In this document: positions 1 to 64,000 of the stretch, piece by piece | How the letters are laid out: each line of letters opens with the position of its first letter | How positions within the stretch are numbered: position 1 is the stretch's first letter | Assembly: GCA_963697385.1 (NCBI GenBank) | Contig: CAVONU010000006.1 | Coordinates: 13,424 to 77,423 of the forward strand | DNA length: 64,000 nucleotides | Direction: 5' to 3' | Source of the DNA: an uncultured Acidimicrobiales bacterium | GTDB taxonomy: Bacteria > Actinomycetota > Acidimicrobiia > Acidimicrobiales > CAWCAL01 | Made by a program: the position numbers and the translations under genes | The notes under the pieces: model-generated | The model's input: the letters and a program-made list of their open reading frames with translations, nothing else | Told to the model about the DNA's origin: nothing | The model's database searches: none

Positions 1-333
1 ACGGTGCTGGCCCTCGACGCCGCGACCGTCGCCGCTGCCCAGACCGACATCTCGTCGGCGGCTGGCGAGGCCGTCGGCATGGTCCTGCCCCCCTGGTTTG
101 GCAGTGGACGCACCTGCCGCGAGGTCATCGACGAGGCTGGGCTCGACGAAATCGAGGACGAACTCGCCTACTTCGCGCTGCTCGGCTACTGGTTCCTGGA
201 GGGCCGCCCTGCCCTGATGGATATGGACGAAGACGGCGTACCTTGCGAAACACTGTTCTCACCGGGCGTGGTTGACGCCGTCTGGGCGGGTGGGCTGATC
301 GGGCCCATCGGAGAGATCAGCCCGGCCGGCTAG
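1..333 (+). CDS. hypothetical protein, 3' part (frame open from the window start)
   Basis: Frame open from base 1 to TAG at 331-333; acidic, globular-looking sequence; no family recognised. Confidence 0.5.
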   Translation, partial: TVLALDAATVAAAQTDISSAAGEAVGMVLPPWFGSGRTCREVIDEAGLDEIEDELAYFALLGYWFLEGRPALMDMDEDGVPCETLFSPGVVDAVWAGGLIGPIGEISPAG

Positions 334-746
334 GCGACGAGCGAGTCGGTGCGCCCGCAGAACCGCCGCACAGCCCATCATCAGGGCCAACCACGAACGC
401 GCCGCGCGGCAGGCCAGCGATCCGGATCAGTGGTGGACGCGAGCAGAACGAGTCCGGTGAGAAGCAGGCCGAAGAACACGACGCCGCGACAGCGGTCTTT
501 CGATAGTGTCGGTGGGCCTCCCACCCCCCGCTATGTTGACAGGCGTCTACATCGTCTGCCGCCGGAGTCCCCGTTGAGCGCCAGCCACCGGATCGCGAGC
601 CACCCATCCTTGAACCGGCCGCCGCCGGCCCGTTCGATGAGGACGCCGGAGATGTCCGTCGCGGGGGCTGCCGGTCACCACCGCCGGCTCGGCGCCCTCG
701 CCCAGAGTTCGTCCACCGCAACGGTGCTCGGCGCGGCGGATCACTG

Positions 747-2252
747 ATGGCCTCGGTCGAGCGGGAGATCAAGCTGGATTTTGATGCGGGGCTGGTGATT
801 CCGGATCTGGGCGAGACCGCTGGCGCCGGTGGTGGCTCGGTCACGGTATTGCCCGAGCGCCAGCTCGACACCGAGTATTTCGACACGGGGGACAAGCTGC
901 GCCTGACCCGTTGGGGGTGCAGTTTGCGGCACCGGTCCGATGAGGGGTGGATGGTGAAACTCCCTGCGCCCACCGGGCACGACGGCTCGGGAGTTCTGCT
1001 GCGCACCGAGGTCCTGATCGCCGACGATGGATCGTCGCCCCCAGCGCTCGCGAGCCGCCTGGTCGGCCCCTTCGCCCGCGGCGAGGCGCTCGTCACGGTT
1101 GCCCGTCTCCATACCACCCGACAGCCGGTCCTCCTGCTCGATGCGGACGGCCACCCCGTCGCAGAACTCGTGGAAGACGACGTCCGCGTCGAGGTGCCGG
1201 GGCAGCCTGCGTGGAACTTCAAGATGGTCGAGATCGAGCTCGCAGAGGGACGCACGACGAACGACGTCGCTTCCATCCTCGAGTGCTACGAGCAGGCGGG
1301 CGGGCGGCTCACGCTTCAATCCAAGCTGTCACGTGCGCTCGGCGCGTCCGCCGAGTCCCCTCCGGACTTGGTGATTCCTCCCGTGAGCGGCTCTCCCACG
1401 GCGAGGGAGGTGATCCACGCTGCGATCGCCCGATCGGTCGAATCACATCTCCTGAATCTTCCGATCGCACGGGTCGGCGAGGGAACCGAAGGTGTTCATC
1501 AGGCCCGGGTGGCATTGCGGCGCCTTCGGTCTGATCTGCGGACCTTCGGTCCGCTTCTCGATCCGATCTGGGTCGCCGACGTCTCCGACGAGGTTCGATG
1601 GTTCGGAGACCGGCTGGGCGAAGTCCGCGACGCCGACGTCCGCATCGAGGTCCTGACCCACGTGATCGACGACGAGCCCGATATCGATGAGGACGACACG
1701 AAGGCGTTGCTCGAGCACTTGCGGGTCGAGCGGAACCAAGCGCATGCCCGCCTCATCGAAGCGCTCGACAGCCCCCGGTGCACCGAACTCCTCGACCACC
1801 TGGTCGCCGCAGCCGACGACCCGCGAACGGCCCCTCAGGCTGATGACCCCGCCGAGGAGACCATCCCGGCGCTGGTCGATCGGCCATGGCGCAAGCTCCG
1901 CAAGGCTGTGGCACGGCTCGGCCCGGAACCGAGCCATAGGGACATCCATCGCATCAGAATCAAGTCGAAACGATGCCGGTATGCAGCGGAGGCAGTCGAG
2001 CCGGTGATGGGCAAGCCCGCCCGCCGGTTGGCGAAGGCGATGAAGCAGATCCAGAACTCGTTGGGGGACCTCAACGACGCCATCGTCATCAGAGCTCACC
2101 TGGCCACCACGGCAAGCCAACATCCAGAACTTGCGTTCGCGGCCGGGGAACTGGCCGGCCTGCTCGTCGCTCGCGCCGGCCACTGCGAGGCCGACTTTCG
2201 AAAGCAGTGGAAGCGGACCGACCGATCCGACCTCACCACCAGGCGCCGCTGA
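747..2252 (+). CDS. CYTH + CHAD domain protein (polyphosphate-binding)
   Basis: N-terminal EREIK (ExExK CYTH motif). C-terminal helical CHAD motifs HQARVALRRLRS, LGEVRDADV, HRIRIKSKRCRY, LGDLNDA. Confidence 0.9.
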   Translation: MASVEREIKLDFDAGLVIPDLGETAGAGGGSVTVLPERQLDTEYFDTGDKLRLTRWGCSLRHRSDEGWMVKLPAPTGHDGSGVLLRTEVLIADDGSSPPALASRLVGPFARGEALVTVARLHTTRQPVLLLDADGHPVAELVEDDVRVEVPGQPAWNFKMVEIELAEGRTTNDVASILECYEQAGGRLTLQSKLSRALGASAESPPDLVIPPVSGSPTAREVIHAAIARSVESHLLNLPIARVGEGTEGVHQARVALRRLRSDLRTFGPLLDPIWVADVSDEVRWFGDRLGEVRDADVRIEVLTHVIDDEPDIDEDDTKALLEHLRVERNQAHARLIEALDSPRCTELLDHLVAAADDPRTAPQADDPAEETIPALVDRPWRKLRKAVARLGPEPSHRDIHRIRIKSKRCRYAAEAVEPVMGKPARRLAKAMKQIQNSLGDLNDAIVIRAHLATTASQHPELAFAAGELAGLLVARAGHCEADFRKQWKRTDRSDLTTRRR

Positions 2253-2998
2253 TGAAGGTCATCGCACTGGCGAGCATCAAGGGTGGTGTCGGCAAGACAA
2301 CGACCGCGGTCAATCTTGCACAACTCGCGGCCGAAGCCGGCCACCGCACCCTTCTCTGGGACCTCGATCCCCAAGGTGCTGCAACCCACATCCTGCGGGT
2401 CGGGGAGCGCGTCCCAGGGGGTGGGAGGAGGATGGTGAGGAAACGCCGCCGCATGAGCGAATCGATCGTCCACACGATCCACCCAGGGCTCGACGTCGTG
2501 CCCGCTGACTTCTCACTCCGCTACCTCGACCTCGAACTCGCCGACCTCGCCAAGCCGAGAGCGCAGATCACGAGAATCCTCGAACGAGTCGAAGATCGCT
2601 TCGACTCGGTGTTCCTCGACTGCCCTCCGGGTATCACGCTGACGATCGACACGGCGCTACGAGCGACCGACACCGTCTTGGTCCCGATCATTCCAGCGGC
2701 ACTGCCCCTACGGAGCTTCGACCAACTGACGGCCTACCTCCGAGCCGACAGGAAACTCCGCAACGTCCAAGCCCTCGCGTTCCTCTCGATGGTCGACCGA
2801 CGCAAGAAGCGGCACCGAGAGCTGTCCGAACGCCTCCCGCTCGAGCGCGAGCCCGTTCTCGACCAGTCGATTCCCGCCTCCGTCCACATCGAGACCATGG
2901 CCGATTACCGCTCCCCGGTCACCGTCGAACGACCCAAGACCGCCGCCGCCGCCACCTACCGAGCGCTCTATGACGAACTCCAGACGCGAATGGGGTGA
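2252..2998 (+). CDS. ParA/MinD-family ATPase (orphan, no parB)
   Basis: ATG at 2252 overlaps the CHAD stop (TGATG). Deviant Walker A KGGVGKTT, DLDPQG, DCPPG. The ORF-track start at 1973 is an in-frame extension. Confidence 0.9.
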   Translation: MKVIALASIKGGVGKTTTAVNLAQLAAEAGHRTLLWDLDPQGAATHILRVGERVPGGGRRMVRKRRRMSESIVHTIHPGLDVVPADFSLRYLDLELADLAKPRAQITRILERVEDRFDSVFLDCPPGITLTIDTALRATDTVLVPIIPAALPLRSFDQLTAYLRADRKLRNVQALAFLSMVDRRKKRHRELSERLPLEREPVLDQSIPASVHIETMADYRSPVTVERPKTAAAATYRALYDELQTRMG

Positions 2999-3095
2999 AT
3001 CCCCGTTTGTGTCCGCCAGACCCGCGAGCGTGAGTGCCCCGAAGACCGATCCGCGCCCAGGGTCCAGCCGATTGGTCGGCTCGGAGGGCGCCTGC

Positions 3096-5861
3096 TCAGG
3101 CACCGACTGCGGCTGGTTCTGCTCCCACCACCTCTGAGTGCGACGCCCTGTCGAGGCGGCGGATCTGCCTGGCGTTGTCGACGGCGACGACCAGCGGCGA
3201 GACGAGTGACAACCCGATGACGAGAACCCATTGGGCGCCGGTGAGCGGAACGGTGTCGAGCAACCGTTGGAGCATGTTCAGCTCGACCGCCGCCCATGTG
3301 AGCGTCCATCCGAGCATGATCCAGCCGAGGAACGGGAACACGGGCGAGGACCACGGAACCTCCCGCTCGCGCCGCATGACGAGCCCCATGTTGACCGCAC
3401 TCAGGGCGACGACAGCGAAGGCCATCGTCATCGCTACCGAGGGGTCGGTGGTACTCGGCTCGTCGGGCCCCCAGGACAGGATGCCGAGGGCGAGTCCGGC
3501 GATGATGAAACCGCTGATCGCCCAGCGCACCGTCTGAGCTCTCGTGGCGATCTTCGAACCGGGCGTACGCGGCGGGCGCTGCATGACCCCGGGATCGGGC
3601 ACGTCGACGATGAACCCGACGACCACGGTCGCCACGACGAAGAACTTGGCGAACAGCAGCTGCATCGGGAAGAGCGCGACACCGCCGTTGATGTCGAACA
3701 CCGTGGCGAGCAGCATCAGCTGCAGCACCGAGGACAGGATCGTCAACTGCAACTTCACATAGGACGAGATCCGGCGGTAGATGTCGCGGCCGAGATCGAC
3801 GGCGTGGATGAGCGTGCCGAAGTTGTCGTCGGTGAGGATCAGCTTGCCGGCCTGCTTCGTCACCTCCGAACCGCTCCCCATCGCAACCCCGACGTCAGCC
3901 TGTTTCAACGCGGCAGCGTCGTTCACCGCATCGCCGGTCATCGCCACGACCTCGCCGGCCTCCTGCATCAGGCGGGCGAGGCGAACCTTGTCCTCGGGAG
4001 CAACTCGACCGAAGACATGCAGCTGCGGGAGCTGTTCAATCACCTCGTCGTCGCTGAGGTGCGAGAGGTCGGCGCCCGTGATCACCCCAGGGCCGAGCCC
4101 CAGTTCGTCGGCGATGGCCCGAGCGGTCACGGTGTGGTCGCCGGTGATCATGCGGACGTCGATCCCGGCGACGCTGGCGACGCGAACGGCCTCGACGGCC
4201 TCGGCGCGCAACGGGTCGATGATGCCCACGAGCGACACCAACATCAATTCCTCGACGGCTGCCATCGGGTCGTCGAGCGCTGCGGTCATCGTGTCGTCCG
4301 GCAGGTCACGGGCAGCGAAAGCGAGCACCCGCAAGCCGCGCTCGGACAGTTCCCGGTTGGCGCCCAGGATCTCCTCGCGCACCTGTCCCATCGGGATCCG
4401 CTCGCCGTGCCAGAGGGCCGTCGTGCATCGATCGATGACGACGTCCGGCGCACCCTTCACACTGGCGAAGTGGGGTTCGTGGAGGAGGCCTCCGGAGAAC
4501 GAGTCGGGGCGGTCGTGGAACGTCGCCATGAACTTGTATTCGGAATCGAACGGCACCATGCCCCGCCGCGGGAGGGTCCGGCGGGTCTCCTCGGCGTCCA
4601 CGCCGACCTTGGCGGCCAGGACGACGAGAGCCGCCTCGGTCGGGTCGCCGATGATCGACTCGTCGTCGGCCACCGTGGCATCGCTGCACAGGGCCAGACC
4701 CAGGCCCAGCCGAGTGAAGTCCGGCGCGGTCGCACCGGCAGCGCCCAGGATGGCACCCGTCTTCCGGTAGCCACCTCCCTCGATCTTGTACCAGTCGCCA
4801 CCGGTGAGCATCGTCGTCGCCGTCATGGCGTTCATCGTCAGCGTCCCGGTCTTGTCGCTGTTGATGACCGTCGTGCCACCGAGCGTCTCGACATCGGTGA
4901 GCGATTTGACCACCGCTTTGGCCTCGGCGAGCCGCTGGGCCCCCGACGACAGCATCAGTTGGACGAACGTCGGCAGGCCCGTGGGGATGGCGGAGATCGC
5001 GGTCGAGACACACAGCAGAATCAGCGTCTCGGACTCCTGATCGCGGGCGATACCGACGATCGCGATCACGGCGACGGCCGCCCAGGCGAGCACCCCGAAG
5101 ATCTTGGTCAGATCGTCGAGCTCGCGTTGCAGCGGCGACTTCGCGTGCTTGGTCGCCGTGACCATGTTGGCGATCCGGCCCATCTGCGTCGACTCGCCCG
5201 TGGCGACCACGACGACGAGCGCAGAGCCACGGGTGACCTGTGTGTTCTGAAAGACGAGGTTCGTCCGATCGCCGAGCGCCGTCTCGCCTGGGGGGAGCAC
5301 CGTCGCGTCCTTGGCGATCGGCGCGCTCTCGCCGGTGAGGGCCGCCTCCTGGATCTCCAGCGAAGCCGAGCTGACGATGCGCGCGTCGGCCGGAACGAGG
5401 TCACCGGCCTCGAGCAGCACGATGTCGCCGGGCACGAGGCCGGTCGAATCGACCTCTTCGACACCACCCGCCCGTCGAACCCGAGCCACGGGAACCTGGA
5501 GCTGAGCGAGCGCATCGACACTCGCCGCGGCCTTTCGCTCCTGGTTCGTCCCCATGATCACGTTGAACAGCACGAGCAGCATGACGATCGCACCCGTCGG
5601 GATCTGCCCGATCGAGAAGCTCGCAACGCTGACGATGAGCAGCATGATGTTCATCGGGTTGAGGAGTTGGCCCTTTGCCACTTCCCACAGGGTGGGCGGG
5701 GCTTCGGTGGCGACCTCGTTCGGTCCGTACTGCGCCAGACGCTGCCGGACCTCTTCGGGGTCGAGCCCTTGTTCAGCGCCGACGGTGAAACGGGACAACG
5801 CGTCGTCCGCTGACAGCGAGTACCAGGCAACCTCCTCGGTGGTCTGGTCGATCGTGGTCAT
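3096..5861 (-). CDS. P-type ATPase, P2-like architecture, non-canonical transport site
   Basis: TGES, DKTGTLT, KGAP, MITGD and GDAVND motifs; about 10 TM segments; M4 reads PTGLP instead of PEGLP. Confidence 0.95.
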   Translation of the reverse strand: MTTIDQTTEEVAWYSLSADDALSRFTVGAEQGLDPEEVRQRLAQYGPNEVATEAPPTLWEVAKGQLLNPMNIMLLIVSVASFSIGQIPTGAIVMLLVLFNVIMGTNQERKAAASVDALAQLQVPVARVRRAGGVEEVDSTGLVPGDIVLLEAGDLVPADARIVSSASLEIQEAALTGESAPIAKDATVLPPGETALGDRTNLVFQNTQVTRGSALVVVVATGESTQMGRIANMVTATKHAKSPLQRELDDLTKIFGVLAWAAVAVIAIVGIARDQESETLILLCVSTAISAIPTGLPTFVQLMLSSGAQRLAEAKAVVKSLTDVETLGGTTVINSDKTGTLTMNAMTATTMLTGGDWYKIEGGGYRKTGAILGAAGATAPDFTRLGLGLALCSDATVADDESIIGDPTEAALVVLAAKVGVDAEETRRTLPRRGMVPFDSEYKFMATFHDRPDSFSGGLLHEPHFASVKGAPDVVIDRCTTALWHGERIPMGQVREEILGANRELSERGLRVLAFAARDLPDDTMTAALDDPMAAVEELMLVSLVGIIDPLRAEAVEAVRVASVAGIDVRMITGDHTVTARAIADELGLGPGVITGADLSHLSDDEVIEQLPQLHVFGRVAPEDKVRLARLMQEAGEVVAMTGDAVNDAAALKQADVGVAMGSGSEVTKQAGKLILTDDNFGTLIHAVDLGRDIYRRISSYVKLQLTILSSVLQLMLLATVFDINGGVALFPMQLLFAKFFVVATVVVGFIVDVPDPGVMQRPPRTPGSKIATRAQTVRWAISGFIIAGLALGILSWGPDEPSTTDPSVAMTMAFAVVALSAVNMGLVMRREREVPWSSPVFPFLGWIMLGWTLTWAAVELNMLQRLLDTVPLTGAQWVLVIGLSLVSPLVVAVDNARQIRRLDRASHSEVVGAEPAAVGA

Positions 5862-5905
5862 CCCTGATTCCTTCTCCGGGTCGTCGGCTCACACATGCTT
5901 CCTGC

Positions 5906-6763
5906 TCAGTACGGCTCGGGGATGTGACGCAGCGGAAGACTGGGCTCGCTGTAGTCTCCGGCCCGCTGGCGCCGCGGCAGTTTGATCTCTCGAGACTCAG
6001 GTTTCTCGTAGGGGACCTGCGAGAGCAGGTGGGAAATGATGTTGAGCCGGCCGCGCTTCTTGTCGTCGGTATGGGCGATGAACCACGGCGCCCAAGCGGT
6101 GTCGGTCGTGGCCAACATCGCGTCACGGGCCCTCGAGTAGTCATACCACCGGCTGTAGGACTTCAGATCCATGTCGGACAGCTTCCAGATCTTCCGAGGA
6201 TCTTCCATCCGGTTCTTGAGCCGGCGGGTCTGCTCCTTCGAGCTGACCTCGAGCCAGTACTTGATGAGCAGGATGCCCGAGTCGACCATGGCCCGCTCAA
6301 CGGTCGGGACCTGCTCGAGGAACCGGTCGGTCTGGTCCTGAGTGCAGAACCCCATCACCGGCTCGACACCGGCACGGTTGTACCAACTGCGGTCGAAGAT
6401 CACGACCTCCCCCGCCGCGGGGAAATGTGACATGTACCGCTGGACGTACATCTGGGTCTTCTCGCGCTCGGTCGGCGCCGGAAGAGCGACGACGCGGAAG
6501 ACACGCGGGCTCACGCGTTCGACGATCCGCTTGATGGTTCCACCCTTGCCGGCGGTGTCGCGCCCCTCGAACACGATGCAGATCTTGGCGCCGCTGGCCT
6601 TCACCCATTCCTGCATCGCGACCAACTCGCCATGGAGTTCACGCAATTCGGCTTCGTAGTGCTTCCGCTTCATCTTCGGCTTGACAGCACCGACCTCGTC
6701 GCCAGACGAATCACCTGGCGACGAGTCCATGTCCTTCTTGGGCTTCTTGGCCTTCTTGCCCAT
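5906..6763 (-). CDS. ppk2: polyphosphate kinase 2 (single domain)
   Basis: FEGRDTAGKGG, FDRSWYNRAG, lid region WKLSDMD. ATG at 6763 with GGAGGAG RBS. Confidence 0.93.
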   Translation of the reverse strand: MGKKAKKPKKDMDSSPGDSSGDEVGAVKPKMKRKHYEAELRELHGELVAMQEWVKASGAKICIVFEGRDTAGKGGTIKRIVERVSPRVFRVVALPAPTEREKTQMYVQRYMSHFPAAGEVVIFDRSWYNRAGVEPVMGFCTQDQTDRFLEQVPTVERAMVDSGILLIKYWLEVSSKEQTRRLKNRMEDPRKIWKLSDMDLKSYSRWYDYSRARDAMLATTDTAWAPWFIAHTDDKKRGRLNIISHLLSQVPYEKPESREIKLPRRQRAGDYSEPSLPLRHIPEPY

Positions 6764-6897
6764 TCTTCCGTCTCCTCCGGGGTTGGAAATGCCACGGGCG
6801 GTAGCTCTGGCGACGCGCTCCATGACCGGTGGCCCAGCGGACACCATCCGCCGTGCCTGGCTGACCCGAAGATTATGCGGAGCGAGCACTCCCTCCA

Positions 6898-6914
6898 TCA
6901 TCCGCGGCGGGTGA
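6898..6914. promoter_or_regulatory. 17-bp palindrome TCATCC-N5-GGGTGA in the ppk2/DAGK divergent region
   Basis: TCATCCGCGGCGGGTGA. Related sites at 6946-6962, 9901-9917 and 16052-16068. Confidence 0.45.
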
Positions 6915-7071
6915 TCCCTGCGCGTCTCCGGTCGATTTGTCATGATCACCCCGTGCGGGGGATGACACCGAGCCCGTCTTCGTGCTCCGATGTACGAGAA
7001 GGCCGATGCTCCGACCACGAAGCGGGCCGGCGGACACGTCTCCTGCGGGGCGACGAGAGCAGGAGAAGAGG

Positions 7072-8463
7072 GTGAACGACGTGCCACATGACGGGTCCGA
7101 GGGCGCACCGGCAGGGGCGAGGAGCCCCGGTCGGAGACTGGCGGCGATCGGCGCGCTGGTCCTGGCCGGGACAACGGCGGTGGTCGCGGCGGTCGGCGTG
7201 TCGGGCCAGTTGTGGCGCGTGCTGCTGGTTCCGGTCCTACTGCTCGTCGTCACGGGCGCCGGCTGGGTGGCGGCCACCCGCACGGGAGTGGCTCGGCTCG
7301 GCGCGACCGGCATCGCTGCCGTCGGCGCGGCGGCCATCGCAGCGCTCGCGCTCACGGGCGAGACGAGTGGCCTGCTTCTCGTGGTGTTCGTGGTGTTGGT
7401 GGCAGCGTCCATTGCGCTGTGTCGGTATGCACTGGCCGGGATGCACGCGGAGGTCGCGTTCGAGACCCGCGCGGGTGGCACGTCGGTGAGGCGGGCGCTC
7501 CGCGGCGCGCTGATCATGAACCCGAAGTCCGGTGGTGGGAAGGCAGTGCGCTTCCACCTCGAGGACGAAGCGAACAAGCGGGGGATCGAGCCGATCGTGC
7601 TCAGTCCCGGCGATGATCTGGTTCAACTGGCGCGGGATGCGATCGACCGGGGCGTCGACGTCATCGGCGTGGCCGGTGGCGACGGGACCCAGGCGCTCGT
7701 GGCCTCGATCGCCATGACCGCGGACGTCGCCGTCGTCTGCGTTCCCGCCGGCACGCGCAACCACTTCGCGCTCGACCTCGGTCTCGACCGTGACGACGTC
7801 GTCGGTGCGCTCGATGCGTTCGGCGAGGCGATCGAGCATCGGATCGACCTGGCAACGGTCGGTGATCGAGTCTTCGTCAACAACGTGTCCCTCGGCGTCT
7901 ACGCCAAGATCGTGCAGTCGCCCGAGTACCGCGACGCGAAACGGCAGACCACGGCCAAGATGCTCCCCGAACTACTCGGCCCCGATGCCGCACCGTTCGA
8001 CCTGCGCTTCACCTCACCCGACGGTGTCGCCCATGGAGGTGCCCAGATCGTGCTCGTCTCGAACAACCCCTACACGTTCTCCGCCCTCGGTGGATTCGGG
8101 ACCCGGGCTCGGATCGACGGTGGGGAACTCGGCGTGAGCACGGCGGAGGTGCATGGTGGCGGTGAGGCGGCGGAGGCGGCCGCAGCCATCATGGCGGGCC
8201 GTCCCGACCGATTCCGGGGGTGGTCGGAGTGGGCCGCCCCCGAGTTCGTCGTCGATTCCGGCCGTCAGATCGAAGCGGGTGTCGACGGGGAGGCGCTGCT
8301 GTTGGACCCACCCCTGGTGTTCCGGTCACTGCCGGGCGCCCTGCGGGTGCGGATCCCGACCCACGCCCCGGGTCTGGCGCCCGCGGCCCTCCGGTCGCCC
8401 TCGGTGTGGTGGAGCATCTCCGCGCTGTTCCGGGTCATCGCCGGCCGACCCGCCCCGGCCTGA
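7072..8463 (+). CDS. diacylglycerol/lipid kinase family protein with N-terminal TM segments
   Basis: NPKSGGGK, AGGDGT, PAGTRNHFA, FVNNVSLG, GVDGE. Four hydrophobic N-terminal helices. GTG at 7072 after AGGAG. Confidence 0.88.
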   Translation: MNDVPHDGSEGAPAGARSPGRRLAAIGALVLAGTTAVVAAVGVSGQLWRVLLVPVLLLVVTGAGWVAATRTGVARLGATGIAAVGAAAIAALALTGETSGLLLVVFVVLVAASIALCRYALAGMHAEVAFETRAGGTSVRRALRGALIMNPKSGGGKAVRFHLEDEANKRGIEPIVLSPGDDLVQLARDAIDRGVDVIGVAGGDGTQALVASIAMTADVAVVCVPAGTRNHFALDLGLDRDDVVGALDAFGEAIEHRIDLATVGDRVFVNNVSLGVYAKIVQSPEYRDAKRQTTAKMLPELLGPDAAPFDLRFTSPDGVAHGGAQIVLVSNNPYTFSALGGFGTRARIDGGELGVSTAEVHGGGEAAEAAAAIMAGRPDRFRGWSEWAAPEFVVDSGRQIEAGVDGEALLLDPPLVFRSLPGALRVRIPTHAPGLAPAALRSPSVWWSISALFRVIAGRPAPA

Positions 8464-8504
8464 CGCCGACCGATCCTGCGCCGATCCGAGATCGACCGGC
8501 GAGC

Positions 8505-9808
8505 TCAGATACCGGTGCTGTCGGGGCGGTCCCCGCCGGGGCCGTCCGCGTCGAGGCGGGCGATGTCGTCCAGAGCCGCGTCGACACTGGGATAGAAGTG
8601 ATCCCGATCTAGGGTCTCGTCCAGGCCGTACCGCGCCACCAGATCCTGCAGCCTGCCCCGCAATTCGACGAACGCCAGATGCACGCCGTGGGCGTTGAGC
8701 TCGAGGTCCAGCCGTTGCAGCATGTCCGCGGCGGTGACGTCGACATCGGTGATCGCCTCGCACTGCAACACCACCCATGTCGGGTTCCGTTCCTGCACGA
8801 GCCCGCGGACCTGTTCGAGGAAGATGCTCGCATTCGCGAAGAACAGGGGCGCCTCCCATCGGTAGACCACGACCCCGGGGACTTCGACGGTCTCGTCGGT
8901 CCTGTCGATGCTGCGCCAGCCCTCGACCTCATCGACCCGACCGAGTACCTCGCCGTGCGGCCACCAGCTCCGCCGGAAGAACAGCAGGATCGACAGGATG
9001 ACGGCGATCAGAATCCCCTGGAGCACCCCGAAGAGCACCACACCCACCGTCGCCACGATCGAAAGCATCAGGGCGCTGCGTCGCACCTTCGCGTAGCGGC
9101 GCAGCACCGCCACGTCCGTGAGTGACAACGCCGCCGCAATGACCACCGCTGCCAGCGCGGTCTGCGGCAGATCCGCGAGCAGCGAGTTGAACGCGATGAG
9201 AAGCAGAGCGACACCAGCAGAACCACGAGTACGGCCGTGCCCAGCACCAAGGACGTCCGGTTGGTGTCGGACAGGCCCTTCAGGAACTGTCGGACCTCGT
9301 CGACGAAGCCGTCGGCGTCGGTGGAGAAGCCGAACAGCTTGGGAAGCTGGCCAACGATGATGGTGATGGCCAGGCCGTTCATGTAGCCGACCTGGACCTC
9401 CTTGGAGAGGAGGCCGGCGACGAACCCCAACTTGCCGAGCCCCAACCCGATCTCGATCAGCCCGACGAGGACGGCAAGCATCCCGGCAAGAGCGATGGCC
9501 TTTCCCGGGTCGTCGCCGGCCACGAGCAACGGCGTGATCGCGACGAAGATCAGCGGGGAGATGGACGAGTCCGGCCCCAGCACGAGGACTCGGGACGGCC
9601 CGAAGATCGCGTAGCCGACCAGGCAGGCGATCGTCGTGTAGAGACCGGTGACCGCCGGCAGGCCGGCCAACTCCGCGTAGGCCATTCCCTGCGGGACGAG
9701 AATCGCCGCCAGGACGACTCCCGCGACCACGTCAGGTCGCAGCCACTCCGCCTGGTAGCCGCGAACGAGCCGGATTCCCGGTACCCAGCGCCGCACCAGA
9801 GTCGACAT
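8505..9808 (-). pseudogene. sulP: SulP/SLC26 anion transporter with internal deletion and frameshift
   Basis: N-half (LVPQGMAYAELAG, GPDSS) starts at ATG 9808 and changes frame near 9215 into ALLLIAFNSLLADLP...STAS domain. About 140 codons are missing relative to the intact paralog at 41572. Confidence 0.8.
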
Positions 9809-9900
9809 GCCAGCTTCCTCCGACGGCACCACGCGGTCCCCTCTTCCGACAGAACGCCGGATTCGTCCAACCAGCATGCATGGCTACCCGAGCCGGCGAA

Positions 9901-9917
9901 TCACCCGACGGGGGTGA
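9901..9917. promoter_or_regulatory. 17-bp palindrome TCACCC-N5-GGGTGA upstream of sulP
   Basis: TCACCCGACGGGGGTGA, about 93 bp upstream of the sulP ATG. Confidence 0.45.
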
Positions 9918-10201
9918 GAACCCGCGGATCCCGGCCATCATGATCCATGAGGGGTCCCCGCGCGACGAAATCCCCAGCGGGCCCCGTCAGTCTGGTGGTC
10001 CTCGATGCGCTCGACGGTTTCGAGGTGTGCCCGTCGCAACCCGACCGGTCGCGGCCGGACCGCCCGTTCGCCTGTTCGCGGGACCGCTGACCACCGCGGC
10101 CGAGCCTCACCCAGGGTGAGCCGAGGTGGACCGGAATCAGCTGTCCGGTAGCGGAGCGTCCCGCTCGGCTCGAAGCGGCGTCGCACCGATGCGCCGGTTG
10201 A

Positions 10202-10471
10202 GTGCGCCTCTGGATGCTCGCCGCCGTCATCGTCGGGAAGATGGTGGCGATGGCGGCCGCGCACGCCGTCGGCGCCATGCTGGCCGCGGTGCCGGGCGCG
10301 ACCATCAAGGCCCGGATCGGCCTGACCTTCATCGCGGTGTTGTCCATCGGCCTCGGCCCCCTCACCGCAGCCCCGGTTGCGATCGCGGTGGTCACCTCCC
10401 ACCTGCTGACCGCCGCTGTGGTGGCGCTGCTGCGTTCCCACCGGGCCGAACTCCCAGCGGCGCATGCCTGA
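10202..10471 (+). CDS. small hydrophobic membrane protein, possibly a DUF6069-like fragment
   Basis: 89 aa with three hydrophobic stretches; LS..GPL.A...HL pattern; no clear RBS. Confidence 0.35.
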   Translation: MRLWMLAAVIVGKMVAMAAAHAVGAMLAAVPGATIKARIGLTFIAVLSIGLGPLTAAPVAIAVVTSHLLTAAVVALLRSHRAELPAAHA

Positions 10472-10508
10472 GTGCCGGGTGGTCGACATCGTTCTACGCT
10501 GACGGACC

Positions 10509-12659
10509 ATGTCGATCGCCATCACAGATGACCACCAGACCCTTGCCGAGACCGCTCGCGACTTCCTGGGGAGGCGCGACGCACGCGGCGATGCCCGAGC
10601 GCTGCTCGAAGCCGCCGGCGAGGAACTGCCGTCGTGGTGGGACGAACTGGCCGCGCTCGGCTGGCTCGGCCTCCACGTGCCCGAAGGCCATGGCGGCTCG
10701 GGCTACGGGCTGGAGGAGCTGGTGGTCGTGGTGGAGCAACTCGGTCGCGCCGTGGCCCCGGGGCCCTTCGTGCCGACGGTGATCGCGAGCGCGGTGCTGG
10801 CCGAGGCGGGAGGGCCGACCGCTGCCGAGCACCTCCCAGGTCTGGTCGACGGCTCGGTCATCGGAGCGGTCGCTTGGGGCGGAGACGTCACGATCGATGG
10901 AGAAACCGCGTCGGGCCCCGTGGGCAACGTGCTGGGAGGCGGCCTCGCCCAAGTGCTGCTCGTCGCCGCGGGCGAGGACGTCGCGGTCGTGCAGGTAGGA
11001 GACGGCACCACCGTCGAAGTGCCCCCGAACATGGACCCCACCCGCCGGACCGCCCGCGTGTCTCTCGACGGCGCACCCGCCATGGTGCTCACGGGCGCCC
11101 GCCGGTGGCTGGTCGACGTCTCGCGGGCGATCCTCGCGGCCGAGGCCGTCGGGCTCGCACAGGAGTGCACCCAGATGGCCGCGGACTATGCAAAGGAGCG
11201 GGTGCAGTTCGGTCGACCGATCGCGATGTTCCAGGCCGTGAAGCACCACTGCGCCAACATGGCCGTGGCGACCGAGCTGGCGACCGGCGCCGTCTGGGAC
11301 GCCGCCCGGGCATCGGCCACCGGTGGTGACCAGTTCACCTACGCGGCCGCGGTGGCGGCCACCCTCGCCCCGCCCGCGGCCGACCTGTGCGCCAACCTCA
11401 GCACCCAGGTGCACGGCGGCATCGCGATCACCTTCGAACACGATGCCCACCTCTTCATGCGCCGCGCGACCGTGCTGCTCGGCGCGGTGGAGCCCGACCG
11501 TGCCGCGGCCGATCTCACCGACCTCACCCGCCGGGGTGTGACCCGTGCTCGCAGTGTCGAGCTCCCACCCGAGGCCGAGGCGATCCGCGACCAGGTCCGG
11601 ACTATCGCCGAATCCATCGGGGACCGCTCGCCCGAGGAGCAGCGCACCCAGCTCATCGAGTCGGGCTACGTCATGCCTCATTGGCCCAAGCCATGGGGCC
11701 GCGAGGCCACAGCCGGCGAGCAGATCGTGATCGAGCAGGAGTTCGGCGCAGCCGGCATCGATCGCCCCTCCTACAGCATCACCGGGTGGGTGATCCTGAC
11801 GCTGGTCCAGCACGCGACCGACGATCAGGTGGCGCGGTGGGTGCGCCCGGCGCTGAACCAGGAGGTGATCTGGTGCCAGCTGTTCTCCGAACCCGAGGCC
11901 GGCTCGGACGCCGCCGGGGTGAAGACCCGCGCCATCCGAGTCGAGGGAGGGTGGCTGCTCAACGGGCAGAAGGTGTGGACCAGTGGCGCTCACGTGGCCG
12001 GCCTTGGCCTCGCAACCGTGCGCACCAACCCGGAGGTGCCGAAGCACCAGGGCATCACCACCATGGTGATCGACATGCACGCCGAGGGCGTCGAGGTGCG
12101 TCCGATCAAGATGACCACCGGCGACTCGGAGTTCAACGAAGTGTTCTTCACCGATGTCTTCGTGCCCGACGATGACGTCGTCGGGCCGGTCGACGGCGGC
12201 TGGACGGTGGCTCGCGCCACCCTCGGCAACGAGAGCGTCAGCATCGGGGGCGGCGATGGTGGCATGTCCTTCCCGCCCTCGGCGCTCGTGACGTCCTTCG
12301 ACGCGCACCCCGAGCGCCTCGCCGGCGGCGCCAGCCGGATCGGTCGTTACGCCGCCACCCACCAGGCGATGGGGCTCCTCAACCTCCGAAGCGCCAACCG
12401 GGCCGTCGCCGGCGGGGGCCCCGGGCCCGAGGGTGCCATCACCAAGCTGGTGCTCTCGGAACTGGGACACGAATCGGCTGCGGTGCTCACCGACCTGGGA
12501 GGCCCGGACAGCGCGTTCATGGAAGGGCCGGCGGCGATGACCAACTACCTCGTGCTCCTGCACCGGGCCATGTCGATCGCCGGCGGAACCTCGGAGATCA
12601 AGCGCAACCAGATCGGTGAGCGCATCCTCGGCCTCCCGCGGGATCCACTGATCACATAG
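10509..12659 (+). CDS. fused two-domain acyl-CoA dehydrogenase (FadE6/FadE22/FadE34-like)
   Basis: 716 aa with two ACAD modules: RVQFGRPIAMFQAVKH, then QLFSEPEAGSD, FNEVFF and IAGGTSEIKRNQIGERILGLPR. Confidence 0.92.
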   Translation: MSIAITDDHQTLAETARDFLGRRDARGDARALLEAAGEELPSWWDELAALGWLGLHVPEGHGGSGYGLEELVVVVEQLGRAVAPGPFVPTVIASAVLAEAGGPTAAEHLPGLVDGSVIGAVAWGGDVTIDGETASGPVGNVLGGGLAQVLLVAAGEDVAVVQVGDGTTVEVPPNMDPTRRTARVSLDGAPAMVLTGARRWLVDVSRAILAAEAVGLAQECTQMAADYAKERVQFGRPIAMFQAVKHHCANMAVATELATGAVWDAARASATGGDQFTYAAAVAATLAPPAADLCANLSTQVHGGIAITFEHDAHLFMRRATVLLGAVEPDRAAADLTDLTRRGVTRARSVELPPEAEAIRDQVRTIAESIGDRSPEEQRTQLIESGYVMPHWPKPWGREATAGEQIVIEQEFGAAGIDRPSYSITGWVILTLVQHATDDQVARWVRPALNQEVIWCQLFSEPEAGSDAAGVKTRAIRVEGGWLLNGQKVWTSGAHVAGLGLATVRTNPEVPKHQGITTMVIDMHAEGVEVRPIKMTTGDSEFNEVFFTDVFVPDDDVVGPVDGGWTVARATLGNESVSIGGGDGGMSFPPSALVTSFDAHPERLAGGASRIGRYAATHQAMGLLNLRSANRAVAGGGPGPEGAITKLVLSELGHESAAVLTDLGGPDSAFMEGPAAMTNYLVLLHRAMSIAGGTSEIKRNQIGERILGLPRDPLIT

Positions 12660-12962
12660 GGCGGCTCCCAGCGCACGGCACGGCCAGGAGGGCCCCGCTG
12701 CCTGCGGGATGAACCGCTCGGTTCTGTTGCCACTCGTCCGAGAAGCCCTCATCGATGAGCCGGGCCGGTCATCGTCGGCGGTGTCACCGTCTCCGCCGAA
12801 GCCGGAGTCGAGGCATGGGAGATCGGCGTGTTCGCCGTGTTCCTGGGGTTCATCCCGACCGGTCCCGGACTCCTGCTCGGACTGCTCCGTCTCACGATCC
12901 GGCGGGCCTTGTCACCAATCGCGAGCTCTAGGCTTCGCTGCAGCGTCGCACCGGAGGGTCTG

Positions 12963-13820
12963 ATGGTCTCAGGATTTCAGCTCGCTCGAGCCCAGGCCGA
13001 GGCCTATGAGGCTCACTCCGGGGTCTTCATGGGCCCGTCCGCTGAGCTGATGGTCGACCATGCCAGCCCCGGCGCGGGCGACGTCGTGCTCGACCTGGCC
13101 TGTGGGACCGGTCTGATCGCCCGGGCCGCGAGGTCGCTGGTGAGGCCCAGCGGGCGGGTCGTTGCCGTCGACGTGAATCCGGCCATGCTCACCGCCGCCC
13201 GCTCGCTGGCCGGTCCTGGGATCGAGTGGTTCGAGGCACCAGCCGAAGCCATGCCGTTCGAGGACGCCACCTTCACCCATGTCCTGTGCCAACAGGGATT
13301 CCAGTTCTTCGCCGACCCGGCGGCCAGCGTCCGAGAAGCTCACCGCGTGCTCCGCCCCGATGGGACCCTACTGGCAACGGTGTGGGCAACCCCGGGCCTC
13401 AATCCATACATCGAGACGCAACTCGAGCTGCTCGCGGAACTGGACCCGGCAGCGGCTCCGTCTGCACGGGCCGCCACGCCTCCCCACGCAGACGAGATGC
13501 TGGCATCGATGGCTTCGGACGCCGGATTCGACAAGGTCACCGTGTCGCCACTCGAGCACCAAGTGCTGCTGCCCGATCTGCGAACATTCTTCCTCGCGCA
13601 GACTTCCACCACCCCGTGGGCACCCACCGTTTCAGCGCTGCCGGCGCCCGAGCAGCAACACCTGGCCACCGTATTCGCCATGCGGCTCGCCCCCTGCGCG
13701 AACCCGGACGGAAGCCACCTGGTCCCGTTCCGCTCCCACCAACTCGTCGCCCGCCGAGTAGACGACGCAGGTCACAGCGCCGCCGTCGCTCCCCGGCAGG
13801 TGCCCGAAACTCGGCCATGA
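12963..13820 (+). CDS. class I SAM-dependent methyltransferase
   Basis: VLDLACGTG motif I, VDVN, MPFED, RVLRPDG. ATG at 12963 after GGAGG. Confidence 0.85.
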   Translation: MVSGFQLARAQAEAYEAHSGVFMGPSAELMVDHASPGAGDVVLDLACGTGLIARAARSLVRPSGRVVAVDVNPAMLTAARSLAGPGIEWFEAPAEAMPFEDATFTHVLCQQGFQFFADPAASVREAHRVLRPDGTLLATVWATPGLNPYIETQLELLAELDPAAAPSARAATPPHADEMLASMASDAGFDKVTVSPLEHQVLLPDLRTFFLAQTSTTPWAPTVSALPAPEQQHLATVFAMRLAPCANPDGSHLVPFRSHQLVARRVDDAGHSAAVAPRQVPETRP

Positions 13821-13844
13821 ACCCGTGACCGGGTCCCCCCCGCC

Positions 13845-14468
13845 TCAAGCTTCGGGTACGAGGTTCGCGAACGCATCGGCTCGGTCGCGCTCGATCCGGT
13901 CGGCATCGCGACCCCGGCCGCCCTTGGCGACATAGTCCGCGGTGAACTCGGCTCGGACCTCGCCCGTCTCGTCGAGCAACCACTCGGGAGCCATGCGACG
14001 GGGGACGGTGACGACACCCGGCTCGTCGTACGTACCGAACACTCGGTCCCACACCGGCGTCGTCACGCCGAAGTTCCGCATGGGAGCACCGAAGTGGTGG
14101 TGGAGATGGCTCCGACGGGCCCACCGACCGTATCGACCGCGGGGCGGATGGGTGTGGGTCCGCCGGTGAGCCACTTCATACCCGAAGTAGGTCATGATCA
14201 TCCCCGCGGTGAACGCCATGGCCCAACGCCGCCCGGCCACGGCCTGCGCCACGGGGTACGCGACCGCCGTCGTACCCGCGGCCGAGGCCACCTTCTTCGA
14301 CGCTGGGGAGAAGTAGCTGACATCGGCATGATGCTTCAGATGCTCGACCGACGGCAGCCCTCGGCCCCGCATCTCGTGCATGGCGAAGCGGTGCAGGCCG
14401 TACTCGGCCGCCGTCCAGGAAATCGCACCCACGGCGACGGCGGTGACGGGAGACCTGAGCGTGGTCAT
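13845..14468 (-). CDS. fatty acid hydroxylase / sterol desaturase family protein
   Basis: Histidine boxes EYGLHRFAMH, HLKHH, YEVAHRRTH, HLHHH; NFGVTTPVWDRVFGT. Confidence 0.9.
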   Translation of the reverse strand: MTTLRSPVTAVAVGAISWTAAEYGLHRFAMHEMRGRGLPSVEHLKHHADVSYFSPASKKVASAAGTTAVAYPVAQAVAGRRWAMAFTAGMIMTYFGYEVAHRRTHTHPPRGRYGRWARRSHLHHHFGAPMRNFGVTTPVWDRVFGTYDEPGVVTVPRRMAPEWLLDETGEVRAEFTADYVAKGGRGRDADRIERDRADAFANLVPEA

Positions 14469-14634
14469 GCCCGGGAGTGTATGACACCGCTGTCAGCTCA
14501 ACTGACCGCGCTCGATGGTCGCCGCCGAGCGCAGCACGGCCCGGCGCGTCGCCAGGCACCGGCCCGCTCGAGGCCCGCACGGAGGTCGAGGTCGGCGGGG
14601 AGCACCTCCCGGCGACCGAGGACTTCGAAGAAGT

Positions 14635-15210
14635 TCAATCGATCGGGCGTGGGGTGAGTTCGAAGCCGGGATCGATACGGTTGCCCCCCTCGGGGAGCGA
14701 CGAGTCCGGCGAGAAGTCGATGCCGACGGAGACGACCGGCTCGCCGGTGGGCCACGAACCCCGGAACCGCAACCGCTCCATTCGGCCCGGAGCGACGGTG
14801 GCATCAGCGTCACAGTCCCGCTCGGGTGCGGCGCTGTCGCAGTCGAGCGCGAAGTCCGACACCGCGGGGAAGTACTCGATATCGCCTTCGTTGCGCCAGG
14901 GCCCGCCGACGGTCACCGCGATCGGACGGACCGGAGTGTCGCCGAGACGGTTGTCGACGATGACATCGATGACGTGGCCGCCACTGGCCTCTTCGGCGGC
15001 GGTGTCGGCAAAGACCACTGCGACGACGTCGGGCTCAGCGGAGCCGTTGGTCCAGACGTAGTCGGGGTACACGCGATCGCGCTCGACCGGCTCGGCGCGG
15101 GGATCGCCCTCGACGGCAGGGTCCATCCACGCGCAGCTCGCCACCAACACGGCCACCACCATCACCAGGCCCGCCATCCGGAGCGGCCGAAGCGTTCGTA
15201 TCGACATCAT
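14635..15210 (-). CDS. putative lipoprotein
   Basis: Basic N-terminus, hydrophobic stretch and lipobox LVASC; GGAGAG RBS before ATG 15210. Confidence 0.7.
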   Translation of the reverse strand: MMSIRTLRPLRMAGLVMVVAVLVASCAWMDPAVEGDPRAEPVERDRVYPDYVWTNGSAEPDVVAVVFADTAAEEASGGHVIDVIVDNRLGDTPVRPIAVTVGGPWRNEGDIEYFPAVSDFALDCDSAAPERDCDADATVAPGRMERLRFRGSWPTGEPVVSVGIDFSPDSSLPEGGNRIDPGFELTPRPID

Positions 15211-15362
15211 GTCCCTCTCCTCGATCCGAGCGTCCGGATTCTTGGATGCCGACATGAGGCGAAAGGTTCGCGACGTTCCGAGCCGGGCGATGCCCGTCGG
15301 CCGTCAGTCTGTGACCATCGAAGTGACCTCTCCGGTCCTCCTACCCCTGACTCACGAAGAGG

Positions 15363-15515
15363 TCAGCGGCGGCGGTCTCGCCGGTCGTCGCGACGGTTGC
15401 CCCGCCGCCGTACTCCGTGGGTCACCACTGCGGCGGTCCCCGCCACCGCGGCGGTGCGGGCAACCGGAGCCCCGATCACACCGCGTCGTGCTCGTCGAGC
15501 GGGTCGCATCGGCAT
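15363..15515 (-). CDS. 50-aa Arg-rich small protein with ARTAAVAGTA motif
   Basis: ATG 1 nt after the DUF6325 stop; shares VARTA.VAGTA..V...V.RR with the SHOCT protein at 16123. Confidence 0.7.
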   Translation of the reverse strand: MPMRPARRARRGVIGAPVARTAAVAGTAAVVTHGVRRRGNRRDDRRDRRR

Positions 15516-15516
15516 G

Positions 15517-15969
15517 TCATTCACTTCCCTTCGCTTCGTCGGCCTCGAACGAGGCAATCAGTGCCTGGGTCGGGATGCGGCCACTGGCGATCAGTTGCCC
15601 ACCCGACTCCCGAGCCGCCACCGCGAACGGTGCCGCCCACGTGTTCTCCCACACCAGGACTCCTGCCGTACTGCCCGGCTCCATCGCCGCGGCCAGGTGC
15701 TCGAGGTCCTCGAGGGCGAGAATCTCCGCCAGTCCCGCTTCAAGTGTTCCGAGCACACCCAGATCGCCGAGGTCCTCGATCTCGAGTGCATCGATGGTGC
15801 CGTCGTTGGCCTTCTCGAGGATCAGCAGGTCGAACACTCGGATGAGCTCGGCCTCGGCGAGCGAGGCCAACTCCCTCGCCATCGCACCGGTGAAGTTCTT
15901 CGTACCTTCGGGGAACTCGACGACGAGGTAGTCGATCGGTCCCAGTTCTTCGTCGGGGGTGTCGCTCAT
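15517..15969 (-). CDS. DUF6325-family protein (copy 1)
   Basis: GPIDYLVVEFP ... MEPGSTAGVLVWENTWA ... GGQLIASGRIP; GAGGAG RBS. Confidence 0.85.
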   Translation of the reverse strand: MSDTPDEELGPIDYLVVEFPEGTKNFTGAMARELASLAEAELIRVFDLLILEKANDGTIDALEIEDLGDLGVLGTLEAGLAEILALEDLEHLAAAMEPGSTAGVLVWENTWAAPFAVAARESGGQLIASGRIPTQALIASFEADEAKGSE

Positions 15970-16051
15970 GATTCGTCTCCTCGGTGACCGAACGGGAATC
16001 GCCCTTCGGGGGCCAGATCCGGAGGATCGCGTGGAATCGCAGTATCTGTCG

Positions 16052-16068
16052 TCCTCCACAATGGGTGA
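16052..16068. promoter_or_regulatory. imperfect 17-bp palindrome TCCTCC-N5-GGGTGA upstream of DUF6325
   Basis: TCCTCCACAATGGGTGA, about 83 bp upstream of ATG 15969; one mismatch to the consensus. Confidence 0.35.
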
Positions 16069-16122
16069 TCCGGCGTCCCTCGGGTCGGACCGGTGGATGC
16101 TCCCGACCTCGGGTCAGGGCTC

Positions 16123-16443
16123 TCAGAGGCCGAGGATCTTCGCCTTCTGCGCGGCGAACTCCTCCTCGGTGAGGATGCCCTGTTGCCTCAGGTCACCCAG
16201 CTTCTGCAGTTGATCGAGGGCGTGGCTCTCACCGTCCACGGGGGTGGGCGCGGGCGGCGGCGCCGGGGCGACGGCGGGTTGGCCATAGACCTCTTGTTGG
16301 TACGCCTGTTGCCGCTCGGCGTAGATGTGGGCGTCTCGGTCTGCGTACCGTTCGGCTTGGCGGCGCTGGACGCGTCCGCTCACGGCCGAAGCCGTGCCGG
16401 CTACGACGGCTGTGCGGGCGACTCCTCTGAGAAGTCCGGGCAT
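16123..16443 (-). CDS. SHOCT domain protein
   Basis: MPGLLRGVARTAVVAGTA N-terminus, Q/P-rich linker, C-terminal LQKLGDLRQQGILTEEEFAAQKAKIL. Confidence 0.9.
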   Translation of the reverse strand: MPGLLRGVARTAVVAGTASAVSGRVQRRQAERYADRDAHIYAERQQAYQQEVYGQPAVAPAPPPAPTPVDGESHALDQLQKLGDLRQQGILTEEEFAAQKAKILGL

Positions 16444-16468
16444 GGTTCGGTCCTTTCGTGGTGGTGGA

Positions 16469-16894
16469 TCAGCTGGCGGATTCGGCGGCGTCGAGCGCGT
16501 CGAGCAGCACCTGCGATGGGATGCGCTCACTGGCGATGAGGTGGCCGCCGGCGCCGGAAGCCGCGGCGACGAAGGGAATGGCCCAGGCGTTCTCATATGC
16601 GATCAGGAGTGCAGCGGTGCCGGGCTCCATCGCCGCGACCGATTGGCCGATGTCCTCGTCGTCGAACAACCCCGATTGAGCCCCGGCGAATGCTCCGAGC
16701 GCAGCATCGGTCGCAAGATCACGGCGTCCGCAGTCGCTCTCACTCGTCTTGTGGACGAGCGCGATGTCATACAGCCGAATCGTTCCGCCTTCGAGGAGAT
16801 CGGACAGTGCGGCTGCGGTCGGCTTGGTATCGGCCTCCGCAGGGAACTCGATCAGCACGAAATCGATCGGGCCAGGTATGACTGACTCGCTCAT
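16469..16894 (-). CDS. DUF6325-family protein (copy 2)
   Basis: GPIDFVLIEFP ... MEPGTAALLIAYENAWA ... GGHLIASERIP. Confidence 0.85.
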   Translation of the reverse strand: MSESVIPGPIDFVLIEFPAEADTKPTAAALSDLLEGGTIRLYDIALVHKTSESDCGRRDLATDAALGAFAGAQSGLFDDEDIGQSVAAMEPGTAALLIAYENAWAIPFVAAASGAGGHLIASERIPSQVLLDALDAAESAS

Positions 16895-16971
16895 GGGTGC
16901 TCCCTCTTGCGCTCCGGACGACAAGCGAATCTGCATCTTCGCGCAGGATCCACACCCATGCGGTCGACGAG

Positions 16972-17568
16972 TCACTGGCCGCTTCGCTCGCCGCCCGGTG
17001 GTGTTGCAGGAGGGGCCGTGGCGTGTAGCGCGCTCGGCAATTGCCGTTTCGATCCCCGGGTCTGCTGGATCGCGGTGGCGATGACTCGGATCCCGATGCC
17101 GATCACCACGAGGTTGACCGTCATCTGGATCGTCACCACCGCCCTGCCGTTCTCCGTCACCGGCGCGATGTCGCCCAAGCCGACCGTCGAGAACACCATC
17201 ACGGCGAAGTAGAGCGCGTCGGTACGAGTCAGCGGCTCGCTGAACGTCGACGGCGCTCCGTCCGACATCAGGTAGTAGGCGGCGGCAAAGCTCAGAATGA
17301 GCAGCGGGACGGTGAGCGCGAGGCCTTCGACGGCCCGCAGCCCGGGCAACGGCGAGCGAATGATGGCGCGCACCTGCACGACGATGAGCACGACGAGCAA
17401 CGCCAGCAGGCCGGCGAGGATCAGACCGACGGACGCGTCAACCGGTCGGTCGAACGGAGCGAGGAAGAACGCCAGCAGCAAGGCTGTGACCGAGACCAAC
17501 ACCCGCCCGACGGCCATCAGGCCGATGAGCCAGATCGGCCGGTTGCGGGCTTCGGCGTCCGTGCTCAT
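16972..17568 (-). CDS. two-TM-pore potassium channel family protein
   Basis: DALYFAVMVFSTVGLGDIAP pore helix and filter. ATG overlaps the ClC stop (ATGA). Confidence 0.88.
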   Translation of the reverse strand: MSTDAEARNRPIWLIGLMAVGRVLVSVTALLLAFFLAPFDRPVDASVGLILAGLLALLVVLIVVQVRAIIRSPLPGLRAVEGLALTVPLLILSFAAAYYLMSDGAPSTFSEPLTRTDALYFAVMVFSTVGLGDIAPVTENGRAVVTIQMTVNLVVIGIGIRVIATAIQQTRGSKRQLPSALHATAPPATPPGGERSGQ

Positions 17569-18992
17569 CCGGCGGCTCGATCGCCCCTGCGACCCGGTCC
17601 GTTCGACTCCGGGCCCGACGAGGCAGCCGGCGCGATCGCAACCGACTCGGCATCGGGCGGTGTCAGCCGGACGGAGGCGACGTAGGCCACCACGACCGCG
17701 ACGATGACGAGCGGCATGAGGGTGACGCCGTCCGCTTGGAGAAACAGCGTCGTCAACAGGACCGATGTCAGCGGGAGCCGCAGCATGGTGACGGCCATGC
17801 CGCCGATCCCCATCGCAACACCGGCGACGAGGGGCAGTCCCGGCAGGTGCGACAACGCCACGCCCATCGCCGCACCGATGAACATGGCCGGAAACGTGGG
17901 TCCTCCCCGGAAGGCGCTGAGCGAGAGCATGTAGGCGATTCCCTTGCACACGATCAGCAACACGAGCGCAGCGACGGTCCAGGAATCGGCATCCTGGATC
18001 AGCGGGGCCAACGCGTTCTCGCCCGAGTACAAGACCTGATCGACGCCCTTGTCCGTCGCCTGGGCGAACACGATGGCAGCGAGTCCGACGACCGCGCCCA
18101 GAGTCGGGGTGAGCACCATGCGCCGTTTCGCCACCGTCGGTTGGAGGACGAGGCTGCCTCGTTTGATGGCCGTTCCCAAGACCGCAGCCAGCAGACCAAT
18201 GGCGATGGCCCAGAGGAACTGGTACCCGTCGATCGACTCGAAGGCCGGAAGGTCCGGAATCGCGAGCGAGAAGGTCCCCCAGCCGGAGAGGTTGTCGAGA
18301 CCGATGAACACCAATGACCCGATCCCGGCCGCGAGCAGGCCCGGCACGAGCAACACACCCATCATCGGCCCGGCGATACCGACGATCTCCATCAGAAGGA
18401 ACGCACCGACGATCGGGGATCCGAGCAGCGTGCTGATGGCCGCGAAGCTGCCGGCGGCACCGATCACCACCGTCGCCTGCTCCGGCGCATCGCGCTTGAC
18501 CAGTCGGACCGCCAGGACGGCGAGTCCTCCACCAAGAGCGATGAGGGGGGCCTCGGGCCCCAGCACCGCACCGAACGTGAGCGTGACCAGTGCAGCGATC
18601 GCCACCCCGTACAGCTCGACCGGTGCGGGCGTGCCGGAGGCGGACAGTCCCCCGGACGGCTCGTGACCACCGTTTCCGGGCAGGAACTCGATCGCCGATG
18701 CGGTGAGCACGCCGGCGATCACCAGCACCGGCAACGGCCACCAGACCGGGACCGCCGAAAACCCCATGTCGGTGGGAAGGTCCGAGTACAGCCACTCCTG
18801 GCCGACATCGGTCAGCTTGAGAAAGCCATAGGCCATGGCTGCGACCGGCACACCGATCACGGCACCGAACAACAGCAGCCCGAGATACGGTCGGCTGCGG
18901 AGCATGTCCAGCGGGTCTGGCGGCGCGGAGCCTGAGGCTTGCACCTCACCAGTGAACCTCATCGAGTCGAGCCGGTTGGCGATACCGTCCAC
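17565..18992 (-). CDS. ClC-family chloride channel/transporter without CBS domains (start uncertain, 18944-18992)
   Basis: GNGGHEP, LGPEAP, GSFAAIS, RGGPTFP; about 11 hydrophobic segments. Confidence 0.88.
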   Translation of the reverse strand: MDGIANRLDSMRFTGEVQASGSAPPDPLDMLRSRPYLGLLLFGAVIGVPVAAMAYGFLKLTDVGQEWLYSDLPTDMGFSAVPVWWPLPVLVIAGVLTASAIEFLPGNGGHEPSGGLSASGTPAPVELYGVAIAALVTLTFGAVLGPEAPLIALGGGLAVLAVRLVKRDAPEQATVVIGAAGSFAAISTLLGSPIVGAFLLMEIVGIAGPMMGVLLVPGLLAAGIGSLVFIGLDNLSGWGTFSLAIPDLPAFESIDGYQFLWAIAIGLLAAVLGTAIKRGSLVLQPTVAKRRMVLTPTLGAVVGLAAIVFAQATDKGVDQVLYSGENALAPLIQDADSWTVAALVLLIVCKGIAYMLSLSAFRGGPTFPAMFIGAAMGVALSHLPGLPLVAGVAMGIGGMAVTMLRLPLTSVLLTTLFLQADGVTLMPLVIVAVVVAYVASVRLTPPDAESVAIAPAASSGPESNGPGRRGDRAAG

Positions 18993-19027
18993 GAGGATCT
19001 CTCACCCCACCGGTCACGTAGTGATCG

Positions 19028-21052
19028 CTACACGACCCAGCGGAGCGGGACCCGAGGGTCCGGTGTGTACTGACAGTAGGTACCGGTCTTGATCGCCTGG
19101 CGAAGGTGCAGCCCCAGGAAGGGGTGCTGGTCGGCGATGCGCTCCATGGCGTAGCGAATCGATCGGGTCACGCTCGTCCGCGCTCGCTCGGCCGTCGCCC
19201 CCGCATGCCGGGTTCGCCCGCCCAGCCCCACGGCTCGGGACAGCTCATGGATCAGGTAGTCCCGGTCGTTCTGGGCGAGCTCGATGCGGCCGAGATCGTT
19301 GGCCCGGGTGGCGTCCTCGATGTCGTCGTCGATGTCGATCAGACGCCGGCGGTAGGCCTCGCGGGCCTGATCGTCGAGATGGAGGCCTGCGTGACCGCCA
19401 TCGCCGACCACGAGGCCACCGCTGACGAGATCGCCGGCAGGGACGGTCGGCACGGTCGGAAGTGACCCCCGCTCGACGGCAACCAGGTCGAGCACGTGGA
19501 ACTCCCGGTTCGGCTCGGCGAGCAGCCGTTGGAGATAGCGGAGGCCCTTGAGGTCGTGGACGAGCACGGTGTCGCCGTCGAACCGGATCGTTCGGGTGTC
19601 ACCGTCGCAGCGGAAGAGGTTCGTCTCGACCTCGGTCGACGGCGCAGGCGACGACTGTCCCGGCGCGGATGGAACGGCTTCGAGGTCGGCGGACCGCGCC
19701 GCCCGCTCGGCCCAGAGCACGGCGCCGAACTCCTCGAAGGAACGCTGCGCGGCCCGCCGATCCATCATCGCGCGCTCCTCGTTCCCGGTGCGGTGAAGCG
19801 CATCGGCGAGCACCATGCGGGCGACCGCCGCCTCGAAGGGAGCTCCGACGTCGATCCACTTGGAGACCGCGCGCTCACATCGTGCCACCGCGCCGGCCGG
19901 ATTCCCTTCGGCCAACGCAACCCGACCCTGGGCCAGTTCGGCGCTCGCCCCCATGGCCTGGCTGGCGAAGGTGTCAGCGATCTCGCACAGTTCATCGGCG
20001 GCGGCGCGGGCCGTGGCGACATCACCGACAGCGACGGCGATCTCGACCTGCGCATCGAGGAGCGGGGCACGACGGAGCCCCCCGTAGGGAGGGCGTTCCT
20101 TCGACGGGATGTCGAACGGATGCTCGATGGCATCGTCGATCATTGCTGCAGCACCCAGAGCGTCACCCTGGGCGAGCCGCAGCAACGCCAGGCCCGGCTG
20201 GGGCATCCAGGAGTTCGCATACGCAGCGAGGAAGGCCTCCTCCGCCCCGGGGAGGTCGCCCTTGCGGAGCCGGATGTTGCCCAGTTCGGTGAGCGGCCAC
20301 CCGAACTCGCGTCGCATCCACGGCCGCAGTTCTTCGCAGGCTTCGAGCGCTTCCTGCTCGGCCTGGTCGCAAGGTCCGGTCAGTCGGAGCATCTCCGCGC
20401 TGTGGACTCGGCATCTGCCGCTGAATCCGCCGAACGCCGCCCGGTGCCGCCAGTGCTCCATGGCATGGGTCCACTGAGCCGCCCGCTCGTACAACGCCAA
20501 TCCCTGAACGGCGCAGATCACCTCGCAGTAGACCATGCCGGAGGTCATCGGGTCGACGTCGCCCGACGTCAGCGTCAGGGCGATGTCGTCGAGCATCTCG
20601 ACGCCCTCGTCGGTCTGCCCCTCGAAAATTCGGAGCCTCGCAATCGCGGTTCGACCGACCAACACCGCCGGGACCACGCCCAGTCGCTCGCCGAGATCGA
20701 CCGCTTGGACGGCGTTCATTCCGGCCGCCGCCATGTCGCCGCACCACAGACGCTCATACGTCCGCACCATGGCGACGACGGCGTGGACGGGGGTCTCCCC
20801 GCAGTCGGCGATCAGTCGGTCGGCGCGTCGGAGCCACCCGCGAATCGGTGCCATCAGACCCGTGTCGATCATCAGGTACATGGCGACCATCGCTGCGGCG
20901 CGCGCCGCCTGAAGGTCCTCACCCCGGTCGATGTGCAGTGCGTAGAGCTGTTCCCAGGCCGAAACCGACCCCTCGGGATCACCGGCGGCGTATGCCGACT
21001 CGGCCCGCCGTTCCAGCTCCACGGCCTGATCCGACTCGAGGGATTCGGTCAT
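19028..21052 (-). CDS. MalT-like TPR regulator with C-terminal winged-helix/coiled-coil region
   Basis: TPR-like helices (GWLRRADRL, CRVHSAE, ELGNIRLRKGD). C-terminus KGLRYLQRLLAEP...AYRRRL...AERARTSVTRSIR...IKTGTYCQY, typical of actinobacterial regulators. Confidence 0.75.
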   Translation of the reverse strand: MTESLESDQAVELERRAESAYAAGDPEGSVSAWEQLYALHIDRGEDLQAARAAAMVAMYLMIDTGLMAPIRGWLRRADRLIADCGETPVHAVVAMVRTYERLWCGDMAAAGMNAVQAVDLGERLGVVPAVLVGRTAIARLRIFEGQTDEGVEMLDDIALTLTSGDVDPMTSGMVYCEVICAVQGLALYERAAQWTHAMEHWRHRAAFGGFSGRCRVHSAEMLRLTGPCDQAEQEALEACEELRPWMRREFGWPLTELGNIRLRKGDLPGAEEAFLAAYANSWMPQPGLALLRLAQGDALGAAAMIDDAIEHPFDIPSKERPPYGGLRRAPLLDAQVEIAVAVGDVATARAAADELCEIADTFASQAMGASAELAQGRVALAEGNPAGAVARCERAVSKWIDVGAPFEAAVARMVLADALHRTGNEERAMMDRRAAQRSFEEFGAVLWAERAARSADLEAVPSAPGQSSPAPSTEVETNLFRCDGDTRTIRFDGDTVLVHDLKGLRYLQRLLAEPNREFHVLDLVAVERGSLPTVPTVPAGDLVSGGLVVGDGGHAGLHLDDQAREAYRRRLIDIDDDIEDATRANDLGRIELAQNDRDYLIHELSRAVGLGGRTRHAGATAERARTSVTRSIRYAMERIADQHPFLGLHLRQAIKTGTYCQYTPDPRVPLRWVV

Positions 21053-21106
21053 CCGGCCGAGCACCGATACTGCCGAGGACGACAGCGGTGGCTCGGCGCA
21101 ACGTGA

Positions 21107-21137
21107 CTCATTGTCTCATTGTGACATCGATTGTCAC
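21107..21137. promoter_or_regulatory. operator-like direct and inverted repeats in a divergent promoter
   Basis: CTCATTGT x2 directly followed by GTGACA-N5-TGTCAC (21121-21137); locally AT-rich. Confidence 0.5.
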
Positions 21138-21205
21138 GCCCAACCCCTGGGCGACATCGAACGCCGGTGTTCTCCCCGTCAGTCCCACCGACGAAAGGTC
21201 CACCC

Positions 21206-21778
21206 ATGGAACCATCAGATCAGCTCGCCGTCATCATCCCGACACTCATCGAGATCGTCGACCGCCTCGATGCCGACCAGCTCGACAACGCAACTCCGTG
21301 CGTCGACTTCACCGTGCATGGTGTGCTCGAGCACATGATGGGCGGCGCGTCGGCCTTCGCACCCGCATTCCTCGGCGAACCACCGGCCGAAGCCGTCGCG
21401 ACCGATGCGACGCTGCCGGCTCCAACGGATCAGGTTCCTGCCGGCGAGTTCCGCATGGCGATGACGAGCCTCCTCGACTCCGTGAACGCTCCCGGCGCCA
21501 TGGAACGCATGATCGATGCACCGTTCGGGCGGGTGCCCGGTTCGGTGTTCGCTCGGTTCGTCGCGTTCGACGGCCTGATCCACGGCTGGGACATCTCGAC
21601 CGCAGTGGGTCGACCCTACGACCCGCCCGCCGATGTGGTGGCCGATGTCACCGGCTTCGCCCACGAGGCCCTGGGGCCCGACCTGCGCGACGGCGACACG
21701 TTCGCGGTCGCGACCGCTGCTCCTGCCGGAGCTGGACCGCTGGAGCAGCTCGTCGCCTTCAGCGGTCGCGCCGTCTGA
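21206..21778 (+). CDS. TIGR03086-family metal-binding protein (maleylpyruvate isomerase N-domain)
   Basis: TPCVDFTVHGVLEH, DGLIHGWDISTAVG; GAAAGG RBS. Confidence 0.88.
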   Translation: MEPSDQLAVIIPTLIEIVDRLDADQLDNATPCVDFTVHGVLEHMMGGASAFAPAFLGEPPAEAVATDATLPAPTDQVPAGEFRMAMTSLLDSVNAPGAMERMIDAPFGRVPGSVFARFVAFDGLIHGWDISTAVGRPYDPPADVVADVTGFAHEALGPDLRDGDTFAVATAAPAGAGPLEQLVAFSGRAV

Positions 21779-21848
21779 CCCGCTCGATCCCCGGACCACC
21801 GACCCGCCAAACAGCCAAACAGCCAACAACACGAAGGACACGAAGCAC

Positions 21849-22235
21849 ATGCACACTCCCAAGGAATCGATTCCCGTCAAGTTCGCCGTTCCCGGCGCGA
21901 CCGCCCGCCAACTCGTCGACTTCGGCGACGCCACCGGATTCGGCAAGATCGGCGGCGAGTACTTCTCGCTCGGCGCCGGTACGGACATCGCCCCGTTGCT
22001 CCAAGGCCTCGCCGGCGACACCTGTGATGCTCCTCACTGGGGCTATGTCATCTCCGGCGAGCTCGTCGTGGACTACACCGACGGGTCGGAGGAGACCTGC
22101 TCTGGCAGTGACATCTTCTACTGGCCGCCCGGGCACAGCGTCCGCGTCGCCGAGGACGCCGAGGTGATCCTGTTCAGCCCGCAGGTCGAGCACAGCCACG
22201 TGCTCGACCACATGGCCGCCAAGATGGGCGCCTGA
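21849..22235 (+). CDS. cupin domain protein
   Basis: CDAPHWGYVISG and FYWPPGH cupin motifs; GAAGGA RBS. Confidence 0.85.
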   Translation: MHTPKESIPVKFAVPGATARQLVDFGDATGFGKIGGEYFSLGAGTDIAPLLQGLAGDTCDAPHWGYVISGELVVDYTDGSEETCSGSDIFYWPPGHSVRVAEDAEVILFSPQVEHSHVLDHMAAKMGA

Positions 22236-22265
22236 CCGTCGCCGCCCGACCCGGCTGGCGAAGCG

Positions 22266-23087
22266 TCACGCGGGTCGGGCGGTGATCCAGCCCAGTTCGG
22301 AGGACACGCGCACCCCGATCGCGGGATCGTGCAGCGGAGCGATCACCCGGTGCAGCTCTGCGCAGAAGGTCTCGTAGCCGACCGCCTCGATGGCGGGGAC
22401 CGCTGGCCCTGCCGAGGCGAGCGCTCGCACCGCTGTCGTCACGTCGGGCCACTCGGCCACCACCTCGACCGTCCCGTGCGCCGTGACCTGGAACTGCGTC
22501 GACCGAAGCATGTTCTCCGCGACGAGTTGCGTCTCGCCGATGTCCATCGTCGCCGCCTGGTGGCTGGGGGGCGAGAGCTCGACGATCTTGGCGAAGTACG
22601 GCAGCAGACCCATCCGTTCGTGTGCGCCCCAGAACGTCATGCCGAATCGACCACCCTCGTGCACGACCCGCTTGACCTCCTCGAGCGCCGCCTCGCATCC
22701 CTTCCAGATCCCGTTGAAGCTCGTCACGATGTCGAACGAGTCGTCCTCGAACGGCAGTGCATTCATGTCGCCGACACGGAAGTCGCCCTCAGGAGTCCGG
22801 GCCTTCGCGATGCCCACCAGGGCGGCGGAGGCATCCAGCCCGGCGACCGAGGCGCCCCGTCGGGACGCGACGTTCGCGGCCAGGCCCGACCCGCACGCGA
22901 CGTCACAGAGCCGCTCGCCGGCACCGACGTCCAACCGATCGAAGACCACATCGTTGGCCGGTCGGGCGTAGGGCTCGAACAGGTAGGCCCATTCGAGTGC
23001 ACGCGCCCCCCACCCGCGTCCGGCTCGCCTCCACCTGTCCTCGTCGGATCCCCTGTCCGTGACCTGGTCCGTCGTTGGCACCGGCAT
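22266..23087 (-). CDS. class I SAM-dependent methyltransferase
   Basis: DVACGSG, GLDAS, GDMNALPFEDDSFD; AAGGAG RBS. Confidence 0.88.
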   Translation of the reverse strand: MPVPTTDQVTDRGSDEDRWRRAGRGWGARALEWAYLFEPYARPANDVVFDRLDVGAGERLCDVACGSGLAANVASRRGASVAGLDASAALVGIAKARTPEGDFRVGDMNALPFEDDSFDIVTSFNGIWKGCEAALEEVKRVVHEGGRFGMTFWGAHERMGLLPYFAKIVELSPPSHQAATMDIGETQLVAENMLRSTQFQVTAHGTVEVVAEWPDVTTAVRALASAGPAVPAIEAVGYETFCAELHRVIAPLHDPAIGVRVSSELGWITARPA

Positions 23088-23103
23088 GGCGTTCTCCTTA
23101 GTC

Positions 23104-23147
23104 AGCACGATCGGTCGTTCTTCTTAGAAGATACGACCGATCGTGCT
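23104..23147. promoter_or_regulatory. perfect 15-bp inverted repeat, probable TetR operator(s)
   Basis: AGCACGATCGGTCGT-N14-ACGACCGATCGTGCT between the divergent methyltransferase and tetR. Confidence 0.75.
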
Positions 23148-23160
23148 AACTTGTCAACCG

Positions 23161-23790
23161 ATGGCTGAGACGATGGCACGTCGCACCCGGCAGACCCGAG
23201 CCGACGGCGAACGGACGAGACGCCGCATCCTCGACGCTTCCGTCCGACTCTCGACGGTCGAGGGCCTCGACGGTCTGAGCATCGGCAAGCTGGCCGACGC
23301 CACCGGGATCAGCAAGAGCGGGCTCTATGCCCACTTCGGCTCGAAAGAAGAGCTGCAGCTGGCCACCGTGGACGCCGCACGCCAACTGTTCATCGACGTC
23401 GTGGTTGCGCCGGCGCTCGCCGCCGAGGGTCTCGACCGTCTGAGCGCCCTGTGCGAGTCGTTCCTGTCGTACGTCGAGCAGCGCACGCTCCCGGGCGGGT
23501 GTTTCTTCGCCGCCGCCGCCGCCGAGCTCGGCGGCCGGTCCGGCCCCGTCCGCGAACGCGTCGCCGACAACCAGAAGCAGTGGATGGGACTGCTCACCGC
23601 CGCAGCCGAGGACGCCGTAGCCCACAACCAGCTGCGCCACGACGTCGACGTTGCGCTCCTCGTCTTCGAACTCAACGCACTGGTCATCGCAGCGAACGCT
23701 TCATTCATCCTCCACGGCGACCGGGCGGTCATCGACCGAGCCCGAACGGCGGTGGCGCGGGTACTCATCGCAGCAGCGCCCGCAACGTGA
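23161..23790 (+). CDS. TetR/AcrR-family regulator
   Basis: HTH LSIGKLADATGISKSGLYAHFGSKEEL; C-terminal GGCFF motif. Confidence 0.93.
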   Translation: MAETMARRTRQTRADGERTRRRILDASVRLSTVEGLDGLSIGKLADATGISKSGLYAHFGSKEELQLATVDAARQLFIDVVVAPALAAEGLDRLSALCESFLSYVEQRTLPGGCFFAAAAAELGGRSGPVRERVADNQKQWMGLLTAAAEDAVAHNQLRHDVDVALLVFELNALVIAANASFILHGDRAVIDRARTAVARVLIAAAPAT

Positions 23791-23840
23791 TCACCGCCGG
23801 AACAGGGGATTGACGCTCCTCCGAGCAGCCCTGCTGCGGC

Positions 23841-25043
23841 CTACGCCACTGCGGTGAGGTGCTTCCCGGTGTGGCCGCGAGCCGGAAGCGGGGTCGTTTC
23901 GGCATGGGGGTGATGTGCCCCCGGAAGGAATCGCAACCCTCCCAGCCCGCCGATCTCGAGCAGGTTCTTCACGTCGATCGCGGTGTGCACCACCGGCGCC
24001 AGGCGTCCCAGTAGCGGGCCCACCAGTTCGACGGCACCGAGATCGGCGACGCCACGCCCACCACCCAGGTCGAGCACCCAACCGCGTTGCTTGAGCGCCA
24101 CGGGCCGAGCCGGACGTCCCCGGAACAGCCGCGATGCGTTCTGTCCGGCACCGGTGCCGGCCTGCACGGCAATCTGAGCCGACATCGGCAACACATCACC
24201 GTTGCCGTCGAGATGGGCAGCAACATCGCCAGCCGCAAACGTGCGCTTCCAGCCCCGCACCCGCAGGTCGGACCCCACATCGATCCGCCCGTCGCTCAGG
24301 GGCAGGTGGTCCCCGAAGACCGTTCCGATCGATCGGAATCCCCCTGCCCACACGACCAGGCCGTCCAGGCGTCGGCCCGACTCGAGCACCAGTCCGGAGG
24401 AATCGATCCGCTCGACGCGCTGGCCGAGATGCATCAGCACGCCACGACCGGTCAGCGTTCCCCAGGCGTCGAGGCCAAGACGCTTCCCGTACGACGCCAG
24501 GAGCACGGATGCCTCCTCGACCAGCCTGACCCTCGTGCCCGGATTCGCGAGCGAGATCTCACCGGCGAGCTGGACCCCGGTCGCACCCCCGCCGACGATC
24601 ACGACCTCCTGCGCCGCTGCCACCTTGCGCCTCAAGGCCAGCGCATCGCCGGTGGTGCGGAGCGAGGCGGCGTGCTCGATGCCGGGAACGGAAGGTTTCG
24701 CTGCCACCGAGCCGGCGGCGATGATGACCGACGACGCCTCGATCACGGTGTCGTCGTCGAGCGTCACCCGGCCGTCGTCGATGCGCTGTACCCGTTGCTG
24801 CGCCACGCTGAAGCCCAGGTCCCGAAACGGAGCGAACGCATCACCTTCGGGAGCGCTGCCGGCCGCCACGGAGGCGAGGCGGGTGATGAACCCGTGGGTT
24901 GAGTCGGGGTCGAGGACCGACACCGGGACGGCGGCCCGCTGAAGGGCCGTGGCCGCATGCAGACCTGCATAGCCACCACCGACGATGAGCACACCATCGA
25001 ACGACAGGCTCTTCGCTGCACCATTCGTTCCTCGAAACTCCAT
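23841..25043 (-). CDS. NAD(P)/FAD-dependent oxidoreductase (NDH-2/AIF-like)
   Basis: Two Rossmann motifs GGGYAG and GGGATGVQLAGE; FAAGD; PMSAQIAVQAG. Confidence 0.88.
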   Translation of the reverse strand: MEFRGTNGAAKSLSFDGVLIVGGGYAGLHAATALQRAAVPVSVLDPDSTHGFITRLASVAAGSAPEGDAFAPFRDLGFSVAQQRVQRIDDGRVTLDDDTVIEASSVIIAAGSVAAKPSVPGIEHAASLRTTGDALALRRKVAAAQEVVIVGGGATGVQLAGEISLANPGTRVRLVEEASVLLASYGKRLGLDAWGTLTGRGVLMHLGQRVERIDSSGLVLESGRRLDGLVVWAGGFRSIGTVFGDHLPLSDGRIDVGSDLRVRGWKRTFAAGDVAAHLDGNGDVLPMSAQIAVQAGTGAGQNASRLFRGRPARPVALKQRGWVLDLGGGRGVADLGAVELVGPLLGRLAPVVHTAIDVKNLLEIGGLGGLRFLPGAHHPHAETTPLPARGHTGKHLTAVA

Positions 25044-25163
25044 GAGGTCTCCCCTCGCTTCGGCGTGGGCCGACCGATCGACCCGGGAGGAGTTCGGAGA
25101 CACGGGACGAGACGGATGGTGCACCCCCGACCGTCCGCCTTCGACGGCCTGGCCCGCCGAGGC

Positions 25164-25307
25164 TCAGGCTTCGGGTACGAGGTTCGCGAACGCGTCAGCC
25201 CGGTCGCGCTCGATCTGGTCGGCACCGCGACCTCGGTCCCCCTTTGCGACATCGTCCTCGACGAACTCGGCTCGAACCTCGCCCGTCTCGTCGAGCAACC
25301 ACTCGGG
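25164..25307 (-). pseudogene. 144-bp remnant (or 59-aa mini-ORF from GTG 25343) duplicating the C-terminus of the fatty acid hydroxylase at 13845-13988
   Basis: Ungapped manual alignment gives 129/144 nt identity including the stop codon; translates PEWLLDETGEVRAEF...DAFANLVPEA*. Confidence 0.8.
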
Positions 25308-25374
25308 TCCCCGACGCCTGCGCAGGTCCTGTAGCCGGGACACCTCCGACGTCGCTGTCTCGCGACGGGTCGGC

Positions 25375-26625
25375 TCAGCCGGGTCCGACGTGGGTGAGGG
25401 ATCCCCGCCGCAGGGCGTGGAGCAGCCCGGCCAGGATCCCGGCCGCGGCGACCACGGTGAACGTGCCCGCCACCGACTCCAGCCGATCGGGGGCGACCAG
25501 CATCGTCGCGGCGAGCGTGACCATCAGCGTGCCGCCGATCAGATGCAGGGCCCTGCCGTGTCGCTCCTGGAGCTTCGCCGCCCGCATCGTCAGCACCGCG
25601 GCGAGGAACAGCGCCAACTCGTCGAGCAGGAACACGCCGAGATAGACACCGAACAGGACGGCCGCGCCAACCCCCGACACGCCACGATCCGCCAGCAGAT
25701 CGGTCCAGAGCAAGGGCAGGCCGGCCGTGCAGGGCGTCTCGATGAGCGACACCCCCGCAGCGAGGACCACGGTGCCGCCGAGCACCGCCGGGAGGGAGCG
25801 GTCCGGGTCGCCGAGCGAGCGCATCCGTCCGTAGAGCGAAGGCTTGCGCGAATCGGGGATCGACAGAGGGCTCGTCTGATCGTTCCAGTAGCTCCTCAGC
25901 TGGAGGAAGCCGAACAGCCCGGCCACCGCAGCCACAACGGTTCGGATCCAGGTCAGCTCGGACGCGAACTGGAGCGCCGAGTACGCCCCCACCATGTAGG
26001 CGCCGTAGAGCGCAGACGTGACGGCGAGGAACGTCGCCCCGACCACCAGGACCCGCCGCCGCGACCCCGAGTGCAGCACCAGGGCGAGCAGGATCGACAG
26101 GGCCCAGAGGGAACAGGGATTCAAGCCGTCGGCGAAACCGATCAACACCGTCGCGGCGAGCATCGACCGGCCGCCGAGATCGACCGGGCCGACGATCGGC
26201 ACGTCCACCATCGTCGTGGTGGTCTCCTCGACGGGTGCACCGGCGTGCAGCGCCTCGACGGCCGCTTCGATCTCCTCGCCGATCACCACAGAGAACCCGA
26301 CCCAGTACCGATCGGCCAGGAAGATGGTCGGGACCCCCCGGGGCTCGATGCCCCGCTCCGCCGCGAACCGGGCGAAGACGACCTGGTTGGCCTCGTTCTC
26401 CCAGACCTCGTAGGCGTCGAGCCTCACCTCCTGCCAACGCTGCTCGAGTCCGTCGAAGAACTCGAACGCCCTGGAGCAGTGGGGACAGCCGGCCCCGTGG
26501 AACACGGTGATGACGATCTCCTCGTCAGCCGGGACGTCCTGTCCGGCCGCGGCGGGCGCCGGGAGAGAGAGCATCGCTGTCACGACGACACCGAGAGCCG
26601 CAAGGACCGACCACGAACGGGTCAC
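25375..26625 (-). CDS. thioredoxin/glutaredoxin domain fused to a DsbD/CcdA-like membrane domain
   Basis: Signal peptide, CPHC active site, then about 6 TM segments with the conserved Cys pair DGLNPCS and IETPCTAG. Start approximate. Confidence 0.82.
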   Translation of the reverse strand: MTRSWSVLAALGVVVTAMLSLPAPAAAGQDVPADEEIVITVFHGAGCPHCSRAFEFFDGLEQRWQEVRLDAYEVWENEANQVVFARFAAERGIEPRGVPTIFLADRYWVGFSVVIGEEIEAAVEALHAGAPVEETTTTMVDVPIVGPVDLGGRSMLAATVLIGFADGLNPCSLWALSILLALVLHSGSRRRVLVVGATFLAVTSALYGAYMVGAYSALQFASELTWIRTVVAAVAGLFGFLQLRSYWNDQTSPLSIPDSRKPSLYGRMRSLGDPDRSLPAVLGGTVVLAAGVSLIETPCTAGLPLLWTDLLADRGVSGVGAAVLFGVYLGVFLLDELALFLAAVLTMRAAKLQERHGRALHLIGGTLMVTLAATMLVAPDRLESVAGTFTVVAAAGILAGLLHALRRGSLTHVGPG

Positions 26626-26791
26626 CTCTCGAACGTACGCAGCCCCGCGGCTGCGGCCCAGGGCCCTTCGTCCCGGAATCGCAGCGATCCCCTCGGCCCC
26701 GGCCAGAATGCGTGAGGCCCGCCCCACGGGCGGAGGGAGCCACGCGCGACCTGGATAGCGTGACGGCTCTCGATCACGACCTGGAGACACC

Positions 26792-28243
26792 ATGGGCACA
26801 CGCGCAGACGTCGGTTTGATCGGGTTGGCCGTCATGGGCCAGAACCTGGTGCTCAATCTCGCCGATCACGGCTACTCGGTGGCGGTCTACAACCGGACCA
26901 CCTCGACCACCGAGGAGTTCCTGGAACGGACGTCCACCGATCAGGACGTACGAGGCACCGAGACGCTCGACGAGCTCGTCGGTGCCCTCGAACGACCCCG
27001 AAAGATCATCCTGCTGGTCAAGGCGGGCCCGGTCGTCGACGCCGTGATCGACGACCTCGTCCCGCTCTTGGACGAGGGCGACATCCTCATCGACGGCGGC
27101 AACTCGCTCCACACCGACACGGCCCGACGCCTCGAGAAGCTCGAAGGCCATGGGATCCGCTACGTCGGTTCCGGCGTGTCCGGTGGCGAGGAGGGCGCCC
27201 GCCACGGCCCCTCGATCATGCCCGGTGGCTCGACGGACACCTGGCCGCACATCCAGGAGATGCTCCAGGCGATCGCTGCCAAGGCCGGGCCGGGCGACGA
27301 CGAACCCTGTTGCGACTGGATCGGGCCCGGCGGATCAGGTCACTACGTCAAGATGATCCACAACGGGATCGAGTACGGCGACATGCAGGTACTGGCCGAG
27401 GCCTACCTGACGATGCGGGCCATGGGCATGGCTCCCGCCGAGATGGCCGACGTCTTCGCCGGCTGGAACCGGGGTCGGCTCCAGTCCTACCTGGTCGAGA
27501 TCACCGCCGAGATCCTGGCCGCCACCGACGACGACGGCACGCCGATGATCGACGTCATCCTCGACGCCGCCGGCCAGAAGGGCACCGGCAAGTGGACGGT
27601 CATCTCCGCCATGGAGCTGGGCCAGCCGATGATGCTGGTGGCCGAAGCGGTGGGGGCACGAATGGTCTCGTCCTTCGTGGATACGCGGGCTCGAGCCGAC
27701 GACATCCTCTCCGGACCGACCGCGGAGCTCGACCCCGACCTGACGGCCGACGACATCGCCGACGCCCTCTACGCCGCCAAGCTGATCTCGTACGCGCAGG
27801 GCTTCATGGTGCTCGCCGACGCCTCGACGACCCACGAGTGGGGCCTCGATCTCGCGTCCATCGCTCGCATGTGGCGCGCCGGCTGCATCATCCGGGCCGC
27901 CTTCCTCGACGACATCGCCCAGGCGTACTCCCGGGACGAGGATCTGGAGAACCTTCTGTTCGACGGCTTCTTCGCGGAAGCGATCAACGAGGCGATCGGC
28001 GGTCTGCGCAAGACCGTCGTCGCCACCGCCGCAGCCGGCGTGCCCATCCCGGCCTGCGCATCGGCCCTCACGTTCTACGACGGGTTCCGCACGAAGCGAG
28101 GCTCGGCCTCGCTCATCCAGGCTCAGCGTGACTACTTCGGCGCCCACACCTACGAACGTGTCGACGAACCACGCGGCGAGTGGTTCCACACCGACTGGGC
28201 CGGCACCGGCGGGGCCGCCACCTCCGGCAGCTACTCGGCCTGA
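26792..28243 (+). CDS. gndA: NADP-dependent 6-phosphogluconate dehydrogenase
   Basis: GLAVMGQN, IDGGNS, VSGGEEGA, KMIHNGIEYGDMQ, QKGTGKW, QAQRDYFGAHTY. Confidence 0.97.
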   Translation: MGTRADVGLIGLAVMGQNLVLNLADHGYSVAVYNRTTSTTEEFLERTSTDQDVRGTETLDELVGALERPRKIILLVKAGPVVDAVIDDLVPLLDEGDILIDGGNSLHTDTARRLEKLEGHGIRYVGSGVSGGEEGARHGPSIMPGGSTDTWPHIQEMLQAIAAKAGPGDDEPCCDWIGPGGSGHYVKMIHNGIEYGDMQVLAEAYLTMRAMGMAPAEMADVFAGWNRGRLQSYLVEITAEILAATDDDGTPMIDVILDAAGQKGTGKWTVISAMELGQPMMLVAEAVGARMVSSFVDTRARADDILSGPTAELDPDLTADDIADALYAAKLISYAQGFMVLADASTTHEWGLDLASIARMWRAGCIIRAAFLDDIAQAYSRDEDLENLLFDGFFAEAINEAIGGLRKTVVATAAAGVPIPACASALTFYDGFRTKRGSASLIQAQRDYFGAHTYERVDEPRGEWFHTDWAGTGGAATSGSYSA

Positions 28244-28263
28244 TCGATACGCTCGACGAACCG

Positions 28264-29712
28264 ATGGCCCACACCTACGTCCTCTTCGGCGCTTCCGGCG
28301 ACCTCACCCGTCGCAAGCTGATCCCCGCGCTCTATCGCTCCTTCGTGAAGGACCGACTCCCTGCCGACACCAGGATCGTCGGTATGTCCCGCAGCGACCT
28401 GACCGACGAGACCTTCCGCAATCGGCTCGAGGGGTTCGCCACCGACATCCTCGGAGACGACTTCGACGCCGACGCGTGGCCCGAGTTCGCCGAGCGCATC
28501 CACTACCGGCCCGGGGACGTCACCGAGCTCGCCGACGTCGAGGCGCTCCGGGACCATCTCGACGAGCTCGACGGTGGCGACGCCCACCGCATCCTCTACC
28601 TGGCCACGTCACCATCGTTGTACGAGTCGGCACTGGAGAACCTCGGGCAGGCCCAGCTGGCAACCGAGAACGGTGCCGGCTCGCGCCGCGTGGTCGTCGA
28701 GAAACCGTTCGGCACCGATCTGGAGTCGGCCCGCTCGCTGAACGATGTCGTCCATCGCTCGTTCGAGGAGCACCAGGTCTACCGAATCGACCACTACCTC
28801 GGGAAGGAGACCGTGCAGAACCTGTTGGTGCTGCGATTCGCCAACAGCATCTTCGAGCCGGTGTGGAACCGCAACTACATCGATCACGTGCAGATCACGG
28901 TCGCCGAGGAGGACCTGGTGGGCACCCGCGGTCCCTACTACGACGAGGCCGGCGTGCTGCGGGACATGTTCCAGAACCATCTCCTCCAGCTCATGATGAT
29001 CACGGCCATGGAGGCACCGTCGCGTTACGAGGCGGCCGCCGTCCGCAACGAGAAGGTCAAGATCCTCGAAGCGACGAGGGGGCTGTCCGGCGCCGACTTC
29101 GCCAACGACACCGTGCGGGGCCAGTACCAGGGCTATCTCGACGAGGAGGGCGTCGCGCCGGACAGCCAGACGGCGACCTTCGCCGCCGTGAAACTCTTCG
29201 TCGACACCTGGCGCTGGCAGGGGGTGCCCTTCTATCTGCGCAGCGGCAAGGGGATGTCCTGCCGGACGACCCAGATCGTGGTCCAGTTCCGCGAGCCGCC
29301 CCACATGCTGTTCGGCGACCGCCCGGTCATGGCATCGAATCGGCTGGTCATCCAGATCCAGCCCGCCGAGGGCATCCAACTGCACTTCCAGACCAAGGTC
29401 CCCGATTCCGGCATGGCCCTCCGGATGACCGAGCTCGACTTCGACTTCCGCCGCCACTACGCCGGCGAACAACCCGACGCCTACAAGCGGCTGCTGCAGG
29501 ACGTGGCAGCCGGAGACGCCAGCCTGTTCACGCGCAGCGACGAGGTGGAGCTGGCGTGGGGCATCATCGATCCCATCATCACCGCCTGGGACAGTCCGGC
29601 GGCCCCCGAGCTCGAGGTCTACCAACCCGGCTACTGGGGTCCCGGGTCGTCGGCGGCGTGGATGAGCGAGCAGGGTCGTCAGTGGTTCGACTCGTGCCCC
29701 GTGCTGCAATGA
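28264..29712 (+). CDS. zwf: glucose-6-phosphate 1-dehydrogenase
   Basis: FGASGDLTRRKLIPAL, VEKPFG, YRIDHYLGKE, RDMFQNHLLQ, WRWQGVPFYLRSGK. Confidence 0.97.
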   Translation: MAHTYVLFGASGDLTRRKLIPALYRSFVKDRLPADTRIVGMSRSDLTDETFRNRLEGFATDILGDDFDADAWPEFAERIHYRPGDVTELADVEALRDHLDELDGGDAHRILYLATSPSLYESALENLGQAQLATENGAGSRRVVVEKPFGTDLESARSLNDVVHRSFEEHQVYRIDHYLGKETVQNLLVLRFANSIFEPVWNRNYIDHVQITVAEEDLVGTRGPYYDEAGVLRDMFQNHLLQLMMITAMEAPSRYEAAAVRNEKVKILEATRGLSGADFANDTVRGQYQGYLDEEGVAPDSQTATFAAVKLFVDTWRWQGVPFYLRSGKGMSCRTTQIVVQFREPPHMLFGDRPVMASNRLVIQIQPAEGIQLHFQTKVPDSGMALRMTELDFDFRRHYAGEQPDAYKRLLQDVAAGDASLFTRSDEVELAWGIIDPIITAWDSPAAPELEVYQPGYWGPGSSAAWMSEQGRQWFDSCPVLQ

Positions 29713-29735
29713 GTTGGCACTTGTAGCCTGCGCCG

Positions 29736-30227
29736 ATGGCCACCGGACTCCTCCCCCGCACCGTCCCCGACGACTCGCCGCTCCCCACCGATCCCCAAAC
29801 GGTGGTCGAAGCGTTCCTGGCATCGCTCGCTGACGCCGATGTCGATCGATCGGACGCCCTGGTCGACGACGACATCGACTACGTCAACATGGGCCTCCCG
29901 GCCGTCCACGGCCGCGAGGAGATGGCCAAGGTCTTTCGCCTGCTCGCTCGACCCGGCGCCGGTTTCGAGGTGTACCTGCACGCCATCTCGTCCGACGGCC
30001 CCGTGGTGCTGACCGAACGAACCGACGTCATCCTCATCGGGCGCATGCGGATCCAGTTCTGGGTCTGGGGTCGATTCGACGTGCACGACGGCAGGATCAC
30101 GCTCTGGCGCGACTCCTTCGACTTCCTCGACGTGACGAAGGCGACCGCGCGCGGCCTGGTCGGCATGTTGGTGCCGCGCCTCCGGCCGAGCGCTCCGTCG
30201 GACCCGGTGGTGGTACCCGGTCGCTGA
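29736..30227 (+). CDS. limonene-1,2-epoxide hydrolase family (SnoaL/NTF2-like)
   Basis: YVN, LTERTD and ITLWRD carry the LEH catalytic Tyr/Asn/Arg/Asp/Asp set. Confidence 0.85.
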   Translation: MATGLLPRTVPDDSPLPTDPQTVVEAFLASLADADVDRSDALVDDDIDYVNMGLPAVHGREEMAKVFRLLARPGAGFEVYLHAISSDGPVVLTERTDVILIGRMRIQFWVWGRFDVHDGRITLWRDSFDFLDVTKATARGLVGMLVPRLRPSAPSDPVVVPGR

Positions 30228-30250
30228 CCGGCCGTTCGCGGGCCGAGCGG

Positions 30251-33208
30251 TCAATCGCCCGCGGTGGGCTCCCAGTAGTTGCAGAAGAGGTACGGGGGAA
30301 CTCCCGCGAGCCGTTCGTCGACGATGCTCAGCCCGTCGCGGTCGTCGAAGGCCTGACACAGGCGACGGGCGTGGAGCAGGTTGTGGCCCACCTGCGCCGC
30401 CGGGACGTCGATCGCTCCCTCGACGCCGACCGACGCCCAGACCGATCGGGCCTCGTCCACCCGCCCGTCCTCGAGCAGGAGGACCGCACGCATCGGGGCC
30501 GACCGGCGGAGCAGATCCTGGCTCAGGTTCTCCTGCGCCAGCTCGCGGATCGTCTCGTAGCGGCCGCGCCGGCGCAGCACCTCACACTGCTGCCCGCTGG
30601 TGGGGATCAGCGCATCGGGCTGACCGGTCTCGAGGCCCAGCTCGTATCCCCGGTCGATGACGCGCTGGGCCTCCCGTAGCTCGCCGTGCTGGATCGCCTG
30701 CGCTCCCCGGAGCACCGCCGCGTGCCACTCCAGCACCGGCGCACGGGTGCTCGAGGCGATGGCGTCCGCCTCGTCGACCATCTCCTCGACCTCGTCCCAC
30801 CGGCCCGCCTCACCGGCCGTCGTCGCACGGTGGGCCACGGCCCAGAACCGCGCCCGCGGGTCACCGCCCGCGGTGAGCTCGAGGAGCTCTTCGGTCTCCG
30901 CCAGCCGGTCGGCGATGTTGTCGATCCGGTAGTTGGAGTCCTGGCGGAGGGTGAGGGCGTGGGCGAGGGCGGCCCGGTCGCCGCTCCGACGGGCCAGGTC
31001 CACCGCTTCCTGCGAGAGCGCGGCCAGATCCTCGGACGGCGCGCCGCTGAACACCGACTCGACGGCGAGCGTCGCCGTGAGCTGACTTCGGATCGTGGGT
31101 TCCTGATCCGTCCCGAGCACGCGTTCCAGCGCCGCGATGCGCTCGCCGTCAACCTCCCCTGCTGCGCTGTAGAGGCCCCGGTTGTTGGCCAACGCCGCTT
31201 GCGCCGCCAACGCCGGCTCGTCCGCGCCGAGGCACCGGTCGACCGCATCGAGAAGGGTCTCGCGATAGGCCGGGTCACCACCGAGCAACTGGGCTCGGCC
31301 GATTTCGACCATCAAGGGGTACCGGCGAGTGTCCGTCGGAGGCAGAGCGCCGATGGCCTGCTCGTACCGGCGGGCCGCCTGGCGGTAGGCGAGCTGGCTC
31401 ATCGACTGCTGTGCGGCGCGCTCGCTCCACCGCACCACCTTGTCGGGATCCGCACCGGCTGCGAGACCCTCGACGAAGTGGGACGCCGTGGCCATGGCAT
31501 CCGGATCGGGCATCTGCTCGAGCTGCTCGGCGATCGTCCGGTGCAGCACCGCCAGCTCGAAGCCGTCGTCGGGGGGCATGAGCTCCAGACGGAGGAGGTC
31601 GTGCACGAATTCCAGCTCGCCACCGCCCAGATCCTGGAGCAGGCCGCCCTGCCGCGCTCGTCGCACGGTCGACCCGATGGACGTCGGCGAGCGGTCGACA
31701 ACGTCGGCGAGCAGACGGGCCGGGAACCGCTGGCCGATCACCGCCGCGGCGGTGAGCGCGACGATGTCGTCGTCGCTCAGGCTCGCGAGCCGTTCGGCGA
31801 TGGCGATCGAGAGCTCGGCCGGTAGCGCCCCGCCACCGGCGGCTCCTTCGGCGTCGAGCCAGTCGGGATGCTGCAGGAGGCTGGTGACGAACAGGGCGTT
31901 GCCGCCCGTCCGCTCGGCGAGGCGCGCCGCGGTCTGATCCACCTCCTCCTGACCCAGCGCCGGATCCGCCTCGCGTACGAGCGCCGCGATGTCGGTGCTC
32001 GGGAGCCCGGGGAGGTCGATGCGGAGCACATCGTCGCGACGCCCCACATCCGCGATCAGGGTGGTGAAACCGGCGACGTCGCCCGAGCGGACCACGCCCA
32101 GCACCGTCACACCGGGAGGCCCCTCCGGACCGGCCAGGTGGCGGACGGTCGCCATCGCCGTGTCGTCGGCCCACTGCAGGTCGTCAACCACGAAGGTCAG
32201 TCGATTCGCCTGACCGGCCAGCCGGTCCAACGTCTCAGCGATGCCGTCGAGCAACAGACGCTGGGCTCCGACCCCCTCGACGGGATGGAGGATCTCGCGG
32301 CCCGGTCCACCGAGATCGGGGAGAAGGCGCGAGAGCTCGCGGCCTGCGCTCCCGGCCAGCACACTGCTGCGCACCTCGGGCCGGACGGCGGTCAGGCCCG
32401 ATCGCAGGGCGGCGATGATCGGAGCGTGGCTCGAGCTGGGCTCACGCGGGGCGGCGCCGTACAGCACACGATGGTCGAGCCGGGCGGCCTCGGCAGCGAG
32501 GCGTGCGACCAATCGCGACTTCCCTGCGCCCGACTCACCCGCGACGATGACGAGACGCGGTGGATCCGAGCCGGTCACCGCGTCGACCAGTCGTTTCACC
32601 AGGTCCCCCCGACCCACCCACGGTCGCTGTTCGAGCACCGCCAGTTCGGGGTTGAGGAGGACCTCATCCGCCTCGGTCGACCGTTCCCATTCGACCTCGA
32701 CCGCTTCACTGGGCTGGTCGAGACCCTTCAGTTGCAGGTGGTGCACCGCCCCGAGCGGGTGGTCGACCCGGCCTGCCGCGACGTCGAGGAGGGTCCTCGA
32801 CACGAGGATCGAGCCGTCGGGGGCGGCGTCGCACAGCCGGCTGGCGTGGAAGAACGGCCAACCTCGCAGATCGGTTCCGTCGTGGTGCACCTCACCGATG
32901 GCGACACCGACGCGCACCTCGACCGGCTCCGGATACCGGCGGGACAACCTCTGGGCGGCTCGTTGGATCTCCACGGCCGCGTCCAGCGCTGCGGACGCGA
33001 GGCCGAAGCTGGCGATGTAGCCGTCACCGGTCGACCCCTCGACCGAGCCGCCCAGGGCTTCGACGTTGCGGCGTACGGCGTCGCCGTGCTCGCTGGTCAC
33101 GCGGGTGGCCTCGGCCTCGCCGTGGGTCACGAAGTAGCGGGTCGAGCCCACCTGGTCCATCACGAGGATGGCGGCGATTCTCGGCGCGGTGGTGACTTCG
33201 GGCACCAC
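30251..33208 (-). CDS. class III cyclase-like domain + AAA/STAND ATPase + TPR protein
   Basis: MDQVGST and TGDG cyclase aspartates; Walker A GESGAGKS; Walker B VVDDLQWAD; LEFVHDLLR; TPR-like C-terminus. Confidence 0.88.
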   Translation of the reverse strand: MVPEVTTAPRIAAILVMDQVGSTRYFVTHGEAEATRVTSEHGDAVRRNVEALGGSVEGSTGDGYIASFGLASAALDAAVEIQRAAQRLSRRYPEPVEVRVGVAIGEVHHDGTDLRGWPFFHASRLCDAAPDGSILVSRTLLDVAAGRVDHPLGAVHHLQLKGLDQPSEAVEVEWERSTEADEVLLNPELAVLEQRPWVGRGDLVKRLVDAVTGSDPPRLVIVAGESGAGKSRLVARLAAEAARLDHRVLYGAAPREPSSSHAPIIAALRSGLTAVRPEVRSSVLAGSAGRELSRLLPDLGGPGREILHPVEGVGAQRLLLDGIAETLDRLAGQANRLTFVVDDLQWADDTAMATVRHLAGPEGPPGVTVLGVVRSGDVAGFTTLIADVGRRDDVLRIDLPGLPSTDIAALVREADPALGQEEVDQTAARLAERTGGNALFVTSLLQHPDWLDAEGAAGGGALPAELSIAIAERLASLSDDDIVALTAAAVIGQRFPARLLADVVDRSPTSIGSTVRRARQGGLLQDLGGGELEFVHDLLRLELMPPDDGFELAVLHRTIAEQLEQMPDPDAMATASHFVEGLAAGADPDKVVRWSERAAQQSMSQLAYRQAARRYEQAIGALPPTDTRRYPLMVEIGRAQLLGGDPAYRETLLDAVDRCLGADEPALAAQAALANNRGLYSAAGEVDGERIAALERVLGTDQEPTIRSQLTATLAVESVFSGAPSEDLAALSQEAVDLARRSGDRAALAHALTLRQDSNYRIDNIADRLAETEELLELTAGGDPRARFWAVAHRATTAGEAGRWDEVEEMVDEADAIASSTRAPVLEWHAAVLRGAQAIQHGELREAQRVIDRGYELGLETGQPDALIPTSGQQCEVLRRRGRYETIRELAQENLSQDLLRRSAPMRAVLLLEDGRVDEARSVWASVGVEGAIDVPAAQVGHNLLHARRLCQAFDDRDGLSIVDERLAGVPPYLFCNYWEPTAGD

Positions 33209-33328
33209 GGCACCCTAGTGAACGCCGGGATCGGTCAGCGGGCCGATCCTGCGACCCCGAATCGGCGCGGGCCCCGGAGAATCCGGCGCTGTACGCTCTC
33301 GTGGAGACGACGATCAGGGGACGGGTAC

Positions 33329-34570
33329 GTGCCGACGACGACGGCCACGCCAGGGACCGGTCGGAGCCTGCTGGCCGAGACCGACGCCGTCGCGGCCATG
33401 ACCGAACCCGTCGCCCGCAACCGGCGAATCACCCAGCTCTACCACGAGCTCGAGGTGGCCATGGCCGACGTGTTCGGATCCGACGACCTTTCGTGGTGTG
33501 CCTACGGGGTCTGGGCCTCACGGCAGGTCGGCGAAGCGATGCAGGGGTTGCCGACCGACCACGTGCGCGGACTCCTCGATGATCCGGCGTTCATCCCGGG
33601 ACTGGCGCTGCCCCCCGATCTGGATCGGTGGGCCCGACGCCTGGCCCCGGTCGCCCGCCGGGTTCCCGACTCGGCGCTCGCCGCCCTCCTCGATGCCCTC
33701 CGGCCCCATCTCGCCGAGGCGCTGGGTCGGGGCAACCACCGGGTGTTCACCGAGCTGGCGCCCACCTTCGCCGGTTTCCTCGATCTGATGCACGACACCG
33801 ACGGTGATGTGGACGCGGTCGAGGCCGGCCTCCCCGACCTGTACCAGCGCCTCGGTCACGTGACCTTCCCGGACGGAGCGGGGTACGAGTTGACCGTCCT
33901 CTGCGACTGCTATCTGCGGGCCATGCGCAGCACCGATCGCCACGAGCGAGCGCAGCTCATCTTCTACGGGAACCTCCGCGGAGCGCACTACGAGCAGCAG
34001 CGGGTCCAGCGTCCCCTCGAAGAGGTCACCGACGTGATCCTCGAGCTCCCCGCCTCGGCTGTCGGCCGGGGCGGGGCCGTCGGTTCCGCCCTCGGCCTCC
34101 TCGATCGGGCGGCGCCGCGCACCACCCATCGCCTCCGCCACACCGTGGGCGCCGTCATCGGCAACACGGTCACCGACATCGCGGTCCGGGTGAACACGCC
34201 GGTCGACGACCTGGCCGTCGGCGACGCTCTGCAGATCGACGGGGCGGGCGCCTCCTACCCGCCGGACCTTCGGGAGCTCGATCTGCCCGAGTTCGAGCGA
34301 TTCCTCCGACATCCCGACGATTGGATGAGCCTCGGCACCGAACCCGAACGGGAGATTCGGGTGGACAACTGGGTGAACTACCACGAGCGGATGCCGTTCA
34401 TCGCCCACGTGATGCGCATGCGCCAGCAGTCCACCGAGTTGCGGCAGCCGCCGTTCCCGGCCGCCGTTCCCGAGCACCGGGGCGACGACTCAGAAGCCGC
34501 GGAGGTGGTCGAGCTCGACCTGCGCGGCGACGGCGTCACCGACCTCAGCGAGCTCGTCGACCCTCGGTAG
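33329..34570 (+). CDS. conserved hypothetical protein, DUF2515-like
   Basis: RNRRITQLYHEL...WCAYGVWASRQVG; GNHRVFTEL; NLRGAHYEQQRVQ; W...ERMPFIA. GTG at 33329 after AGGGG. Confidence 0.65.
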   Translation: MPTTTATPGTGRSLLAETDAVAAMTEPVARNRRITQLYHELEVAMADVFGSDDLSWCAYGVWASRQVGEAMQGLPTDHVRGLLDDPAFIPGLALPPDLDRWARRLAPVARRVPDSALAALLDALRPHLAEALGRGNHRVFTELAPTFAGFLDLMHDTDGDVDAVEAGLPDLYQRLGHVTFPDGAGYELTVLCDCYLRAMRSTDRHERAQLIFYGNLRGAHYEQQRVQRPLEEVTDVILELPASAVGRGGAVGSALGLLDRAAPRTTHRLRHTVGAVIGNTVTDIAVRVNTPVDDLAVGDALQIDGAGASYPPDLRELDLPEFERFLRHPDDWMSLGTEPEREIRVDNWVNYHERMPFIAHVMRMRQQSTELRQPPFPAAVPEHRGDDSEAAEVVELDLRGDGVTDLSELVDPR

Positions 34571-35665
34571 TCGGTCACGGCGGCGCAGATCAGCGCCGTA
34601 TCCGTGCCCGACGCCCAGCCGTCGCAGCGCCTTGTCGCTCAGGTGGTCGTTGTATCGGACGTACGAGAACAGAGGACCGGCGGCTGCTGGGGATCCGGCA
34701 TCCGCCCCCGCCAGCTCGAGATCGACGGTCGGCGCGGCCCAACGAACGTCGCCCAGCACGCGGCACAACACGTCCTCCCGAACGCTGGTGTGCGCCAGCG
34801 CCGACTCCAGCTCCTCTCGGGTCGTGAGGTGAGCAGGCACCGGTCGGCGGCGGCGGCGCCGGTCGGCGGTGGGTATGTGCTCGGCCACTCCGGACCCGAC
34901 CGAGACGAGGAGGAGACGGTCGGGTCCGCTCGCCCACTCCATCCGGTACGAGGGCAGGGTCGCCATCAGCGCCAGTTGCAGCGCCATGTTGGTCATGCCG
35001 CCACCGGCTCCGTCGGCGAAGTCGTTGGCCGTGGCGGAACGCGCCATCAACGGTAACCGGACGGCCTCGAACCGTCGGGGCTCCGCCAGCGCGGCCCGGA
35101 CCAGCCCCCACAGCGGGAACCCGAGGTTGGAACCGACCGGATCGCGGTTGAAGGTGGCCTCGGGGTTCGAGGACAGCCGCCAGGGTGAGTCGGTGGTCAG
35201 GTTGTGCAGACCGAGGAGGAGGTGGCAGTCCGTCACGGCGTGCACGTCGCCGAGGGTCATCGGCCCGTCGGTGGTTCCGAACCACTGGCGGAGCAGCCGT
35301 TCGAGATCATCGGAACGAAGGGTCGAGCCCGGTCGCCGACTGGCGGCCAGCGCCAACGGACCGTTCGCCAGGACCCACCCGATGACACCCCGCCGCCGGA
35401 AGATCACCGGGGCTGACACCTTCAGCCGGCGCTCGATCTCGGCCATCGAGTGACCGGTCGCGATGAGTGCCGCGACCAGGCCGCCGGAGTTGGTTCCGGC
35501 GACGTAGTCGAACCAGGTCCCCAGCGTCAGGCCGGCGTCGCGGGTGTGACGGCGCAGTTCGGTCTCGATTCGGCGAAGGATGCGCAGCGAAAGGTAGATC
35601 CGGGTGCCATCACCGTCGATGGAGAGGAGGCGGTGGGTCGCCGGCTGCTCCTCGACAACCGTCAA
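34490..35665 (-). CDS. patatin-like phospholipase homolog with degenerate catalytic motifs
   Basis: LLSIDGDGTRI (usual DGGGxRG), FDYVAGTNSGG (usual GTSTGG), TTDSPWRLSSNP, DGAG, LVSVGSG, YVRYN, C-terminal ..HLRGF. TTG start overlaps the upstream stop (TTGA). Confidence 0.8.
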   Translation of the reverse strand: MTVVEEQPATHRLLSIDGDGTRIYLSLRILRRIETELRRHTRDAGLTLGTWFDYVAGTNSGGLVAALIATGHSMAEIERRLKVSAPVIFRRRGVIGWVLANGPLALAASRRPGSTLRSDDLERLLRQWFGTTDGPMTLGDVHAVTDCHLLLGLHNLTTDSPWRLSSNPEATFNRDPVGSNLGFPLWGLVRAALAEPRRFEAVRLPLMARSATANDFADGAGGGMTNMALQLALMATLPSYRMEWASGPDRLLLVSVGSGVAEHIPTADRRRRRRPVPAHLTTREELESALAHTSVREDVLCRVLGDVRWAAPTVDLELAGADAGSPAAAGPLFSYVRYNDHLSDKALRRLGVGHGYGADLRRRDRLPRVDELAEVGDAVAAQVELDHLRGF

Positions 35666-36912
35666 CGGGGGGCCGTCCTCGCTCGCACCGCCGAACGACC
35701 CCGCACCTTCACCTCTCGCGCCCGGGTGCGGGCCGGCCCGGTTCGGATCCGCCAGTCCTGGGCCACCGTGGTGGGAAGGAAGAAGGCGGGCTGCCCCTCG
35801 ACGTACCGGTCGATGTACGCGGTGAGGGTCGCCCGACCGACCCGGCGGAAGAACCAGCGACCGGCTCCCGAGTCGCGCACCGGGTCGAGGAGCCGGTTCA
35901 CCGTCCGCTGGGCCTCGAAGATCCGGAACGCCCGGGTGGAGGGTTCCGGGGCCTCGAGGAATCGCGGCACCTGGGCCAGGTCGATCGAGTCCTGATAGCC
36001 CTGGAAGAGCCACCAGATCATGCTGGCCGGTACCCGTCGCATCCCGAGCGGCGCGAATTCCTCCATCTCCTCCAGGAGCGCGTCGAGGAGCCGCACCCCG
36101 GCTTCGGACGGGCCGATGTGCCGTTCCCACATCAGTGGGGCCAGCTGATCCATGTCGTCGGCATCGAGGGGCAGGTACCGCTCGTCGACCCCCAAGAGTG
36201 CCGCGACCACACTCCAGGCGTAGGCGTGGGCGTCGCGCTCGTACCGGTCCAGCGAGATTCCGAACCGATCCAGGCCCAGCCAGGCGATGTAGGTGAACGC
36301 CAGGACGGTCCCCAGCATGGCGTCCTGGCTCAGCGGTTCACCGAGCTCGTCGAAGTCCCAGGTCCGCGCGTCCTCCTCACCGGCCCGTGCTCGCTCGTCC
36401 TCGGCTCGGATGAGGGCGCGCACCATCGCGTGGATCAGCCGCACTCCCTGGCACGACGCATACCCGCGCGTGCCGGGCTCGAGCGTCGCCGGCTCCTCGA
36501 ATCCCATCACGTCGATCATCATCTGACCGGTCTCGGCCACGCGCCGGTTGAGGCTGCCGGTCGCCAGGTCCGAGGTCCGAGCCAGCGCCTCGGCGCCGTC
36601 CACCACCGCATAGCTCACCGGGAGTGACGCGAAATAGAGCGAGGTGGCGATCTCCAGCCCGTAGCGAGCGAACACCCGCTGGCCCTGCGTCAGGAGATCG
36701 GCCCGCCGCAACGCGGGGCCGAGCGTCGGCCGGGGCAGCATCGCCGCCACCTCGGGCGCGGTCGTCGGGTCGTACATGTCCTTGCGGACCTGGATGATGA
36801 GCCCCCGAAGGTCGAGCTCGGGATGACGTTCCTGGTAGTGCTCGGCGATGGCGTCGGCCTCGGGGTCGGCCTTCGCCTTCAGCTCATCGAGTACTGCGTG
36901 CGTCCACTCCAT
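35662..36912 (-). CDS. oxygenase MpaB / DUF2236 (rubber-oxygenase-like heme fold), cytoplasmic
   Basis: LYFASLPVSY, RRVAETGQMM.DV, VRLIHAMVR (heme-ligand His), PLSQDAMLGT, WSVVAALLGV. No signal peptide. Confidence 0.85.
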   Translation of the reverse strand: MEWTHAVLDELKAKADPEADAIAEHYQERHPELDLRGLIIQVRKDMYDPTTAPEVAAMLPRPTLGPALRRADLLTQGQRVFARYGLEIATSLYFASLPVSYAVVDGAEALARTSDLATGSLNRRVAETGQMMIDVMGFEEPATLEPGTRGYASCQGVRLIHAMVRALIRAEDERARAGEEDARTWDFDELGEPLSQDAMLGTVLAFTYIAWLGLDRFGISLDRYERDAHAYAWSVVAALLGVDERYLPLDADDMDQLAPLMWERHIGPSEAGVRLLDALLEEMEEFAPLGMRRVPASMIWWLFQGYQDSIDLAQVPRFLEAPEPSTRAFRIFEAQRTVNRLLDPVRDSGAGRWFFRRVGRATLTAYIDRYVEGQPAFFLPTTVAQDWRIRTGPARTRAREVKVRGRSAVRARTAPR

Positions 36913-36951
36913 CGGTCCCCCGGACGAGCGTCGTCGCCCGACGCTACACAA

Positions 36952-36978
36952 CCTCGTCCGCCGTGGTCGGGGACGAGG
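36952..36978 (+). promoter_or_regulatory. 8-bp stem hairpin overlapping the TIR gene RBS
   Basis: CCTCGTCC-N11-GGACGAGG; the right arm contains the GAGG of GAGGGAG upstream of GTG 36994. Confidence 0.4.
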
Positions 36979-36993
36979 GAGTAGGTTCGGCCC

Positions 36994-38310
36994 GTGACCG
37001 GCGTCTTCATCTCCTACCGGCGCAGCGACACGGCGGGATGGGCGGGGCGTCTGGCCGATCACCTGAAGTCGGCGTTCGGCGACGAGCGGGTGTTCATCGA
37101 CGTCAGCGACATCGACCCCGGTGACGACTTCGAGCACGCCATCGACGCCATGCTCGATCGCGTCGACGCCGTCGTCGTCATGATCGGGCCCGAGTGGACC
37201 ACCGTCGAGGACGACCGCGGACTCCGGTTGGCCCGGCAGGACGACCATGTCCGTCGTGAGGTGGCCGACGCACTGCGGTCGGACGTGCGGGTCCTTCCGG
37301 TCCTCGTCGACGGAGCTGTCATGCCGGGCGCCGACCAGTTGCCAGAGGACCTCCAACCGCTGACCAGGAAGAACGCCATCGCGGTGTCGGGCACCGGCTT
37401 CCGCTCGGACCTGGACCAGATCGTCCGGATGCTGCGCCGCGAGCTGCCCTGGTACGCACGCCCGCCCCGCAAGCTCGCCATCGCCGGCGCCCTCGCCCTG
37501 CTGGTGATCGCCGCGCTGGTCGGGCTGGTGGTGGCCCTGAGCGGCGACGACCAGACGAGCGGTGACGCCGTCGCCGGAGCCAAGCCGGGTGGCGAGGCGT
37601 CGGTCGAGGAGTCGACGACCACCAGCAGGAGCACCAGCACGAGCTCGACGACCGCTCCGGTCGGATCGGCGATCGTGGTCACGTCCACGTTGGCAGGCAA
37701 CACCACAGGACAACGCATCGAGTGGATCGTGCCGGAGGAGTCCGTGGACGAGGCCTCCGAGGTTCAGCGCGATGACCCGACAGAGTTCGGTGCGCTGGCA
37801 CGTGATCGGGGCTGGGTGGCCACGAGCTTCAGCTCGGACGAGTCGCTCACCGTCGTGTCGGTCATCCAGGGGACCCCCCGCCTCGCTGACGAGAACCTCT
37901 CCGTCGCCGTCACCGGCTTCCGGATCGAGGTGCTCGACGCCACCACACCCGCCGCGGGTGCAGTTGTCGACCGAGGGCCACCTCTGCCCCTGACCGACGA
38001 CTTCCGCATCGACGCCAAGGTGCTCCTTCCCCCGTCGGTCGAGGTCCCGCCTCGCGTGGACCTCGAGGTCGATGGCGAACCGGTGGAAGTGCTCAGGCCG
38101 TTCAGCCTCAGCGCTACGGACAGCTTCTTCCTGACGATCGAAGTCGACACCAGCCAGTGCACCTGCACCTGGCTGGGCGAGATGGACGTCCTGCTGGCCG
38201 GCCAGCTCCACACGTATCCCATCGTCGACGAGGAAGGCGAGCCGTTCATCACGAGTGGCTGGGACAACGTCACCGGAGTCGTCGAGCCGGCCCCACCGCC
38301 CGAGAGCTGA
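36994..38310 (+). CDS. TIR domain - single TM - extracellular domain protein
   Basis: VFISYRRSD box 1, VFIDV..I.PGDDF, HVRREV (catalytic Glu), VLPVLVDGA.MP; TM LAIAGALALLVIAALVGLVVAL; S/T-rich stalk; beta-rich ectodomain with CTC. Confidence 0.9.
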   Translation: MTGVFISYRRSDTAGWAGRLADHLKSAFGDERVFIDVSDIDPGDDFEHAIDAMLDRVDAVVVMIGPEWTTVEDDRGLRLARQDDHVRREVADALRSDVRVLPVLVDGAVMPGADQLPEDLQPLTRKNAIAVSGTGFRSDLDQIVRMLRRELPWYARPPRKLAIAGALALLVIAALVGLVVALSGDDQTSGDAVAGAKPGGEASVEESTTTSRSTSTSSTTAPVGSAIVVTSTLAGNTTGQRIEWIVPEESVDEASEVQRDDPTEFGALARDRGWVATSFSSDESLTVVSVIQGTPRLADENLSVAVTGFRIEVLDATTPAAGAVVDRGPPLPLTDDFRIDAKVLLPPSVEVPPRVDLEVDGEPVEVLRPFSLSATDSFFLTIEVDTSQCTCTWLGEMDVLLAGQLHTYPIVDEEGEPFITSGWDNVTGVVEPAPPPES

Positions 38311-38311
38311 C

Positions 38312-39988
38312 GTGCCGCGCCGCCTCCATCTCGCCCGCGCCGTCTTCCTCGGCATCGCAGTGGCTGCCGCCGTCCTCGGCTGGGTGGGCATACGCGAGCA
38401 CATCCTGTCCGAACAGGGGGATGCCAGCACCGCGAACATCGCCTACGGGGTGGTCACGCTGTTCGTGGCACCGAGCCTGCGCTCGACCGGCGAGATCTCG
38501 CTGGCGCTGCGCGTCGCACAGATCGCCGCCCTCGCCGCCACCGGCTTCGTCGCGTTCGACTTGTTCCGCGCCACACTCCTGGACCGCTGTCGACAGCTCA
38601 GGATGGGGCGACGGACCGGCCACGTCGCCGTGGTCGGCGTCGGTGAGACCGGGTCCCTGCTGGCCTCCCAACTGGTGGAGACGGGCGAACCGGTCGTCGC
38701 CGGAATCGACGCCGCCCCCGACCATCGAGCGAAGGACCTCTTCGACCGACCCGGGTGGGCGCTGTTCGCCGGCGACGCCACCAACCCGGCCGTTCTCGAG
38801 CGGTCCAGCATCGCGGACGCCCGGACCGTCTACGTCGCCACCGGGCACGACGGAACGGACGTCTCGGTCACCCGGCAGCTGCGGAAGCTGATGGAGTCCG
38901 GGACCCGTACGCCGCCCCCGCGCATCAGGGTGCAGATCGACTCACCGGATCTGTGCCGCAGGCTGGAACAGGAGGAGCTGGCGAACCCGGCCGCGTCGCC
39001 GGTGGAGGTCGAATACATCAACCACCTCCAGCTGGCCGCCTCGGCCGTGCTCGAACACGTCTCCGAGCACCTCGCTCGGGTCTGTGGGGTCGGACCCCAC
39101 GCGGAGCTGGCCGACCGCCTGGTCCTGGTGGGGAGCTCGCGGCTCCTGCGGGAGATCCTCTCCCTCGTCGGACGAGGCCACCGGGCCCGCACCCTGATGG
39201 GGGTCGCCACCACGTTCGCCGTCGAGCCGACCGGGGTCCTGACCGATCCACCGTCAACGGCGGAGCCGGCGACCCCGGACGGTCCGACCGTTCCCGGGGT
39301 CGTGGTCGTCCAGACCGACGACCCCCAGGAGACCATCGCCACGGCCGTCGACGTCTCCCGCACCCACCCCGGCTACCACGTCTTCGCGCTGACGCCGATG
39401 GCGGGTCCGCCGATCGTCACGACCGCGCGCGACGACGTGGGTCCGGTCGTCATCGTCGACCCCGAACGACTGGTGCAGTCTCCCGACGTGCTCTCGGCCG
39501 GGACCGTCGAGCTGATGGCCCGCCTGATCCACCTCGACTACCTCGTCTCCCAGGGGGTCGACAGCGGTGCGGCCCCTGACCCCGCGTCGCCCGCGAAGAG
39601 GCCCTGGGCGGAGCTGTCCCCGGCGTTCAGGGAGGCCAACCGGGATCAGGCCCGCGACGTCGGGCGCAAGGTCGAGGCCGTCGGCTGCGTGCTCAGCGAG
39701 ACGCGTCGGGAACCCGCCGTACTCACCGACGACGAGATCGAGCAACTGGCGCGGATGGAACACGAGCGCTGGTCCGACGAGCGCCGCCGGGCCGGATGGA
39801 CGTGGGCCGAAACGCGCCATGACGAGGCGAGGACCCACCCCGACCTCCGCCCGTACGATGAGCTCGACGAGGAGGCGAAGGAGAAGGACCGACGGGCCGT
39901 GAGGAGGATGCACGTCCTGTCCGCGTTCCTGGGTCTGATCATCGTCCGCCGTCAGCCAGCCGAGACCACCGGCACCGGGGCCGGCTGA
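38312..39988 (+). CDS. two-TM + TrkA-N (RCK) + RyR-repeat domain protein
   Basis: Two N-terminal hydrophobic helices; HVAVVGVGETG Rossmann motif, GDAT; C-terminal PWAELSPAFREANRDQA...LARMEHERW...GW...HPDLRPYDELDEEAKEKDR (RyR repeat). Starts 1 nt after the TIR stop. Confidence 0.88.
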   Translation: MPRRLHLARAVFLGIAVAAAVLGWVGIREHILSEQGDASTANIAYGVVTLFVAPSLRSTGEISLALRVAQIAALAATGFVAFDLFRATLLDRCRQLRMGRRTGHVAVVGVGETGSLLASQLVETGEPVVAGIDAAPDHRAKDLFDRPGWALFAGDATNPAVLERSSIADARTVYVATGHDGTDVSVTRQLRKLMESGTRTPPPRIRVQIDSPDLCRRLEQEELANPAASPVEVEYINHLQLAASAVLEHVSEHLARVCGVGPHAELADRLVLVGSSRLLREILSLVGRGHRARTLMGVATTFAVEPTGVLTDPPSTAEPATPDGPTVPGVVVVQTDDPQETIATAVDVSRTHPGYHVFALTPMAGPPIVTTARDDVGPVVIVDPERLVQSPDVLSAGTVELMARLIHLDYLVSQGVDSGAAPDPASPAKRPWAELSPAFREANRDQARDVGRKVEAVGCVLSETRREPAVLTDDEIEQLARMEHERWSDERRRAGWTWAETRHDEARTHPDLRPYDELDEEAKEKDRRAVRRMHVLSAFLGLIIVRRQPAETTGTGAG

Positions 39989-40027
39989 CACCCGGTAGAG
40001 CAACTCCGCGGCCCGACCGGCGATGCC

Positions 40028-40777
40028 TCAACCCGTCTCCGCCCCGAGGATCCGCTCCTCGACCCGACGCAGCTGGTCGCCGGCGTCCACCCCGACCTCG
40101 CTCAGCGCCCGGTCCAGCCGGTGGCAGGCGCGTAGGGCGTCCACGCGGCGCTCGCTGCGGAGGAGCGCCTCGATGAGCAGATACCAGAGGTGCTCCCGAT
40201 AGGGATGCTCCTCGACCGCGCTCTCCAGCTCGGCCACCACGATCTCGTAGTTGCCGAGCGCCAGCTCCGCCTCCATCTCCAGCTCCATCACCCCGACGCG
40301 CAGCTCCTCCAGGCGTTGCGCCTCGAGTCGGAACGTCTCGTCGTCGTACAGATCCCCGAACGGATCGCCGCGCCAGAGCGCCAGGGCCTCCCGGCAGAGC
40401 GCCTGGCAGCGCTCCGGCTCCGAGCGGAACTCGGTGGCGCGGAGCAGCAGGTCCTCGAATCGCAGCGCGTCGATCTGATCGCGTCGCACCGCGAGGCGGT
40501 AGGCATGATCGACGTGCTCCAACACCTCGCCCCCGATCACGTGACGGACCCGGGAGACGTAGGTCTGCAGCGAGTTGTCCGCCGACCTGGGCGGCGAGTC
40601 ACCCCAGAGTCCCGCCCGCAGCCGGTCGATCGACACGGCCCGACCCGCACCCAGAACCAGCATGCCGAGCAGGGCGCGGCAGTGACGACTCCCGATCGGT
40701 TGGGCGCCAGTTTCGGTCAGCAGATCGATCGGTCCCAGTACCCGGATGACATCGTCGCGCCGCATCGTCGTATCCAA
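40028..40777 (-). CDS. SARP/AfsR-type regulator (wHTH + BTAD only)
   Basis: VLGPIDL, LWGDSPPRSADNSLQTYVSRVR, ALALWRGDPF, HPYREHLWYLLIEAL. Confidence 0.9.
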   Translation of the reverse strand: MDTTMRRDDVIRVLGPIDLLTETGAQPIGSRHCRALLGMLVLGAGRAVSIDRLRAGLWGDSPPRSADNSLQTYVSRVRHVIGGEVLEHVDHAYRLAVRRDQIDALRFEDLLLRATEFRSEPERCQALCREALALWRGDPFGDLYDDETFRLEAQRLEELRVGVMELEMEAELALGNYEIVVAELESAVEEHPYREHLWYLLIEALLRSERRVDALRACHRLDRALSEVGVDAGDQLRRVEERILGAETG

Positions 40778-40936
40778 TCCTCGACCCGATCGTGCTCCCC
40801 CGCGATCCGTTCAGCCAGGGTCCAACGTCAGTTCAGCGACCCGCACGCGCCCATGGTTCGAGCCACGCGGCGGGGTCAAGGTCAGCAGCGCAGACTGAAG
40901 CCGAGAGAGAAGGACAGAGAGAGGAAAGGAGTGAAG

Positions 40937-41443
40937 ATGTCAAAGCTGCTCGAACGACCAGAAGAACAGCTCTCCACCGAGAGCGACACCTTGGTGCACG
41001 AGGCTCCGAAGCGGACCGAGCTTCCCCCCACGGCACCCTTGGCGCCCGAGACGCCCCCGCAGCGCCGGCCGATCCGCTGGATGCGCTGGCTCGCCGTCTT
41101 CGTCGTCCTCATCGTCGGTGCCGCCACCGTGGCGGTGCTGGTGACCCGAGATGACGGATCCGAGCTTGCGACGCGGGCGACCCCCCGCAGCGCCCTCAAC
41201 GGCGAAGTCTGGGCCGAGCCCGTGACGCGGCCGACCCCCCGCAGCGCCCTCAACGGCGAAGTCTGGGCCGAGCCCGTGACGCGGCCGACCCCCCGCAGCG
41301 CCCTCAACGGCGAAGTCTGGGCCGAGCCCGTGACGCGGCCGACCCCCCGCAGCGCCGTCAACGGCGAGGTCTGGGCCGAGGTCGACACGAACACGCCGAT
41401 CAGCGCCGTCGGTGGCGAGGTGTGGAGCGAATCCACCTCGTGA
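40937..41443 (+). CDS. single-TM protein with C-terminal 18-aa tandem repeats
   Basis: AGGAAAGGAG RBS; TM WLAVFVVLIVGAATVAVLV; repeats TPRSALNGEVWAEPVTRP. Confidence 0.75.
   Translation: MSKLLERPEEQLSTESDTLVHEAPKRTELPPTAPLAPETPPQRRPIRWMRWLAVFVVLIVGAATVAVLVTRDDGSELATRATPRSALNGEVWAEPVTRPTPRSALNGEVWAEPVTRPTPRSALNGEVWAEPVTRPTPRSAVNGEVWAEVDTNTPISAVGGEVWSESTS
41178..41439 (+). repeat. 54-bp coding tandem repeat: 3 perfect copies plus 2 degenerate
   Basis: Units start at 41178, 41232, 41286 and 41340; in frame with no spacers. Confidence 0.95.
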
Positions 41444-41571
41444 CAGGAAACTCGCCAGCACCACTCATCGTGGTGTTGGCGGGCTTTCGTCCGTTCGGGG
41501 TCGCCCGCTGAGCGTGCGGCCACCCGGGGAGCCAGGAGCCCGCACGGACCACCCGAGTAGATTGGCGTGAC

Positions 41572-43296
41572 ATGCCGGTCGACCCCAACGCCCCCCGTTC
41601 GCGGGCAGCCCGGCTGATGGATCACCTTCCGGCGACGGGATGGATGCGCAACTACGACCGAGCCGATCTTCGAGGCGATCTACTGGCCGCGCTCGTCATC
41701 ACGGCGTTGATGGTGCCCCAGTCACTGGGCTACGCAGCCCTCGCCGGGGCGCCCGTCCAAGCCGGGCTCTACGCGATCCCGTTGGCCCTGATCGCCTACG
41801 CGCTGTTGGGCTCGTCGCCCCAGCTGGTGGTCGGCCCGGTCTCGACCGTTTCGGTCCTGACCGGCTCCATCGTCGCCGCTCGGCGCCTGTTCGACCCGTC
41901 CGAAGCGCTCGCCGTGGTGACGACTCTGGCGATCATCTCCGGGGTGATCCTGCTGGTGGCCGGCCTCCTCCGGATCGGGTGGGTCGCCGAGTTCCTCTCC
42001 AAGCCGATCATCACCGGGTTCGTGTTCGGCCTCTCGATCGTGATCGTCATCGGAGAGTCCGCGACGTTGCTGGGGCTCCCCCGAGTGACGGGCAGTGCCT
42101 TCAACCAGGTACGGGGGATCGCCAGGAACATCGGCGATGTCGACGCCACGACCGCGGCCATCGGCGCCGTGACCCTGGCCGTGCTGTTCCTCGGCCCGAA
42201 GCTGAGTCGGGTCGTGCCGTGGGGACTGCTCATGGTCGTGGCGGGTCTGATCGGGTCCCGTATCGCCGATCTGGCCGCGGAGGGCGTCGCGGTGGTGGGC
42301 GACGTTCCCTCCGGCCTCCCAGCACCGAGCGTGCCCGACCTGGCGGCCTCCGAGGTAGCGCTTCTCGTGGTCAGCGGCGCCGCGCTCGCCATGGTGGGCC
42401 TGGCGGAGACGCTCAGCGCCGCCCGACTCTTCGCCGTGAGGAACGGCTACCAGATCAACGCGGATCAGGAGTTCGTCGCCACCGGCGTCGCCAATATCGC
42501 CGCCGGCTTCTCGGGTGGCCTCGGGGTCGGCGGCAGCCTGTCCAAGACCGCGGCCTCGGACAACGCCGGTGGCCGTTCGCAGGTCACCGGACTGGCGGCC
42601 ACGGTGCTCGTGCTGCTGGTCCTGCTCCTGTTCGCCTCGTCGCTCAGCACCCTGCCGCGCGCCGTGCTCTCCGCCGTCGTCATCCACGCCGTGTGGGGAC
42701 TGATGGACATCGGGGCCATCCGCCGGTACCGGCGGATCCGACGCAACGACTTCGTCGGCGCGATGGCGGCCCTGATCGGCGTCCTGGTCCTCGGCACGCT
42801 CTACGGCCTGCTGTTCGCCGTGGCGCAGTCGGTCCTCGGTCTGGTCTACCGCTCGGTGCAGGTCGAGGTCGACGTCATGGGCAAGGTCGAGGGCGAGAAG
42901 GCGGCGTGGGGATCCCTCGGCCGCAACCCCGCCCACCGCACCCAGGACGGCATCCTGATCCTGCGCCTCAGCGCTCCGCTGTTCTGGGTCAACGCCGCGA
43001 AGGCGTCGCAGCTGATCATGCAAGAGGTCCTGACGACCGCCGAGATGCCGCGGGCCGTGATCATCGATCTCGAGGCGACCAACCAGCTGGACACCACCAG
43101 CGCCGACGTCCTGCTCCAGCTCATCCAGCGACTCCAGCGCCGGGAGATCGACGTCTACCTGGTTCGGGTGATGTACCCGGCCCGTCGGGTGTTGCGCCGA
43201 ACCGGCGTCACCGACTTGATCGGCACCAGCCACATGTGGCGGACCATCTCCCAGGGGGTGAAGGCGGCGAAGCGCGCCGCGAAAGACGGGACGTGA
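41572..43296 (+). CDS. sulP: SulP/SLC26 anion transporter with STAS domain (intact)
   Basis: MVPQSLGYAALAG, GPVSTVS, DQEFVATG, GGSLSKT, PLFWVNA, IIDLEATNQLDTTS. Confidence 0.93.
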   Translation: MPVDPNAPRSRAARLMDHLPATGWMRNYDRADLRGDLLAALVITALMVPQSLGYAALAGAPVQAGLYAIPLALIAYALLGSSPQLVVGPVSTVSVLTGSIVAARRLFDPSEALAVVTTLAIISGVILLVAGLLRIGWVAEFLSKPIITGFVFGLSIVIVIGESATLLGLPRVTGSAFNQVRGIARNIGDVDATTAAIGAVTLAVLFLGPKLSRVVPWGLLMVVAGLIGSRIADLAAEGVAVVGDVPSGLPAPSVPDLAASEVALLVVSGAALAMVGLAETLSAARLFAVRNGYQINADQEFVATGVANIAAGFSGGLGVGGSLSKTAASDNAGGRSQVTGLAATVLVLLVLLLFASSLSTLPRAVLSAVVIHAVWGLMDIGAIRRYRRIRRNDFVGAMAALIGVLVLGTLYGLLFAVAQSVLGLVYRSVQVEVDVMGKVEGEKAAWGSLGRNPAHRTQDGILILRLSAPLFWVNAAKASQLIMQEVLTTAEMPRAVIIDLEATNQLDTTSADVLLQLIQRLQRREIDVYLVRVMYPARRVLRRTGVTDLIGTSHMWRTISQGVKAAKRAAKDGT

Positions 43297-43308
43297 GCCG
43301 CCCCAGCG

Positions 43309-46300
43309 TCAGCTGTTCGACCAGACCCGGTTGCTGTCCCCGTCGTTGGCGGCGACCGCGTCGAGATCGCCGTCCCCATCGAGATCCGCCAGGATCATGC
43401 CCTCCGTCGCATTACTCGCGAGCGTCTGGGTCGAGTCGGTGAACGTCCCGGTGCCGTCGTTGAGCCACACGGTGTTCGCCCCCACGTGATCGCCGAACAC
43501 GAGGTCCAGGTCGCCATCGCCGTCGAGGTCGCCGGCGTCGATCGAGCGGCTGTGACCGAGTCCCAGGATCTGGCCGGAATCGGTGAACGTCCCGGAGCCG
43601 TCGTTGAACCAGACGGTGTCACCCTCGTTGTCGCCCGCGAAGGCGATGTCCACATCTCCGTCCCCGTCCAGATCCCGGAGCACCGAATCGTGCGTCCGCC
43701 CGATGCCCAGCGCCTGCCCGCTGTCGCTGAACGTCCCCGCTCCATCGTTGAACCAGACGGTGTCATCGGCGCCGTCGTTCGAGAAGACGAGGTCGGGATC
43801 ATCGTCACCGTCCAGATCGGCGAACGACACGCCCGCGGTCGGCCCCGGTCCGAGGGACTGGCCGCTGTTCGAGAACGTACCGGACCCATCGTTGAGCCAC
43901 ACGGCGTTGGCCTGGCCGAGATTGCCGAACGACAGATCGAGATCGCCGTCGCCATCGACGTCGGCCACGGCGACATCCGTGGTGCGCGAATAGCCCAACG
44001 CCTGTCCGCTGTTCGTGAACGCCCCCATGCCGTCGTTGAACCAGACGGTGTTCGGCTCGGCGGCGTCGTTGGCGAACACGGCGTCGAGGTCACCGTCACC
44101 GTCCACGTCGCCCAGCGCCACCGCCAGGCTCCACGCGTTTCCGAGCGTCTGGGTCGAATCCGCGAACACCCCGGCACCGTTGTTGAACCACACGGTGTTG
44201 GGGCCGCCCTCGGTGGCGAAGACCGCGTCGAGATCTCCGTCGCCGTCGAGATCCCCGATCCCGACCCCACGCGAATTTCCCGAACCCAGATCCTGCCCGG
44301 TATCGGAGAAGCTCGCACCCGACGGGACGGTCGGCGAAGCGTCACACAGGTCGCCGATGCCGTCACCGTCGGTGTCCAGCTGCATGGGGTTGAAGTCGAA
44401 CGGGCAGTTGTCCACGCCGGCGGCGATCCCGTCGAAGTCCTCTGGCGGGCTGACGGCGACCACGACCGTCGCGCTGTCCTCGGTGCCGGCGTAGTCCCGA
44501 ATGGTGTAGGTGAACGCGTCGCCTACCGTCGCCGAGCCGTCATGGGTGTAGGTGGCGGTGCCGTCGCCGTTGTCGACGGCGGTCCCGTTCGTCCCGTCCG
44601 TGACATCGACGATCAACAGCGGACCGAGGTCGGGATTCAGGTCGTTCAACCGCAGGTCGACCGTGGTCGCCGATCCTCCCTGGCTCACGTCGAGGGTGTC
44701 GTCGGTGGCGACCGGCGGGTCGTAGGTCGGCAACACGCCCAGGGTGACCTTGCCCGACGTCGAGACGGCACCGGCCGGGTCGGTGATCGTGTACCTGAAC
44801 GAGTCGGTCCCGAAGAAGTCCGGATCCGGCGTGTAATGGAACGTTCCGTCCCCGTTGTTCACCAGCACCCCGTTGGCCACCGGCGACACCACGGCCGCGC
44901 TCGACGCCACCACCGGATGATCGACATCGGAGTCGTCCTCGGTCACGTCAGCGGTCGTGAACGCCGTGTCCTCCGCCGTGAGGAAACCCAGACCGCCGTC
45001 GGCGGAGACGATCGGCGGATCGTTGACGGACGACACCGTGAGGGTGACCGTGGCCGCAGCCGACACCGCCCCCGCCGGGTCCGTGATCGTGTACGTGAAT
45101 GCATCGGTCCCGAAGAAGTCCGGATCCGGCGTGTACGTGAACGTCCCGTCACCCTCGTTCACCAACCCACCGTCGGACACCGACGACACCACCGCCACAC
45201 TCGACGCCACCACCGGATGATCAACATCCGAGTCGTTCGCCGTCACATCACCCGTCGTGAACGCCACATCCTCCGACGTCACGAACCCCACCCCGCCGTC
45301 GTCTCCTGCGACCGGCGGGTCATTGACCCCGGTCACGACCAGGACCACCGTCGCCGGGTCGGACACCGCCCCCGCCGCATCCGTGATCGTGTACGTGAAC
45401 GCATCGGTCCCGAAGAACTCCGGATCCGGCGTGTACGTGAACGTCCCATCACCCTCGTTCACCAACCCACCATTGTTCGTTGGCGTGTCCACGGCCACAC
45501 TCGACGCCACCACCGGATGATCGGCATCGGAGTCGTTCGCCGTCACATCACCCGTCGTGAACGCCACATCCTCCGACGTCACGAACCCCACCCCGCCGTC
45601 GTCTCCTGCGACCGGCGGGTCATTGACCCCGGTCACGACCAGGACCACCGTCGCCGGGTCGGACACCGCCCCCGCCGCATCCGTGATCGTGTACGTGAAC
45701 GCATCGGTCCCGAAGAACTCCGCGTCCGGCGTGTACGTGAAGGTGCCGTCCCCGCTGTCGACGAGGTCGCCGTCGGTCACCGACGACACCACCGCCACAC
45801 TCGACGCCACCACGGGATGATCCACGTCGGAGTCGTTCGCGGTCACATCACCCGTCGTGAACCCGACATCCTCCGACGTCACGAACCCCACCCCGCCGTC
45901 GTCCCCCGCCACCGGCGCATCATTCACCGGCGACACCGTGAGGGTGACCGTGGCCGCAGCCGACACCGCCCCCGCCGCATCCGTGATCGTGTACGTGAAC
46001 GCATCGGTCCCGAAGAAGTCCGGATCCGGCGTGTACGTGAACGTCCCATCACCCTCGTTCACCAACCCACCATTGTTCGTTGGCGTGTCCACGGCGACAG
46101 AAGTCGCCACCACCGGATGATCGGCATCCGTGTCGTTGGCGGTCACATCACCCGTCGTGAACGCCACATCCTCCGACGTCACGAAGCCCACCCCGCCGTC
46201 GTCTCCTGCAACCGGCGGGTCGTTGACGACGACCACGACGATGGTCACCATGGCCGGCGCCGACACCGCCCCCGCCGCATCCGTGATCGTGTACGTGAAG

Positions 46301-49284
46301 GAGTCCGTCCCGAAGAACTCCGGGTCGGGGGTGTACGTGAAGGTGCCATCCCCGCTGTCGACGAGGTCGCCGTCGGTCACCGACGACACCACCGCCACAC
46401 TCGACGCCACCACGGGATGATCCACGTCGGAGTCGTTCGCGGTCACATCACCCGTCGTGAACGCCACATCCTCCGACGTCACGAACCCCACCCCGCCGTC
46501 GTCTCCTGCGACCGGCGGGTCGTTGACCCCGGTCACGACCAGGACCACCGTCGCCGGGTCGGACACCGCCCCCGCCGCATCGGTGATCGTGTACGTGAAC
46601 GCATCGGTCCCGAAGAAGTCCGGATCCGGCGTGTAGGTGAACGTCCCGTCACCCTCGTTCACCAACCCACCGTCGGTCACCGACGACACCACCGCCACAC
46701 TCGACGCCACCACCGGATGATCGGCATCGGAGTCGTTCGCCGTCACATCACCCGTCGTGAACGCCACCTCCTCCGACGTCACGAACGCGGGACCTCCATC
46801 ACCGACCGCAACCGGTGCATCGTTCACCGGCGACACGACCAACGTCACCGTCGCGGGTCCGGACACCGCCCCCGCCGGATCCGTGATCCGGTAAGTGAAC
46901 GAGTCCACGCCCCCGAACTCGGGATCCGGCGTGTAGCTGAAAGTTCCATCGCGGTGGTTGACCAGCATCCCGTCGCCGACCGACGACACCACCGCCACGC
47001 TCGACGGGACCACCGCATGGTCCAGGTCGCTGTCGTTCGCGGTCACGTCCGCAGTTCGGAACGTGGTGTCCTCGAGGGTGGTGAATCCGGCGCCCGAATC
47101 GGGAGCCGCCACCGGTGCGTCGTTGACCACGACCACGACGATCGTCACCCTCGCAGGCGCCGACACCGCACCCGACGGGTCGGTGATCGTGTAGGTGAAG
47201 GAGTCCGTCCCGAAGAACTCCGGGTCGGGGGTGTACACGAAACTGCCATCACCGTTGCGAACCAGCACTCCGTGCGTGACCGACGACACCACCGTGGCAC
47301 TCGCGGGCGCGACCGGATCGTCCGTATCCGAGTCGTTCGCGGTGACGTCGGGGGTGGTGAACGCGACGTCCTCGGCGGTGACGAATCCGGGCCCGGCATC
47401 ATCGACGGCCACCGGCACCTGGTTCACCGCCGGAGGTGGGTCGGGCGGTGCCGGGTCGGGCGGTGCCGGGTCGGGCGGTGTCGGGTCGGGATCCGGCGGG
47501 TCGGGTGTGGCGGGGAGCGGTTCCGGTGGGTCCTCGGGCAGCGTCGTGGGCGTCGGATCGGGTTCGGGATCGGCCGCCAGCACGGTGACGGACAACGACG
47601 CCGTCCCGCTCAGTCCGCCGGGATCGGTCACCGAGTAGCTGAGGACGTCCTGGCCGATGAACCCGCGCGGCGCTTCGTACTCGAGCCGATTCCCCGCGAC
47701 GGACACCGAACCCCTCCGAGGCGGTGACACGACCCGTACGGAGAGCGGATCACCGTCGACATCCCGGTCGTTGGCCGCGACGTCGATGATCGCCGTTTCG
47801 CCCGCGGTCAGCGCATGGCGGTCAGCGATCGGTACGGGTGCATCGTTCACGCCGGCGATCTCCGCGGTCACCGTCGCCGTCGCACACGCTCCGCCGCCGT
47901 CACAGGCGGTGTAGGTGAACCGATCGGAGCCGTGATAGTCGCGATCCGGGCGGTAGTGGACGTCGATCCCCCAGCCGCCGTCTCCGGTCGGCTCGACACC
48001 GAGGTCGGCGTCGGCGAGCGCCACCGTTCCGTGGTCGGGTCTCCCGAACGTGAACCGGCCGGGCCCTGACGGACCGACCGCCGTCAGCGTCGTCCCGATC
48101 AGGCCGTCCTCGCTCCCGGTCAGCGCGACGTCCTCCACCACCACCGAATCGGAAGCGACCGACGCCAGCGTGTCGGGCACCGCGGCACCACCGCCCACGA
48201 CCGATACCACGACCGCGATGGCTGCGGCGGCAGCGGCGGATGCGGCACTGAGCGCCGACCCGGCGACCGGGATCGGCGTCTGGCCGCTGCTGAGTCCGTT
48301 GACCAGCCACGTGAGCGGGCCGACGGCCGCACGGAGGCGACCGAGCCCGGCGTTGAGGAAGACCCGGACGATCGCCGGGTCGAACTGCGCGCCCGCACAG
48401 TCGGTCAGCTCCTGACGGGCGACCTCGTGCGACAGCGGCTTCTTGTAGCTGCGGGCGCTGGTCATCACGTCGTACGCGTCAGCGACGGCGACCATCCGAC
48501 CGGGCAGTGAGATCTCCAGCCCCTTCAGCCCGCCCGGGTACCCGTTGCCGTTCCAGTGGATGTGGTGCTGGTCCGCCGCGTGGATCCAATCGCCCAGCCA
48601 CTCGTGGAGCGGCTCGAGAATCGCTCCACCCGCGGTCGGATGGCCCTGCAGCACCTCCCACTCCTCGCTGGTCGGTGGGCCGTCCTTGTTGAGGATCTCG
48701 GCGGGAACGGTGAGCTTGCCGACGTCGTGCAGCAGGGCGCCCCAGCGAAGAAGGTTCATCTCGGACTCGGGCAGACCCATCTCCTCACCGATCACCTCGG
48801 TGTAGGCCCGGACCCGTTCGGAGTGACCGCGTGTCAGTCGATCATGATCGTTGATCGCCGTGACCAGGTCGGCCAGCATTGCGCCGTCGAGACCCTCGTC
48901 GGCCAGCTCACCCGCCTGGAGGCGCCGCACCAGGCTTCGGCCCGACGATGCCCGCAACGCGGCGCGGGCGCGTGACGGTGCCTGGTCCGGGAACACGAGG
49001 GTGAGCTGCATGAGCGCCACCAGCGGCAGGGCGCGACGGAACAGCCGCTGGAACAGGAGGACGATCACGGTCGACGCGACGAAGAGGCACGCGAGCCACA
49101 CCCACCGATTCATGCCGAGCTCGCCGGGTGGGGCGACGCGACCAACCCACCAGCTGAACAGGATGCTCACCACCAACGGGGCGAGGACCACCCCGAGGCG
49201 GAGCAGGCCGGCCAGGTTCGGGTGCGCGGTCCAGACCTTGGAGGGATCGGACTTGAGCTCCGCTCCCTTGGTGGGTCCGCTCAT
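43309..49284 (-). CDS. membrane-anchored HD-GYP phosphodiesterase with a giant ectodomain (Ig-like/cadherin-like repeats, TSP3 repeat, 7 FG-GAP repeats)
   Basis: Two N-terminal TMs; HSERV, LHDVGK, HHIHWNGNGYP, ADAYDVMTSARSYK; TM; about 12 VND.P.A..D Ig-like units; DNCP...QLDTDGDGIGDLCD; 7x DxDGDGDxD. Confidence 0.9.
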   Translation of the reverse strand: MSGPTKGAELKSDPSKVWTAHPNLAGLLRLGVVLAPLVVSILFSWWVGRVAPPGELGMNRWVWLACLFVASTVIVLLFQRLFRRALPLVALMQLTLVFPDQAPSRARAALRASSGRSLVRRLQAGELADEGLDGAMLADLVTAINDHDRLTRGHSERVRAYTEVIGEEMGLPESEMNLLRWGALLHDVGKLTVPAEILNKDGPPTSEEWEVLQGHPTAGGAILEPLHEWLGDWIHAADQHHIHWNGNGYPGGLKGLEISLPGRMVAVADAYDVMTSARSYKKPLSHEVARQELTDCAGAQFDPAIVRVFLNAGLGRLRAAVGPLTWLVNGLSSGQTPIPVAGSALSAASAAAAAAIAVVVSVVGGGAAVPDTLASVASDSVVVEDVALTGSEDGLIGTTLTAVGPSGPGRFTFGRPDHGTVALADADLGVEPTGDGGWGIDVHYRPDRDYHGSDRFTYTACDGGGACATATVTAEIAGVNDAPVPIADRHALTAGETAIIDVAANDRDVDGDPLSVRVVSPPRRGSVSVAGNRLEYEAPRGFIGQDVLSYSVTDPGGLSGTASLSVTVLAADPEPDPTPTTLPEDPPEPLPATPDPPDPDPTPPDPAPPDPAPPDPPPAVNQVPVAVDDAGPGFVTAEDVAFTTPDVTANDSDTDDPVAPASATVVSSVTHGVLVRNGDGSFVYTPDPEFFGTDSFTYTITDPSGAVSAPARVTIVVVVVNDAPVAAPDSGAGFTTLEDTTFRTADVTANDSDLDHAVVPSSVAVVSSVGDGMLVNHRDGTFSYTPDPEFGGVDSFTYRITDPAGAVSGPATVTLVVSPVNDAPVAVGDGGPAFVTSEEVAFTTGDVTANDSDADHPVVASSVAVVSSVTDGGLVNEGDGTFTYTPDPDFFGTDAFTYTITDAAGAVSDPATVVLVVTGVNDPPVAGDDGGVGFVTSEDVAFTTGDVTANDSDVDHPVVASSVAVVSSVTDGDLVDSGDGTFTYTPDPEFFGTDSFTYTITDAAGAVSAPAMVTIVVVVVNDPPVAGDDGGVGFVTSEDVAFTTGDVTANDTDADHPVVATSVAVDTPTNNGGLVNEGDGTFTYTPDPDFFGTDAFTYTITDAAGAVSAAATVTLTVSPVNDAPVAGDDGGVGFVTSEDVGFTTGDVTANDSDVDHPVVASSVAVVSSVTDGDLVDSGDGTFTYTPDAEFFGTDAFTYTITDAAGAVSDPATVVLVVTGVNDPPVAGDDGGVGFVTSEDVAFTTGDVTANDSDADHPVVASSVAVDTPTNNGGLVNEGDGTFTYTPDPEFFGTDAFTYTITDAAGAVSDPATVVLVVTGVNDPPVAGDDGGVGFVTSEDVAFTTGDVTANDSDVDHPVVASSVAVVSSVSDGGLVNEGDGTFTYTPDPDFFGTDAFTYTITDPAGAVSAAATVTLTVSSVNDPPIVSADGGLGFLTAEDTAFTTADVTEDDSDVDHPVVASSAAVVSPVANGVLVNNGDGTFHYTPDPDFFGTDSFRYTITDPAGAVSTSGKVTLGVLPTYDPPVATDDTLDVSQGGSATTVDLRLNDLNPDLGPLLIVDVTDGTNGTAVDNGDGTATYTHDGSATVGDAFTYTIRDYAGTEDSATVVVAVSPPEDFDGIAAGVDNCPFDFNPMQLDTDGDGIGDLCDASPTVPSGASFSDTGQDLGSGNSRGVGIGDLDGDGDLDAVFATEGGPNTVWFNNGAGVFADSTQTLGNAWSLAVALGDVDGDGDLDAVFANDAAEPNTVWFNDGMGAFTNSGQALGYSRTTDVAVADVDGDGDLDLSFGNLGQANAVWLNDGSGTFSNSGQSLGPGPTAGVSFADLDGDDDPDLVFSNDGADDTVWFNDGAGTFSDSGQALGIGRTHDSVLRDLDGDGDVDIAFAGDNEGDTVWFNDGSGTFTDSGQILGLGHSRSIDAGDLDGDGDLDLVFGDHVGANTVWLNDGTGTFTDSTQTLASNATEGMILADLDGDGDLDAVAANDGDSNRVWSNS
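44728..47427 (-). repeat. nine coding repeats with exact 300-bp periodicity
   Basis: Unit starts at 47427, 47127, 46827 ... 45027; central units are near-identical (e.g. lines 45241, 45541, 45841, 46141, 46441, 46741). Confidence 0.95.
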
Positions 49285-49478
49285 GGCCGGACGACGTGGG
49301 GTCGGCAAGAACGCCCGAACGCGACAACGGGCCCACGTCCGGGTCGGTTGTCGTCCATCACGTCGAACTCCGTCGGTTCACTCCCGCCGTCTCACGGGAC
49401 ACCTAGGGTCCATCGGTGGGATTCCAGGCGACTTGAGCCAGTTGGGCGGTTCGACCTGCGGCCGCTGAGGAGATCGAC

Positions 49479-51467
49479 TCAGCCGGTTTCGTCGACCACG
49501 ACGAGGATCGCTCCGGCCTCGACGGACTCCCCCTCCGCGACGGGCACCGCGGTCACGACGCCGGCCACGCTCGCCGTGACCGCGAGCTCCATCTTCATCG
49601 CCTCCATGACCACCAGGACGTCGCCCGCAGCGACCGTGTCGCCCACCTCGACGGAGACCGCCACGATCGTTCCCGGCATGGTCGCGACGGTTGAACCCGC
49701 GGCGGCCTGATCCTCGGGTTCGACGAACCGCGGGAGCCGACCCAGCACGATGCCTCCGCCGGCTCCCGTGACCGACACGAGGTCCTCGTGCACACGTACA
49801 TCCAGCTGTCGCCGGACCCCATCCACGGCCAGGTCCACCCGATCGGTGGAGATCCCGTGATCGACCGGATCGACCAGGTTCTGATCGTCGACCGACAGGT
49901 GGACCAGCCGGCCACGCTGGAATCGGTAGGCCACCTCGACCCGATCATCGCCCACCGAGAACGTGACTCGCTGGGGTGCGGTGACGACATTCCTGAACCC
50001 GGTGCTCACACTGGCCGTATGAGGATCGGTCCCACGATGATCGGCTTGGATCGCCAGCGCCGCCGCTGACGCGTAGACGGCGCGCTCGTCTCCTTCGATC
50101 AGCGGACGGCCCATCGCCGCCGGGTCGTTCCGCTCCAGGAACTGGCTGTCGCCCCGGTCCCCCAGGAACTCGCCGTGGCGCAACGTTCGCACGAGCAGCT
50201 CGCGGTTGGTCGTGATGCCGTCGATGGTGGCCGACGCCAGCGACGACGCCAGTCGGTGCGCCGCCGTGTCGCGGGTCGGGGAATGAGCGATGACCTTGGC
50301 GATCATCGGGTCGTAGTACTGCGTCACCTCGCCACCGCCCTCGAGCGACGAGTCGAGGCGGACCCGACCGGGTACCGCGAAGCGATGCACCATGCCGGTG
50401 GACGGACGGAAGTCGGCCGTGGGGTCCTCGGCATAGAGTCGGGCCTCGATCGCGTGGCCGGACACCGGCCCGATCTCGTCCTGGGCCGGCACCGTCCCGC
50501 CGGCCGCGACCTCGAGCTGGAGCTCGACCAGGTCGACGCCCAGCACGGCCTCGGTCACCGGGTGTTCCACCTGGAGGCGGGTGTTGACCTCGAGGAAGAA
50601 GAACTCGGCTCGGCCGTCCGGCCCGGGCGGAGCGAGCAGGAATTCGACGGTGCCCGCGTTGGTGTACCCGATCGCTTCGCCGGCACGGACCGCCGCCTGG
50701 TGGAGCGAGCGGCGCGTCTCGGCGTCCAGCGACGGGCTGGGCGCCTCCTCGATGATCTTCTGGTGCCGTCGCTGGATCGAGCACTCGCGCTCGTGGAAGT
50801 GGACGACCCGGCCCGAGGAGTCGCCGAAGATCTGCACCTCGACGTGACGGGACGGAGCGACGTACCGCTCGGCGTAGACCGTGCCGTCGCCGAACGCCGA
50901 CTGAGCTTCGCGGGAGGCGCCCGTCACCGCGTCGAGGAGCTCGTCGGCCGACGCCACGATACGCATGCCCCGGCCCCCGCCCCCGGCGGACGCCTTGACC
51001 AGGATCGGGTACCCCACCTGGTCGGCCGCGGCCTTGATGCCCTGGTCGTCGAGTCCCGTGAGATCAGCCGACGGCAACAGCGGGACCCGGGCGTCGGTCA
51101 TACGCTGTTTCGCCTCGAGCTTCGAGCCCATCGCCGCGATCACCTCGGGGGAGGGGCCGACGAACACCAGCCCGGCGTCGCCGACCGCCCGCGCGAACGA
51201 GGCGTTCTCGGCCAGGAAGCCGTACCCCGGATGGACCGCGTCGGCGCCCGTCCGGGCCGCGGCATCGAGCATGGCGTCGACCCGCAGATAGGACTCGGCC
51301 GGCGTCACTCCACCGATCGCCACGGAGAGGTCGGCGTCCTGCACGAACGCCGCGTCGGCGTCAGCGTCGGAGAACACCGCGACCGTTTCGACCCCGAGGG
51401 CGCGGCAGGTGCGCATGATGCGCCGGGCGATCTCGCCCCGATTGGCGATGAGCAGTCGTTCGATCAT
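49479..51467 (-). CDS. acyl-CoA carboxylase alpha subunit (biotin carboxylase + BCCP), AccA2/AtuF-like
   Basis: LIANRGEIA, HPGYGFLAEN, KASAGGGGRGMR, RECSIQRRHQK, EAMKME biotinylation site. Confidence 0.95.
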   Translation of the reverse strand: MIERLLIANRGEIARRIMRTCRALGVETVAVFSDADADAAFVQDADLSVAIGGVTPAESYLRVDAMLDAAARTGADAVHPGYGFLAENASFARAVGDAGLVFVGPSPEVIAAMGSKLEAKQRMTDARVPLLPSADLTGLDDQGIKAAADQVGYPILVKASAGGGGRGMRIVASADELLDAVTGASREAQSAFGDGTVYAERYVAPSRHVEVQIFGDSSGRVVHFHERECSIQRRHQKIIEEAPSPSLDAETRRSLHQAAVRAGEAIGYTNAGTVEFLLAPPGPDGRAEFFFLEVNTRLQVEHPVTEAVLGVDLVELQLEVAAGGTVPAQDEIGPVSGHAIEARLYAEDPTADFRPSTGMVHRFAVPGRVRLDSSLEGGGEVTQYYDPMIAKVIAHSPTRDTAAHRLASSLASATIDGITTNRELLVRTLRHGEFLGDRGDSQFLERNDPAAMGRPLIEGDERAVYASAAALAIQADHRGTDPHTASVSTGFRNVVTAPQRVTFSVGDDRVEVAYRFQRGRLVHLSVDDQNLVDPVDHGISTDRVDLAVDGVRRQLDVRVHEDLVSVTGAGGGIVLGRLPRFVEPEDQAAAGSTVATMPGTIVAVSVEVGDTVAAGDVLVVMEAMKMELAVTASVAGVVTAVPVAEGESVEAGAILVVVDETG

Positions 51468-51474
51468 CGGCCCC

Positions 51475-53073
51475 TCACATCCGGAACACGCCGTAGCCGC
51501 GTCGGCCCCGGCATTCGTTGGTGAGCACCGCCGACAGCGCGACGCCCAGGACGTCGCGGGTGTCGCGGGGATCGATCAGGCCGTCGTCGTAGAGCTGACC
51601 GGACATCACCGCCGCCTGCTCCTCGTGGGTGATCTGATCCTCGATGGCCTTGGTGCGCGCCGCGTCGGCCTCCTCGTCGAAGGGAATACCGCGATCCTCG
51701 GCCGACGCGCGCGCCACGATGGACAACGTGCCCGCCAGCTGCTCCGCCCCCATGACCGCGGTCTTCGCGTTGGGCCAGACGAAGAGGAAACGCGGGTTGT
51801 AGGGCCGACCGGCCATCCCGTAGTTGCCCGCGCCATAGGACCCACCGATCTGGACGGTCAGGTGGGGCACGGTGCTGTTGGTGACCGCGTTGATCTGGTG
51901 CGAGCCGTGCTTGACCATGCCGCGTTGCTCGTACTCGGTCCCGACCATGTAGCCGGTGACGTTCTGGACGAAGAGCAGCGGGGTGTCGACCTGGTTGGCC
52001 AGCTGGATGAACTGGGCCGCCTTGTTGGCGTCCTCGTTCAGCAGCACGCCGCGGTCGTTGGCCAGGATGCCGACCGAGTATCCGTGCAGGTGGGCGAACC
52101 CCGTGACGAGATTGGGCCCGTAGCCGGGTTTGAACTCGTCGAACTCCGAGTCGTCCACGACCCGGGCCAACACCTCACGGACCGGGAACGGCACCTTCAG
52201 ATCGGCGGACACGATGCCCAGGATCTCGTCGGGGTCGTAGCGCGGCGGGACCGAGGTGCGATCGGGAGGTGGGCCCAGCTTGCGGTAGGTGAGGCCGTGC
52301 ACGATCTGGCGACCCAGGCGGATGGCGTCGTACTCATCGACCGCGAAGTAGTCGGACACCCCCGACACCGTCGAGTGCATCGACGCTCCGCCCAACTCCT
52401 CTTCGTCCGCGTCCTCCCCTGTGGCCATCTTGACCAGGGGCGTGCCACCGAGGAACACCTTGGCCTGGTGGTCGACCATGACCACGTAGTCGCTGGTACC
52501 CGGAAGATAGGCGCCGCCGGCGGTGGAGCTGCCGAACACCAGCGAGACGGTGGGAATCCCCGCGGCGGACAGCGCGGTGATGTCGCGGAACACCTCACCG
52601 GCACCCAGGTAGAGCTGGAGTTGATGGGGCAGATCGGCTCCGCCCGACTCGACCAGGAACACCATCGGGAGCCGGTTCTCGTGACAGATCCGCAGGGCGC
52701 GGAGGATCTTGCGCACCGTGATGGGATTCATCGAGCCACCCCGGACCGTCGGATCGTTGGCGAGGATCATGCACTCGGTCCCGGACACCTGACCGATCCC
52801 CGTGACCAGCGCCGCCCCGACGGCGAACTCGGTGTCGGCCGCAGCGGTCACCGACAACTCGAGGAAGGGGGCGTCGGGATCGACCAGCAGCTCGATCCGC
52901 TCGCGCACCAACAGCCGACCGCGGTCGTGGTGTCGGGTGCGGTACTTCTCGCCGCCTCCGTCCACGGCCTGGGCCACCAGCGCCCGGTACCGGTCGAGGT
53001 GGGCCTCCATCGCCTTCCGATTGGCGAGGAAGGTCTCGCTGCGTGGATCCAGGTTGGATCGCAGGATGCTCAT
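51475..53073 (-). CDS. acyl-CoA carboxylase beta subunit (carboxyltransferase), AccD2/AtuC-like
   Basis: ANDPTVRGG, ESGGADL, STAGGAYLPG, ELGGASMH, GFAHLHG, SYGAGNYGM. Confidence 0.95.
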   Translation of the reverse strand: MSILRSNLDPRSETFLANRKAMEAHLDRYRALVAQAVDGGGEKYRTRHHDRGRLLVRERIELLVDPDAPFLELSVTAAADTEFAVGAALVTGIGQVSGTECMILANDPTVRGGSMNPITVRKILRALRICHENRLPMVFLVESGGADLPHQLQLYLGAGEVFRDITALSAAGIPTVSLVFGSSTAGGAYLPGTSDYVVMVDHQAKVFLGGTPLVKMATGEDADEEELGGASMHSTVSGVSDYFAVDEYDAIRLGRQIVHGLTYRKLGPPPDRTSVPPRYDPDEILGIVSADLKVPFPVREVLARVVDDSEFDEFKPGYGPNLVTGFAHLHGYSVGILANDRGVLLNEDANKAAQFIQLANQVDTPLLFVQNVTGYMVGTEYEQRGMVKHGSHQINAVTNSTVPHLTVQIGGSYGAGNYGMAGRPYNPRFLFVWPNAKTAVMGAEQLAGTLSIVARASAEDRGIPFDEEADAARTKAIEDQITHEEQAAVMSGQLYDDGLIDPRDTRDVLGVALSAVLTNECRGRRGYGVFRM

Positions 53074-53768
53074 GGGGAGCCCACCGCACCGCGCTCCAGC
53101 GAAGCCGAGAGCTCGTCGAGCCGGTCGGCCACCGTCTCGAGCTTCTGCAGATTCAGGTCGAGCGATCGGCCCGGATCGGTCGAAGCCGTGGCCTCGATCC
53201 CACCGCACACCACAGCGAACAACTGGTCGGTGGTGGTGTCCAGGTCGATGCCGCGGTGACCGCTGAGCGCGCTCCAGGCCAAGTGCTCGATGCTGCCGTA
53301 GACCATGTCGCGGACCAGCTCGGCCGGAACGTCGTCGCGGAAGTCGCCCCGCGCCGCGCCGTCGCGGTACGCATCGACGAACAGCGACGTGTACCGGCGG
53401 CTCAGCTGAGCCACCTCGGACTCGTAGTAGTCGTCGAACGATCGAGCCTCGCTGATGATCAGGCGGCACAGCAGCGGATCGTGGGCCATGGCCTCGAGCT
53501 GGCGCCGGATCAGGAACCGAACCCGCTCTCGGGGTGCATCGATGGACGCCACGCCGGCGGTGGCCGACTCGATCAGCGGCTCGTAGAACGATCGGATCAC
53601 CTGATGGAGCAGATCCCGCTTGGACGGGAAGTGCCGGTAGATCGCACCCTCGACCACGCCGACCCGGCGGGCGATCTCGGCGACCGACGTGGCGTCGTAC
53701 CCGTCGTCACCGAAACGCTCCCGCGCCACCTCGAGGATCTGCCCGGCGGTGGAGTGAGTCTTCCTCAC
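53070..53768 (-). CDS. TetR-family regulator
   Basis: TSVAEIARRVGVVEGAIYRHFPSKRDL; stop overlaps the carboxyltransferase ATG. Confidence 0.92.
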   Translation of the reverse strand: MRKTHSTAGQILEVARERFGDDGYDATSVAEIARRVGVVEGAIYRHFPSKRDLLHQVIRSFYEPLIESATAGVASIDAPRERVRFLIRRQLEAMAHDPLLCRLIISEARSFDDYYESEVAQLSRRYTSLFVDAYRDGAARGDFRDDVPAELVRDMVYGSIEHLAWSALSGHRGIDLDTTTDQLFAVVCGGIEATASTDPGRSLDLNLQKLETVADRLDELSASLERGAVGSP

Positions 53769-53806
53769 CCTGCTTTCCTTGAGCGGCGGCGACACTGGTG
53801 GCATCG

Positions 53807-53825
53807 ACGTGAGGGTACCTCACAT
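53807..53825. promoter_or_regulatory. palindrome GTGAGG-N3-CCTCAC, probable TetR operator
   Basis: ACGTGAGG GTA CCTCACAT, about 40 bp upstream of the tetR-accD-accA operon. Confidence 0.6.
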
Positions 53826-53837
53826 CGGGCCGGTCCG

Positions 53838-53883
53838 AAAACGTGAGCAACCCGGCACCGGAAAACCGGGCCGGGTCGCTCAC
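53838..53883 (-). terminator. intrinsic terminator-like hairpin downstream of the LAXTG protein gene
   Basis: GTGAGC-ACCCGGC-CCGG / CCGG-GCCGGGT-GCTCAC stem, followed on the minus strand by GTTTT. Confidence 0.6.
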
Positions 53884-53900
53884 CTGAGGAGGATGGGGGA

Positions 53901-54602
53901 CTACCGGGCCGATGCGGCCCAGCGCTTCACCGCGACGCCGACGCCTACGAGGGCCATGGCGACCAGCGCCAGCTCCCACGACCGGCTGCCCGTGGCGGCG
54001 AGCACCTGGGCCTGGGGCTGGGGCTGGGCCGCGGTCTGCGTCTGGCCCAGCACGACCGCCTTGACCGTGGTCGGCACCGCCACCGTCGTCGGTGCGACGG
54101 TGACCTCGGACGTGAGCACCCGCGGGGCCTCGGTGGTGGAGACCGGCGGCTGGGTCGTGCTGGTGGTGGTACTGGTCGTGGTGGTGGGCGGCGGCGGGCA
54201 GTCGAACGACAGGGTCAAGCCGCCGCTGAACACCTCGTCCGGCCCCATGACGAGCGACACCGTGATCGTCGAACCCAGCACGATCTCGGCGCTCTTGGGT
54301 GTGGTCTGGAAGGCGGTGTCCTCGACGCCCGCGACCACGACCTCGGAATCGCCCGACTCGACCAGCAGGTCGTTGCCCAGATGGACCGAGCCCTGGTTCT
54401 GGCCGATCACATCGAGGTCACAGCTGGCGCCCTGGCGCTGCTCGGGCACGTCGATCACCACCAACTCGGTCACGACACCGGGCTTGCTCCGGACGATCGT
54501 GTCGACCGGGACCTCCCACATGTCCTCAGCCGCAGCCGGACTGGCCACGGCCAGGGTCAGGGCCGCCACCCCGAGGATTACCACTCCGTACCGTCGCATC
54601 AT
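53901..54602 (-). CDS. secreted, cell-wall-anchored protein (LAXTG sortase signal)
   Basis: Signal peptide; Cys pair; P/T-rich stalk; LAATG followed by a hydrophobic TM and basic tail KRW..R. Confidence 0.8.
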   Translation of the reverse strand: MMRRYGVVILGVAALTLAVASPAAAEDMWEVPVDTIVRSKPGVVTELVVIDVPEQRQGASCDLDVIGQNQGSVHLGNDLLVESGDSEVVVAGVEDTAFQTTPKSAEIVLGSTITVSLVMGPDEVFSGGLTLSFDCPPPPTTTTSTTTSTTQPPVSTTEAPRVLTSEVTVAPTTVAVPTTVKAVVLGQTQTAAQPQPQAQVLAATGSRSWELALVAMALVGVGVAVKRWAASAR

Positions 54603-54677
54603 CGCCTCCGCTTTGGGCGTTCACTACTCGAACCCGATCAGTCTGATCGCTGGCGGGCGCGAAGTCGCGCATCCCCC

Positions 54678-55787
54678 TCAGGCTCGCGGCTCTCGGGGCA
54701 GGCCCAGGACCCGTTCCCCCAGGATGTTGCGCATCACGTTCGATGTCCCGCCCATGATCGTGTAGCCGGGTGCGTAGGCCAGCTGTCGGGTCCACTCGGT
54801 GTCCAGCGCCGCCCGAGGGCCCAGCACCCGCGCCGCGAACTGGCCGACGCGCTGCTCGTGTTCGGTACAGAAACACTTGGTCGCCGCGGAGAAGCCGGCC
54901 GGGGCCTGCCGCAGGACCTCGCGGTAGACCAGCATCCGGCCCACCCGGTAGCCGGTCTCGAGGGCCGCGATCTCCTGGCGCACGAGGGGATCGCTGCGAT
55001 CGGCCGCGTCCACGGCCATCTCGTAGAGCGCCCGGTTGGAGACCAACCGGTCGATGCCGCCCCGCTCGTGCTCGAGCTGCCGCATCGTCTGCTTGAAGGC
55101 GTCACCCTCGACGCCCACGAGGTGATGAAGCGGGACCCGCACGTCGGTGAAGTAGACCTCGCAGAAGTGCCGGTTGGCGGTCATGTCCGTGATCGGCCGC
55201 ACCTCGATGCCCGCGGTCGTCATCGGCACGATGATCTCGCTGATCCCCCGGTGCGGTGGCCCCTCCCGCCCCGTGCGGCAGATGAGGTAGCAGTAGTCGG
55301 CCACTTCGCCGAAACTGGTCCAGATCTTCTGGCCGTTGATCACCCAGTCGTCACCGTCACGCACCGCGCTGGTCGAGAGCGCGGCCAGGTCGGATCCGGC
55401 ATCGGGTTCGCTCATGCCGATGCACCAGGTCGTCTCGCCCGCCAACATCGCCGGCAGGTACTCGCGCTGCTGGTCCGCCGTGCCGTACGCGATCAGCGTC
55501 GGGCCCATCTGTCGATCGGCGAACCACATGGCCGCGATGGGCGCACCCGCCGCGATCATCTCCTCGGCCACGATCACGCGCTCGATCGGCGGACGCTCGC
55601 GCCCGCCGTGCTCGGCGGGCCACCCCATCCCGATCCAGCCTTCAGCCGCCATGACTGCGGCGAACTCCTTCGAGAACCCGTTGATCCACGAGTCGTTGCA
55701 GCGACCGAAGCGGGCCACACCCTCGGCGGCCACCCGGCGGGCGCGGGAGCGGAGCGCTTCCAGCTCGGCGTCGAGCACGAAGTCCAT
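54678..55787 (-). CDS. acyl-CoA dehydrogenase
   Basis: GMSEPDAGSDL, INGQKIWTS, HFCEVYF, TIMGGTSNVMRNILGERVLGLPR. Confidence 0.93.
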   Translation of the reverse strand: MDFVLDAELEALRSRARRVAAEGVARFGRCNDSWINGFSKEFAAVMAAEGWIGMGWPAEHGGRERPPIERVIVAEEMIAAGAPIAAMWFADRQMGPTLIAYGTADQQREYLPAMLAGETTWCIGMSEPDAGSDLAALSTSAVRDGDDWVINGQKIWTSFGEVADYCYLICRTGREGPPHRGISEIIVPMTTAGIEVRPITDMTANRHFCEVYFTDVRVPLHHLVGVEGDAFKQTMRQLEHERGGIDRLVSNRALYEMAVDAADRSDPLVRQEIAALETGYRVGRMLVYREVLRQAPAGFSAATKCFCTEHEQRVGQFAARVLGPRAALDTEWTRQLAYAPGYTIMGGTSNVMRNILGERVLGLPREPRA

Positions 55788-56137
55788 CAGCCGGCCGGTC
55801 GGGCCCAGGCTTCGATCTCGACCCTGGCCCCGATCGGGAGCTCGGCCACCGCGACCGCGGATCGGGCGGGCCGGTGGTCGCCGAACTCGGCCGTGTAGAC
55901 CTCGTTCATCTCTCCGTAGTCGGCCATGTCGACCAGGAAGACCGTGGTCTTCACCACGTCGGCCAGGCCGGCCCCTTCGGACGCCAACAGCTCCCGGAGG
56001 TTGGCCAAGGCCTGGCGGAGCTCGGCGGCCATCCCGCCGTCGACGAGGCCGTCGACGCCGAGACCGACCTGGCCCGATGTGATCAGCCAGTCACCGGAGC
56101 GGACGATGGGCGTGTACGGACCAACGGGTGTCGCCAT
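55787..56137 (-). CDS. RidA/YjgF/UK114 family imine deaminase
   Basis: GPYTP, SGQVG, VVKTTVFL, MNEVY, RPARSAVAVAELP, VEIEA; stop overlaps the ACAD ATG. Confidence 0.92.
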   Translation of the reverse strand: MATPVGPYTPIVRSGDWLITSGQVGLGVDGLVDGGMAAELRQALANLRELLASEGAGLADVVKTTVFLVDMADYGEMNEVYTAEFGDHRPARSAVAVAELPIGARVEIEAWARPAG

Positions 56138-56231
56138 GGGTTCATCGTGGCACACCGATTCCGCCGCAGCGGACCCGGCGACGGACGGGTGGCGGCCTTC
56201 GTCCGGGCGACCGGACCCTGACGCCCGCGGG

Positions 56232-57821
56232 TCAGTAGGTCGACCCCTGTGATCGGCCGGTGGGCCACTCAGGGGGAAAGCCCTGATGACGCCAGATCGC
56301 AGCGGCCGTCGCCGCGAAGACCGCATCGGACACGCGACACGGCTCGCCGTCGTCCGGTTCGACCACGACGTGGATCGGCGGGAGATCGCTGGCTCGGAGC
56401 ACGCCGAAGGACCGGATGGTCAGATCGTGGATCTCCCCGTCCTCGTCCACCGACAGCCCCTCCGAGGTGACCCAACCGAGTCCCATGTGGACCGCACCCG
56501 TGCAGTAGGAGCGCAGCACGACCTCGTCCAGCGGTGCACCGCCGCGAACGACCACCTCGATCGAACCCGACGGCCCGACCTCCACCCGCGCCCACCCTCC
56601 CGAGATCGGATCGACCAGTTCGACCGCCGGGGTGTCGGCATACGACGAGCGCAACACCGCGGCCTCGGCCCACCCGGCAGCTCGCAACGCGACCGACGTC
56701 GAAGGACCGGGCCGGTCGACCCGCGCGATGTCGATCGACGCGGCATCGCCCCATCCGGCCCGCAACGCCTCCTCGACGTGGGGCGTGCCCACCACCCGGA
56801 CGACCGCCGACCCGTCGGCGCGCAGCCCGGCCGCGATCGGCGGCCGCTTGGGACCCTGCCGGACCGCGTCTTCTCGAGAGAACAGGACCCGGACGACACG
56901 ACCGTGCTTGTCGGCAAGACGCCGCGCCACCTGCCCCACTGGCGACGCGGTCTTCGCTCCGAACGCGCCGCCATTGGCCAGCGGCGACGCCGGTTCACCG
57001 CCCGGCCGGCACCACGACGCGTCGATCTCGAGATACGCGGGCTCGACCCACGAGGTCCGGAGGGTGCGCTCCCATGTCCCGTCGGGCAACTCCAGCGGCG
57101 GACGGCACGCCGATGTCGTGCGCCGGCCCTGGACCTTCCCCGCCTTGGCCCAGGCCTCGGCGGCGGACTCGGCCACGACGAACGATCCATCGGCGGCGGG
57201 AACGGCGACCAGCGCGTCTCCCGGCGCCTCGTCATCGGCGAACCCCGCCTGACCCAGCGCCACGGACGGGTCCACCCGCTGCGGGCCGCCACCCTCGATC
57301 GCGGCGCGCACGGCAGCGGCGCCCAGGTCGCGGCCGCGTTGCGTCCCGCCGACCGCCACCGGCGTGGCGGCGAGCTCGTACGCGTCCAGGATCGGCTGCC
57401 ACCCGGTGCAACGGCACAGATGCGCCGCCAGCGCTCGACCCACCGCCTCGTGATCGTCGGCCGCTGTCCCCTTGGCCAGCAGACCGGAGAACCGCATGAC
57501 GATTCCGGGCGTGCAGAAGCCGCACTGGCTGGCGCCGGTGGAACAGAACGCCTCGCTCCACCGATGCTGCTCGTCCCGTTCGAGACCCTCGACCGTGGTG
57601 ATCACCCGGTCGCGGACTCGTCGCACCGGCGTCACGCAGGACACCCGCGGCCGGCCGTCGACCAGCACGGTGCAACACCCGCACTGCCCCTGCGGGGCAC
57701 AGCCGTCCTTGACGCTCGACAGGCCGAGCCGTTCGCGCAGCACGGTGAGCAGGCTGGCCCCGTCGTCGGCCACGGTCACCGAGACGCCGTTGACGGTCAA
57801 CTGCAGCTCGGTGTCGGCCAT
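56232..57821 (-). CDS. CoxS-type 2x[2Fe-2S] domain fused to a shortened xanthine-dehydrogenase-family molybdopterin-binding region
   Basis: GCAPQGQCGCC...VSC, QCGFC, HLCRCTG; later EPAYLE, NGGAFGAK, G.VHMGLG. Confidence 0.85.
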   Translation of the reverse strand: MADTELQLTVNGVSVTVADDGASLLTVLRERLGLSSVKDGCAPQGQCGCCTVLVDGRPRVSCVTPVRRVRDRVITTVEGLERDEQHRWSEAFCSTGASQCGFCTPGIVMRFSGLLAKGTAADDHEAVGRALAAHLCRCTGWQPILDAYELAATPVAVGGTQRGRDLGAAAVRAAIEGGGPQRVDPSVALGQAGFADDEAPGDALVAVPAADGSFVVAESAAEAWAKAGKVQGRRTTSACRPPLELPDGTWERTLRTSWVEPAYLEIDASWCRPGGEPASPLANGGAFGAKTASPVGQVARRLADKHGRVVRVLFSREDAVRQGPKRPPIAAGLRADGSAVVRVVGTPHVEEALRAGWGDAASIDIARVDRPGPSTSVALRAAGWAEAAVLRSSYADTPAVELVDPISGGWARVEVGPSGSIEVVVRGGAPLDEVVLRSYCTGAVHMGLGWVTSEGLSVDEDGEIHDLTIRSFGVLRASDLPPIHVVVEPDDGEPCRVSDAVFAATAAAIWRHQGFPPEWPTGRSQGSTY

Positions 57822-57843
57822 CGGGCCAGACTACGTTCGGACC

Positions 57844-58728
57844 GTGACCCCCCTCCCCCTCAACCGGCGCGAGCTCCTCGCCGGGCTGGCCGGCATGGCG
57901 GTCCTCGCCGCCTGCGGTGACGACGACGACACCGGCGCCCAGGGTGTCTCGGTGGGTGAAGAGGAGGGGTACTCGCTCCTCCAGTTCTTCGCCCCCGCCG
58001 GAGCGCTCGCCGCGGACCAACCCAATCGCATCCCGTTCGGACTCGGCACGCTCGCCGGCGCCTTCCGTGCCGACGTCCCCGACACCCTCGAGGTCGCCCT
58101 CGTGGACCAGGACGGCACCGAGCTCGACCGCCAGACCCTTCCGTCCCTGGGCGACGGCCTTCCCCGCCGCTACTACTCGTTCGAGGCCACCCTGCCCGAG
58201 GGCATCTACACCCTCGTCGCCGACATCGACGGCGACACCGCCGAGCTCCCGGTCCAGATCCACCCGGCCGACGACATCCTGCTGGTGCAGCCCGGCGACC
58301 CGATGCGTCCGGTCGACACGCCGACGACGGACGACGCCCGCGGTGTCGACCCGATCTGCACGCGGACCCCCACCTGTGACTTCCACCAGCAGACGTTGAC
58401 CTCCGCGCTCGAGACCGACAATCCCGTGGCGTTCATGATCTCGACGCCGACCTTCTGTCAGACCGCCGTCTGCGGTCCCGTGCTGGACATCATGATCCAG
58501 CTGTCGGCCGACTACCCCGAGGTCGAGTTCGTCCATGCCGAGGTGTTCGAGAACCCGGGCGACGGGGTCACGGCCGACACCTCGCTCACGGACGCGGTGA
58601 CCACCTACGGCATGGAGTTCGAGCCCAGCATCATCGTGGCCGACGCGGACGGGACGGTGGTCCGCCGACTGGACTTCATCTTCGCCGAGGAGGAGATGCG
58701 CGAGGCCCTCGACCTGGTGGCCGGCTGA
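57844..58728 (+). CDS. Tat-exported lipoprotein with a thioredoxin-like C-terminal domain
   Basis: NRRELL twin-Arg, LAAC lipobox; PICTRTPTCDFH and TPTFCQTAVCGP motifs; FVHAEV, EPS. Confidence 0.8.
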   Translation: MTPLPLNRRELLAGLAGMAVLAACGDDDDTGAQGVSVGEEEGYSLLQFFAPAGALAADQPNRIPFGLGTLAGAFRADVPDTLEVALVDQDGTELDRQTLPSLGDGLPRRYYSFEATLPEGIYTLVADIDGDTAELPVQIHPADDILLVQPGDPMRPVDTPTTDDARGVDPICTRTPTCDFHQQTLTSALETDNPVAFMISTPTFCQTAVCGPVLDIMIQLSADYPEVEFVHAEVFENPGDGVTADTSLTDAVTTYGMEFEPSIIVADADGTVVRRLDFIFAEEEMREALDLVAG

Positions 58729-58759
58729 CCCCGAGGGTCAGCTCAGCGGTCGAACCGGC

Positions 58760-59083
58760 TCAGCTGAACGACGAGCCGCAGCCGCAGGTGCGCTCGGCGT
58801 TGGGGTTGTCGATGGCGAACCCCTGCTGAGCCAGGCCGTCCTTGTAGTCGAGGGTGGCGCCGGCCAGGAGCTGGGCGCTGGTGGGATCGACGACGACCTT
58901 GACCGGGCCGTAGGTGGCCACCGTGTCGTTCTCCTCGACTTCGGAGTCGAAGAAGAGGTCGTACGAATAGCCCGAGCAGCCGCCGGGCTTGACCGCGACG
59001 CGCAGGGCGAGCGCCTCGGCGTTGGTCTCTTCGCTGATGAGCTGGTCGACCTTGCTGGCCGCACTCTCGGTCAAGGTGATCAT
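58760..59083 (-). CDS. Fe-S cluster assembly accessory protein (HesB/IscA/ErpA family)
   Basis: GGCSG, LDY, NPNAERTCGCGSSF. Confidence 0.95.
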   Translation of the reverse strand: MITLTESAASKVDQLISEETNAEALALRVAVKPGGCSGYSYDLFFDSEVEENDTVATYGPVKVVVDPTSAQLLAGATLDYKDGLAQQGFAIDNPNAERTCGCGSSFS

Positions 59084-59210
59084 CGTGGCTCCTCTTGCTG
59101 GCCCCGCCGGGGGCGTCCCGACCCGGCGTCGGCCGAATTGTACCTATCCGCGTGGGAGAAACCCATCCCATCAGGGTCGGACTCGCGGCCGGCGTTCCTA
59201 GAATCGTTGT

Positions 59211-60371
59211 GTGGACACCACCGGCAGACCCAGCCCCGACGCCGTACGCCAACTCCTGAACGGCGTCATCGACCCCGAGCTCGGCGCGTCCCTGGTCGAG
59301 CTGGGCATGGTGCAGGACGTGTCCGTGGACAGCGGCGCCGTGGCGGTCACCATCGCTCTGACCATCGCCGGCTGCCCGCTCAAGGCCCAGGTGAAACGGG
59401 ACATCGAGGCGCGGGTCGGGTCGCACCCCGGCGTCACCGACGTGTCGATCACCTGGGACGTGCTCAGCGCCGAGGGTCGGGCCGAGGCCATGGCTGTCGC
59501 TCGCCGCAAGGCCCAGGACCGGGCCCCCGACACCGCGATCCCGTCCACCTGCCGGGTGATCGCCATCGCCTCGGGCAAGGGCGGTGTGGGCAAGTCCTCG
59601 GTGACGGTCAACCTCGCGGCCGGTCTCGCCGCTCGGGGCCACACGGTCGGCCTGCTCGACGCGGACATCGGCGGCTTCTCGGTTCCCCGCATGCTCGGGG
59701 TACACCAACGGCTCGAGGCCACCGACGAGAAGCGCATCGTTCCCATCTCCAAGACGGTGGGCGACGGCGAGATCCAGGTCGTGTCCATGGGCAACCTGGT
59801 CGACGACGAGGAGTCGGCGCTCATGTGGAACGGCCGGACCCTCAACCGTGCCGTGCAGCACTTCATGGAAGACGTCGACTGGGGCAGGCTCGACTATCTC
59901 TTCATCGACATGCCGCCCGGAACGGGCGACATCCAGATGTCGCTGGGCCGGATGCTGCCGCGAACCGAGGTCATCATCGTCACCACGCCGGCGCTGACCG
60001 CGCAGAAGGTGGCGACGCGCGCCGTCGACATCGCCCGCAAGAGCTCGCTCCGTGTGGTGGGCGCCGTCGAGAACATGAGCGAGTTCGTCACCCCCGACGG
60101 TGAGCGCCACGCGCTGTTCGGCGAGGGTGGCGGCGAGGCCCTCGCGGCAGCCGCGGGGGTTCCCCTGCTGGCCCGCATCCCCATCGACGGGGCGGTGGCG
60201 TCGGGCGGCGACAGCGGTGCACCCGTCGCCCTCGGCGAGGGACCGGCCGCCGACGCCTTCGGCGACCTCGCCCATCTCATCCTCACCGAAGCCGCTCCGC
60301 CCATCGCCATGGACGGATGCTCGGCCCGACTCCTCGAGGCCGTCGAAGCCGCCCTCGACGCCCCCGCCTGA
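59211..60371 (+). CDS. mrp: Mrp/NBP35 (ApbC) Fe-S carrier ATPase with N-terminal DUF59 domain
   Basis: IDPELG..LV.LGMV, GCP, ASGKGGVGKS, DADI.G.S, DMPPGTGD, ENMS. Confidence 0.93.
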   Translation: MDTTGRPSPDAVRQLLNGVIDPELGASLVELGMVQDVSVDSGAVAVTIALTIAGCPLKAQVKRDIEARVGSHPGVTDVSITWDVLSAEGRAEAMAVARRKAQDRAPDTAIPSTCRVIAIASGKGGVGKSSVTVNLAAGLAARGHTVGLLDADIGGFSVPRMLGVHQRLEATDEKRIVPISKTVGDGEIQVVSMGNLVDDEESALMWNGRTLNRAVQHFMEDVDWGRLDYLFIDMPPGTGDIQMSLGRMLPRTEVIIVTTPALTAQKVATRAVDIARKSSLRVVGAVENMSEFVTPDGERHALFGEGGGEALAAAAGVPLLARIPIDGAVASGGDSGAPVALGEGPAADAFGDLAHLILTEAAPPIAMDGCSARLLEAVEAALDAPA

Positions 60372-60478
60372 CCCGCCCGGCGCCGCCCGGCCACCCCCGA
60401 CGCGACGCCCCCACACCGAAACTTGGGCACCTGGCCCACGCATGTGCGGGCGGATGCCCCAATTTGGTCGGAGCGCGA

Positions 60479-63355
60479 TCAGTCGGCGATGCGCAGCGCG
60501 ACCGCCGGGCGGATCCCGGCCGCCCGATTGGCGGGCCGGACCGCGGCCAGCAGCGACACGACCAGGGGCACCAGGCTGATGATGGCCAGCGCGGTCCACG
60601 GAACGGCGAACTCCAACGTCTGCTCGCCGAAGGTCGTGGAGTTGACCAGCACCTGATAGGCCGACAGCGCCCCGAGCCCGATCCCGATCACGATGCCCTG
60701 CACCGCCAGGAAGCCGGCCTCGATCATGAAGGCCCGCCGCACGGTGGGAGCCCGCACACCCATGGCCCGCAGCATGCCGATCTCACGGCGACGCTCCCGG
60801 ACGGCCCGCACCATCACCACGCCCAGCCCGGCGATGCCGATGACGAGCCCGATGCCCAGATAGCCGCGCATCAGGTTGAAGAATCCGGAGTTCTCGGCCA
60901 GCTCCTTGTCGATCTCGTCGCGGAAGCTCGCTGCGCTGGTGCCGTTCTCGAGCAAGCGGCCGTCCAACTGCGTGGCGACCTCGGTCGCGTCGGCGCCCTC
61001 GGTGAGCGCCACGTAGTGCCGATTCTCGACGGCCAGCGGTCCCAGGACGTCGTCGACGACGTCGCGGCTCATCAAGGTGCCGTTGAAGATCCAGTCCTGG
61101 GCCATGATGCCCGCCACGGTCACGGTGCGTTCCTCGCCCATCGGGCTCACCACACGGAACTGGTCCCCGATCTCCATGCTCACCGACGACGGTCCTCCGT
61201 CCTCCTCCCGGAAGAAGTCGTCGATCACGGCCAGCGACGGATCGTCCAGCACGGCGCGGTACACGTCGGCGTCGCTGGCGTAGGCCGCGCCGCGCGCCGC
61301 CAGCTCGGGACCGCCGAAGGCCAGCAGCGACTCGTCGAACCCGGTGATCGCCCACCACTGAGGTTCGTCGTCCCAGGGCGCCTGCATGTCCGTGCCGCCG
61401 TGACTGAGCGCGGCGACCGATGTCACCTCGGGCTGCGCGGCGAGCAGGTCGCTGGTCACCGGGTTGGCCGGGTTGGAATCGATGAAGAGGTCGAACCCCG
61501 CTCGCTGCTGCTCGGCGAAGTCGCCGGCCTGGCTGCGCAGGATGCCGTCGAAGACCGACAGGAAGGTCATCACGAACAGCACCATGGCGAACATGGCCAA
61601 CAGCAGGCCGGTCCTGACCCGGCGGGCCAGCGGGTAGGCGAGCGCCAGCCGCGAGGCCAGGCCTCCGCCCCGGTCGGCCAGTCGCCGGGCCAGGCTCACC
61701 CAGAAGTGGTCGATCTGGACCAGGATCAGGACCGCCGCGCCCACCATCAGGACACCCTGGATCAGGAAGGTCTGCTCGGACGCGTCCTGCATGGCGTCAG
61801 GGGCGACGGTGAAGGCCAGCACGCCCCAGGCGATGACCGCCGAGCTGGTGACGATCAGGGTCGGTCGCGCCGGCAGGAACCGCATGGTGAGCGCCAACGA
61901 CGAGAACAGCGCGACGCCGGGGCCCAGCAGGGTGAGCGCCGAGTTCTCGCCGCTCAGGCCCGCCAGGGTCAACAGGCCGCCGAGCCCGATGCCCACCGCA
62001 CCCAGGATCAGACGGCCGAGATGGCGGCCGCGCTTCCGAGGGTCGGGCAGGTCGCGGATGGCGCTGATGACGTTGAGCCGACTGATGCGCACGCTGGTCA
62101 GCCACACCGTGATGATGCCGAGCAGGGCGCCGTAGACGGCGCCGCCGAGCAGGGCGGTCGGCTCGACGGCCAGCTGGAAGGTCAGCCCGCTGTCCGAGCT
62201 GAAGATGACCTGGGTGGCCCGGATCAGGACCCATCCCACCCCCACGCCCAGCAGGGCACCGATCGCCGCGGCGACGACCGAGTAGATCGCGCCCTCGAGA
62301 CCGAACGTGCGCAGCAGGTGAGAGCGGTGCAGACCGACAGCGCGCATCATGCCCAGCTCGGTCTTGCGTTCCTCGCCCAACATGATGAAGAGGTTGACCA
62401 CCAGCAGGACACCGGCCACGACGCTGAACGACCCGATGAAGGTGAACAGCGAACCGATCCCGGCCCCCTGCTCCGCTGCGTCGTCGAGCAGATCGGCTTT
62501 GACCGGGTCGAGCTCGAAGTCGCTGATACCGGCTTCGCCCAGCGCTCGCTGCAGATCCTCGGCCACCGCCTCGGTGTGGGTCTCGCCGTCGAAGACGCCG
62601 CCGGCGTTGGAGACCAGGACCCGGCCCGCCGGGGGTTCCCCGGGAACGGCGGCGTCGGCGGCGGCGCGCTCGATGGTTCCCGGCTGAACGTAGAGGGAGA
62701 CCGCGCCGCCGAGGCCGACCTCGGGTACCACCGTCCTGACGTCGAGATCCACCGGGTTGCCGTAGAGGTGGAGCGTCATGCGGTCACCGACGTCCACCTC
62801 GAGCTCGTCGGCCAACGATCGATTGATCACCGTCTCGCCCGGCCCGGGTGTGGCTCCGGCGTCGACCAGGCCCGTCGCTTCAGAGTCACCGCCGAAGCTG
62901 CGGGCATCGTCGAAGTCGACCTCGCCGACGGACGCGAAGGGCTCACCCCGTCGGTCGCCACCCTCGCCCGCCGCCGCGACGCCACCCGACGTGATCATCT
63001 CGAGCACGCCGTCGACGTCGGGCACATCGGCGGCGTCGACGGCGGCGCGCACCGACGCGAGCACGACGCTCACCTCGGTGTCGGGCCGAACCTCGACCAT
63101 CTCGTCGACCGGCCCGAGGTTGGTCCGCGCGATGTCGCGGATGCTGTGGTCGATCGAGTCACCGACGACGAACGCGCTGGTGATGATGGCCGTGCCGAGG
63201 AGCGACCCCAGCACGACGAGCACGGCCTCGCCCCGGCGCCGGGTGATGTTGCGCAGCGCCAGGCGCCGCGAGGTGGGCCGCCGCAGCAGGTCGTGGACAC
63301 CGACCGCCAGAAGGGGCCCACCGAGAACGAGGAATCCGATCATCCAGGGGCTCAT
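60479..63355 (-). CDS. ABC transporter permease, FtsX/MacB-like (two FtsX modules)
   Basis: ERKTELGMMRAVG and ERRREIGMLRAMG; multiple TM bundles with large external domains. Confidence 0.92.
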   Translation of the reverse strand: MSPWMIGFLVLGGPLLAVGVHDLLRRPTSRRLALRNITRRRGEAVLVVLGSLLGTAIITSAFVVGDSIDHSIRDIARTNLGPVDEMVEVRPDTEVSVVLASVRAAVDAADVPDVDGVLEMITSGGVAAAGEGGDRRGEPFASVGEVDFDDARSFGGDSEATGLVDAGATPGPGETVINRSLADELEVDVGDRMTLHLYGNPVDLDVRTVVPEVGLGGAVSLYVQPGTIERAAADAAVPGEPPAGRVLVSNAGGVFDGETHTEAVAEDLQRALGEAGISDFELDPVKADLLDDAAEQGAGIGSLFTFIGSFSVVAGVLLVVNLFIMLGEERKTELGMMRAVGLHRSHLLRTFGLEGAIYSVVAAAIGALLGVGVGWVLIRATQVIFSSDSGLTFQLAVEPTALLGGAVYGALLGIITVWLTSVRISRLNVISAIRDLPDPRKRGRHLGRLILGAVGIGLGGLLTLAGLSGENSALTLLGPGVALFSSLALTMRFLPARPTLIVTSSAVIAWGVLAFTVAPDAMQDASEQTFLIQGVLMVGAAVLILVQIDHFWVSLARRLADRGGGLASRLALAYPLARRVRTGLLLAMFAMVLFVMTFLSVFDGILRSQAGDFAEQQRAGFDLFIDSNPANPVTSDLLAAQPEVTSVAALSHGGTDMQAPWDDEPQWWAITGFDESLLAFGGPELAARGAAYASDADVYRAVLDDPSLAVIDDFFREEDGGPSSVSMEIGDQFRVVSPMGEERTVTVAGIMAQDWIFNGTLMSRDVVDDVLGPLAVENRHYVALTEGADATEVATQLDGRLLENGTSAASFRDEIDKELAENSGFFNLMRGYLGIGLVIGIAGLGVVMVRAVRERRREIGMLRAMGVRAPTVRRAFMIEAGFLAVQGIVIGIGLGALSAYQVLVNSTTFGEQTLEFAVPWTALAIISLVPLVVSLLAAVRPANRAAGIRPAVALRIAD

Positions 63356-64000
63356 CGGGCCTCCTCCCCGTCCAGCAGGCCCTCTGGGCTCCCGTCGTAC
63401 GTGACCTGGCCGTCGCGGACCTGCACCAGCCGTTGCCCACCCATCCCGATCCCGCGGTCGTGGGTCACGATCACCAGGGCCTGGCCGGCCCCGTGCACCT
63501 CGTGCAGCAGCTCCAGCACCTGACCGGCGGTATGCGAGTCGAGGTTGCCCGTGGGCTCGTCGGCCCAGACGATCGCGGGCTCGGACACCAGGGCTCGGGC
63601 GATCGCCACCCGCTGCTGCTCACCGCCGGAGAGCTCGGTGGGCCGGTGATCGGCCCGATCCGCCAGCCCGACCCGCTCCAGCATGTGCCGGGCCTGCTCC
63701 CGGGCGTCGCGCGCCCGGGCCTGGCCGACCAGCAGAGGCAGCTCGACGTTCTCCACGGCGCTGAACACCGGCACCAGATTGAAGCTCTGGAAGACGAACC
63801 CCATGCGCTGGGCCCGATGTTCGGTGCGCTTGGCGTCGGACAGGGCGTGGATGTCGAGGTCGTCGACCAGGACCCTGCCCGCGTCGATCTCGTCCAGCCC
63901 CGAGAGGCAGTTGAGCAGGGTCGTCTTGCCGTTGCCGGACGGCCCCATGACCATCACCATCTCGGCGGCCCAGATGTCGAGATCCACGCCGGTCAGCACC
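63352..64000 (-). CDS. ABC transporter ATP-binding protein (LolD/MacB-like), 5' end outside the window
   Basis: [32 protein letters not shown]. Confidence 0.93.

Follow-up and report, generated by a model that had tools for sequence, protein, structure and literature searches.

The P-type ATPase encoded in the window (the whole stretch of 64,000 nucleotides that was analysed) is a member of clade A, within a non-canonical, actinobacterial group derived from P2A pumps, and comparison of the aligned homologues indicates that the ion site of this Actinomycetota clade was rebuilt and then frozen. The reading that we favour, with a probability of roughly 0.4, is that the enzyme is an ion-motive pump whose likeliest cargo is H+ or some other monovalent ion; a lysine in M6 would serve as carrier or built-in counter-ion, and the ATP would be derived from polyphosphate or arginine. 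The features of the locus are as follows.

3096–5861, minus strand: P-type ATPase CDS, 921 aa (translation; Pfam and NCBIfam scans; AF2 model; Foldseek)
3390–3401, minus strand: M8 SAVN, A822 at the E908 position (LMCA1 alignment; conservation table)
3633–3662, minus strand: M6 QLLFAKFFVV, K739 codon at 3645–3647 (HMMER vs. LMCA1 and SERCA1a)
3720–3743, minus strand: M5 polar stripe TILSSVLQ, with T707, S710, S711 and Q714 (alignments; conservation)
3918–3935, minus strand: GDAVND, P-domain hinge and Mg2+ motif (located by translation)
4137–4145, minus strand: TGD motif (located by translation)
4446–4457, minus strand: KGAP, N-domain motif (located by translation)
4842–4856, minus strand: DKTGT, phosphorylation motif with D336 (located by translation; invariant in alignment)
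4971–4988, minus strand: M4 motif IPTGLP, T294 at SERCA E309 (HMMER alignments; DSSP break)
5325–5336, minus strand: TGES, A-domain dephosphorylation motif (located by translation)
5658–5660, minus strand: N68 in M1 (alignment to LMCA1; clade counts)
5862–5905, minus strand: ppk2–ATPase spacer of 44 nt with ribosome-binding site GGAGAAGGAA and no terminator-like site
5906–6763, minus strand: class I PPK2 CDS (PF03976, 1.5e-93; TIGR03707 score of 357, above the cut-off of 302)
6982–8463, plus strand: membrane-anchored DAGK/YegS-like lipid kinase, divergent (PF00781; hydrophobic N-terminus)

The ATPase reading frame is open throughout and starts with an ATG located 8 nt downstream of GGAGAAGGAA. 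The protein contains the Pfam domains Cation_ATPase_N, E1-E2_ATPase, Cation_ATPase, Hydrolase and Cation_ATPase_C, which constitute the complete P2 architecture, and it scores 240 against a cut-off of 62 with the P-type superfamily profile TIGR01494. A previous reading of the window, made from the sequence only, had described the catalytic core as intact; each of the motifs that it named (viz. DKTGT, TGES, KGAP, TGD, and GDAVND) was located by translation, and these motifs, the last in the form GDxxND, are invariant across 119 aligned sequences. The ATPase is thus predicted to be catalytically competent. An alignment-based AF2 model (pLDDT 83.6; a single-sequence AlphaFold model with a pLDDT of 38.7 was discarded) has a 10-helix fold like that of SPCA1, SERCA and LMCA1, with Foldseek TM scores of 0.80–0.86; the top structural match is SPCA1 in the E2~P state (TM 0.86), followed by LMCA1 and SERCA. 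In this model the M4 helix is unwound at IPTG, as seen in a DSSP break at residues 292–295.

The closest sequence matches to the ATPase are found among PMR1/SPCA and bacterial P2A Ca2+ pumps (E about 1e-134), and both the 10-TM fold and the position in the tree, which was built with FastTree only, place it among the P2A pumps. Clades A and B, together with their C-type and D-type relatives, form a non-canonical group with 100% support among the E/N/MDG PMR1-like pumps, and the ATPase appears to descend from PMR1/SPCA-like pumps with a single Ca2+/Mn2+ site. Its scores with the P2A equivalog profiles are well below the cut-offs (476.8 vs. 798.3 for TIGR01522 and 455.6 vs. 703.4 for TIGR01116), and it retains none of the Ca2+ ligands; the relationship is therefore one of descent, and the enzyme is almost certainly no longer a Ca2+ pump. 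Other families do not fit either. V743 stands at the position of the M6 Asp of the P3A H+-ATPases, which is D684 in AHA2 and is accompanied there by an Arg on M5 (TIGR01647, 346 vs. 615.5), the M5 and M6 carboxylates of the P2D ENA pumps are missing (TIGR01523, 395.7 vs. 645), and the KdpB (P1A) family is contradicted by the 10 TM helices, by a score of 118 vs. 528 with TIGR01497 and by an M6 Lys that has no partner Asp; kdpA and kdpC are likewise absent from the recurrent neighbours in the best 80 related loci. The CtpE family (TCDB family 23, "P6") has VPEGL and about 800 aa, vs. IPTGLP and 921 aa here. Families 23 (CtpE, VPEGL) and 24 (CtpH/I, with a long N-terminus) are uncharacterised type-II families of TCDB, and neither of them, as described in the papers that cite them, fits the ATPase with its M4 IPTGLP.

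The residues of the ion site were mapped by HMMER alignment to LMCA1 of Listeria (6zhf) and to SERCA1a (1iwo numbering). In both alignments T294 falls at SERCA E309, and K739, V742 and V743 fall at N796, T799 and D800, respectively; the site-II ligands of the P2A pumps (viz. the Glu of PEGL in M4 and the Asn and Asp of NxxxD in M6) are absent, and T294, K739 and V743 are found instead. In M8 the LMCA1 alignment places A822 at the position that we take to be the equivalent of SERCA E908, and the adjoining S821 and the invariant N824 are specific for the clade. These assignments bear out the sequence-only reading in its claims that PEGL has become PTGL in M4 (at about 4972–4986), that the Asn of M6 has become Lys and its Thr and Asp have become Val, and that the Glu/Gln of M8 has become Ala. 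The register of M5 is uncertain: three alignments differ in it by as many as 3 residues, and in these N768 and E771 of SERCA correspond to I708 and S711 (HMMER with LMCA1), to L709 and V712 (MAFFT and the sequence-only reading) or to S711 and Q714 (HMMER with SERCA). No carboxylate is present at these two positions in any of the three registers; of the proposed replacement of SSNVGE by TILSSV, the absence of a carboxylate stands, whereas the exact register is one of three alternatives. No Asp or Glu was found in the core of M4, M5, M6 or M8 in the conservation table, and the HMMER and MAFFT alignments agree that all of the canonical cation ligands have been replaced, as had been claimed.

A further change is located in M1, where N68, at the position presumably corresponding to SERCA D59, is Asn in all 118 clade A sequences, whereas Asp is found at this position in LMCA1 and in 115 of the 116 members of the sister clade B; an extra acidic residue on the cytoplasmic entry side would thus be neutralised. 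The M5 stripe (T707, S710, S711 and Q714) sits on the face that bears N768 and E771 in SERCA, and it forms part of a set of polar residues that surrounds the lysine in clade A (viz. T287, T294, T707, S710, S711, Q714, T745, S821, and N824). The contacts that K739 makes within the site are predicted purely by homology. The earlier description of a hydrophobic site with one Lys was correct in regard to the Lys (K739), but the site is polar and uncharged rather than simply hydrophobic, and in view of the conserved stripe on M5 the description was overstated.

The M4 motif IP[T/V]GLP and K739 are retained by the 118 close homologues of the ATPase (73–99% identity; K739 in 118/118), none of which satisfies the canonical pattern of P2A site-II ligands. 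Position 294 is Thr in 110 of them, Val in 7, Asp in 1 and Glu in none; close homologues with PEGL, which the sequence-only reading had named as the finding that would make this a lone degenerate copy, were thus not encountered, and that interpretation is rejected. S710, N824 and T287 are each present in 118/118, and the residues of the M5 polar stripe are 97–100% conserved in clade A. The majority-residue frequency of M4, M5 and M6 (0.91–0.92) equals that of the P domain and exceeds that of the N domain (0.81), indicating that the ion site is under selection, which in the case of the new site in clade A is strong and purifying. The consensus sequences of clades A and B are only 36–38% identical in M5 and M6, in comparison to 63–76% in the cytoplasmic domains, and the conservation of M4–M6 within clade A combined with the divergence of M5 and M6 from clade B is best explained by functional respecification, not decay. 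Related stretches are present in species genomes in at least 556 instances, and 79 of the best 80 loci among these are from Actinomycetota. Full-text literature searches found no paper on a pump with PTGL and an M6 Lys, nor on the pairing of PPK2 with a P-type ATPase.

The ppk2 gene upstream of the ATPase likely starts at MGKKAKKPKK (6763), giving a protein of 285 aa; the mechanical ORF extends to 7174, and the start was fixed because the orthologues share a conserved Lys-rich start. With the ppk2 stop at 5906–5908 and the ATPase ATG at 5859–5861, the gap is exactly the 44 nt reported earlier, and as no terminator-like site occurs in it, the suggested co-transcription is plausible. Matches to the stretch were found only in DNA metagenomes from soil and sediment, with no RNA runs containing it. 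Among the best 80 loci, PPK2 is found within 8 kb of the pump in 43, in several arrangements: it is adjacent to the pump in 26 (five arrangements), within 8 kb in 10 more, and represented by a different class (TIGR03709) within the same distance in 7 further loci, in three of which (L035, L066, and L055) it lies directly upstream of or next to a D-type ATPase. The linkage with ppk2 is thus conserved across taxa and gene arrangements, and in the genome from which the window derives, with its 4 PPK2 genes and 6 P-type ATPases, this is the sole adjacent pair. Genes of the arginine deiminase (ADI) pathway are present in 25 of the 80 loci, 15 of which have them instead of PPK2, and PPK2, ADI genes or both occur in 58. 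An amino-acid permease is located directly upstream of the pump in 17 loci (median gap 20 bp), a Na_H_Exchanger gene is present in 17, and 36 have SulP anion transporters at a distance of no more than 8 kb. Within about 6 kb of genuine P3A H+-ATPases, PPK2 was found in none of nine cases (201 Actinomycetota genomes); proton pumps of the Actinomycetota are therefore not marked in general by this pairing, and as a proton-pump signature it lends no support. A polyphosphate-granule gene cluster around the pump was also considered and dropped, since the CHAD and ParA-like genes beside it in the window are conserved neighbours in 0 of the 80 loci.

The same genome also carries one pump with the canonical PEGL and another with PEAL, and a separate CtpE-like gene (IIPEGLVLLTS) is located elsewhere in it. 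The USP-rich stress island of the genome is occupied by the canonical PEGL pump and does not contain the PTGL pump, and the assignment of the latter to a DosR/hypoxia regulon was rejected for this reason; a role of the PTGL copy in hypoxia or dormancy is possible at most. Relatives from clade B adjoin a GAF-HisKA_3 kinase, a NarL-type regulator and a Usp gene. In strict aerobes, hypoxia islands contain SulP together with a cation ATPase (Sass, 2013; PMC3721108), as exemplified by CtpF in the M. tuberculosis DosR regulon and BCAM0318 in the lxa locus of B. cenocepacia, both P2-type ATPases from accessory islands of aerobes, where they are accompanied by SulP and stress genes (PMC3721108). The M4 motif of CtpF is canonical PEGL (PMC3573892), whereas the pump in the window has PTGL and sits outside the USP-rich island.

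According to the favoured reading as an ion-motive pump, the carboxylate and amide ligands were lost and K739 took the place of the site-II Asn, in the company of invariant neutral residues capable of hydrogen bonding and of a neutralised entry-side Asp in M1 (N68). Transport at the expense of ATP would concern a small monovalent species, with H+ as the likeliest; Na+ or K+ would be less likely cargoes. A fixed positive charge that lacks a carboxylate nearby is unfavourable for the binding of Na+ or K+ and would suit an anion equally well. PPK2 from the adjoining gene (polyphosphate + NDP -> NTP), or an arginine deiminase operon in other lineages, would supply the ATP. The pump would serve to maintain an energised membrane, or the balance of pH and ions, at times when respiration is unable to do so. 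The cargo, the direction of its transport, the function of K739 and the physiological setting are in each case what we infer; the recurrence of PPK2 or ADI operons and of Na+/H+ exchangers speaks for an ion-motive pump used under energy limitation rather than for an anion pump. P3A H+ pumps need an Asp in M6, and its replacement by V743 counts against H+. To our knowledge, the known built-in basic residues are all on M5, with none on M6. Built-in Lys/Arg counter-ions are known in the P1B-2, P3A, P4 and KdpB pumps (Palmgren, 2023; PMC10654040). We would also raise, tentatively, the broader possibility that clade A and its sister clades represent a new functional class, in which a lone buried lysine acts as proton carrier or anion partner and the pump forms a module with polyphosphate- or arginine-derived ATP; such a module would energise the membrane or move phosphate or other anions in non-respiring Actinomycetota.

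An anion pump, in which K739 amid Ser, Thr, Asn and Gln would hold Cl-, phosphate, sulfate, bicarbonate or a similar small anion and import it, probably on the E2-to-E1 half-cycle, is in our judgement rather unlikely. The neutralisation of five acidic or amide positions (viz. E309, D800, E771, E908, and the M1 Asp) together with the gain of a positive charge is in its favour, as are the frequency of SulP genes and the tie to phosphate chemistry that PPK2 provides, and the exchange of an acid for Thr near a Lys may be analogous to that in halorhodopsin, where Thr replaces the acid found beside the protonated Lys of bacteriorhodopsin. However, we know of no P-type anion pump that has been identified at the molecular level, the ADI and Na+/H+ exchanger neighbours suit the energetics of cations or H+ better, and the Val at position 294 in 7 of the 118 homologues indicates that the T294 hydroxyl is not an essential ligand. 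SulP transporters are uninformative on the cargo, since they also accompany ordinary cation ATPases in hypoxia islands (PMC3721108). An anion-translocating P-type ATPase would, if this reading were true, be the first of its kind. It is improbable that the enzyme transports nothing and that K739 permanently fills the ion site of a regulator, a sensor or a device for ATP or polyphosphate turnover. A tethered cation could mimic the occluded state, by analogy with K791 of the H,K-ATPase and with Artemia alpha2KK, and PDB entries 7et1 and 8k1l are among the sequence or structure matches to the ATPase; but the ten TM helices, and M4–M6 especially, are under purifying selection equal to that on the P domain, the many clade-specific invariant polar residues near the Lys are hard to explain without a function in binding or translocation, and a futile ATPase beside sources of scarce ATP would be costly.

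The sequence-only reading had proposed, as an alternative to an anion pump, a flippase for a phosphorylated lipid, i.e., a translocase of lipids or other large substrates that lost its ion ligands in order to accommodate such a substrate, perhaps the product of the neighbouring kinase, which we regard as very unlikely. Among the well-studied P-type pumps, only P4 and P5A are known to do without carboxylate, Cys or His ligands (Palmgren, 2023; PMC10654040), a membrane-anchored DAGK-like kinase is divergently located upstream in the window, and the small, beta-branched T/V after the M4 Pro resembles the Ile of the P4 motif PISL. Nevertheless, the ATPase has TGES in the A domain rather than DGET and IPTGLP rather than PISL, its scores are low with both the P4 profile TIGR01652 (59.4 vs. 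431) and the P5 profile TIGR01657 (227 vs. 618), and fold and tree nest it within the P2A, PMR1/SPCA-like pumps. A gene for the Cdc50-like beta subunit on which P4 flippases depend was not among the recurrent neighbours in the best 80 loci (linked genes of at least 90 aa), and a DAGK-like gene is present within 8 kb in only 15 of these loci (median distance 3.5 kb; within 1 kb in one). The lipid kinase is thus a neighbour and not a consistent partner of the pump, and the earlier claims of a flippase and of a link to the lipid kinase are not upheld. It is highly improbable, finally, that the database label "Ca2+-transporting ATPase/type 2C" is correct and that this is an ordinary metal-cation pump (Ca2+, Mn2+, or Mg2+) with alternative ligands. 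In NCBIfam and the PDB the ATPase is most similar to PMR1/SPCA, SERCA and LMCA1, and the breakdown of polyphosphate frees chelated divalent cations that might need export, but the equivalog scores given above, the Lys in a site whose M4, M5, M6 and M8 helices hold no carboxylate, and the PEGL and PEAL pumps already present in the genome all argue against it.

The specificity of P-type ATPases is usually deduced from a small number of carboxylate, amide, Cys or His residues located on M4–M6 and M8. Clade A is a large clade under strong selection that lacks these residues and has a fixed lysine at a position where a lysine is seen in no known pump; what it transports is not predictable from current rules, and in hundreds of genomes the above label is very probably incorrect. 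The linkage to PPK2 or to the ADI operon provides a concrete, testable setting in which ATP of non-respiratory origin would be spent at the membrane, which bears on the use of polyphosphate and on the survival of energy limitation by strictly aerobic actinobacteria in soil and sediment. If H+ is carried by the lysine, or if the cargo is an anion, the known chemistry of the superfamily would be extended.

The ATPase shares its 10-TM architecture, domain order and catalytic motifs with the PMR1/SPCA and bacterial P2A pumps (SPCA1, 8iwu; LMCA1, 6zhf/6zhh; SERCA1a), from which it differs in that E309 has become T, N796 has become K, D800 has become V and E908 has become A, and in its carboxylate-free M5. 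KdpB resembles it in having a Thr directly after the M4 proline (P264-T265). A lysine in the canonical site, proposed as counter-ion (PMC10654040), is a second likeness, but in KdpB this is Lys586 on M5, paired with Asp583, and the 7-TM KdpB depends on KdpA, KdpC and KdpF. The fungal ENA pumps also lack a Glu after the M4 proline, and TIGR01523 is the third-best NCBIfam match to the ATPase (396 bits). NcENA1, a pump of this P2D family, has IPAS in M4 and requires E818 in M5 and D860 in M6 for Na+ tolerance, and it shows that the M4 Glu is dispensable for the pumping of monovalent cations (PMC10779151); the ENA pump keeps its M5 Glu and M6 Asp, however, and the pump in the window has neither. 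The absence of an M4 Glu that is shared with P3A H+-ATPases is a resemblance only. Tethered basic side chains are present in a number of other pumps (viz. Lys791 of the gastric H+,K+-ATPase, Artemia Na+,K+-ATPase alpha2KK (8k1l), Arg655 of P3A, Lys693 of ZntA, and the M5 Lys of P4), where they replace a counter-transported ion and either alter the stoichiometry or remove the need for counter-transport. In those pumps the basic residue is located on M5 (in alpha2KK also on M4) and faces at least one carboxylate, whereas in the pump of the window it is located on M6, at the N796 position, in a core without a carboxylate.

The P-type ATPase encoded in the window (the PTGL pump) is a genuine variant of a P2A-derived pump, both conserved and unusual.

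3096-5861, (-) strand: P-type ATPase, unbroken ORF of 921 codons

The ORF starts with an ATG located 8 nt downstream of GGAGAAGGAA, and its product carries the full P2-type set of Pfam domains (viz. Cation_ATPase_N, E1-E2_ATPase, Cation_ATPase, Hydrolase and Cation_ATPase_C). The only NCBIfam cut-off reached is that of the generic TIGR01494, all named families scoring far under theirs (PMR1-type Ca2+-ATPase, 477 vs. 798; SERCA-type, 456 vs. 703; fungal ENA type, 396 vs. 645; P3A H+, 346 vs. 615.5). As described in papers citing the TCDB survey, the uncharacterised type-II families 23 (CtpE, VPEGL) and 24 (CtpH/I) do not fit this protein. The catalytic motifs TGES, DKTGT, KGAP, TGD and GDAVND, which the sequence-only reading had described as retained, are all present and are invariant across a 119-sequence alignment (A1) of clade A, the pump and its close homologues. 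An AlphaFold model built from this alignment (pLDDT 83.6, pTM 0.73) has ten TM helices with M4 unwound at residues 292-295, and Foldseek comparison with the PDB matches it best to human SPCA1 E2~P (TM 0.86), LMCA1 (TM 0.80-0.85) and SERCA E2 forms (TM 0.83-0.85).

The residues of the ion site were placed by HMMER alignment to Listeria LMCA1 and SERCA1a (1iwo numbering). In M4, SERCA E309 corresponds to T294 (motif IPTGLP, 4971-4988), and in M6, where the pump reads QLLFAKFFVV vs. LLWVNLVTD, N796, T799 and D800 correspond to K739, V742 and V743; A822 pairs with the M8 arginine of LMCA1, a position that we take to be that of SERCA E908. With these residues at the ligand positions, the loss of the canonical cation ligands proposed earlier is borne out. 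In M1, N68, at what is presumably the position of SERCA D59, stands where LMCA1 and the sister clade B have Asp. For M5, the three alignments disagree by up to 3 residues, so that the register is less certain than originally stated, but none of them places a carboxylate there, as had been proposed, and in all three the conserved stripe T707/S710/S711/Q714 lies on the ligand-bearing face. Alignment with the clade A homologues reveals no Asp or Glu in the M4, M5, M6 and M8 core, and the site, earlier characterised as hydrophobic with one Lys, is instead polar and uncharged, plus one Lys, whose contacts we infer through homology. Because of these residues, the names given by public pipelines to clade A proteins among the best database matches ("Ca2+-transporting ATPase" or "type 2C") are very probably wrong.

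These features are shared widely within the subfamily. The best 120 database matches to the pump (73-99% identity) retain IP[T/V]GLP and QLLF[A/C]KFF(V/I)V, and of 118 full-length homologues 110 have Thr, 7 have Val, 1 has Asp and none has Glu at position 294, as expected for the distinct subfamily envisaged by the sequence-only reading, while K739, S710, N824 and T287 are each found in 118/118. A lone degenerate copy is ruled out by the site motifs kept in these 118 homologues and by the at least 556 related stretches found when each species was represented by one genome. Actinomycetota account for 79 of the best 80 of these loci (Ilumatobacteraceae and other Acidimicrobiia, Solirubrobacterales, Streptosporangiaceae, Trebonia, Actinoplanes, Nocardiopsis and Jiangellales being represented in the 80). 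The remaining locus, L046, encodes a clade A pump of 75% identity in a MAG labelled Kiloniellales (Alphaproteobacteria), which reflects either binning contamination or transfer beyond Actinomycetota. Of 200 genomes sampled evenly across the phylum, only ~2% carry the gene; it is present in only one of eight same-order genomes, and identity across families is still 71-74%. The gene is accessory, patchily distributed and strongly constrained.

Among 1.8 billion representatives searched, relatives at 35-40% identity are nearly all canonical (PEGL in M4, N..E in M5 and N..(T/M)D in M6), whereas the nearest relative groups are non-canonical: clade B (55% identity) has PTGL in M4, Q708 and N739, with Asp absent; the C-type has PTGL or PEEL and an M6 Asn followed by D, I or Q; and in the D-type M4 carries PEAL or PMAM, the N796 position His or Asn, and the D800 position Asn or Thr. 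In a quick FastTree run, whose supports are SH-like only, clades A and B and the C- and D-types form one clade (100%) in which A and B are sisters (97%), and this clade is nested among pumps whose M6 motif, NIIMDGPP, is PMR1/SPCA-like. Consensus identity between clades A and B is only 36-38% in M5 and M6, vs. 63-76% in the cytoplasmic domains, while within clade A the majority-residue frequency is 0.91-0.92 in M4, M5 and M6, 0.91-0.98 in the P domain and 0.81 in the N domain. The picture is of a transport site that was first remodelled and later frozen, which argues for a new specificity and against decay.

The pump is reproducibly linked to polyphosphate or arginine ATP supply. In the window, a class I ppk2 (TIGR03707, 357 vs. 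a cut-off of 302) precedes the pump on the same strand, separated from it by a 44-nt gap that was correctly reported earlier and holds no terminator-like site; this genome encodes 6 P-type ATPases and has 4 genes for PPK2, among which this pair is the sole adjacent one. Within the best 80 loci, an orthologous PPK2 (≥68% identity) adjoins the pump in 26 (20 upstream and 3 downstream on the same strand, 2 convergent, 1 divergent), a non-adjacent PPK2 lies within 8 kb in a further 10, and in a further 7 the PPK2 found within this distance belongs to a second class (TIGR03709). Arginine deiminase (ADI) pathway genes (ADI, OTCase, carbamate kinase) are present in 25 of the 80, and in 17 the gene directly preceding that of the pump encodes an amino-acid permease (median gap 20 bp). 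Altogether, PPK2 and/or ADI genes occur at 58 of these loci, and the other 22 include several very short contigs. In L035 and L066 a TIGR03709-type PPK2 (~30% identical to that of the window) is immediately upstream of a D-type ATPase (L035 11018-14830, L066 11995-15509; M4 PEAL, His at the N796 and Asn at the D800 position), itself just downstream of the clade A pump; in L055 and L051 such a PPK2 (around 11030-11680) directly follows the clade A pump.

The true ppk2 start is at 6763, giving a conserved Lys-rich MGKK... N-terminus. The tag MGKKK[R/H]SKK... is common to pump-linked orthologues (also L003, L006-L024, L028, L044, L058 and L065), is separated from the core start K(L/M)KRKEYE by a variable Ala/Asp/Glu-rich linker, and may be a tether binding polyphosphate or membrane. 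Other features of the surroundings are as follows.

747-2252, (+) strand: CHAD-domain protein, 501 aa, N-terminal 220 aa without Pfam match
2252-2998, (+) strand: ParA/MinD-like ATPase, ATG overlapping the CHAD-gene TGA (TGATG, 2250-2254)
6650-6763, (-) strand: Lys-rich tag of PPK2
8505-9877, (-) strand: broken SulP/STAS transporter gene
10509-14468: acyl-CoA dehydrogenase, methyltransferase and fatty-acid hydroxylase block, between the pump and the DUF6325 group
15517-18795, (-) strand, as the pump: DUF6325 protein, SHOCT-domain protein and 607-aa protein with C-terminal Ion_trans_2 (K+ channel) domain

The TGA/ATG overlap suggests translational coupling, and the position of the CHAD-ParA pair next to ppk2 hints at polyphosphate-granule positioning; CHAD and ParA-like genes are conserved pump neighbours in 0 of the best 80 loci. 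The SulP/STAS gene has either become a pseudogene or been broken by an assembly error: orthologue residues 10-190 (9802-9260) and 399-568 (9044-8523) lie in different frames, and ~200 membrane-domain codons of the intact orthologue are absent between them. Elsewhere in this genome, on contig C1 (~11.8-25.4 kb), ~14 Usp-domain matches surround a canonical PEGL P2A ATPase (C1:19209). This cluster looks like a DosR/lxa-type stress island apart from the PTGL pump locus; the USP-rich island (C1, ~12-25 kb) houses the canonical PEGL pump and not the PTGL pump, so that a hypoxia-regulon role finds no support for the latter.

Recurrent neighbours in the best 80 loci are SulP-STAS (36), a MalT/LuxR-like regulator (32), MFS transporters (17), Na_H_Exchanger (17), DUF1269 (16) and a DAGK-like kinase (15, median distance 3.5 kb); clade B pumps are accompanied by Na+/H+ exchangers, DUF1269 and the ADI operon, and by a GAF-HisKA_3 kinase, a NarL-type regulator and a Usp gene. 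The common denominator is non-respiratory ATP supply and monovalent-ion exchangers, which favours an ion-motive role. We tentatively suggest, with a probability of about 0.4, that the cargo is H+ or another monovalent cation. The pump would act under energy limitation, drawing ATP from polyphosphate via PPK2 or from arginine via carbamate kinase, with no need for respiration. Fermenting bacteria spend ADI-derived ATP on proton extrusion. H+ would be carried by the lysine, its pKa lowered through burial. PPK2 linkage alone is no sign of a proton pump, since 201 genomes of Actinomycetota yielded nine true proton pumps of the P3A type, none with PPK2 nearby.

The site, with all negative charges removed and one lysine added, is compatible with lysine-borne H+ or a lysine-bound anion, and would be awkward for Na+ or K+. 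The same gain of a lysine in a site stripped of every negative charge is what speaks for an anion pump, which we consider improbable, though the foremost of the alternatives; SulP adjacency is no pointer to anion cargo, since SulP and cation ATPases are a recurrent pair in hypoxia islands (Sass et al., PMC3721108). A cycle that transports nothing is unlikely, and a lipid or large substrate is slightly more doubtful still: the flippase and lipid-kinase proposal of the sequence-only reading is unsupported, and the DAGK-like kinase is rare and distant. Least probable, by a little, is a divalent metal as cargo, for the site is unfavourable for Ca2+, Mn2+ or Mg2+; part of the probability is allotted to none of these readings.

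In ENA pumps the M4 Glu is dispensable, but E818 and D860 are retained (PMC10779151). Built-in Lys/Arg counter-ions are known from P1B-2, P3A, P4 and KdpB pumps (PMC10654040); in these the basic residue is on M5 and faces a carboxylate, whereas in the window pump K739 is on M6 within a carboxylate-free core.

Follow-up and report, generated by a model that had tools for sequence, protein, structure and literature searches.

The window analysed here, a stretch of 64,000 nucleotides from an uncultured Acidimicrobiales bacterium, contains a gene for a protein in which a TIR domain, a transmembrane (TM) helix, a stalk and an ectodomain follow one another from the N- to the C-terminus. A gene for a membrane protein ending in a RyR domain lies directly downstream, and a patatin-like gene is found in a divergent neighbouring operon (Table 1).

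Table 1 Features of the TIR gene and its neighbours (positions in the window; residues refer to the TIR gene product)
Feature	Position	Strand	Basis
Whole gene, TIR - TM - S/T stalk - ectodomain, 438 aa	36994..38310	+	ORF list; full-length relative P0002; syntenic orthologue in L001
Cytoplasmic TIR domain, SARM1-like (residues 4-150)	37003..37443	+	Pfam TIR_2; SARM1/TIR-1 are the best solved relatives
Glu89 codon (VRRE, residues 86-89), putative catalytic Glu	37258..37260	+	Aligned with Glu of SARM1 WVHKE; conserved in 99/99
Single transmembrane helix (residues about 160-183)	37471..37542	+	Kyte-Doolittle; sole hydrophobic segment
Low-complexity S/T-rich stalk (residues 184-222), ESTTTSRSTSTSSTTAP	37543..37659	+	Read from sequence
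Ectodomain of an undescribed family (residues 223-438), with a beta-sandwich core after a small alpha/beta N-terminal part	37660..38307	+	AF2; no Pfam/NCBIfam/PDB match
C389-x-C391-x-W393 family signature (CTCTW, residues 389-393)	38158..38172	+	W (W170 in alignment A3) invariant
G415-x-P417-F418 family signature	38236..38247	+	Invariant in alignments A1-A3 (G192, P194, F195 in A3)
Partner gene, TM - TrkA_N (RCK/Rossmann) - RyR	38312..39988	+	GTG 1 nt after TGA of the TIR gene; Pfam
Patatin-like gene of divergent neighbouring operon, possible further component; GTNSG in place of GxSxG	34490..36130	-	Pfam, PADLOC, NCBIfam

Architecture and predicted topology of the TIR protein

The TIR gene starts with GTG and ends with TGA. 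Its product begins with MTGVFISYRR, and because orthologous proteins have the same beginning (MAGVFISYRR in P0002 and MTGIFISYRR in L001), the start is credible. P0002 is a full-length relative with 44 % identity. As both P0002 and the syntenic orthologue in L001 conserve the whole plan, the order of TIR, TM, stalk and ectodomain is beyond chance. The fusion of a TIR domain to this ectodomain family is nevertheless rare, and consists of the present gene, the one orthologue and the one 44 % identical relative. A TIR-less protein of 266 residues (P0003) was considered as a free ectodomain and rejected: it is the 3' half of an orthologue split by a frameshift, and its contig carries several split genes.

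The first-pass annotation of this DNA had described a TIR domain with a conserved Glu in a VRRE motif, one TM segment, an S/T stalk and a beta-rich ectodomain of about 200 residues ending in CTCTW...IVDEEGEPFITSG. All these parts were recovered: the Pfam TIR_2 model (PF13676) matches residues 4-121 (E = 9.6e-16, 58.8 bits against a cut-off of 28), which places the domain in the TIR superfamily, Glu89 lies in the VRRE motif, the protein has exactly one hydrophobic segment, and the ectodomain comprises about 215 residues, with IVDEEGEPFITSG at residues 410-422. The Kyte-Doolittle 19-mer maximum, 2.88, was at residues 162-181. The TM helix is flanked by RRELPWYARPPRK on its N-terminal side and by SGDDQTSGD on its C-terminal side, i.e. 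by six positive charges directly ahead and acidic residues directly behind, in agreement with the positive-inside rule. The protein lacks a signal peptide. A type II single-pass protein of N-in/C-out topology is predicted, with the C-terminus outside and not in the cytoplasm. The stalk is the least conserved part, with 38 % identity to P0002.

The SARM1-like TIR domain and its RyR-domain partner

The only solved relatives of the TIR domain at E < 0.01 were the NADase TIR domains of SARM1 and TIR-1 (best E = 3e-8, residues 3-147). Seven residues (S7, Y8, R9, R10, D36, D84 and E89) are invariant in the 99 nearest homologues, and all seven are present here. The Glu aligned with E89, numbered E75 in PMC7075850, is the catalytic/ligand residue. 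By itself Glu89 is not diagnostic of catalysis, since over 70 % of all TIRs have the conserved Glu, the non-enzymatic TLR1/2/6/10 among them (PMC7075850). The aromatic ligand-contacting residue four positions ahead of the Glu (W of WxxxE; W71 in the PMC7075850 numbering) is replaced by His85, and by Arg in P0002; among the 99 nearest homologues this position is F, Y or W in 79 and His in two. The BB-loop motif EKLEAG of SARM1 corresponds to SDIDPG. The resemblance to SARM1 points to a possible NADase output, as had been proposed in the first-pass annotation. An N-terminal TIR domain followed by one TM segment and a C-terminal domain was found in 53/99 of the nearest homologues, and the general plan is thus common in this TIR subfamily. 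To our knowledge the characterised bacterial TIRs are enzymes, and they are reportedly described as such in work by Essuman from 2018 and by Ofir from 2021.

The 1-nt gap between the TIR gene and the TM-TrkA_N-RyR gene is identical in L001, and the two genes are, judged by their sequence, translationally coupled. Both domains of the partner were recognised by Pfam (TrkA_N, 7e-14; RyR, 1.5e-15). In its RyR domain H, W, H and D are found at offsets 0, +3, +25 and +42, which is the spacing of the ligand contacts H75, W78, H100 and D117 of RyDEP. The RyR domain takes up about the last 110 residues of the partner, and its four contact residues lie in HERW (H and W), THPD (H) and EKDR (D). RyR (PF02026) domains bind or cleave 2'/3'cADPR made by TIR proteins (preprint 10.64898/2026.05.28.727677), and that of the partner appears capable of binding ADP-ribose signals produced by TIR. 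The pairing of this exact TIR gene with a RyR gene was found in one close relative only (L001); the contig of P0002 stops at the gene.

TIR-RyR linkage as such is recurrent. In nine of the 13 actinobacterial genomes bearing RyR, from five families, a TIR_2 match was located within 10 kb of the RyR match, with 0.11 expected by chance (P about 1e-7 when families are taken as independent units). In one genus (g82) the RyR protein is constant and the sensor part of the TIR protein alternates between TM-PknH_C and nSTAND1-WD40. An independent case of a RyR-coupled TIR protein (G178) is TIR-TM-PknH_C, and PknH_C is named an extracellular domain by Pfam. The TIR-TM-PknH_C protein of g82 matches the protein described here in its three-part plan and in the kind of its partner, a 4TM-RyR protein (L036) whose gene adjoins its own at a 0-nt junction, but its ectodomain is PF14032, the gene order is opposite and the partner lacks TrkA_N. 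Our search of the literature on TIR and PknH found no description of such proteins.

Other partners occur in the subfamily. The local patatin-like protein scored below the cut-off with Pfam Patatin, matched the PADLOC phospholipase effector model (3.8e-18) and was below the cut-off of NCBIfam CBASS_lipase (5e-12); it does not have the canonical nucleophile position. At two loci (L046, L047) arrays of TIR-TM genes from this subfamily directly adjoin intact patatin genes, and at a third (L044) one such patatin gene lies 2 kb away. One TIR relative (P0013) is coupled to a gene for SLATT, a cADPR-gated effector class (10.64898/2025.12.03.692087). It was rejected as a single-pass relative paired with SLATT, having seven TMs, and because it is polytopic it bears only on the partners of the TIR subfamily. 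The neighbourhoods of the single-TM relatives P0017, P0077, P0050 and P0004 (the last on a short contig) contained no recognisable partner.

Such solitary relatives would suit a stand-alone suicide NADase, in which clustering driven from outside the cell or proteolytic release from the tether leads to bulk NAD+ depletion and cell arrest, as with SARM1 or TIR-STING, the RyR neighbour being either separate or a modulator or antidote which degrades ADPR-type products. The TIR domain is nearest to SARM1, an NAD+-depleting enzyme, several of the single-TM relatives stand without an effector-like neighbour, and a membrane tether restrains an NADase TIR in TirC of an amoeba (PMC13142454). RyR-domain proteins can also degrade or sponge cADPR isomers instead of acting as receptors; the partner here, however, is not a small soluble sponge but a large, RCK-containing membrane protein. 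The 1-nt coupling and the phylum-wide TIR-RyR adjacency, with the sensor part of the TIR protein swapped, argue for a functional pair, and we consider the suicide enzyme unlikely.

An ectodomain family joined to several cytoplasmic outputs

AlphaFold2 gave a confident model for residues 224-436 (pLDDT 87.5, pTM 0.83), which is mostly beta and has two short helices close to its N-terminus. Both Cys of the CxC pair are kept in 18 of the 19 family members in alignment A3. Disulfides between this pair and the other two Cys of the family were considered and rejected, as the two pairs are lost independently of each other. The ectodomain had no Pfam match, NCBIfam scans of all family members gave none, and a family-profile search of PDB sequences found no match. 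The Foldseek comparison suggested together with the first-pass annotation could be made with the confident model, and gave no match at E <= 1e-3 in either PDB or BFVD. The similarities below this threshold were to generic Ig/ApaG-like beta-sandwiches (ApaG, the N-domain of GH123 and the Ig domains of transglutaminases), and no assignment to any of these was made. As Pfam, NCBIfam, PDB and viral structures all lack a match, we regard the ectodomain as an undescribed module. It diverges faster than the TIR domain, with 65 % identity compared to 89 % for the TIR domain in the L001 orthologue, and 32-51 % compared to 63 % in P0002. This is expected of a sensor, and the ectodomain is sensor-like.

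When the ectodomain alone was searched with phmmer against 1.84 billion representatives, TM-anchored proteins with the pattern CDCTW...IDDxGxPFRTT were found (E = 2.5e-7 to 7e-5); over the family members other than orthologues the phmmer E-values ranged from 1e-11 to 7e-5. A profile search then reached a named Streptomyces HTH protein (P0119). In a sample of 400 genomes of the phylum, the ectodomain is expanded in one genus, with up to five paralogues per genome, and the 64 % identity of P0119 to an ORF of this genus (g47) identifies it as Streptomyces. The order HTH_31, one TM, ectodomain was observed in 18 of the 25 ORFs of the genome sample. Since HTH_31 binds DNA and is necessarily cytoplasmic, the same domain behind one TM in these Streptomyces ORFs places the ectodomain outside. 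Profiles built only from TIR-fused and only from HTH-fused domains aligned in hhalign with 96.1 % probability (E = 3e-9, 144 columns). The proposal that the protein ends like the extracellular domain of XRE-HTH-TM regulators from Streptomyces (CDC.W...IDD.G.PF.TSG) thus holds, and the ectodomain is not unrelated to these regulators.

Members of the family, which match the beta-sandwich core significantly in sequence or profile and carry the invariant W and G-x-P-F, have four kinds of cytoplasmic partner: HTH_31, TIR, CHAT with PG_binding_1 (one relative, with the CHAT protease and PG_binding_1 in place of TIR) or only a short tail, the last with no output domain and seen in many members. Nearly all complete members have a predicted TM ahead of the domain; the exceptions, L019 and the weak match L017, had none above the threshold. 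This collection of N-terminal fusions supports the view that the ectodomain is a swappable module of a new family, as had been surmised when it was first called a swappable sensor module.

The Streptomyces proteins are a subset of the transmembrane transcription regulators (ToxR/CadC class; PMC10269533). They have the homologous ectodomain after one TM and a low-complexity stalk, but their output is a DNA-binding HTH, compared to TIR here, they usually have four Cys in two pairs whereas only the CxC pair is present here, and they occur in multi-paralogue families of up to five per genome. The TIR protein contains no HTH detectable by Pfam, i.e. no cytoplasmic DNA-binding domain of a ToxR/CadC-like regulator. 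The neighbourhoods of the Streptomyces paralogues (1.5-kb flanks) gave no functional hint, the sole recurrent neighbour being orthologous synteny of one paralogue lineage, and in the literature on membrane XRE regulators of Streptomyces we found no characterisation of HTH_31-TM-ectodomain proteins.

It could be argued that the ectodomain does not sense a ligand, but is an anchoring, cell-wall-binding or oligomerisation module placing the TIR domain at the membrane beside its partner, with activation from the cytoplasm, e.g. by a phage protein or metabolite acting on the TIR or RCK domain. The domain could not be placed in any ligand-binding family, and its fold matches are generic; many family members carry a short cytoplasmic tail without an output, and one relative joins the domain to PG_binding_1. 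Against this, the domain is repeatedly wired to outputs which require an input (TIR, CHAT and, in Streptomyces families with several paralogues, HTH_31), its sequence changes more quickly than that of the TIR domain, and PknH_C, a recognised sensor domain, occupies the equivalent position in the analogous G178. We find a non-sensing ectodomain quite unlikely.

Proposed signalling and comparison with known systems

Our preferred reading, to which we give a probability of about 0.5, is that the protein is an outside-in TIR signalling receptor, a type II single-pass protein with a beta-sandwich of a new family held outside on an S/T stalk, which signals to the RyR partner. The analysis shows how the domains are ordered, which topology is predicted, that the ectodomain has homologues and is reused as a module, that the two genes are coupled in an operon and that TIR-RyR linkage recurs; we infer that the TIR is catalytic, what kind of messenger it makes and that RyR binds it, as well as the ligand and the biological role. 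An outside cue is probably relayed to a nucleotide signal inside. An extracytoplasmic cue would alter the oligomeric state of the ectodomain and TM, by which the TIR domains would be brought together, the general mode of activation of TIR enzymes. The assembled TIR would cleave or cyclise NAD+ to an ADP-ribose-type messenger, and the RyR domain of the co-translated TM-TrkA_N-RyR protein would read it, altering ion flux across the membrane or membrane integrity. The neighbouring patatin-like protein may take part as well. The protein could serve in defence against phages or in conflicts, or else in envelope or environmental responses. That the TIR domain serves only protein-protein assembly (with itself, the RyR protein or a nearby STAND ATPase) and gives no nucleotide signal, as in animal TLRs and adaptors, is very unlikely: the loss of the ligand-stacking aromatic residue, the lack of conservation of the SARM1 BB-loop catalytic residues and the undiagnostic Glu would allow it, but the protein retains each of the seven residues invariant in the subfamily, the Glu and the SYRR box among them, and the partners of the class (RyR, SLATT and patatin) are kinds of proteins which respond to nucleotide signals.

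Only tentatively, and with the odds against it, can the outside-in reading be extended to a complete pathway, in which an extracytoplasmic cue acts through the SARM1-like membrane TIR, a cyclic-ADP-ribose-type messenger is formed and the RyR domain gates a channel-like protein, the sensor ectodomain being of a new family wired to transcription factors in Streptomyces. If true, this would be a prokaryotic counterpart both of receptor-type TIR signalling, with the topology of TLR/IL-1R, and of the animal axis from SARM1/CD38 through cADPR to the ryanodine receptor, and a SARM1-like TIR beside a RyR-domain protein bears on the evolutionary origin of cADPR-RyR signalling. A large class of one-TM TIR proteins with a variable outer domain would mean that TIR chemistry also reports events at the envelope or outside, possibly phage adsorption, wall damage or molecules derived from neighbours or the environment. 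The locus provides a compact two-gene test case of a receptor and a RyR-domain membrane partner. The ligand of the sensor domain can be approached in the tractable Streptomyces, where the same domain is joined to HTH regulators and offers a transcriptional readout.

The literature on bacterial TIRs with periplasmic or sensor domains yielded no description of a class of membrane TIR-ectodomain proteins; effectors with variable extracellular C-termini (e.g. CHASE2) are mentioned in general terms only by Kaur et al. (PMC8195603, PMC7159879). Thoeris types I-XI combine a ThsB TIR sensor with a signal-gated effector (Yirmiya et al., bioRxiv 10.64898/2025.12.03.692087). As in Thoeris, the TIR protein has a variable non-TIR part and an adjoining gene encodes a domain binding, here putatively, ADPR-derived nucleotides; the SLATT and TM-DUF6650 types also have a membrane-associated effector. 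In contrast to Thoeris, the TIR protein is predicted to be membrane-anchored with an extracytoplasmic domain, and its input is presumed to lie outside the cell. Thoeris-type TIR sensor proteins are not described as membrane receptors in the cited literature, and the term 'RyR' is absent from the main text of the Thoeris paper (10.64898/2025.12.03.692087). The Thoeris models were below their cut-offs for the TIR protein (NCBIfam Thoeris_type3_ThcB4, 40.7 bits compared to 220; PADLOC ThsB1, residues 4-69 only, E = 1.9e-7) and align over only about 65 of its residues. With RyDEP and the RyR R12 proteins (10.64898/2026.05.28.727677) the partner shares the spacing of the H, W, H and D contacts, but RyDEP, a phage enzyme or sponge, is small and soluble and counteracts Thoeris, whereas here RyR forms the C-terminal end of a membrane protein of the host that also contains an RCK domain.

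The TIR domain of SARM1, the animal NAD+ hydrolase and cADPR producer, is the best and only solved sequence relative, and the FISYRR box and the catalytic Glu are common to both. However, the protein described here has no ARM or SAM domains and is membrane-anchored with an ectodomain, Trp638 of SARM1, a ligand contact, is His, and the BB loops differ. With the Toll-like and IL-1 receptors (PMC7075850) it shares a single-pass arrangement of extracellular sensor and cytoplasmic TIR. Those receptors are of type I, with an N-terminal LRR or Ig ectodomain and a C-terminal TIR of the scaffold type; here the protein is of type II, the TIR is N-terminal and of the enzyme-like SARM1 type, and the ectodomain, for which Pfam gave no LRR or Ig match, is unrelated. 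Of the Toll-like receptor architecture first proposed, the combination of TIR, single TM and ectodomain stands. Since the topology is inverted and the TIR domain is SARM1-like, the protein is TLR-like by analogy only, and its likeness to TLR/IL-1R is convergent and does not reflect shared receptor ancestry.

Architecture and predicted topology of the TIR protein

The open reading frame proposed by the first-pass annotation was confirmed, and its start matches that of its orthologues. The protein has the layout read from the sequence: an N-terminal TIR domain (TIR_2, residues 4-121, E=9.6e-16, 58.8 bits with a Pfam cut-off of 28) with the conserved Glu in VRRE (86-89), one TM, which is the sole hydrophobic segment (peak 162-181, Kyte-Doolittle 2.88), an S/T-rich stalk (ESTTTSRSTSTSSTTAP) and a C-terminal domain containing CTCTW (389-393) and IVDEEGEPFITSG (410-422). 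An N-terminal signal peptide is absent, because the TIR domain begins at residue 4. The residues flanking the TM (RRELPWYARPPRK before and SGDDQTSGD after) predict, by the positive-inside rule, that the N-terminus is inside and the C-terminus outside. The ectodomain was expected to be beta-rich, and in an AlphaFold2 model based on a 19-sequence family alignment residues 224-436 were mostly beta (pLDDT 87.5, pTM 0.83), apart from two short helices close to the domain's N-terminus.

The general plan is not rare, although the ectodomain is new: 53 of the 99 nearest TIR homologues, taken from a 5.8-billion-protein collection, combine an N-terminal TIR with a single predicted TM and 80 or more residues after it. 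Pfam domains among these homologues include PASTA, PG_binding_1, FGE-sulfatase, NHL, TolB/PD40 and CHASE2. In the searchable literature, conflict-system effectors with variable extracellular C-termini get no more than a brief mention (Kaur et al., PMC8195603, PMC7159879), and no paper describing or testing TIR-TM-ectodomain receptors was found. The suggested Toll-like receptor architecture is an analogy: the protein runs in the opposite orientation, its ectodomain has no relation to that of such receptors, and its TIR domain is SARM1-like.

Coordinates of the features discussed, as positions in the window
Feature	Position	Strand	Description
985-aa protein flanking the locus	30251-33208	-	N-terminal class III nucleotide cyclase-like (LipJ-type match) and AAA_16 STAND-like ATPase
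Patatin-like gene, divergent operon	34490-36130	-	GTNSG vs GxSxG; DGDG vs usual DGGG
TIR-ectodomain gene	36994-38310	+	GTG start, 438 aa
Partner gene	38312-39988	+	TM segments, TrkA_N (RCK/Rossmann), C-terminal RyR domain
ORF with tandem repeats	40190-41443 (repeats ~41100-41443)	+	TM, then four tandem ~18-aa units (RPTPRSALNGEVWAEPVT)

The ectodomain as a shared module

The ectodomain belongs to a previously undescribed family. It had no match in Pfam or NCBIfam, nor among PDB sequences, also when the family profile was used, and the confident model gave nothing at E<=1e-3 in Foldseek searches of PDB and BFVD, where the top matches were generic Ig/ApaG-like beta-sandwiches. An exhaustive phmmer search of 1.84 billion representatives with the ectodomain only returned just 16 proteins. 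They include the full-length relative P0002, the orthologue fragment P0003, and short proteins (brief N-terminus, TM, domain) ending CDCTW...IIDDxGxPFRTT, the motif cited in the first-pass annotation. P0102, a metagenomic protein of 805 aa also among the 16, carries CHAT and PG_binding_1, then a TM, then the ectodomain; CHAT (caspase-like protease) with PG_binding_1 gives the module a third kind of output.

The ectodomain profile also reached P0119, a Streptomyces protein with HTH_31, and the domain was present in 15 genomes of a 400-genome phylum sample. Ten of the 15 belong to one genus with genomes of 7.5-10 Mb and up to five paralogues each; since P0119 shares 64 % identity across its whole length with an ORF from it, this genus is Streptomyces. 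In 18 of 25 extracted ORFs, HTH_31 precedes one TM, a low-complexity linker and the ectodomain; the others are short TM-anchored forms. The proposed likeness to Streptomyces HTH-TM regulators was supported by a non-circular profile-profile comparison, in which three TIR-fused domains only were set against 13 HTH-fused Streptomyces domains only (96.1 % probability, E=3e-9, 144 columns). As the HTH is necessarily cytoplasmic and a single TM lies between, the HTH fusions independently place the ectodomain outside the cell. The idea of a swappable module was likewise supported, the ectodomain being fused to HTH_31, TIR, CHAT with PG_binding_1, or a short TM-anchored N-terminus. Fusion to a SARM1-like TIR is rare (window, the orthologue at the syntenic locus L001, and P0002).

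A rival reading is that the ectodomain only anchors the protein. Identity to relatives is 65 % in the ectodomain compared to 89 % in the TIR domain, and 32-51 % compared to 63 %, and this faster divergence fits a sensor role. The family has two independent cysteine pairs (columns 40, 143, 220 and 222 of the 19-member alignment A3), of which P0119 keeps only the first and the TIR-fused proteins only CxC (window 38158-38172). As the pairs are kept separately, CxC stands alone and is not paired with the other two Cys; it is possibly a redox or metal site.

The TIR domain

The only solved sequence relatives of the TIR domain at E<0.01 were the TIR domains of SARM1 and C. elegans TIR-1 (best match E=3e-8, residues 3-147); no solved bacterial TIR fell within this threshold. 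The window TIR and SARM1 both contain FISYRR. The Glu of WVHKE in SARM1, with which E89 aligns, is the catalytic/ligand residue numbered E75 by Toshchakov & Neuwald (PMC7075850). S7, Y8, R9, R10, D36, D84 and E89 are invariant among the 99 homologues, G43 is nearly so, and the window TIR retains all eight. A rival reading sees the domain as a non-catalytic scaffold. Of all TIRs, over 70 % have this Glu, non-enzymatic ones among them (PMC7075850). Position -4 to the Glu, a ligand-contacting Trp in SARM1 and F/Y/W in 79 of the 99 homologues, is His in the window TIR and Arg in P0002, and the BB-loop motif is SDIDPG, compared to EKLEAG in SARM1. With the Glu so widespread, His at -4 and a differing BB loop, the catalytic type claimed earlier is plausible but unproven. 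The only other TIR_2 match of the genome lies in a 1106-aa open frame on another contig (G000:C4:1024448-1024735).

Linkage to RyR-domain proteins and proposed signalling

The TGA of the TIR gene (38308-38310) is separated by one base from the GTG of the partner gene (38312), and the spacing is identical at L001, where P0003 makes up the 3' half of the TIR-ectodomain orthologue. At L001 (ena:ERZ25039514:contig_63701) the TIR-ectodomain, patatin-like and upstream genes are each split into two calls, most likely by assembly indel errors rather than as real pseudogenes.

The RyR domain (PF02026) was found in 13 further genomes out of the 400 sampled. In nine of these, spanning five GTDB families, the RyR match has a TIR_2 match no more than 10 kb away (within ~1 kb in four), compared to a chance expectation of 0.11 genomes (P ~1e-7, families as independent units). 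The TIR proteins in these pairings vary in type. A TIR-TM-PknH_C protein abuts a 4TM-RyR protein (G178), a TIR-RyR pair is closely spaced (G243), a RyR-linked TIR-TM protein has an unassigned 224-aa C-terminus (G308), a RyR-AAA protein is followed by TIR-TPR (G397), and a TIR-nSTAND1-WD40 gene is convergent with a RyR gene (G139), a type also suggested by a 1,414-aa TIR frame in G069. Within genus g82 (L036, L039, L041) a 780-800-aa 4TM-RyR protein invariably has a TIR gene next to it, and the sensor part of the TIR protein varies by species between TM-PknH_C, nSTAND1-WD40 and a protein of 935 aa. A constant RyR with a swapped TIR sensor is what a signal producer and its effector would be expected to show. 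A RyR-only frame of 119 aa, the size of the phage RyR-domain protein RyDEP, adjoins a 748-aa TIR protein on an actinobacterial chromosome of 7 Mb (L037, G317:C1:3712952-3714404). Both the ectodomain and the RyR domain were absent from all 20 same-order genomes in the sample, which indicates that the TIR-RyR pair is accessory; the region's base composition does not stand out.

Other partners occur among relatives of this TIR. The gene of P0013 (TIR, seven TMs) overlaps by one base a gene for SLATT, which in type VII Thoeris is the effector class gated by cADPR (10.64898/2025.12.03.692087), with a patatin gene 2 kb off (L044, 5001-6820). In L046 (515-4966) and L047 (1341-5041), an intact patatin gene (GTSTG) adjoins a set of two or three TIR(ISYRR)-TM-variable-C-terminus paralogues; these sets look like arrays of receptors partnered by a phospholipase, and at least one of them is from another phylum (Steroidobacteraceae). 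The window patatin-like protein, with an N-terminal extension of ~160 aa, may be non-catalytic. L001 has a 958-aa AAA_16 protein at the position of the window 985-aa protein, and the repeat ORF sits just downstream of a BTAD/SARP regulator gene.

An outside-in TIR signalling receptor is the best-supported reading of the protein. An extracytoplasmic cue would change oligomerisation of the ectodomain and TM, the cytoplasmic TIR domains would come together and turn NAD+ into an ADPR-type messenger, and the co-translated membrane protein would read it through its RyR domain, altering ion flux or membrane integrity. The analysis bears out the domain layout, the predicted topology, the homology and modular use of the ectodomain, the operon link between the two genes and the recurring TIR-RyR association; catalysis, the messenger, its binding by the RyR domain, the ligand and the biological role are inferred. 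A rival reading is a stand-alone NAD+-depleting effector, against which the one-base spacing of the pair and the recurrent TIR-RyR adjacency speak; some other members of the TIR subfamily are solitary.

In a 2026 preprint, phage proteins with a RyR domain bind or cleave TIR-derived 2'/3'cADPR via H75, W78, H100 and D117, which animal RyRs conserve in their R12 domains (10.64898/2026.05.28.727677). In the window partner, H, W, H and D fall at offsets 0, +3, +25 and +42 (HERW...THPD...EKDR), a spacing identical to that of the phage proteins. New here are the ectodomain family, its uncommon fusion to a SARM1-like TIR, and its place in a recurrent TIR-RyR gene pairing with a presumed extracytoplasmic input; the system is a variation on TIR signalling systems and not categorically new.

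Follow-up and report, generated by a model that had tools for sequence, protein, structure and literature searches.

A three-pass membrane protein predicted to join an HD-GYP phosphodiesterase to a giant adhesin-like arm in an uncultured Acidimicrobiales bacterium

An uncultured sediment actinobacterium carries an intact gene that encodes, on one polypeptide, a cytoplasmic HD-GYP domain and an adhesin-like arm of about 1,600 residues predicted to lie outside the cell. Judging from its conserved residues, the domain is probably an active, c-di-GMP-degrading enzyme. By sequence comparison, the protein belongs to a large, stand-alone family of membrane HD-GYP proteins of Acidimicrobiia-type Actinomycetota, among which it is a giant. 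The reading that we favour, at a little short of an even chance, is that of a receptor-type phosphodiesterase in which contact, tension or clustering tunes the enzyme. The gene lies within a stretch of 64,000 nucleotides (the window) and comprises the following features, with residue numbers counted from the TTG at 49308 unless marked ATG (subtracting 8 gives ATG numbering).

43309..49284, minus strand: whole gene, from the ORF, with homologue N-termini for the start; 8 aa longer if the in-frame TTG at 49308 is used
49216..49284, minus strand: cytoplasmic N-tail, net charge +3, bearing the GPTxGAE motif of the subfamily (homologue alignment, charge)
49159..49215, minus strand: TM1, aa 32-50 (Kyte-Doolittle 2.31; helix in the AF2 model)
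49048..49104, minus strand: TM2, aa 69-87 (Kyte-Doolittle 2.18; helix in the AF2 model)
48970..48999, minus strand: juxtamembrane motif LVFPDQAPSR (F, P, P and R kept in 226-227 of 228 members)
48370..48861, minus strand: HD-GYP domain of the binuclear type, aa 150-313 (Pfam HD_5, PDB matches, residue table of 228 homologues)
48298..48321, minus strand: pre-TM3 motif GPLTWLVN (G in 224, P in 211 and W in 190 of 228)
48175..48255, minus strand: TM3, aa ~352-378, Ala/Val/Gly-rich (Kyte-Doolittle 2.27; low-confidence helix in the AF2 model)
47578..48141, minus strand: cadherin-like repeats 1-2, aa ~390-577 (Pfam, NCBIfam)
47419..47577, minus strand: Pro/Asp-rich hinge, aa 578-630, 53 aa (sequence; in-frame length variation between strains)
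44428..47418, minus strand: ten cadherin-like repeats of the tandem-95 type, each exactly 100 aa long, aa 631-1627 (NCBIfam, repeat period)
44341..44412, minus strand: single TSP3-like motif, a candidate Ca-binding site containing two Cys, aa 1633-1656 (by eye; subfamily consensus)
43312..44310, minus strand: seven-blade FG-GAP beta-propeller, aa ~1667-1999 (Pfam FG-GAP_3, motifs, AF2, Foldseek)

A single uninterrupted ORF spans 43309..49308 on the minus strand, giving 1,999 aa from the TTG or 1,991 aa from the ATG at 49284, with the stop at 43309-43311. The ATG, which had been taken as the start in the original prediction, is indeed likely because the N-termini of homologues sit a few residues ahead of the GPTxGAE motif. 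That the HD-GYP domain and the adhesin-like part share one polypeptide was likewise borne out by the single ORF, independent contigs and fused homologues. Contigs from the runs of three studies tile 46900-49400, which takes in the HD-GYP domain, TM3 and the first repeats, without frame-breaking gaps, which speaks against the frameshift between the domains that had been raised as a concern. A 2-nt gap occurs in one contig of low depth, and the only indels in a divergent strain (15 nt and 6 nt) are both in-frame and within the Pro-rich hinge. An assembly or frameshift artefact is ruled out by the independent contigs, a syntenic ortholog and the hundreds of fused homologues. No RNA runs containing the stretch were found, no c-di-GMP riboswitch or other Rfam RNA was detected upstream (49200-49600, E <= 1), and a search for promoter and terminator consensus sequences yielded nothing informative.

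Instead of the one TM segment originally proposed, there are three, of which TM1 and TM2 are separated by an outside loop of 18 aa. The protein is predicted to pass the membrane three times, with the HD-GYP domain in the cytoplasmic TM2-TM3 loop and everything after TM3 forming an acidic, putatively calcium-binding, adhesin-like outer arm. The placement of the enzyme inside and the arm outside is supported by the distribution of charge, which is +3 in the N-tail, +3 after TM2, +2 before TM3 and -6 after TM3, with a net charge of -246 for the ectodomain. Throughout the family, the charge pattern and an uncharged segment behind the enzyme are compatible with this topology. TM3 is flanked by Arg before and Asp/Glu after; it is weaker than TM1 and TM2, and its hydrophobicity is kept in the family while its low-complexity sequence is poorly conserved. 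P36 within TM1 and W63 at the beginning of TM2 (both ATG numbering) are nearly invariant in the family, and the LVFPDQAPSR motif has low pLDDT in the AF2 model. No LPXTG-type sorting signal (LPxTG, LAxTG or NPxTG) occurs in the protein, the C-terminus being the last propeller blade.

The HD-GYP domain matches Pfam HD_5 (PF13487) at aa 150-313 with an E-value of 3.8e-32 (111.8 bits against a cut-off of 27.2). Its characteristic residues are H162, H194-D195, K198, H223, H248-H249, the GYP of 256-258, D277, D280, R286 and K289, and alignment to PmGH (4MCW) pairs D156, H162, H194, D195, K198, H223, H248, H249, D277 and D280. HD at 194-195, HHIHWNGNGYP at 248-258 and RSYK at 286-289 can be read directly in the sequence, as originally described (HD, GYP and RxxK present, HHE reading HHI), and the active site is intact outside the GYP loop. 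None of 228 family members departs from the binuclear metal ligands, the catalytic Lys, the GYP or the substrate Arg; the fully invariant positions are the counterparts of PmGH H189, H221, D222, K225, H250, H276, H277, Y285, I294, D305 and R314, and those of D183 and D308 are Asp in 220 relatives and Glu in eight. In PmGH, Ala substitution of the metal ligands or K225 abolishes or strongly reduces activity (PMC4159591). The position of PmGH E185, which holds the third metal, is Leu here and Glu in 0 of 228 relatives, so that the protein falls into the binuclear subgroup and no third metal is expected. Since the metal ligands and Lys are invariant in the 228 relatives, the domain is predicted to be catalytic, contrary to the inactive HD-GYP that had been considered.

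The only unusual feature of this copy is the GYP loop, HHIHWNGNGYP against the usual HHERWDGxGYP, which leaves the metal ligands untouched. Compared with the extended motif HHExxDGxGYPxxxxxxxI, the HH, G, GYP and Ile are present, and I stands in place of E and N in place of D. The Glu position is E in 160 members, C in 47 and another residue in 21, and the residues of this copy are rare (I250 in one, H251 in five and N253 in five of 228). The codons of HHI and N are identical in all three runs; the change is real in three data sets. In Bd1817, the Glu of this loop is structural, stabilising the loop, and is no metal ligand (PMC3188283). Because of its replacement, the enzyme of the present copy could, by analogy, be weakened.

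Three matching HD-GYP enzymes of known structure are soluble. Sequence matches in the PDB (phmmer, 4.3e-31 to 2.6e-24) are V-cGAP3 (5Z7C), PmGH and PA4781 (4R8Z), the last of which is also the best Foldseek match of the HD-GYP module, at 33% identity. The domain here has in common with these three proteins, the binuclear PA4781 and V-cGAP3 and the trinuclear PmGH, the fold and sequence family, the binuclear metal ligands, the catalytic Lys, the GYP and the substrate residues R..K. However, their GYP loop reads HHExxDG where this one reads HHIHWNG, and they are regulated by N-terminal REC or GAF domains, whereas here the enzyme sits in a loop between TM helices and is followed by the arm. V-cGAP3 and PmGH match almost equally well, and similarity favours neither c-di-GMP nor cGAMP; c-di-GMP is taken as the default substrate in view of the c-di-GMP machinery of the genome, with 19 GGDEF and 11 EAL matches.

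A functional parallel is DvhD of Desulfovibrio vulgaris, an HD-GYP c-di-GMP receptor that governs large adhesins via the protease DvhG (PMC13090378). Its HD-GYP domain (9RBZ; also 9RC0) is a good fold match, with a TM-score to the target of 0.74-0.78, and both proteins tie a membrane HD-GYP domain to a giant repeat adhesin or arm. DvhD also has periplasmic and PAS domains, and in its HD-GYP domain HD is changed to SQ and HH to MN, and no metal is bound (PMC13090378). Similarly, in the LapD-LapG-LapA system cytoplasmic c-di-GMP exerts inside-out control over a giant repeat adhesin across the membrane (PMC5231407). These precedents, together with the atypical GYP loop of the present copy, point to a reading in which the HD-GYP domain would act as a c-di-GMP sensor (trigger enzyme) whose substrate-bound state alters the oligomerisation or presentation of the arm, so that cytoplasmic c-di-GMP sets adhesiveness, as in integrins. 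We consider this improbable. The HD and HH lost in DvhD are invariant here and in the 228 relatives, which argues for a catalytic family and rules out a dead receptor of the DvhD type. Further, DvhD acts on a separate adhesin, whereas here the arm is part of the same polypeptide and no gene for a LapG-like protease or other partner was found near the fusion gene. LapD-LapG-LapA is a system of three proteins in diderms with a degenerate GGDEF-EAL receptor, domains and partners that are absent here. It is also hard to envisage how a single weak TM helix could alter a hinged arm of 1,600 residues.

The arm itself consists mostly of repeats. Twelve tandem-95 stretches were detected (NCBIfam NF012211, 655 bits) with a 300-nt period, and Pfam Big_9/Cadherin_5 (PF17963) likewise matches 12 stretches (564 bits). 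The dozen or so Ig-like units with a Pro-rich hinge of the original prediction are therefore recovered as two plus ten cadherin-like repeats on either side of the hinge. The central six are 78-91% identical to one another at both DNA and protein level, and the central repeats were amplified recently. Behind them, DNCPFDFNPMQLDTDGDGIGDLCD at aa 1633-1656 is a TSP3-like motif conserved in the FG-GAP-tipped subfamily. The predicted Ca-binding TSP3-type repeat is thus visible by eye as one such motif, but Pfam TSP_3 gave no match on the protein at E <= 0.01.

The tip is matched by Pfam FG-GAP_3 (1.2e-44, 151 bits) and contains seven D[LV]DGD[GD]D[LVP]D loops at a spacing of 48 aa (1686-1983), and its AF2 model is a seven-blade propeller (pLDDT 91.3, pTM 0.89). 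The seven blades of the integrin-alpha-like propeller foreseen originally were found; the closest solved fold is, however, CRTAC1 (9ETN, 4.8e-15), followed by UmbA4 (9OEE, 2e-8), with integrin alpha-V further down (~1e-7). The tip has the seven-blade propeller and Ca-type DxDxDG loops in common with all three, but only 12-20% sequence identity, and there is no beta-subunit partner here. UmbA4 is a lectin of Streptomyces Umb toxins, and its complex with teichuronic acid provides a lead, by analogy, that tips of the FG-GAP type may bind cell-wall glycopolymers.

The N-terminal module is the hallmark of a large family, which was present in 45 of the 301 genomes sampled from the class. Public data contain at least 294 long fused proteins, and the fusion is not a one-off. 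Several database matches of 420-800 aa stop inside a repeat and may be contig-truncated, and genomes were therefore checked directly. The extracytoplasmic C-terminal extension ranges from none to more than 2,400 residues, and its outer domains vary (FG-GAP, lamin-tail, NHL, PKD) on a constant output module. One member of 360 aa (L005) has only three TM segments and the HD-GYP domain, and others have PT-rich or low-complexity linkers in place of an ectodomain; the enzyme module can thus stand by itself, with the arm as an add-on. The syntenic ortholog (L003) carries the fusion as well and is five repeats shorter (1,485 against 1,991 aa). Between the two, dN/dS rises from 0.11 in the HD-GYP domain through 0.16 in repeats 1-2 to 0.24 in the tip, and both halves are therefore maintained. 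Next to the fusion gene lie a pair of acyl-CoA carboxylase genes and one for a SulP permease. A conserved operon partner was rejected, as the neighbours differ among the window and two further loci (L001 and L002) and synteny is seen only with the close ortholog.

The minimal members are in line with the idea that regulation reaches the phosphodiesterase through the TM bundle or the N-tail, with the membrane state or a partner diguanylate cyclase bound at the GYP loop as possible inputs, and that the arm has an unrelated job such as matrix or cell-wall binding. The near-invariance of P36 and W63 fits this, and RpfG binds GGDEF proteins through its GYP loop (PMC4159591). The idea nevertheless seems quite unlikely to us, as it leaves unexplained an arm kept on the same polypeptide, under purifying selection, in hundreds of lineages.

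Alternatively, the protein could be an adhesin anchored by an enzyme to which it is not allosterically coupled; the three-TM HD-GYP module would simply hold it in the membrane of a monoderm in which LPXTG plays no part here. Being fused would ensure 1:1 co-expression and co-localisation, each adhesin bringing one phosphodiesterase, and the outcome would be a local sink for c-di-GMP or a homeostatic brake on the adhesion that it drives. The missing LPXTG-type motif and the poorly conserved TM3 agree with such an anchor, as do ectodomains that are swapped freely or absent while the enzyme is constant, a repeat number that shifts fast among close relatives, like that of ordinary adhesin stalks, and the amplification of the central repeats. 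However, the near-invariant membrane-adjacent motifs flanking the enzyme suggest more than passive anchoring, for which one TM helix would be enough; the full catalytic site in 228 of 228 members shows that the enzyme matters, yet is compatible with an anchor. On balance, we regard this explanation as fairly unlikely.

In the favoured reading of a receptor-type phosphodiesterase, the enzyme would be membrane-tethered at both ends. Binding of the tip to a surface or to a glycopolymer of a neighbouring cell would load the arm or cluster the molecules. HD-GYP enzymes function as dimers, so load or clustering would alter dimer geometry, via TM3, the GPLxW before it and the FPDxxPxR after TM2, and c-di-GMP hydrolysis would then shift locally. 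The putative coupling between arm and enzyme could be of either sign; we consider inhibition on contact slightly more likely than activation because c-di-GMP could then rise upon attachment. On the side of this reading are the intact fused ORF with the fusion recurring in the ortholog and in other family members, the maintenance of both halves, the almost invariant juxtamembrane motifs that flank the enzyme, the invariant active-site counterparts, the charge and topology fit throughout the family, and the c-di-GMP machinery of the genome. A constant output with variable outer domains is also what sensor families display, and no neighbour gene is conserved in the three loci. On the other side, the low-complexity, poorly conserved TM3 with its low-confidence model offers little basis for precise signalling across the membrane, and a hinged stalk of 12 domains could transmit only force or clustering. 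Further, the enzyme does not need the arm in members that lack an ectodomain or have only linkers, known sensor domains are usually N-terminal, and the GYP-loop changes of the present copy are rare.

Known sensors of bacterial c-di-GMP enzymes are usually compact ligand-binding domains located N-terminal to the enzyme, whereas the outer part here is C-terminal, fibrillar and adhesin-like. The one-component logic of outer domain, TM segment and cytoplasmic enzyme is nevertheless that of HD-GYP and other c-di-GMP enzymes with extracytoplasmic sensors (PMC8846402). In a 2022 census of c-di-GMP-linked surface sensors, the only entries are the Wsp apparatus, type IV pili and the flagellum (PMC8846402). 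A literature search for HD-GYP together with adhesin, FG-GAP, cadherin-like, tandem-95 or VCBS domains, or with Acidimicrobiia, found no description of the fusion. It is conceivable, if somewhat doubtful, that the family represents a single-polypeptide adhesion receptor or mechanoreceptor, and so a fourth, direct route from contact with surfaces or other cells to c-di-GMP beside these three, in which binding, tension or clustering at a swappable tip on a calcium-stiffened, length-adjustable stalk would gate a membrane-clamped HD-GYP dimer. Such a contact receptor would be a functional analogue of eukaryotic integrins or receptor-type enzymes.

The sensing of surface touch by bacteria is still poorly understood, and the surface biology and second-messenger signalling of uncultured Acidimicrobiia are, to our knowledge, almost unstudied. 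The known surface-sensing routes linked to c-di-GMP are indirect and involve multiple proteins. An adhesive tip and a messenger-degrading enzyme in one chain would, if true, be the simplest possible contact sensor. Even if the two parts are not allosterically coupled, anchoring an adhesin by an enzyme would tie its dosage to c-di-GMP turnover in a new way. Uncultured Acidimicrobiia abundant in sediment, soil and aquatic habitats widely carry members of the family, in which the fusion could link surface contact directly with messenger levels.

A single polypeptide carries an HD-GYP enzyme, predicted to lie inside the cell, and an adhesin-like arm, predicted to lie outside it, with both halves under selection and no conserved partner gene. 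It is read from one open frame on the minus strand (window 43309..49308), which spans 1,999 aa when counted from a TTG codon. As the N-termini of homologues start only a few residues ahead of a common GPTxGAE motif, the ATG at 49284 (1,991 aa), also the start taken in the original prediction, is the likely translation start. Residue numbers of the window protein are counted here from the TTG at 49308, and those of the homologue alignment summary and the AF2 model from the ATG (subtract 8). In Pfam, HD_5 matched aa 150-313 (3.8e-32), FG-GAP_3 matched as well (1.2e-44) and Big_9/Cadherin_5 gave twelve stretches; NCBIfam returned twelve tandem-95 repeats.

Layout of the window protein, as read from the sequence
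aa 194-195: HD motif
aa 248-258: GYP loop, HHIHWNGNGYP
aa 286-289: RSYK
aa 578-630: Pro/Asp hinge of 53 aa, preceded by two repeats
aa 631-1627: ten repeats, each exactly 100 aa
aa 1633-1656: single Cys-flanked DxDxDGxGD motif, thrombospondin type 3 style
C-terminal tip: seven DxDGDGDxD loops at 48-aa spacing

The original prediction of HD, GYP and RxxK motifs with HHE reading HHI, and of some 12 Ig-like units with a Pro-rich hinge, agrees with this layout. The proposed calcium-binding TSP3-type repeat is retained as one motif, from which the call is made, although no Pfam TSP_3 profile matched the window protein. Similarly, the last 400 residues were indeed modelled as a seven-bladed propeller (AF2; pLDDT 91.3, pTM 0.89), but the likeness to integrin alpha heads has to be qualified, as CRTAC1 and the LGI1 EPTP domain rank highest among solved structures, with integrin alpha-V further down the list. 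Another structural match of the propeller (window 43312-44310) is 9OEE (20% identity), in which UmbA4, from the Umb toxin particle of Streptomyces, is bound to teichuronic acid; it offers a lead, by analogy, that actinobacterial propellers of this type may bind cell-wall glycopolymers.

The fusion is genuine. Metagenome runs of three separate studies (X1, X2 and X3) supply Logan contigs that tile window 46900-49400, among them gap-free contigs of 1,288 nt (X2) and 995 nt (X1) that span the GYP motif, TM3 and the opening repeats. No frameshift or stop separates the domains in them; one low-depth contig has a 2-nt gap. The X3 strain differs at about 3-5% over the tiled stretch, and its only indels, 15 nt lost and 6 nt gained, keep the frame and fall within the Pro-rich hinge (window 47419-47577), whose length differs between strains in in-frame steps and which holds 15- and 30-nt tandem units. 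The GYP-loop codons for HHI and Asn are identical to the window in all three runs. In the otherwise near-identical X2 strain, a T>G at 48545 (codon 48544-48546) replaces Asn by Thr at the x of GxGYP.

A syntenic ortholog (L003, 1818-6275) has the identical architecture in 1,485 aa with about five fewer repeats, so stalk length changes quickly between relatives. Measured against this ortholog, dN/dS is 0.11 over the linker and HD-GYP, 0.16 over repeats 1-2, 0.24 over the tip and about 0.2 over the TM parts, which shows purifying selection on both halves. The central six 100-aa repeats (within window 44428-47418) share 78-91% DNA identity, which makes the exact repeat number uncertain in a short-read assembly and leaves the fusion unaffected. 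The neighbouring genes are as follows.

Neighbours of the gene in the window
40028-40777 (-): SARP/BTAD-type regulator
41572-43296 (+): SulP-STAS anion permease, convergent with the fusion gene
49479-53469 (-): upstream biotin carboxylase and carboxyltransferase pair (methylcrotonyl-CoA-carboxylase-like), same strand

The L003 locus likewise has the carboxylase upstream and the permease downstream, and a BTAD regulator is present there too. None of these neighbours occurs at L001 or L002, two family loci that are more distantly related, so that no conserved neighbour was found across the window, L001 and L002, the close ortholog alone being syntenic. No riboswitch was found upstream of the gene.

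Hydropathy places two strong TM segments near the N-terminus (aa 32-50 and 69-87) and a third, Ala/Val/Gly-rich, at about 352-378. The single TM segment anticipated between enzyme and arm thus exists as TM3, but two further segments precede the enzyme. AlphaFold modelled all three helices, TM3 at low confidence. In 121 homologues an uncharged stretch lies at a constant distance past the HD motif (median best 19-residue hydropathy 1.69; at least 1.3 in 98%), typically with Arg/Lys before and Asp/Glu after it. Net charge in the window protein is +3 in the N-tail, +3 after TM2, +2 before TM3 and -6 after TM3, and the ectodomain carries -246 (14.6% Asp, 0.1% Lys). Since this distribution fits, a topology with the N-terminus and HD-GYP inside and the arm outside is well supported as a prediction. 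Charge pattern and conserved uncharged stretch agree in placing the two parts on opposite sides, as foreseen.

Aligned with PmGH (4MCW), window D156, H162, H194, D195, K198, H223, H248, H249, Y257, I266, D277, D280, R286 and K289 correspond, in order, to D183, H189, H221, D222, K225, H250, H276, H277, Y285, I294, D305, D308, R314 and K317. In PmGH, Ala at the metal ligands H189, H221, D222, H250, H276 and H277 essentially abolished activity, substitution of D183, K225 or D308 had a similar effect, D305A and E185A left markedly reduced, residual activity, and activity was little affected by changes in GYP, I294, R314 and K317 (PMC4159591). The seven binuclear ligands, the Lys, GYP and the I294 and R314 counterparts are 100% invariant among 228 family members. 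None of these members has Glu at the E185 position, so by sequence the family falls into the binuclear subgroup, to which PA4781, the module's best fold match, also belongs. The D183 and D308 counterparts are each Asp in 220 and Glu in 8; these equal counts suggest that they change together.

The HHI oddity is real, at I250 in the GYP loop, but leaves the metal ligands untouched. Among the 228 modules the I250 position is Glu in 160, Cys in 47 and other in 21, that of H251 is Arg in 207 and that of N253 is Asp in 220; the syntenic ortholog reads HHLHWDG. In Bd1817 the loop Glu stabilises the loop backbone without serving as a metal ligand, and Asn also occupies the Asp position (PMC3188283). 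We conclude from residue conservation that the family is catalytic and that the window copy is probably active, possibly with altered loop stability or partner binding. DvhD, a Desulfovibrio HD-GYP receptor, carries SQ and MN in place of HD and HH and neither binds metal nor hydrolyses c-di-GMP (PMC13090378), whereas the window family shows the opposite pattern; the invariant HD, HH and metal ligands in 228 members rule out a dead receptor of that type.

As the genome carries 19 GGDEF and 11 EAL matches, c-di-GMP is the default substrate, and cGAMP is kept as a possible alternative because V-cGAP3 and PmGH score almost equally well against the window HD-GYP. Clear HD-GYP proteins number only two in this genome, beside a marginal HD_5 match scoring at the cut-off; the second clear match (G000:C6:277794-278198) lies in a 405-aa open frame outside the window.

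Queried with the first 420 residues and filtered on the length of the whole protein, the domain-architecture search found at least 294 proteins of 1,100-2,800 aa pairing HD_5 with Big_9/cadherin-like repeats, with FG-GAP, lamin-tail, NHL or PKD tips. Their product names are generic and uninformative; the few named sources are Acidimicrobiia, Acidimicrobiales, Ilumatobacteraceae, Actinomycetia and Gaiellaceae. In an index-free search, proteins between 378 and 2,576 aa long matched the N-module over its whole span, TM1 to TM3; the shortest of them may be contig fragments. Among the 301 genomes sampled from the class, 45 encode the module, spread over 29 of 136 genera, and a sample of 401 genomes across the phylum adds 20 from outside the class. 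A genome usually has one or two copies, in open frames mostly of 450-1,150 aa. Three genomic loci were inspected.

Family loci in other genomes
L005, 932-2014 (-): 360 aa; two TM helices, HD-GYP and a hydrophobic C-terminal segment (TM3), then stop, without ectodomain
L006, 920-3334 (+): 804 aa, complete genome; Ser/Thr/Ala-rich mucin-like linker, a run of about 20 Thr, 12 consecutive Asp and a C-terminal domain of about 170 aa of no assigned type
L007: 594 aa, Pro/Thr-rich tail

As these arms are absent or differently built, the constant unit is the three-TM HD-GYP enzyme, and the extracytoplasmic extension is modular; the window protein is one of the family's largest versions.

Constant output with swappable outer modules would suit a receptor-type phosphodiesterase gated from outside by contact, tension or clustering, a reading to which we give slightly less than an even chance. 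FPDxxPxR after TM2 and GPLxW before TM3, both almost invariant in the family, would hold the enzyme to the membrane at either end. HD-GYP enzymes act as dimers, so clustering of or load on the arm could act on dimer geometry. Against this reading stand the low complexity and poor conservation of TM3, the long and hinged stalk, and the existence of arm-less members. The fusion might instead be a passive enzymatic anchor or couple dosage, which we regard as rather unlikely. It is quite improbable that control runs inside-out, with a trigger enzyme acting on the arm, and there is a similarly slim chance that the enzyme is regulated otherwise and the arm functionally separate.

HD-GYP, tandem-95 repeats and FG-GAP propeller are all of known kinds, and no description of their union was found in the literature searched. 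The placement is unusual, in that the enzyme forms a loop between TM helices and is followed by a giant ectodomain at the C-terminus. For surface sensing, a 2022 census of c-di-GMP sensory inputs names no systems other than Wsp, type IV pili and the flagellum (PMC8846402), and a one-component c-di-GMP enzyme with an adhesin-type C-terminal outer module is unprecedented in the literature searched.
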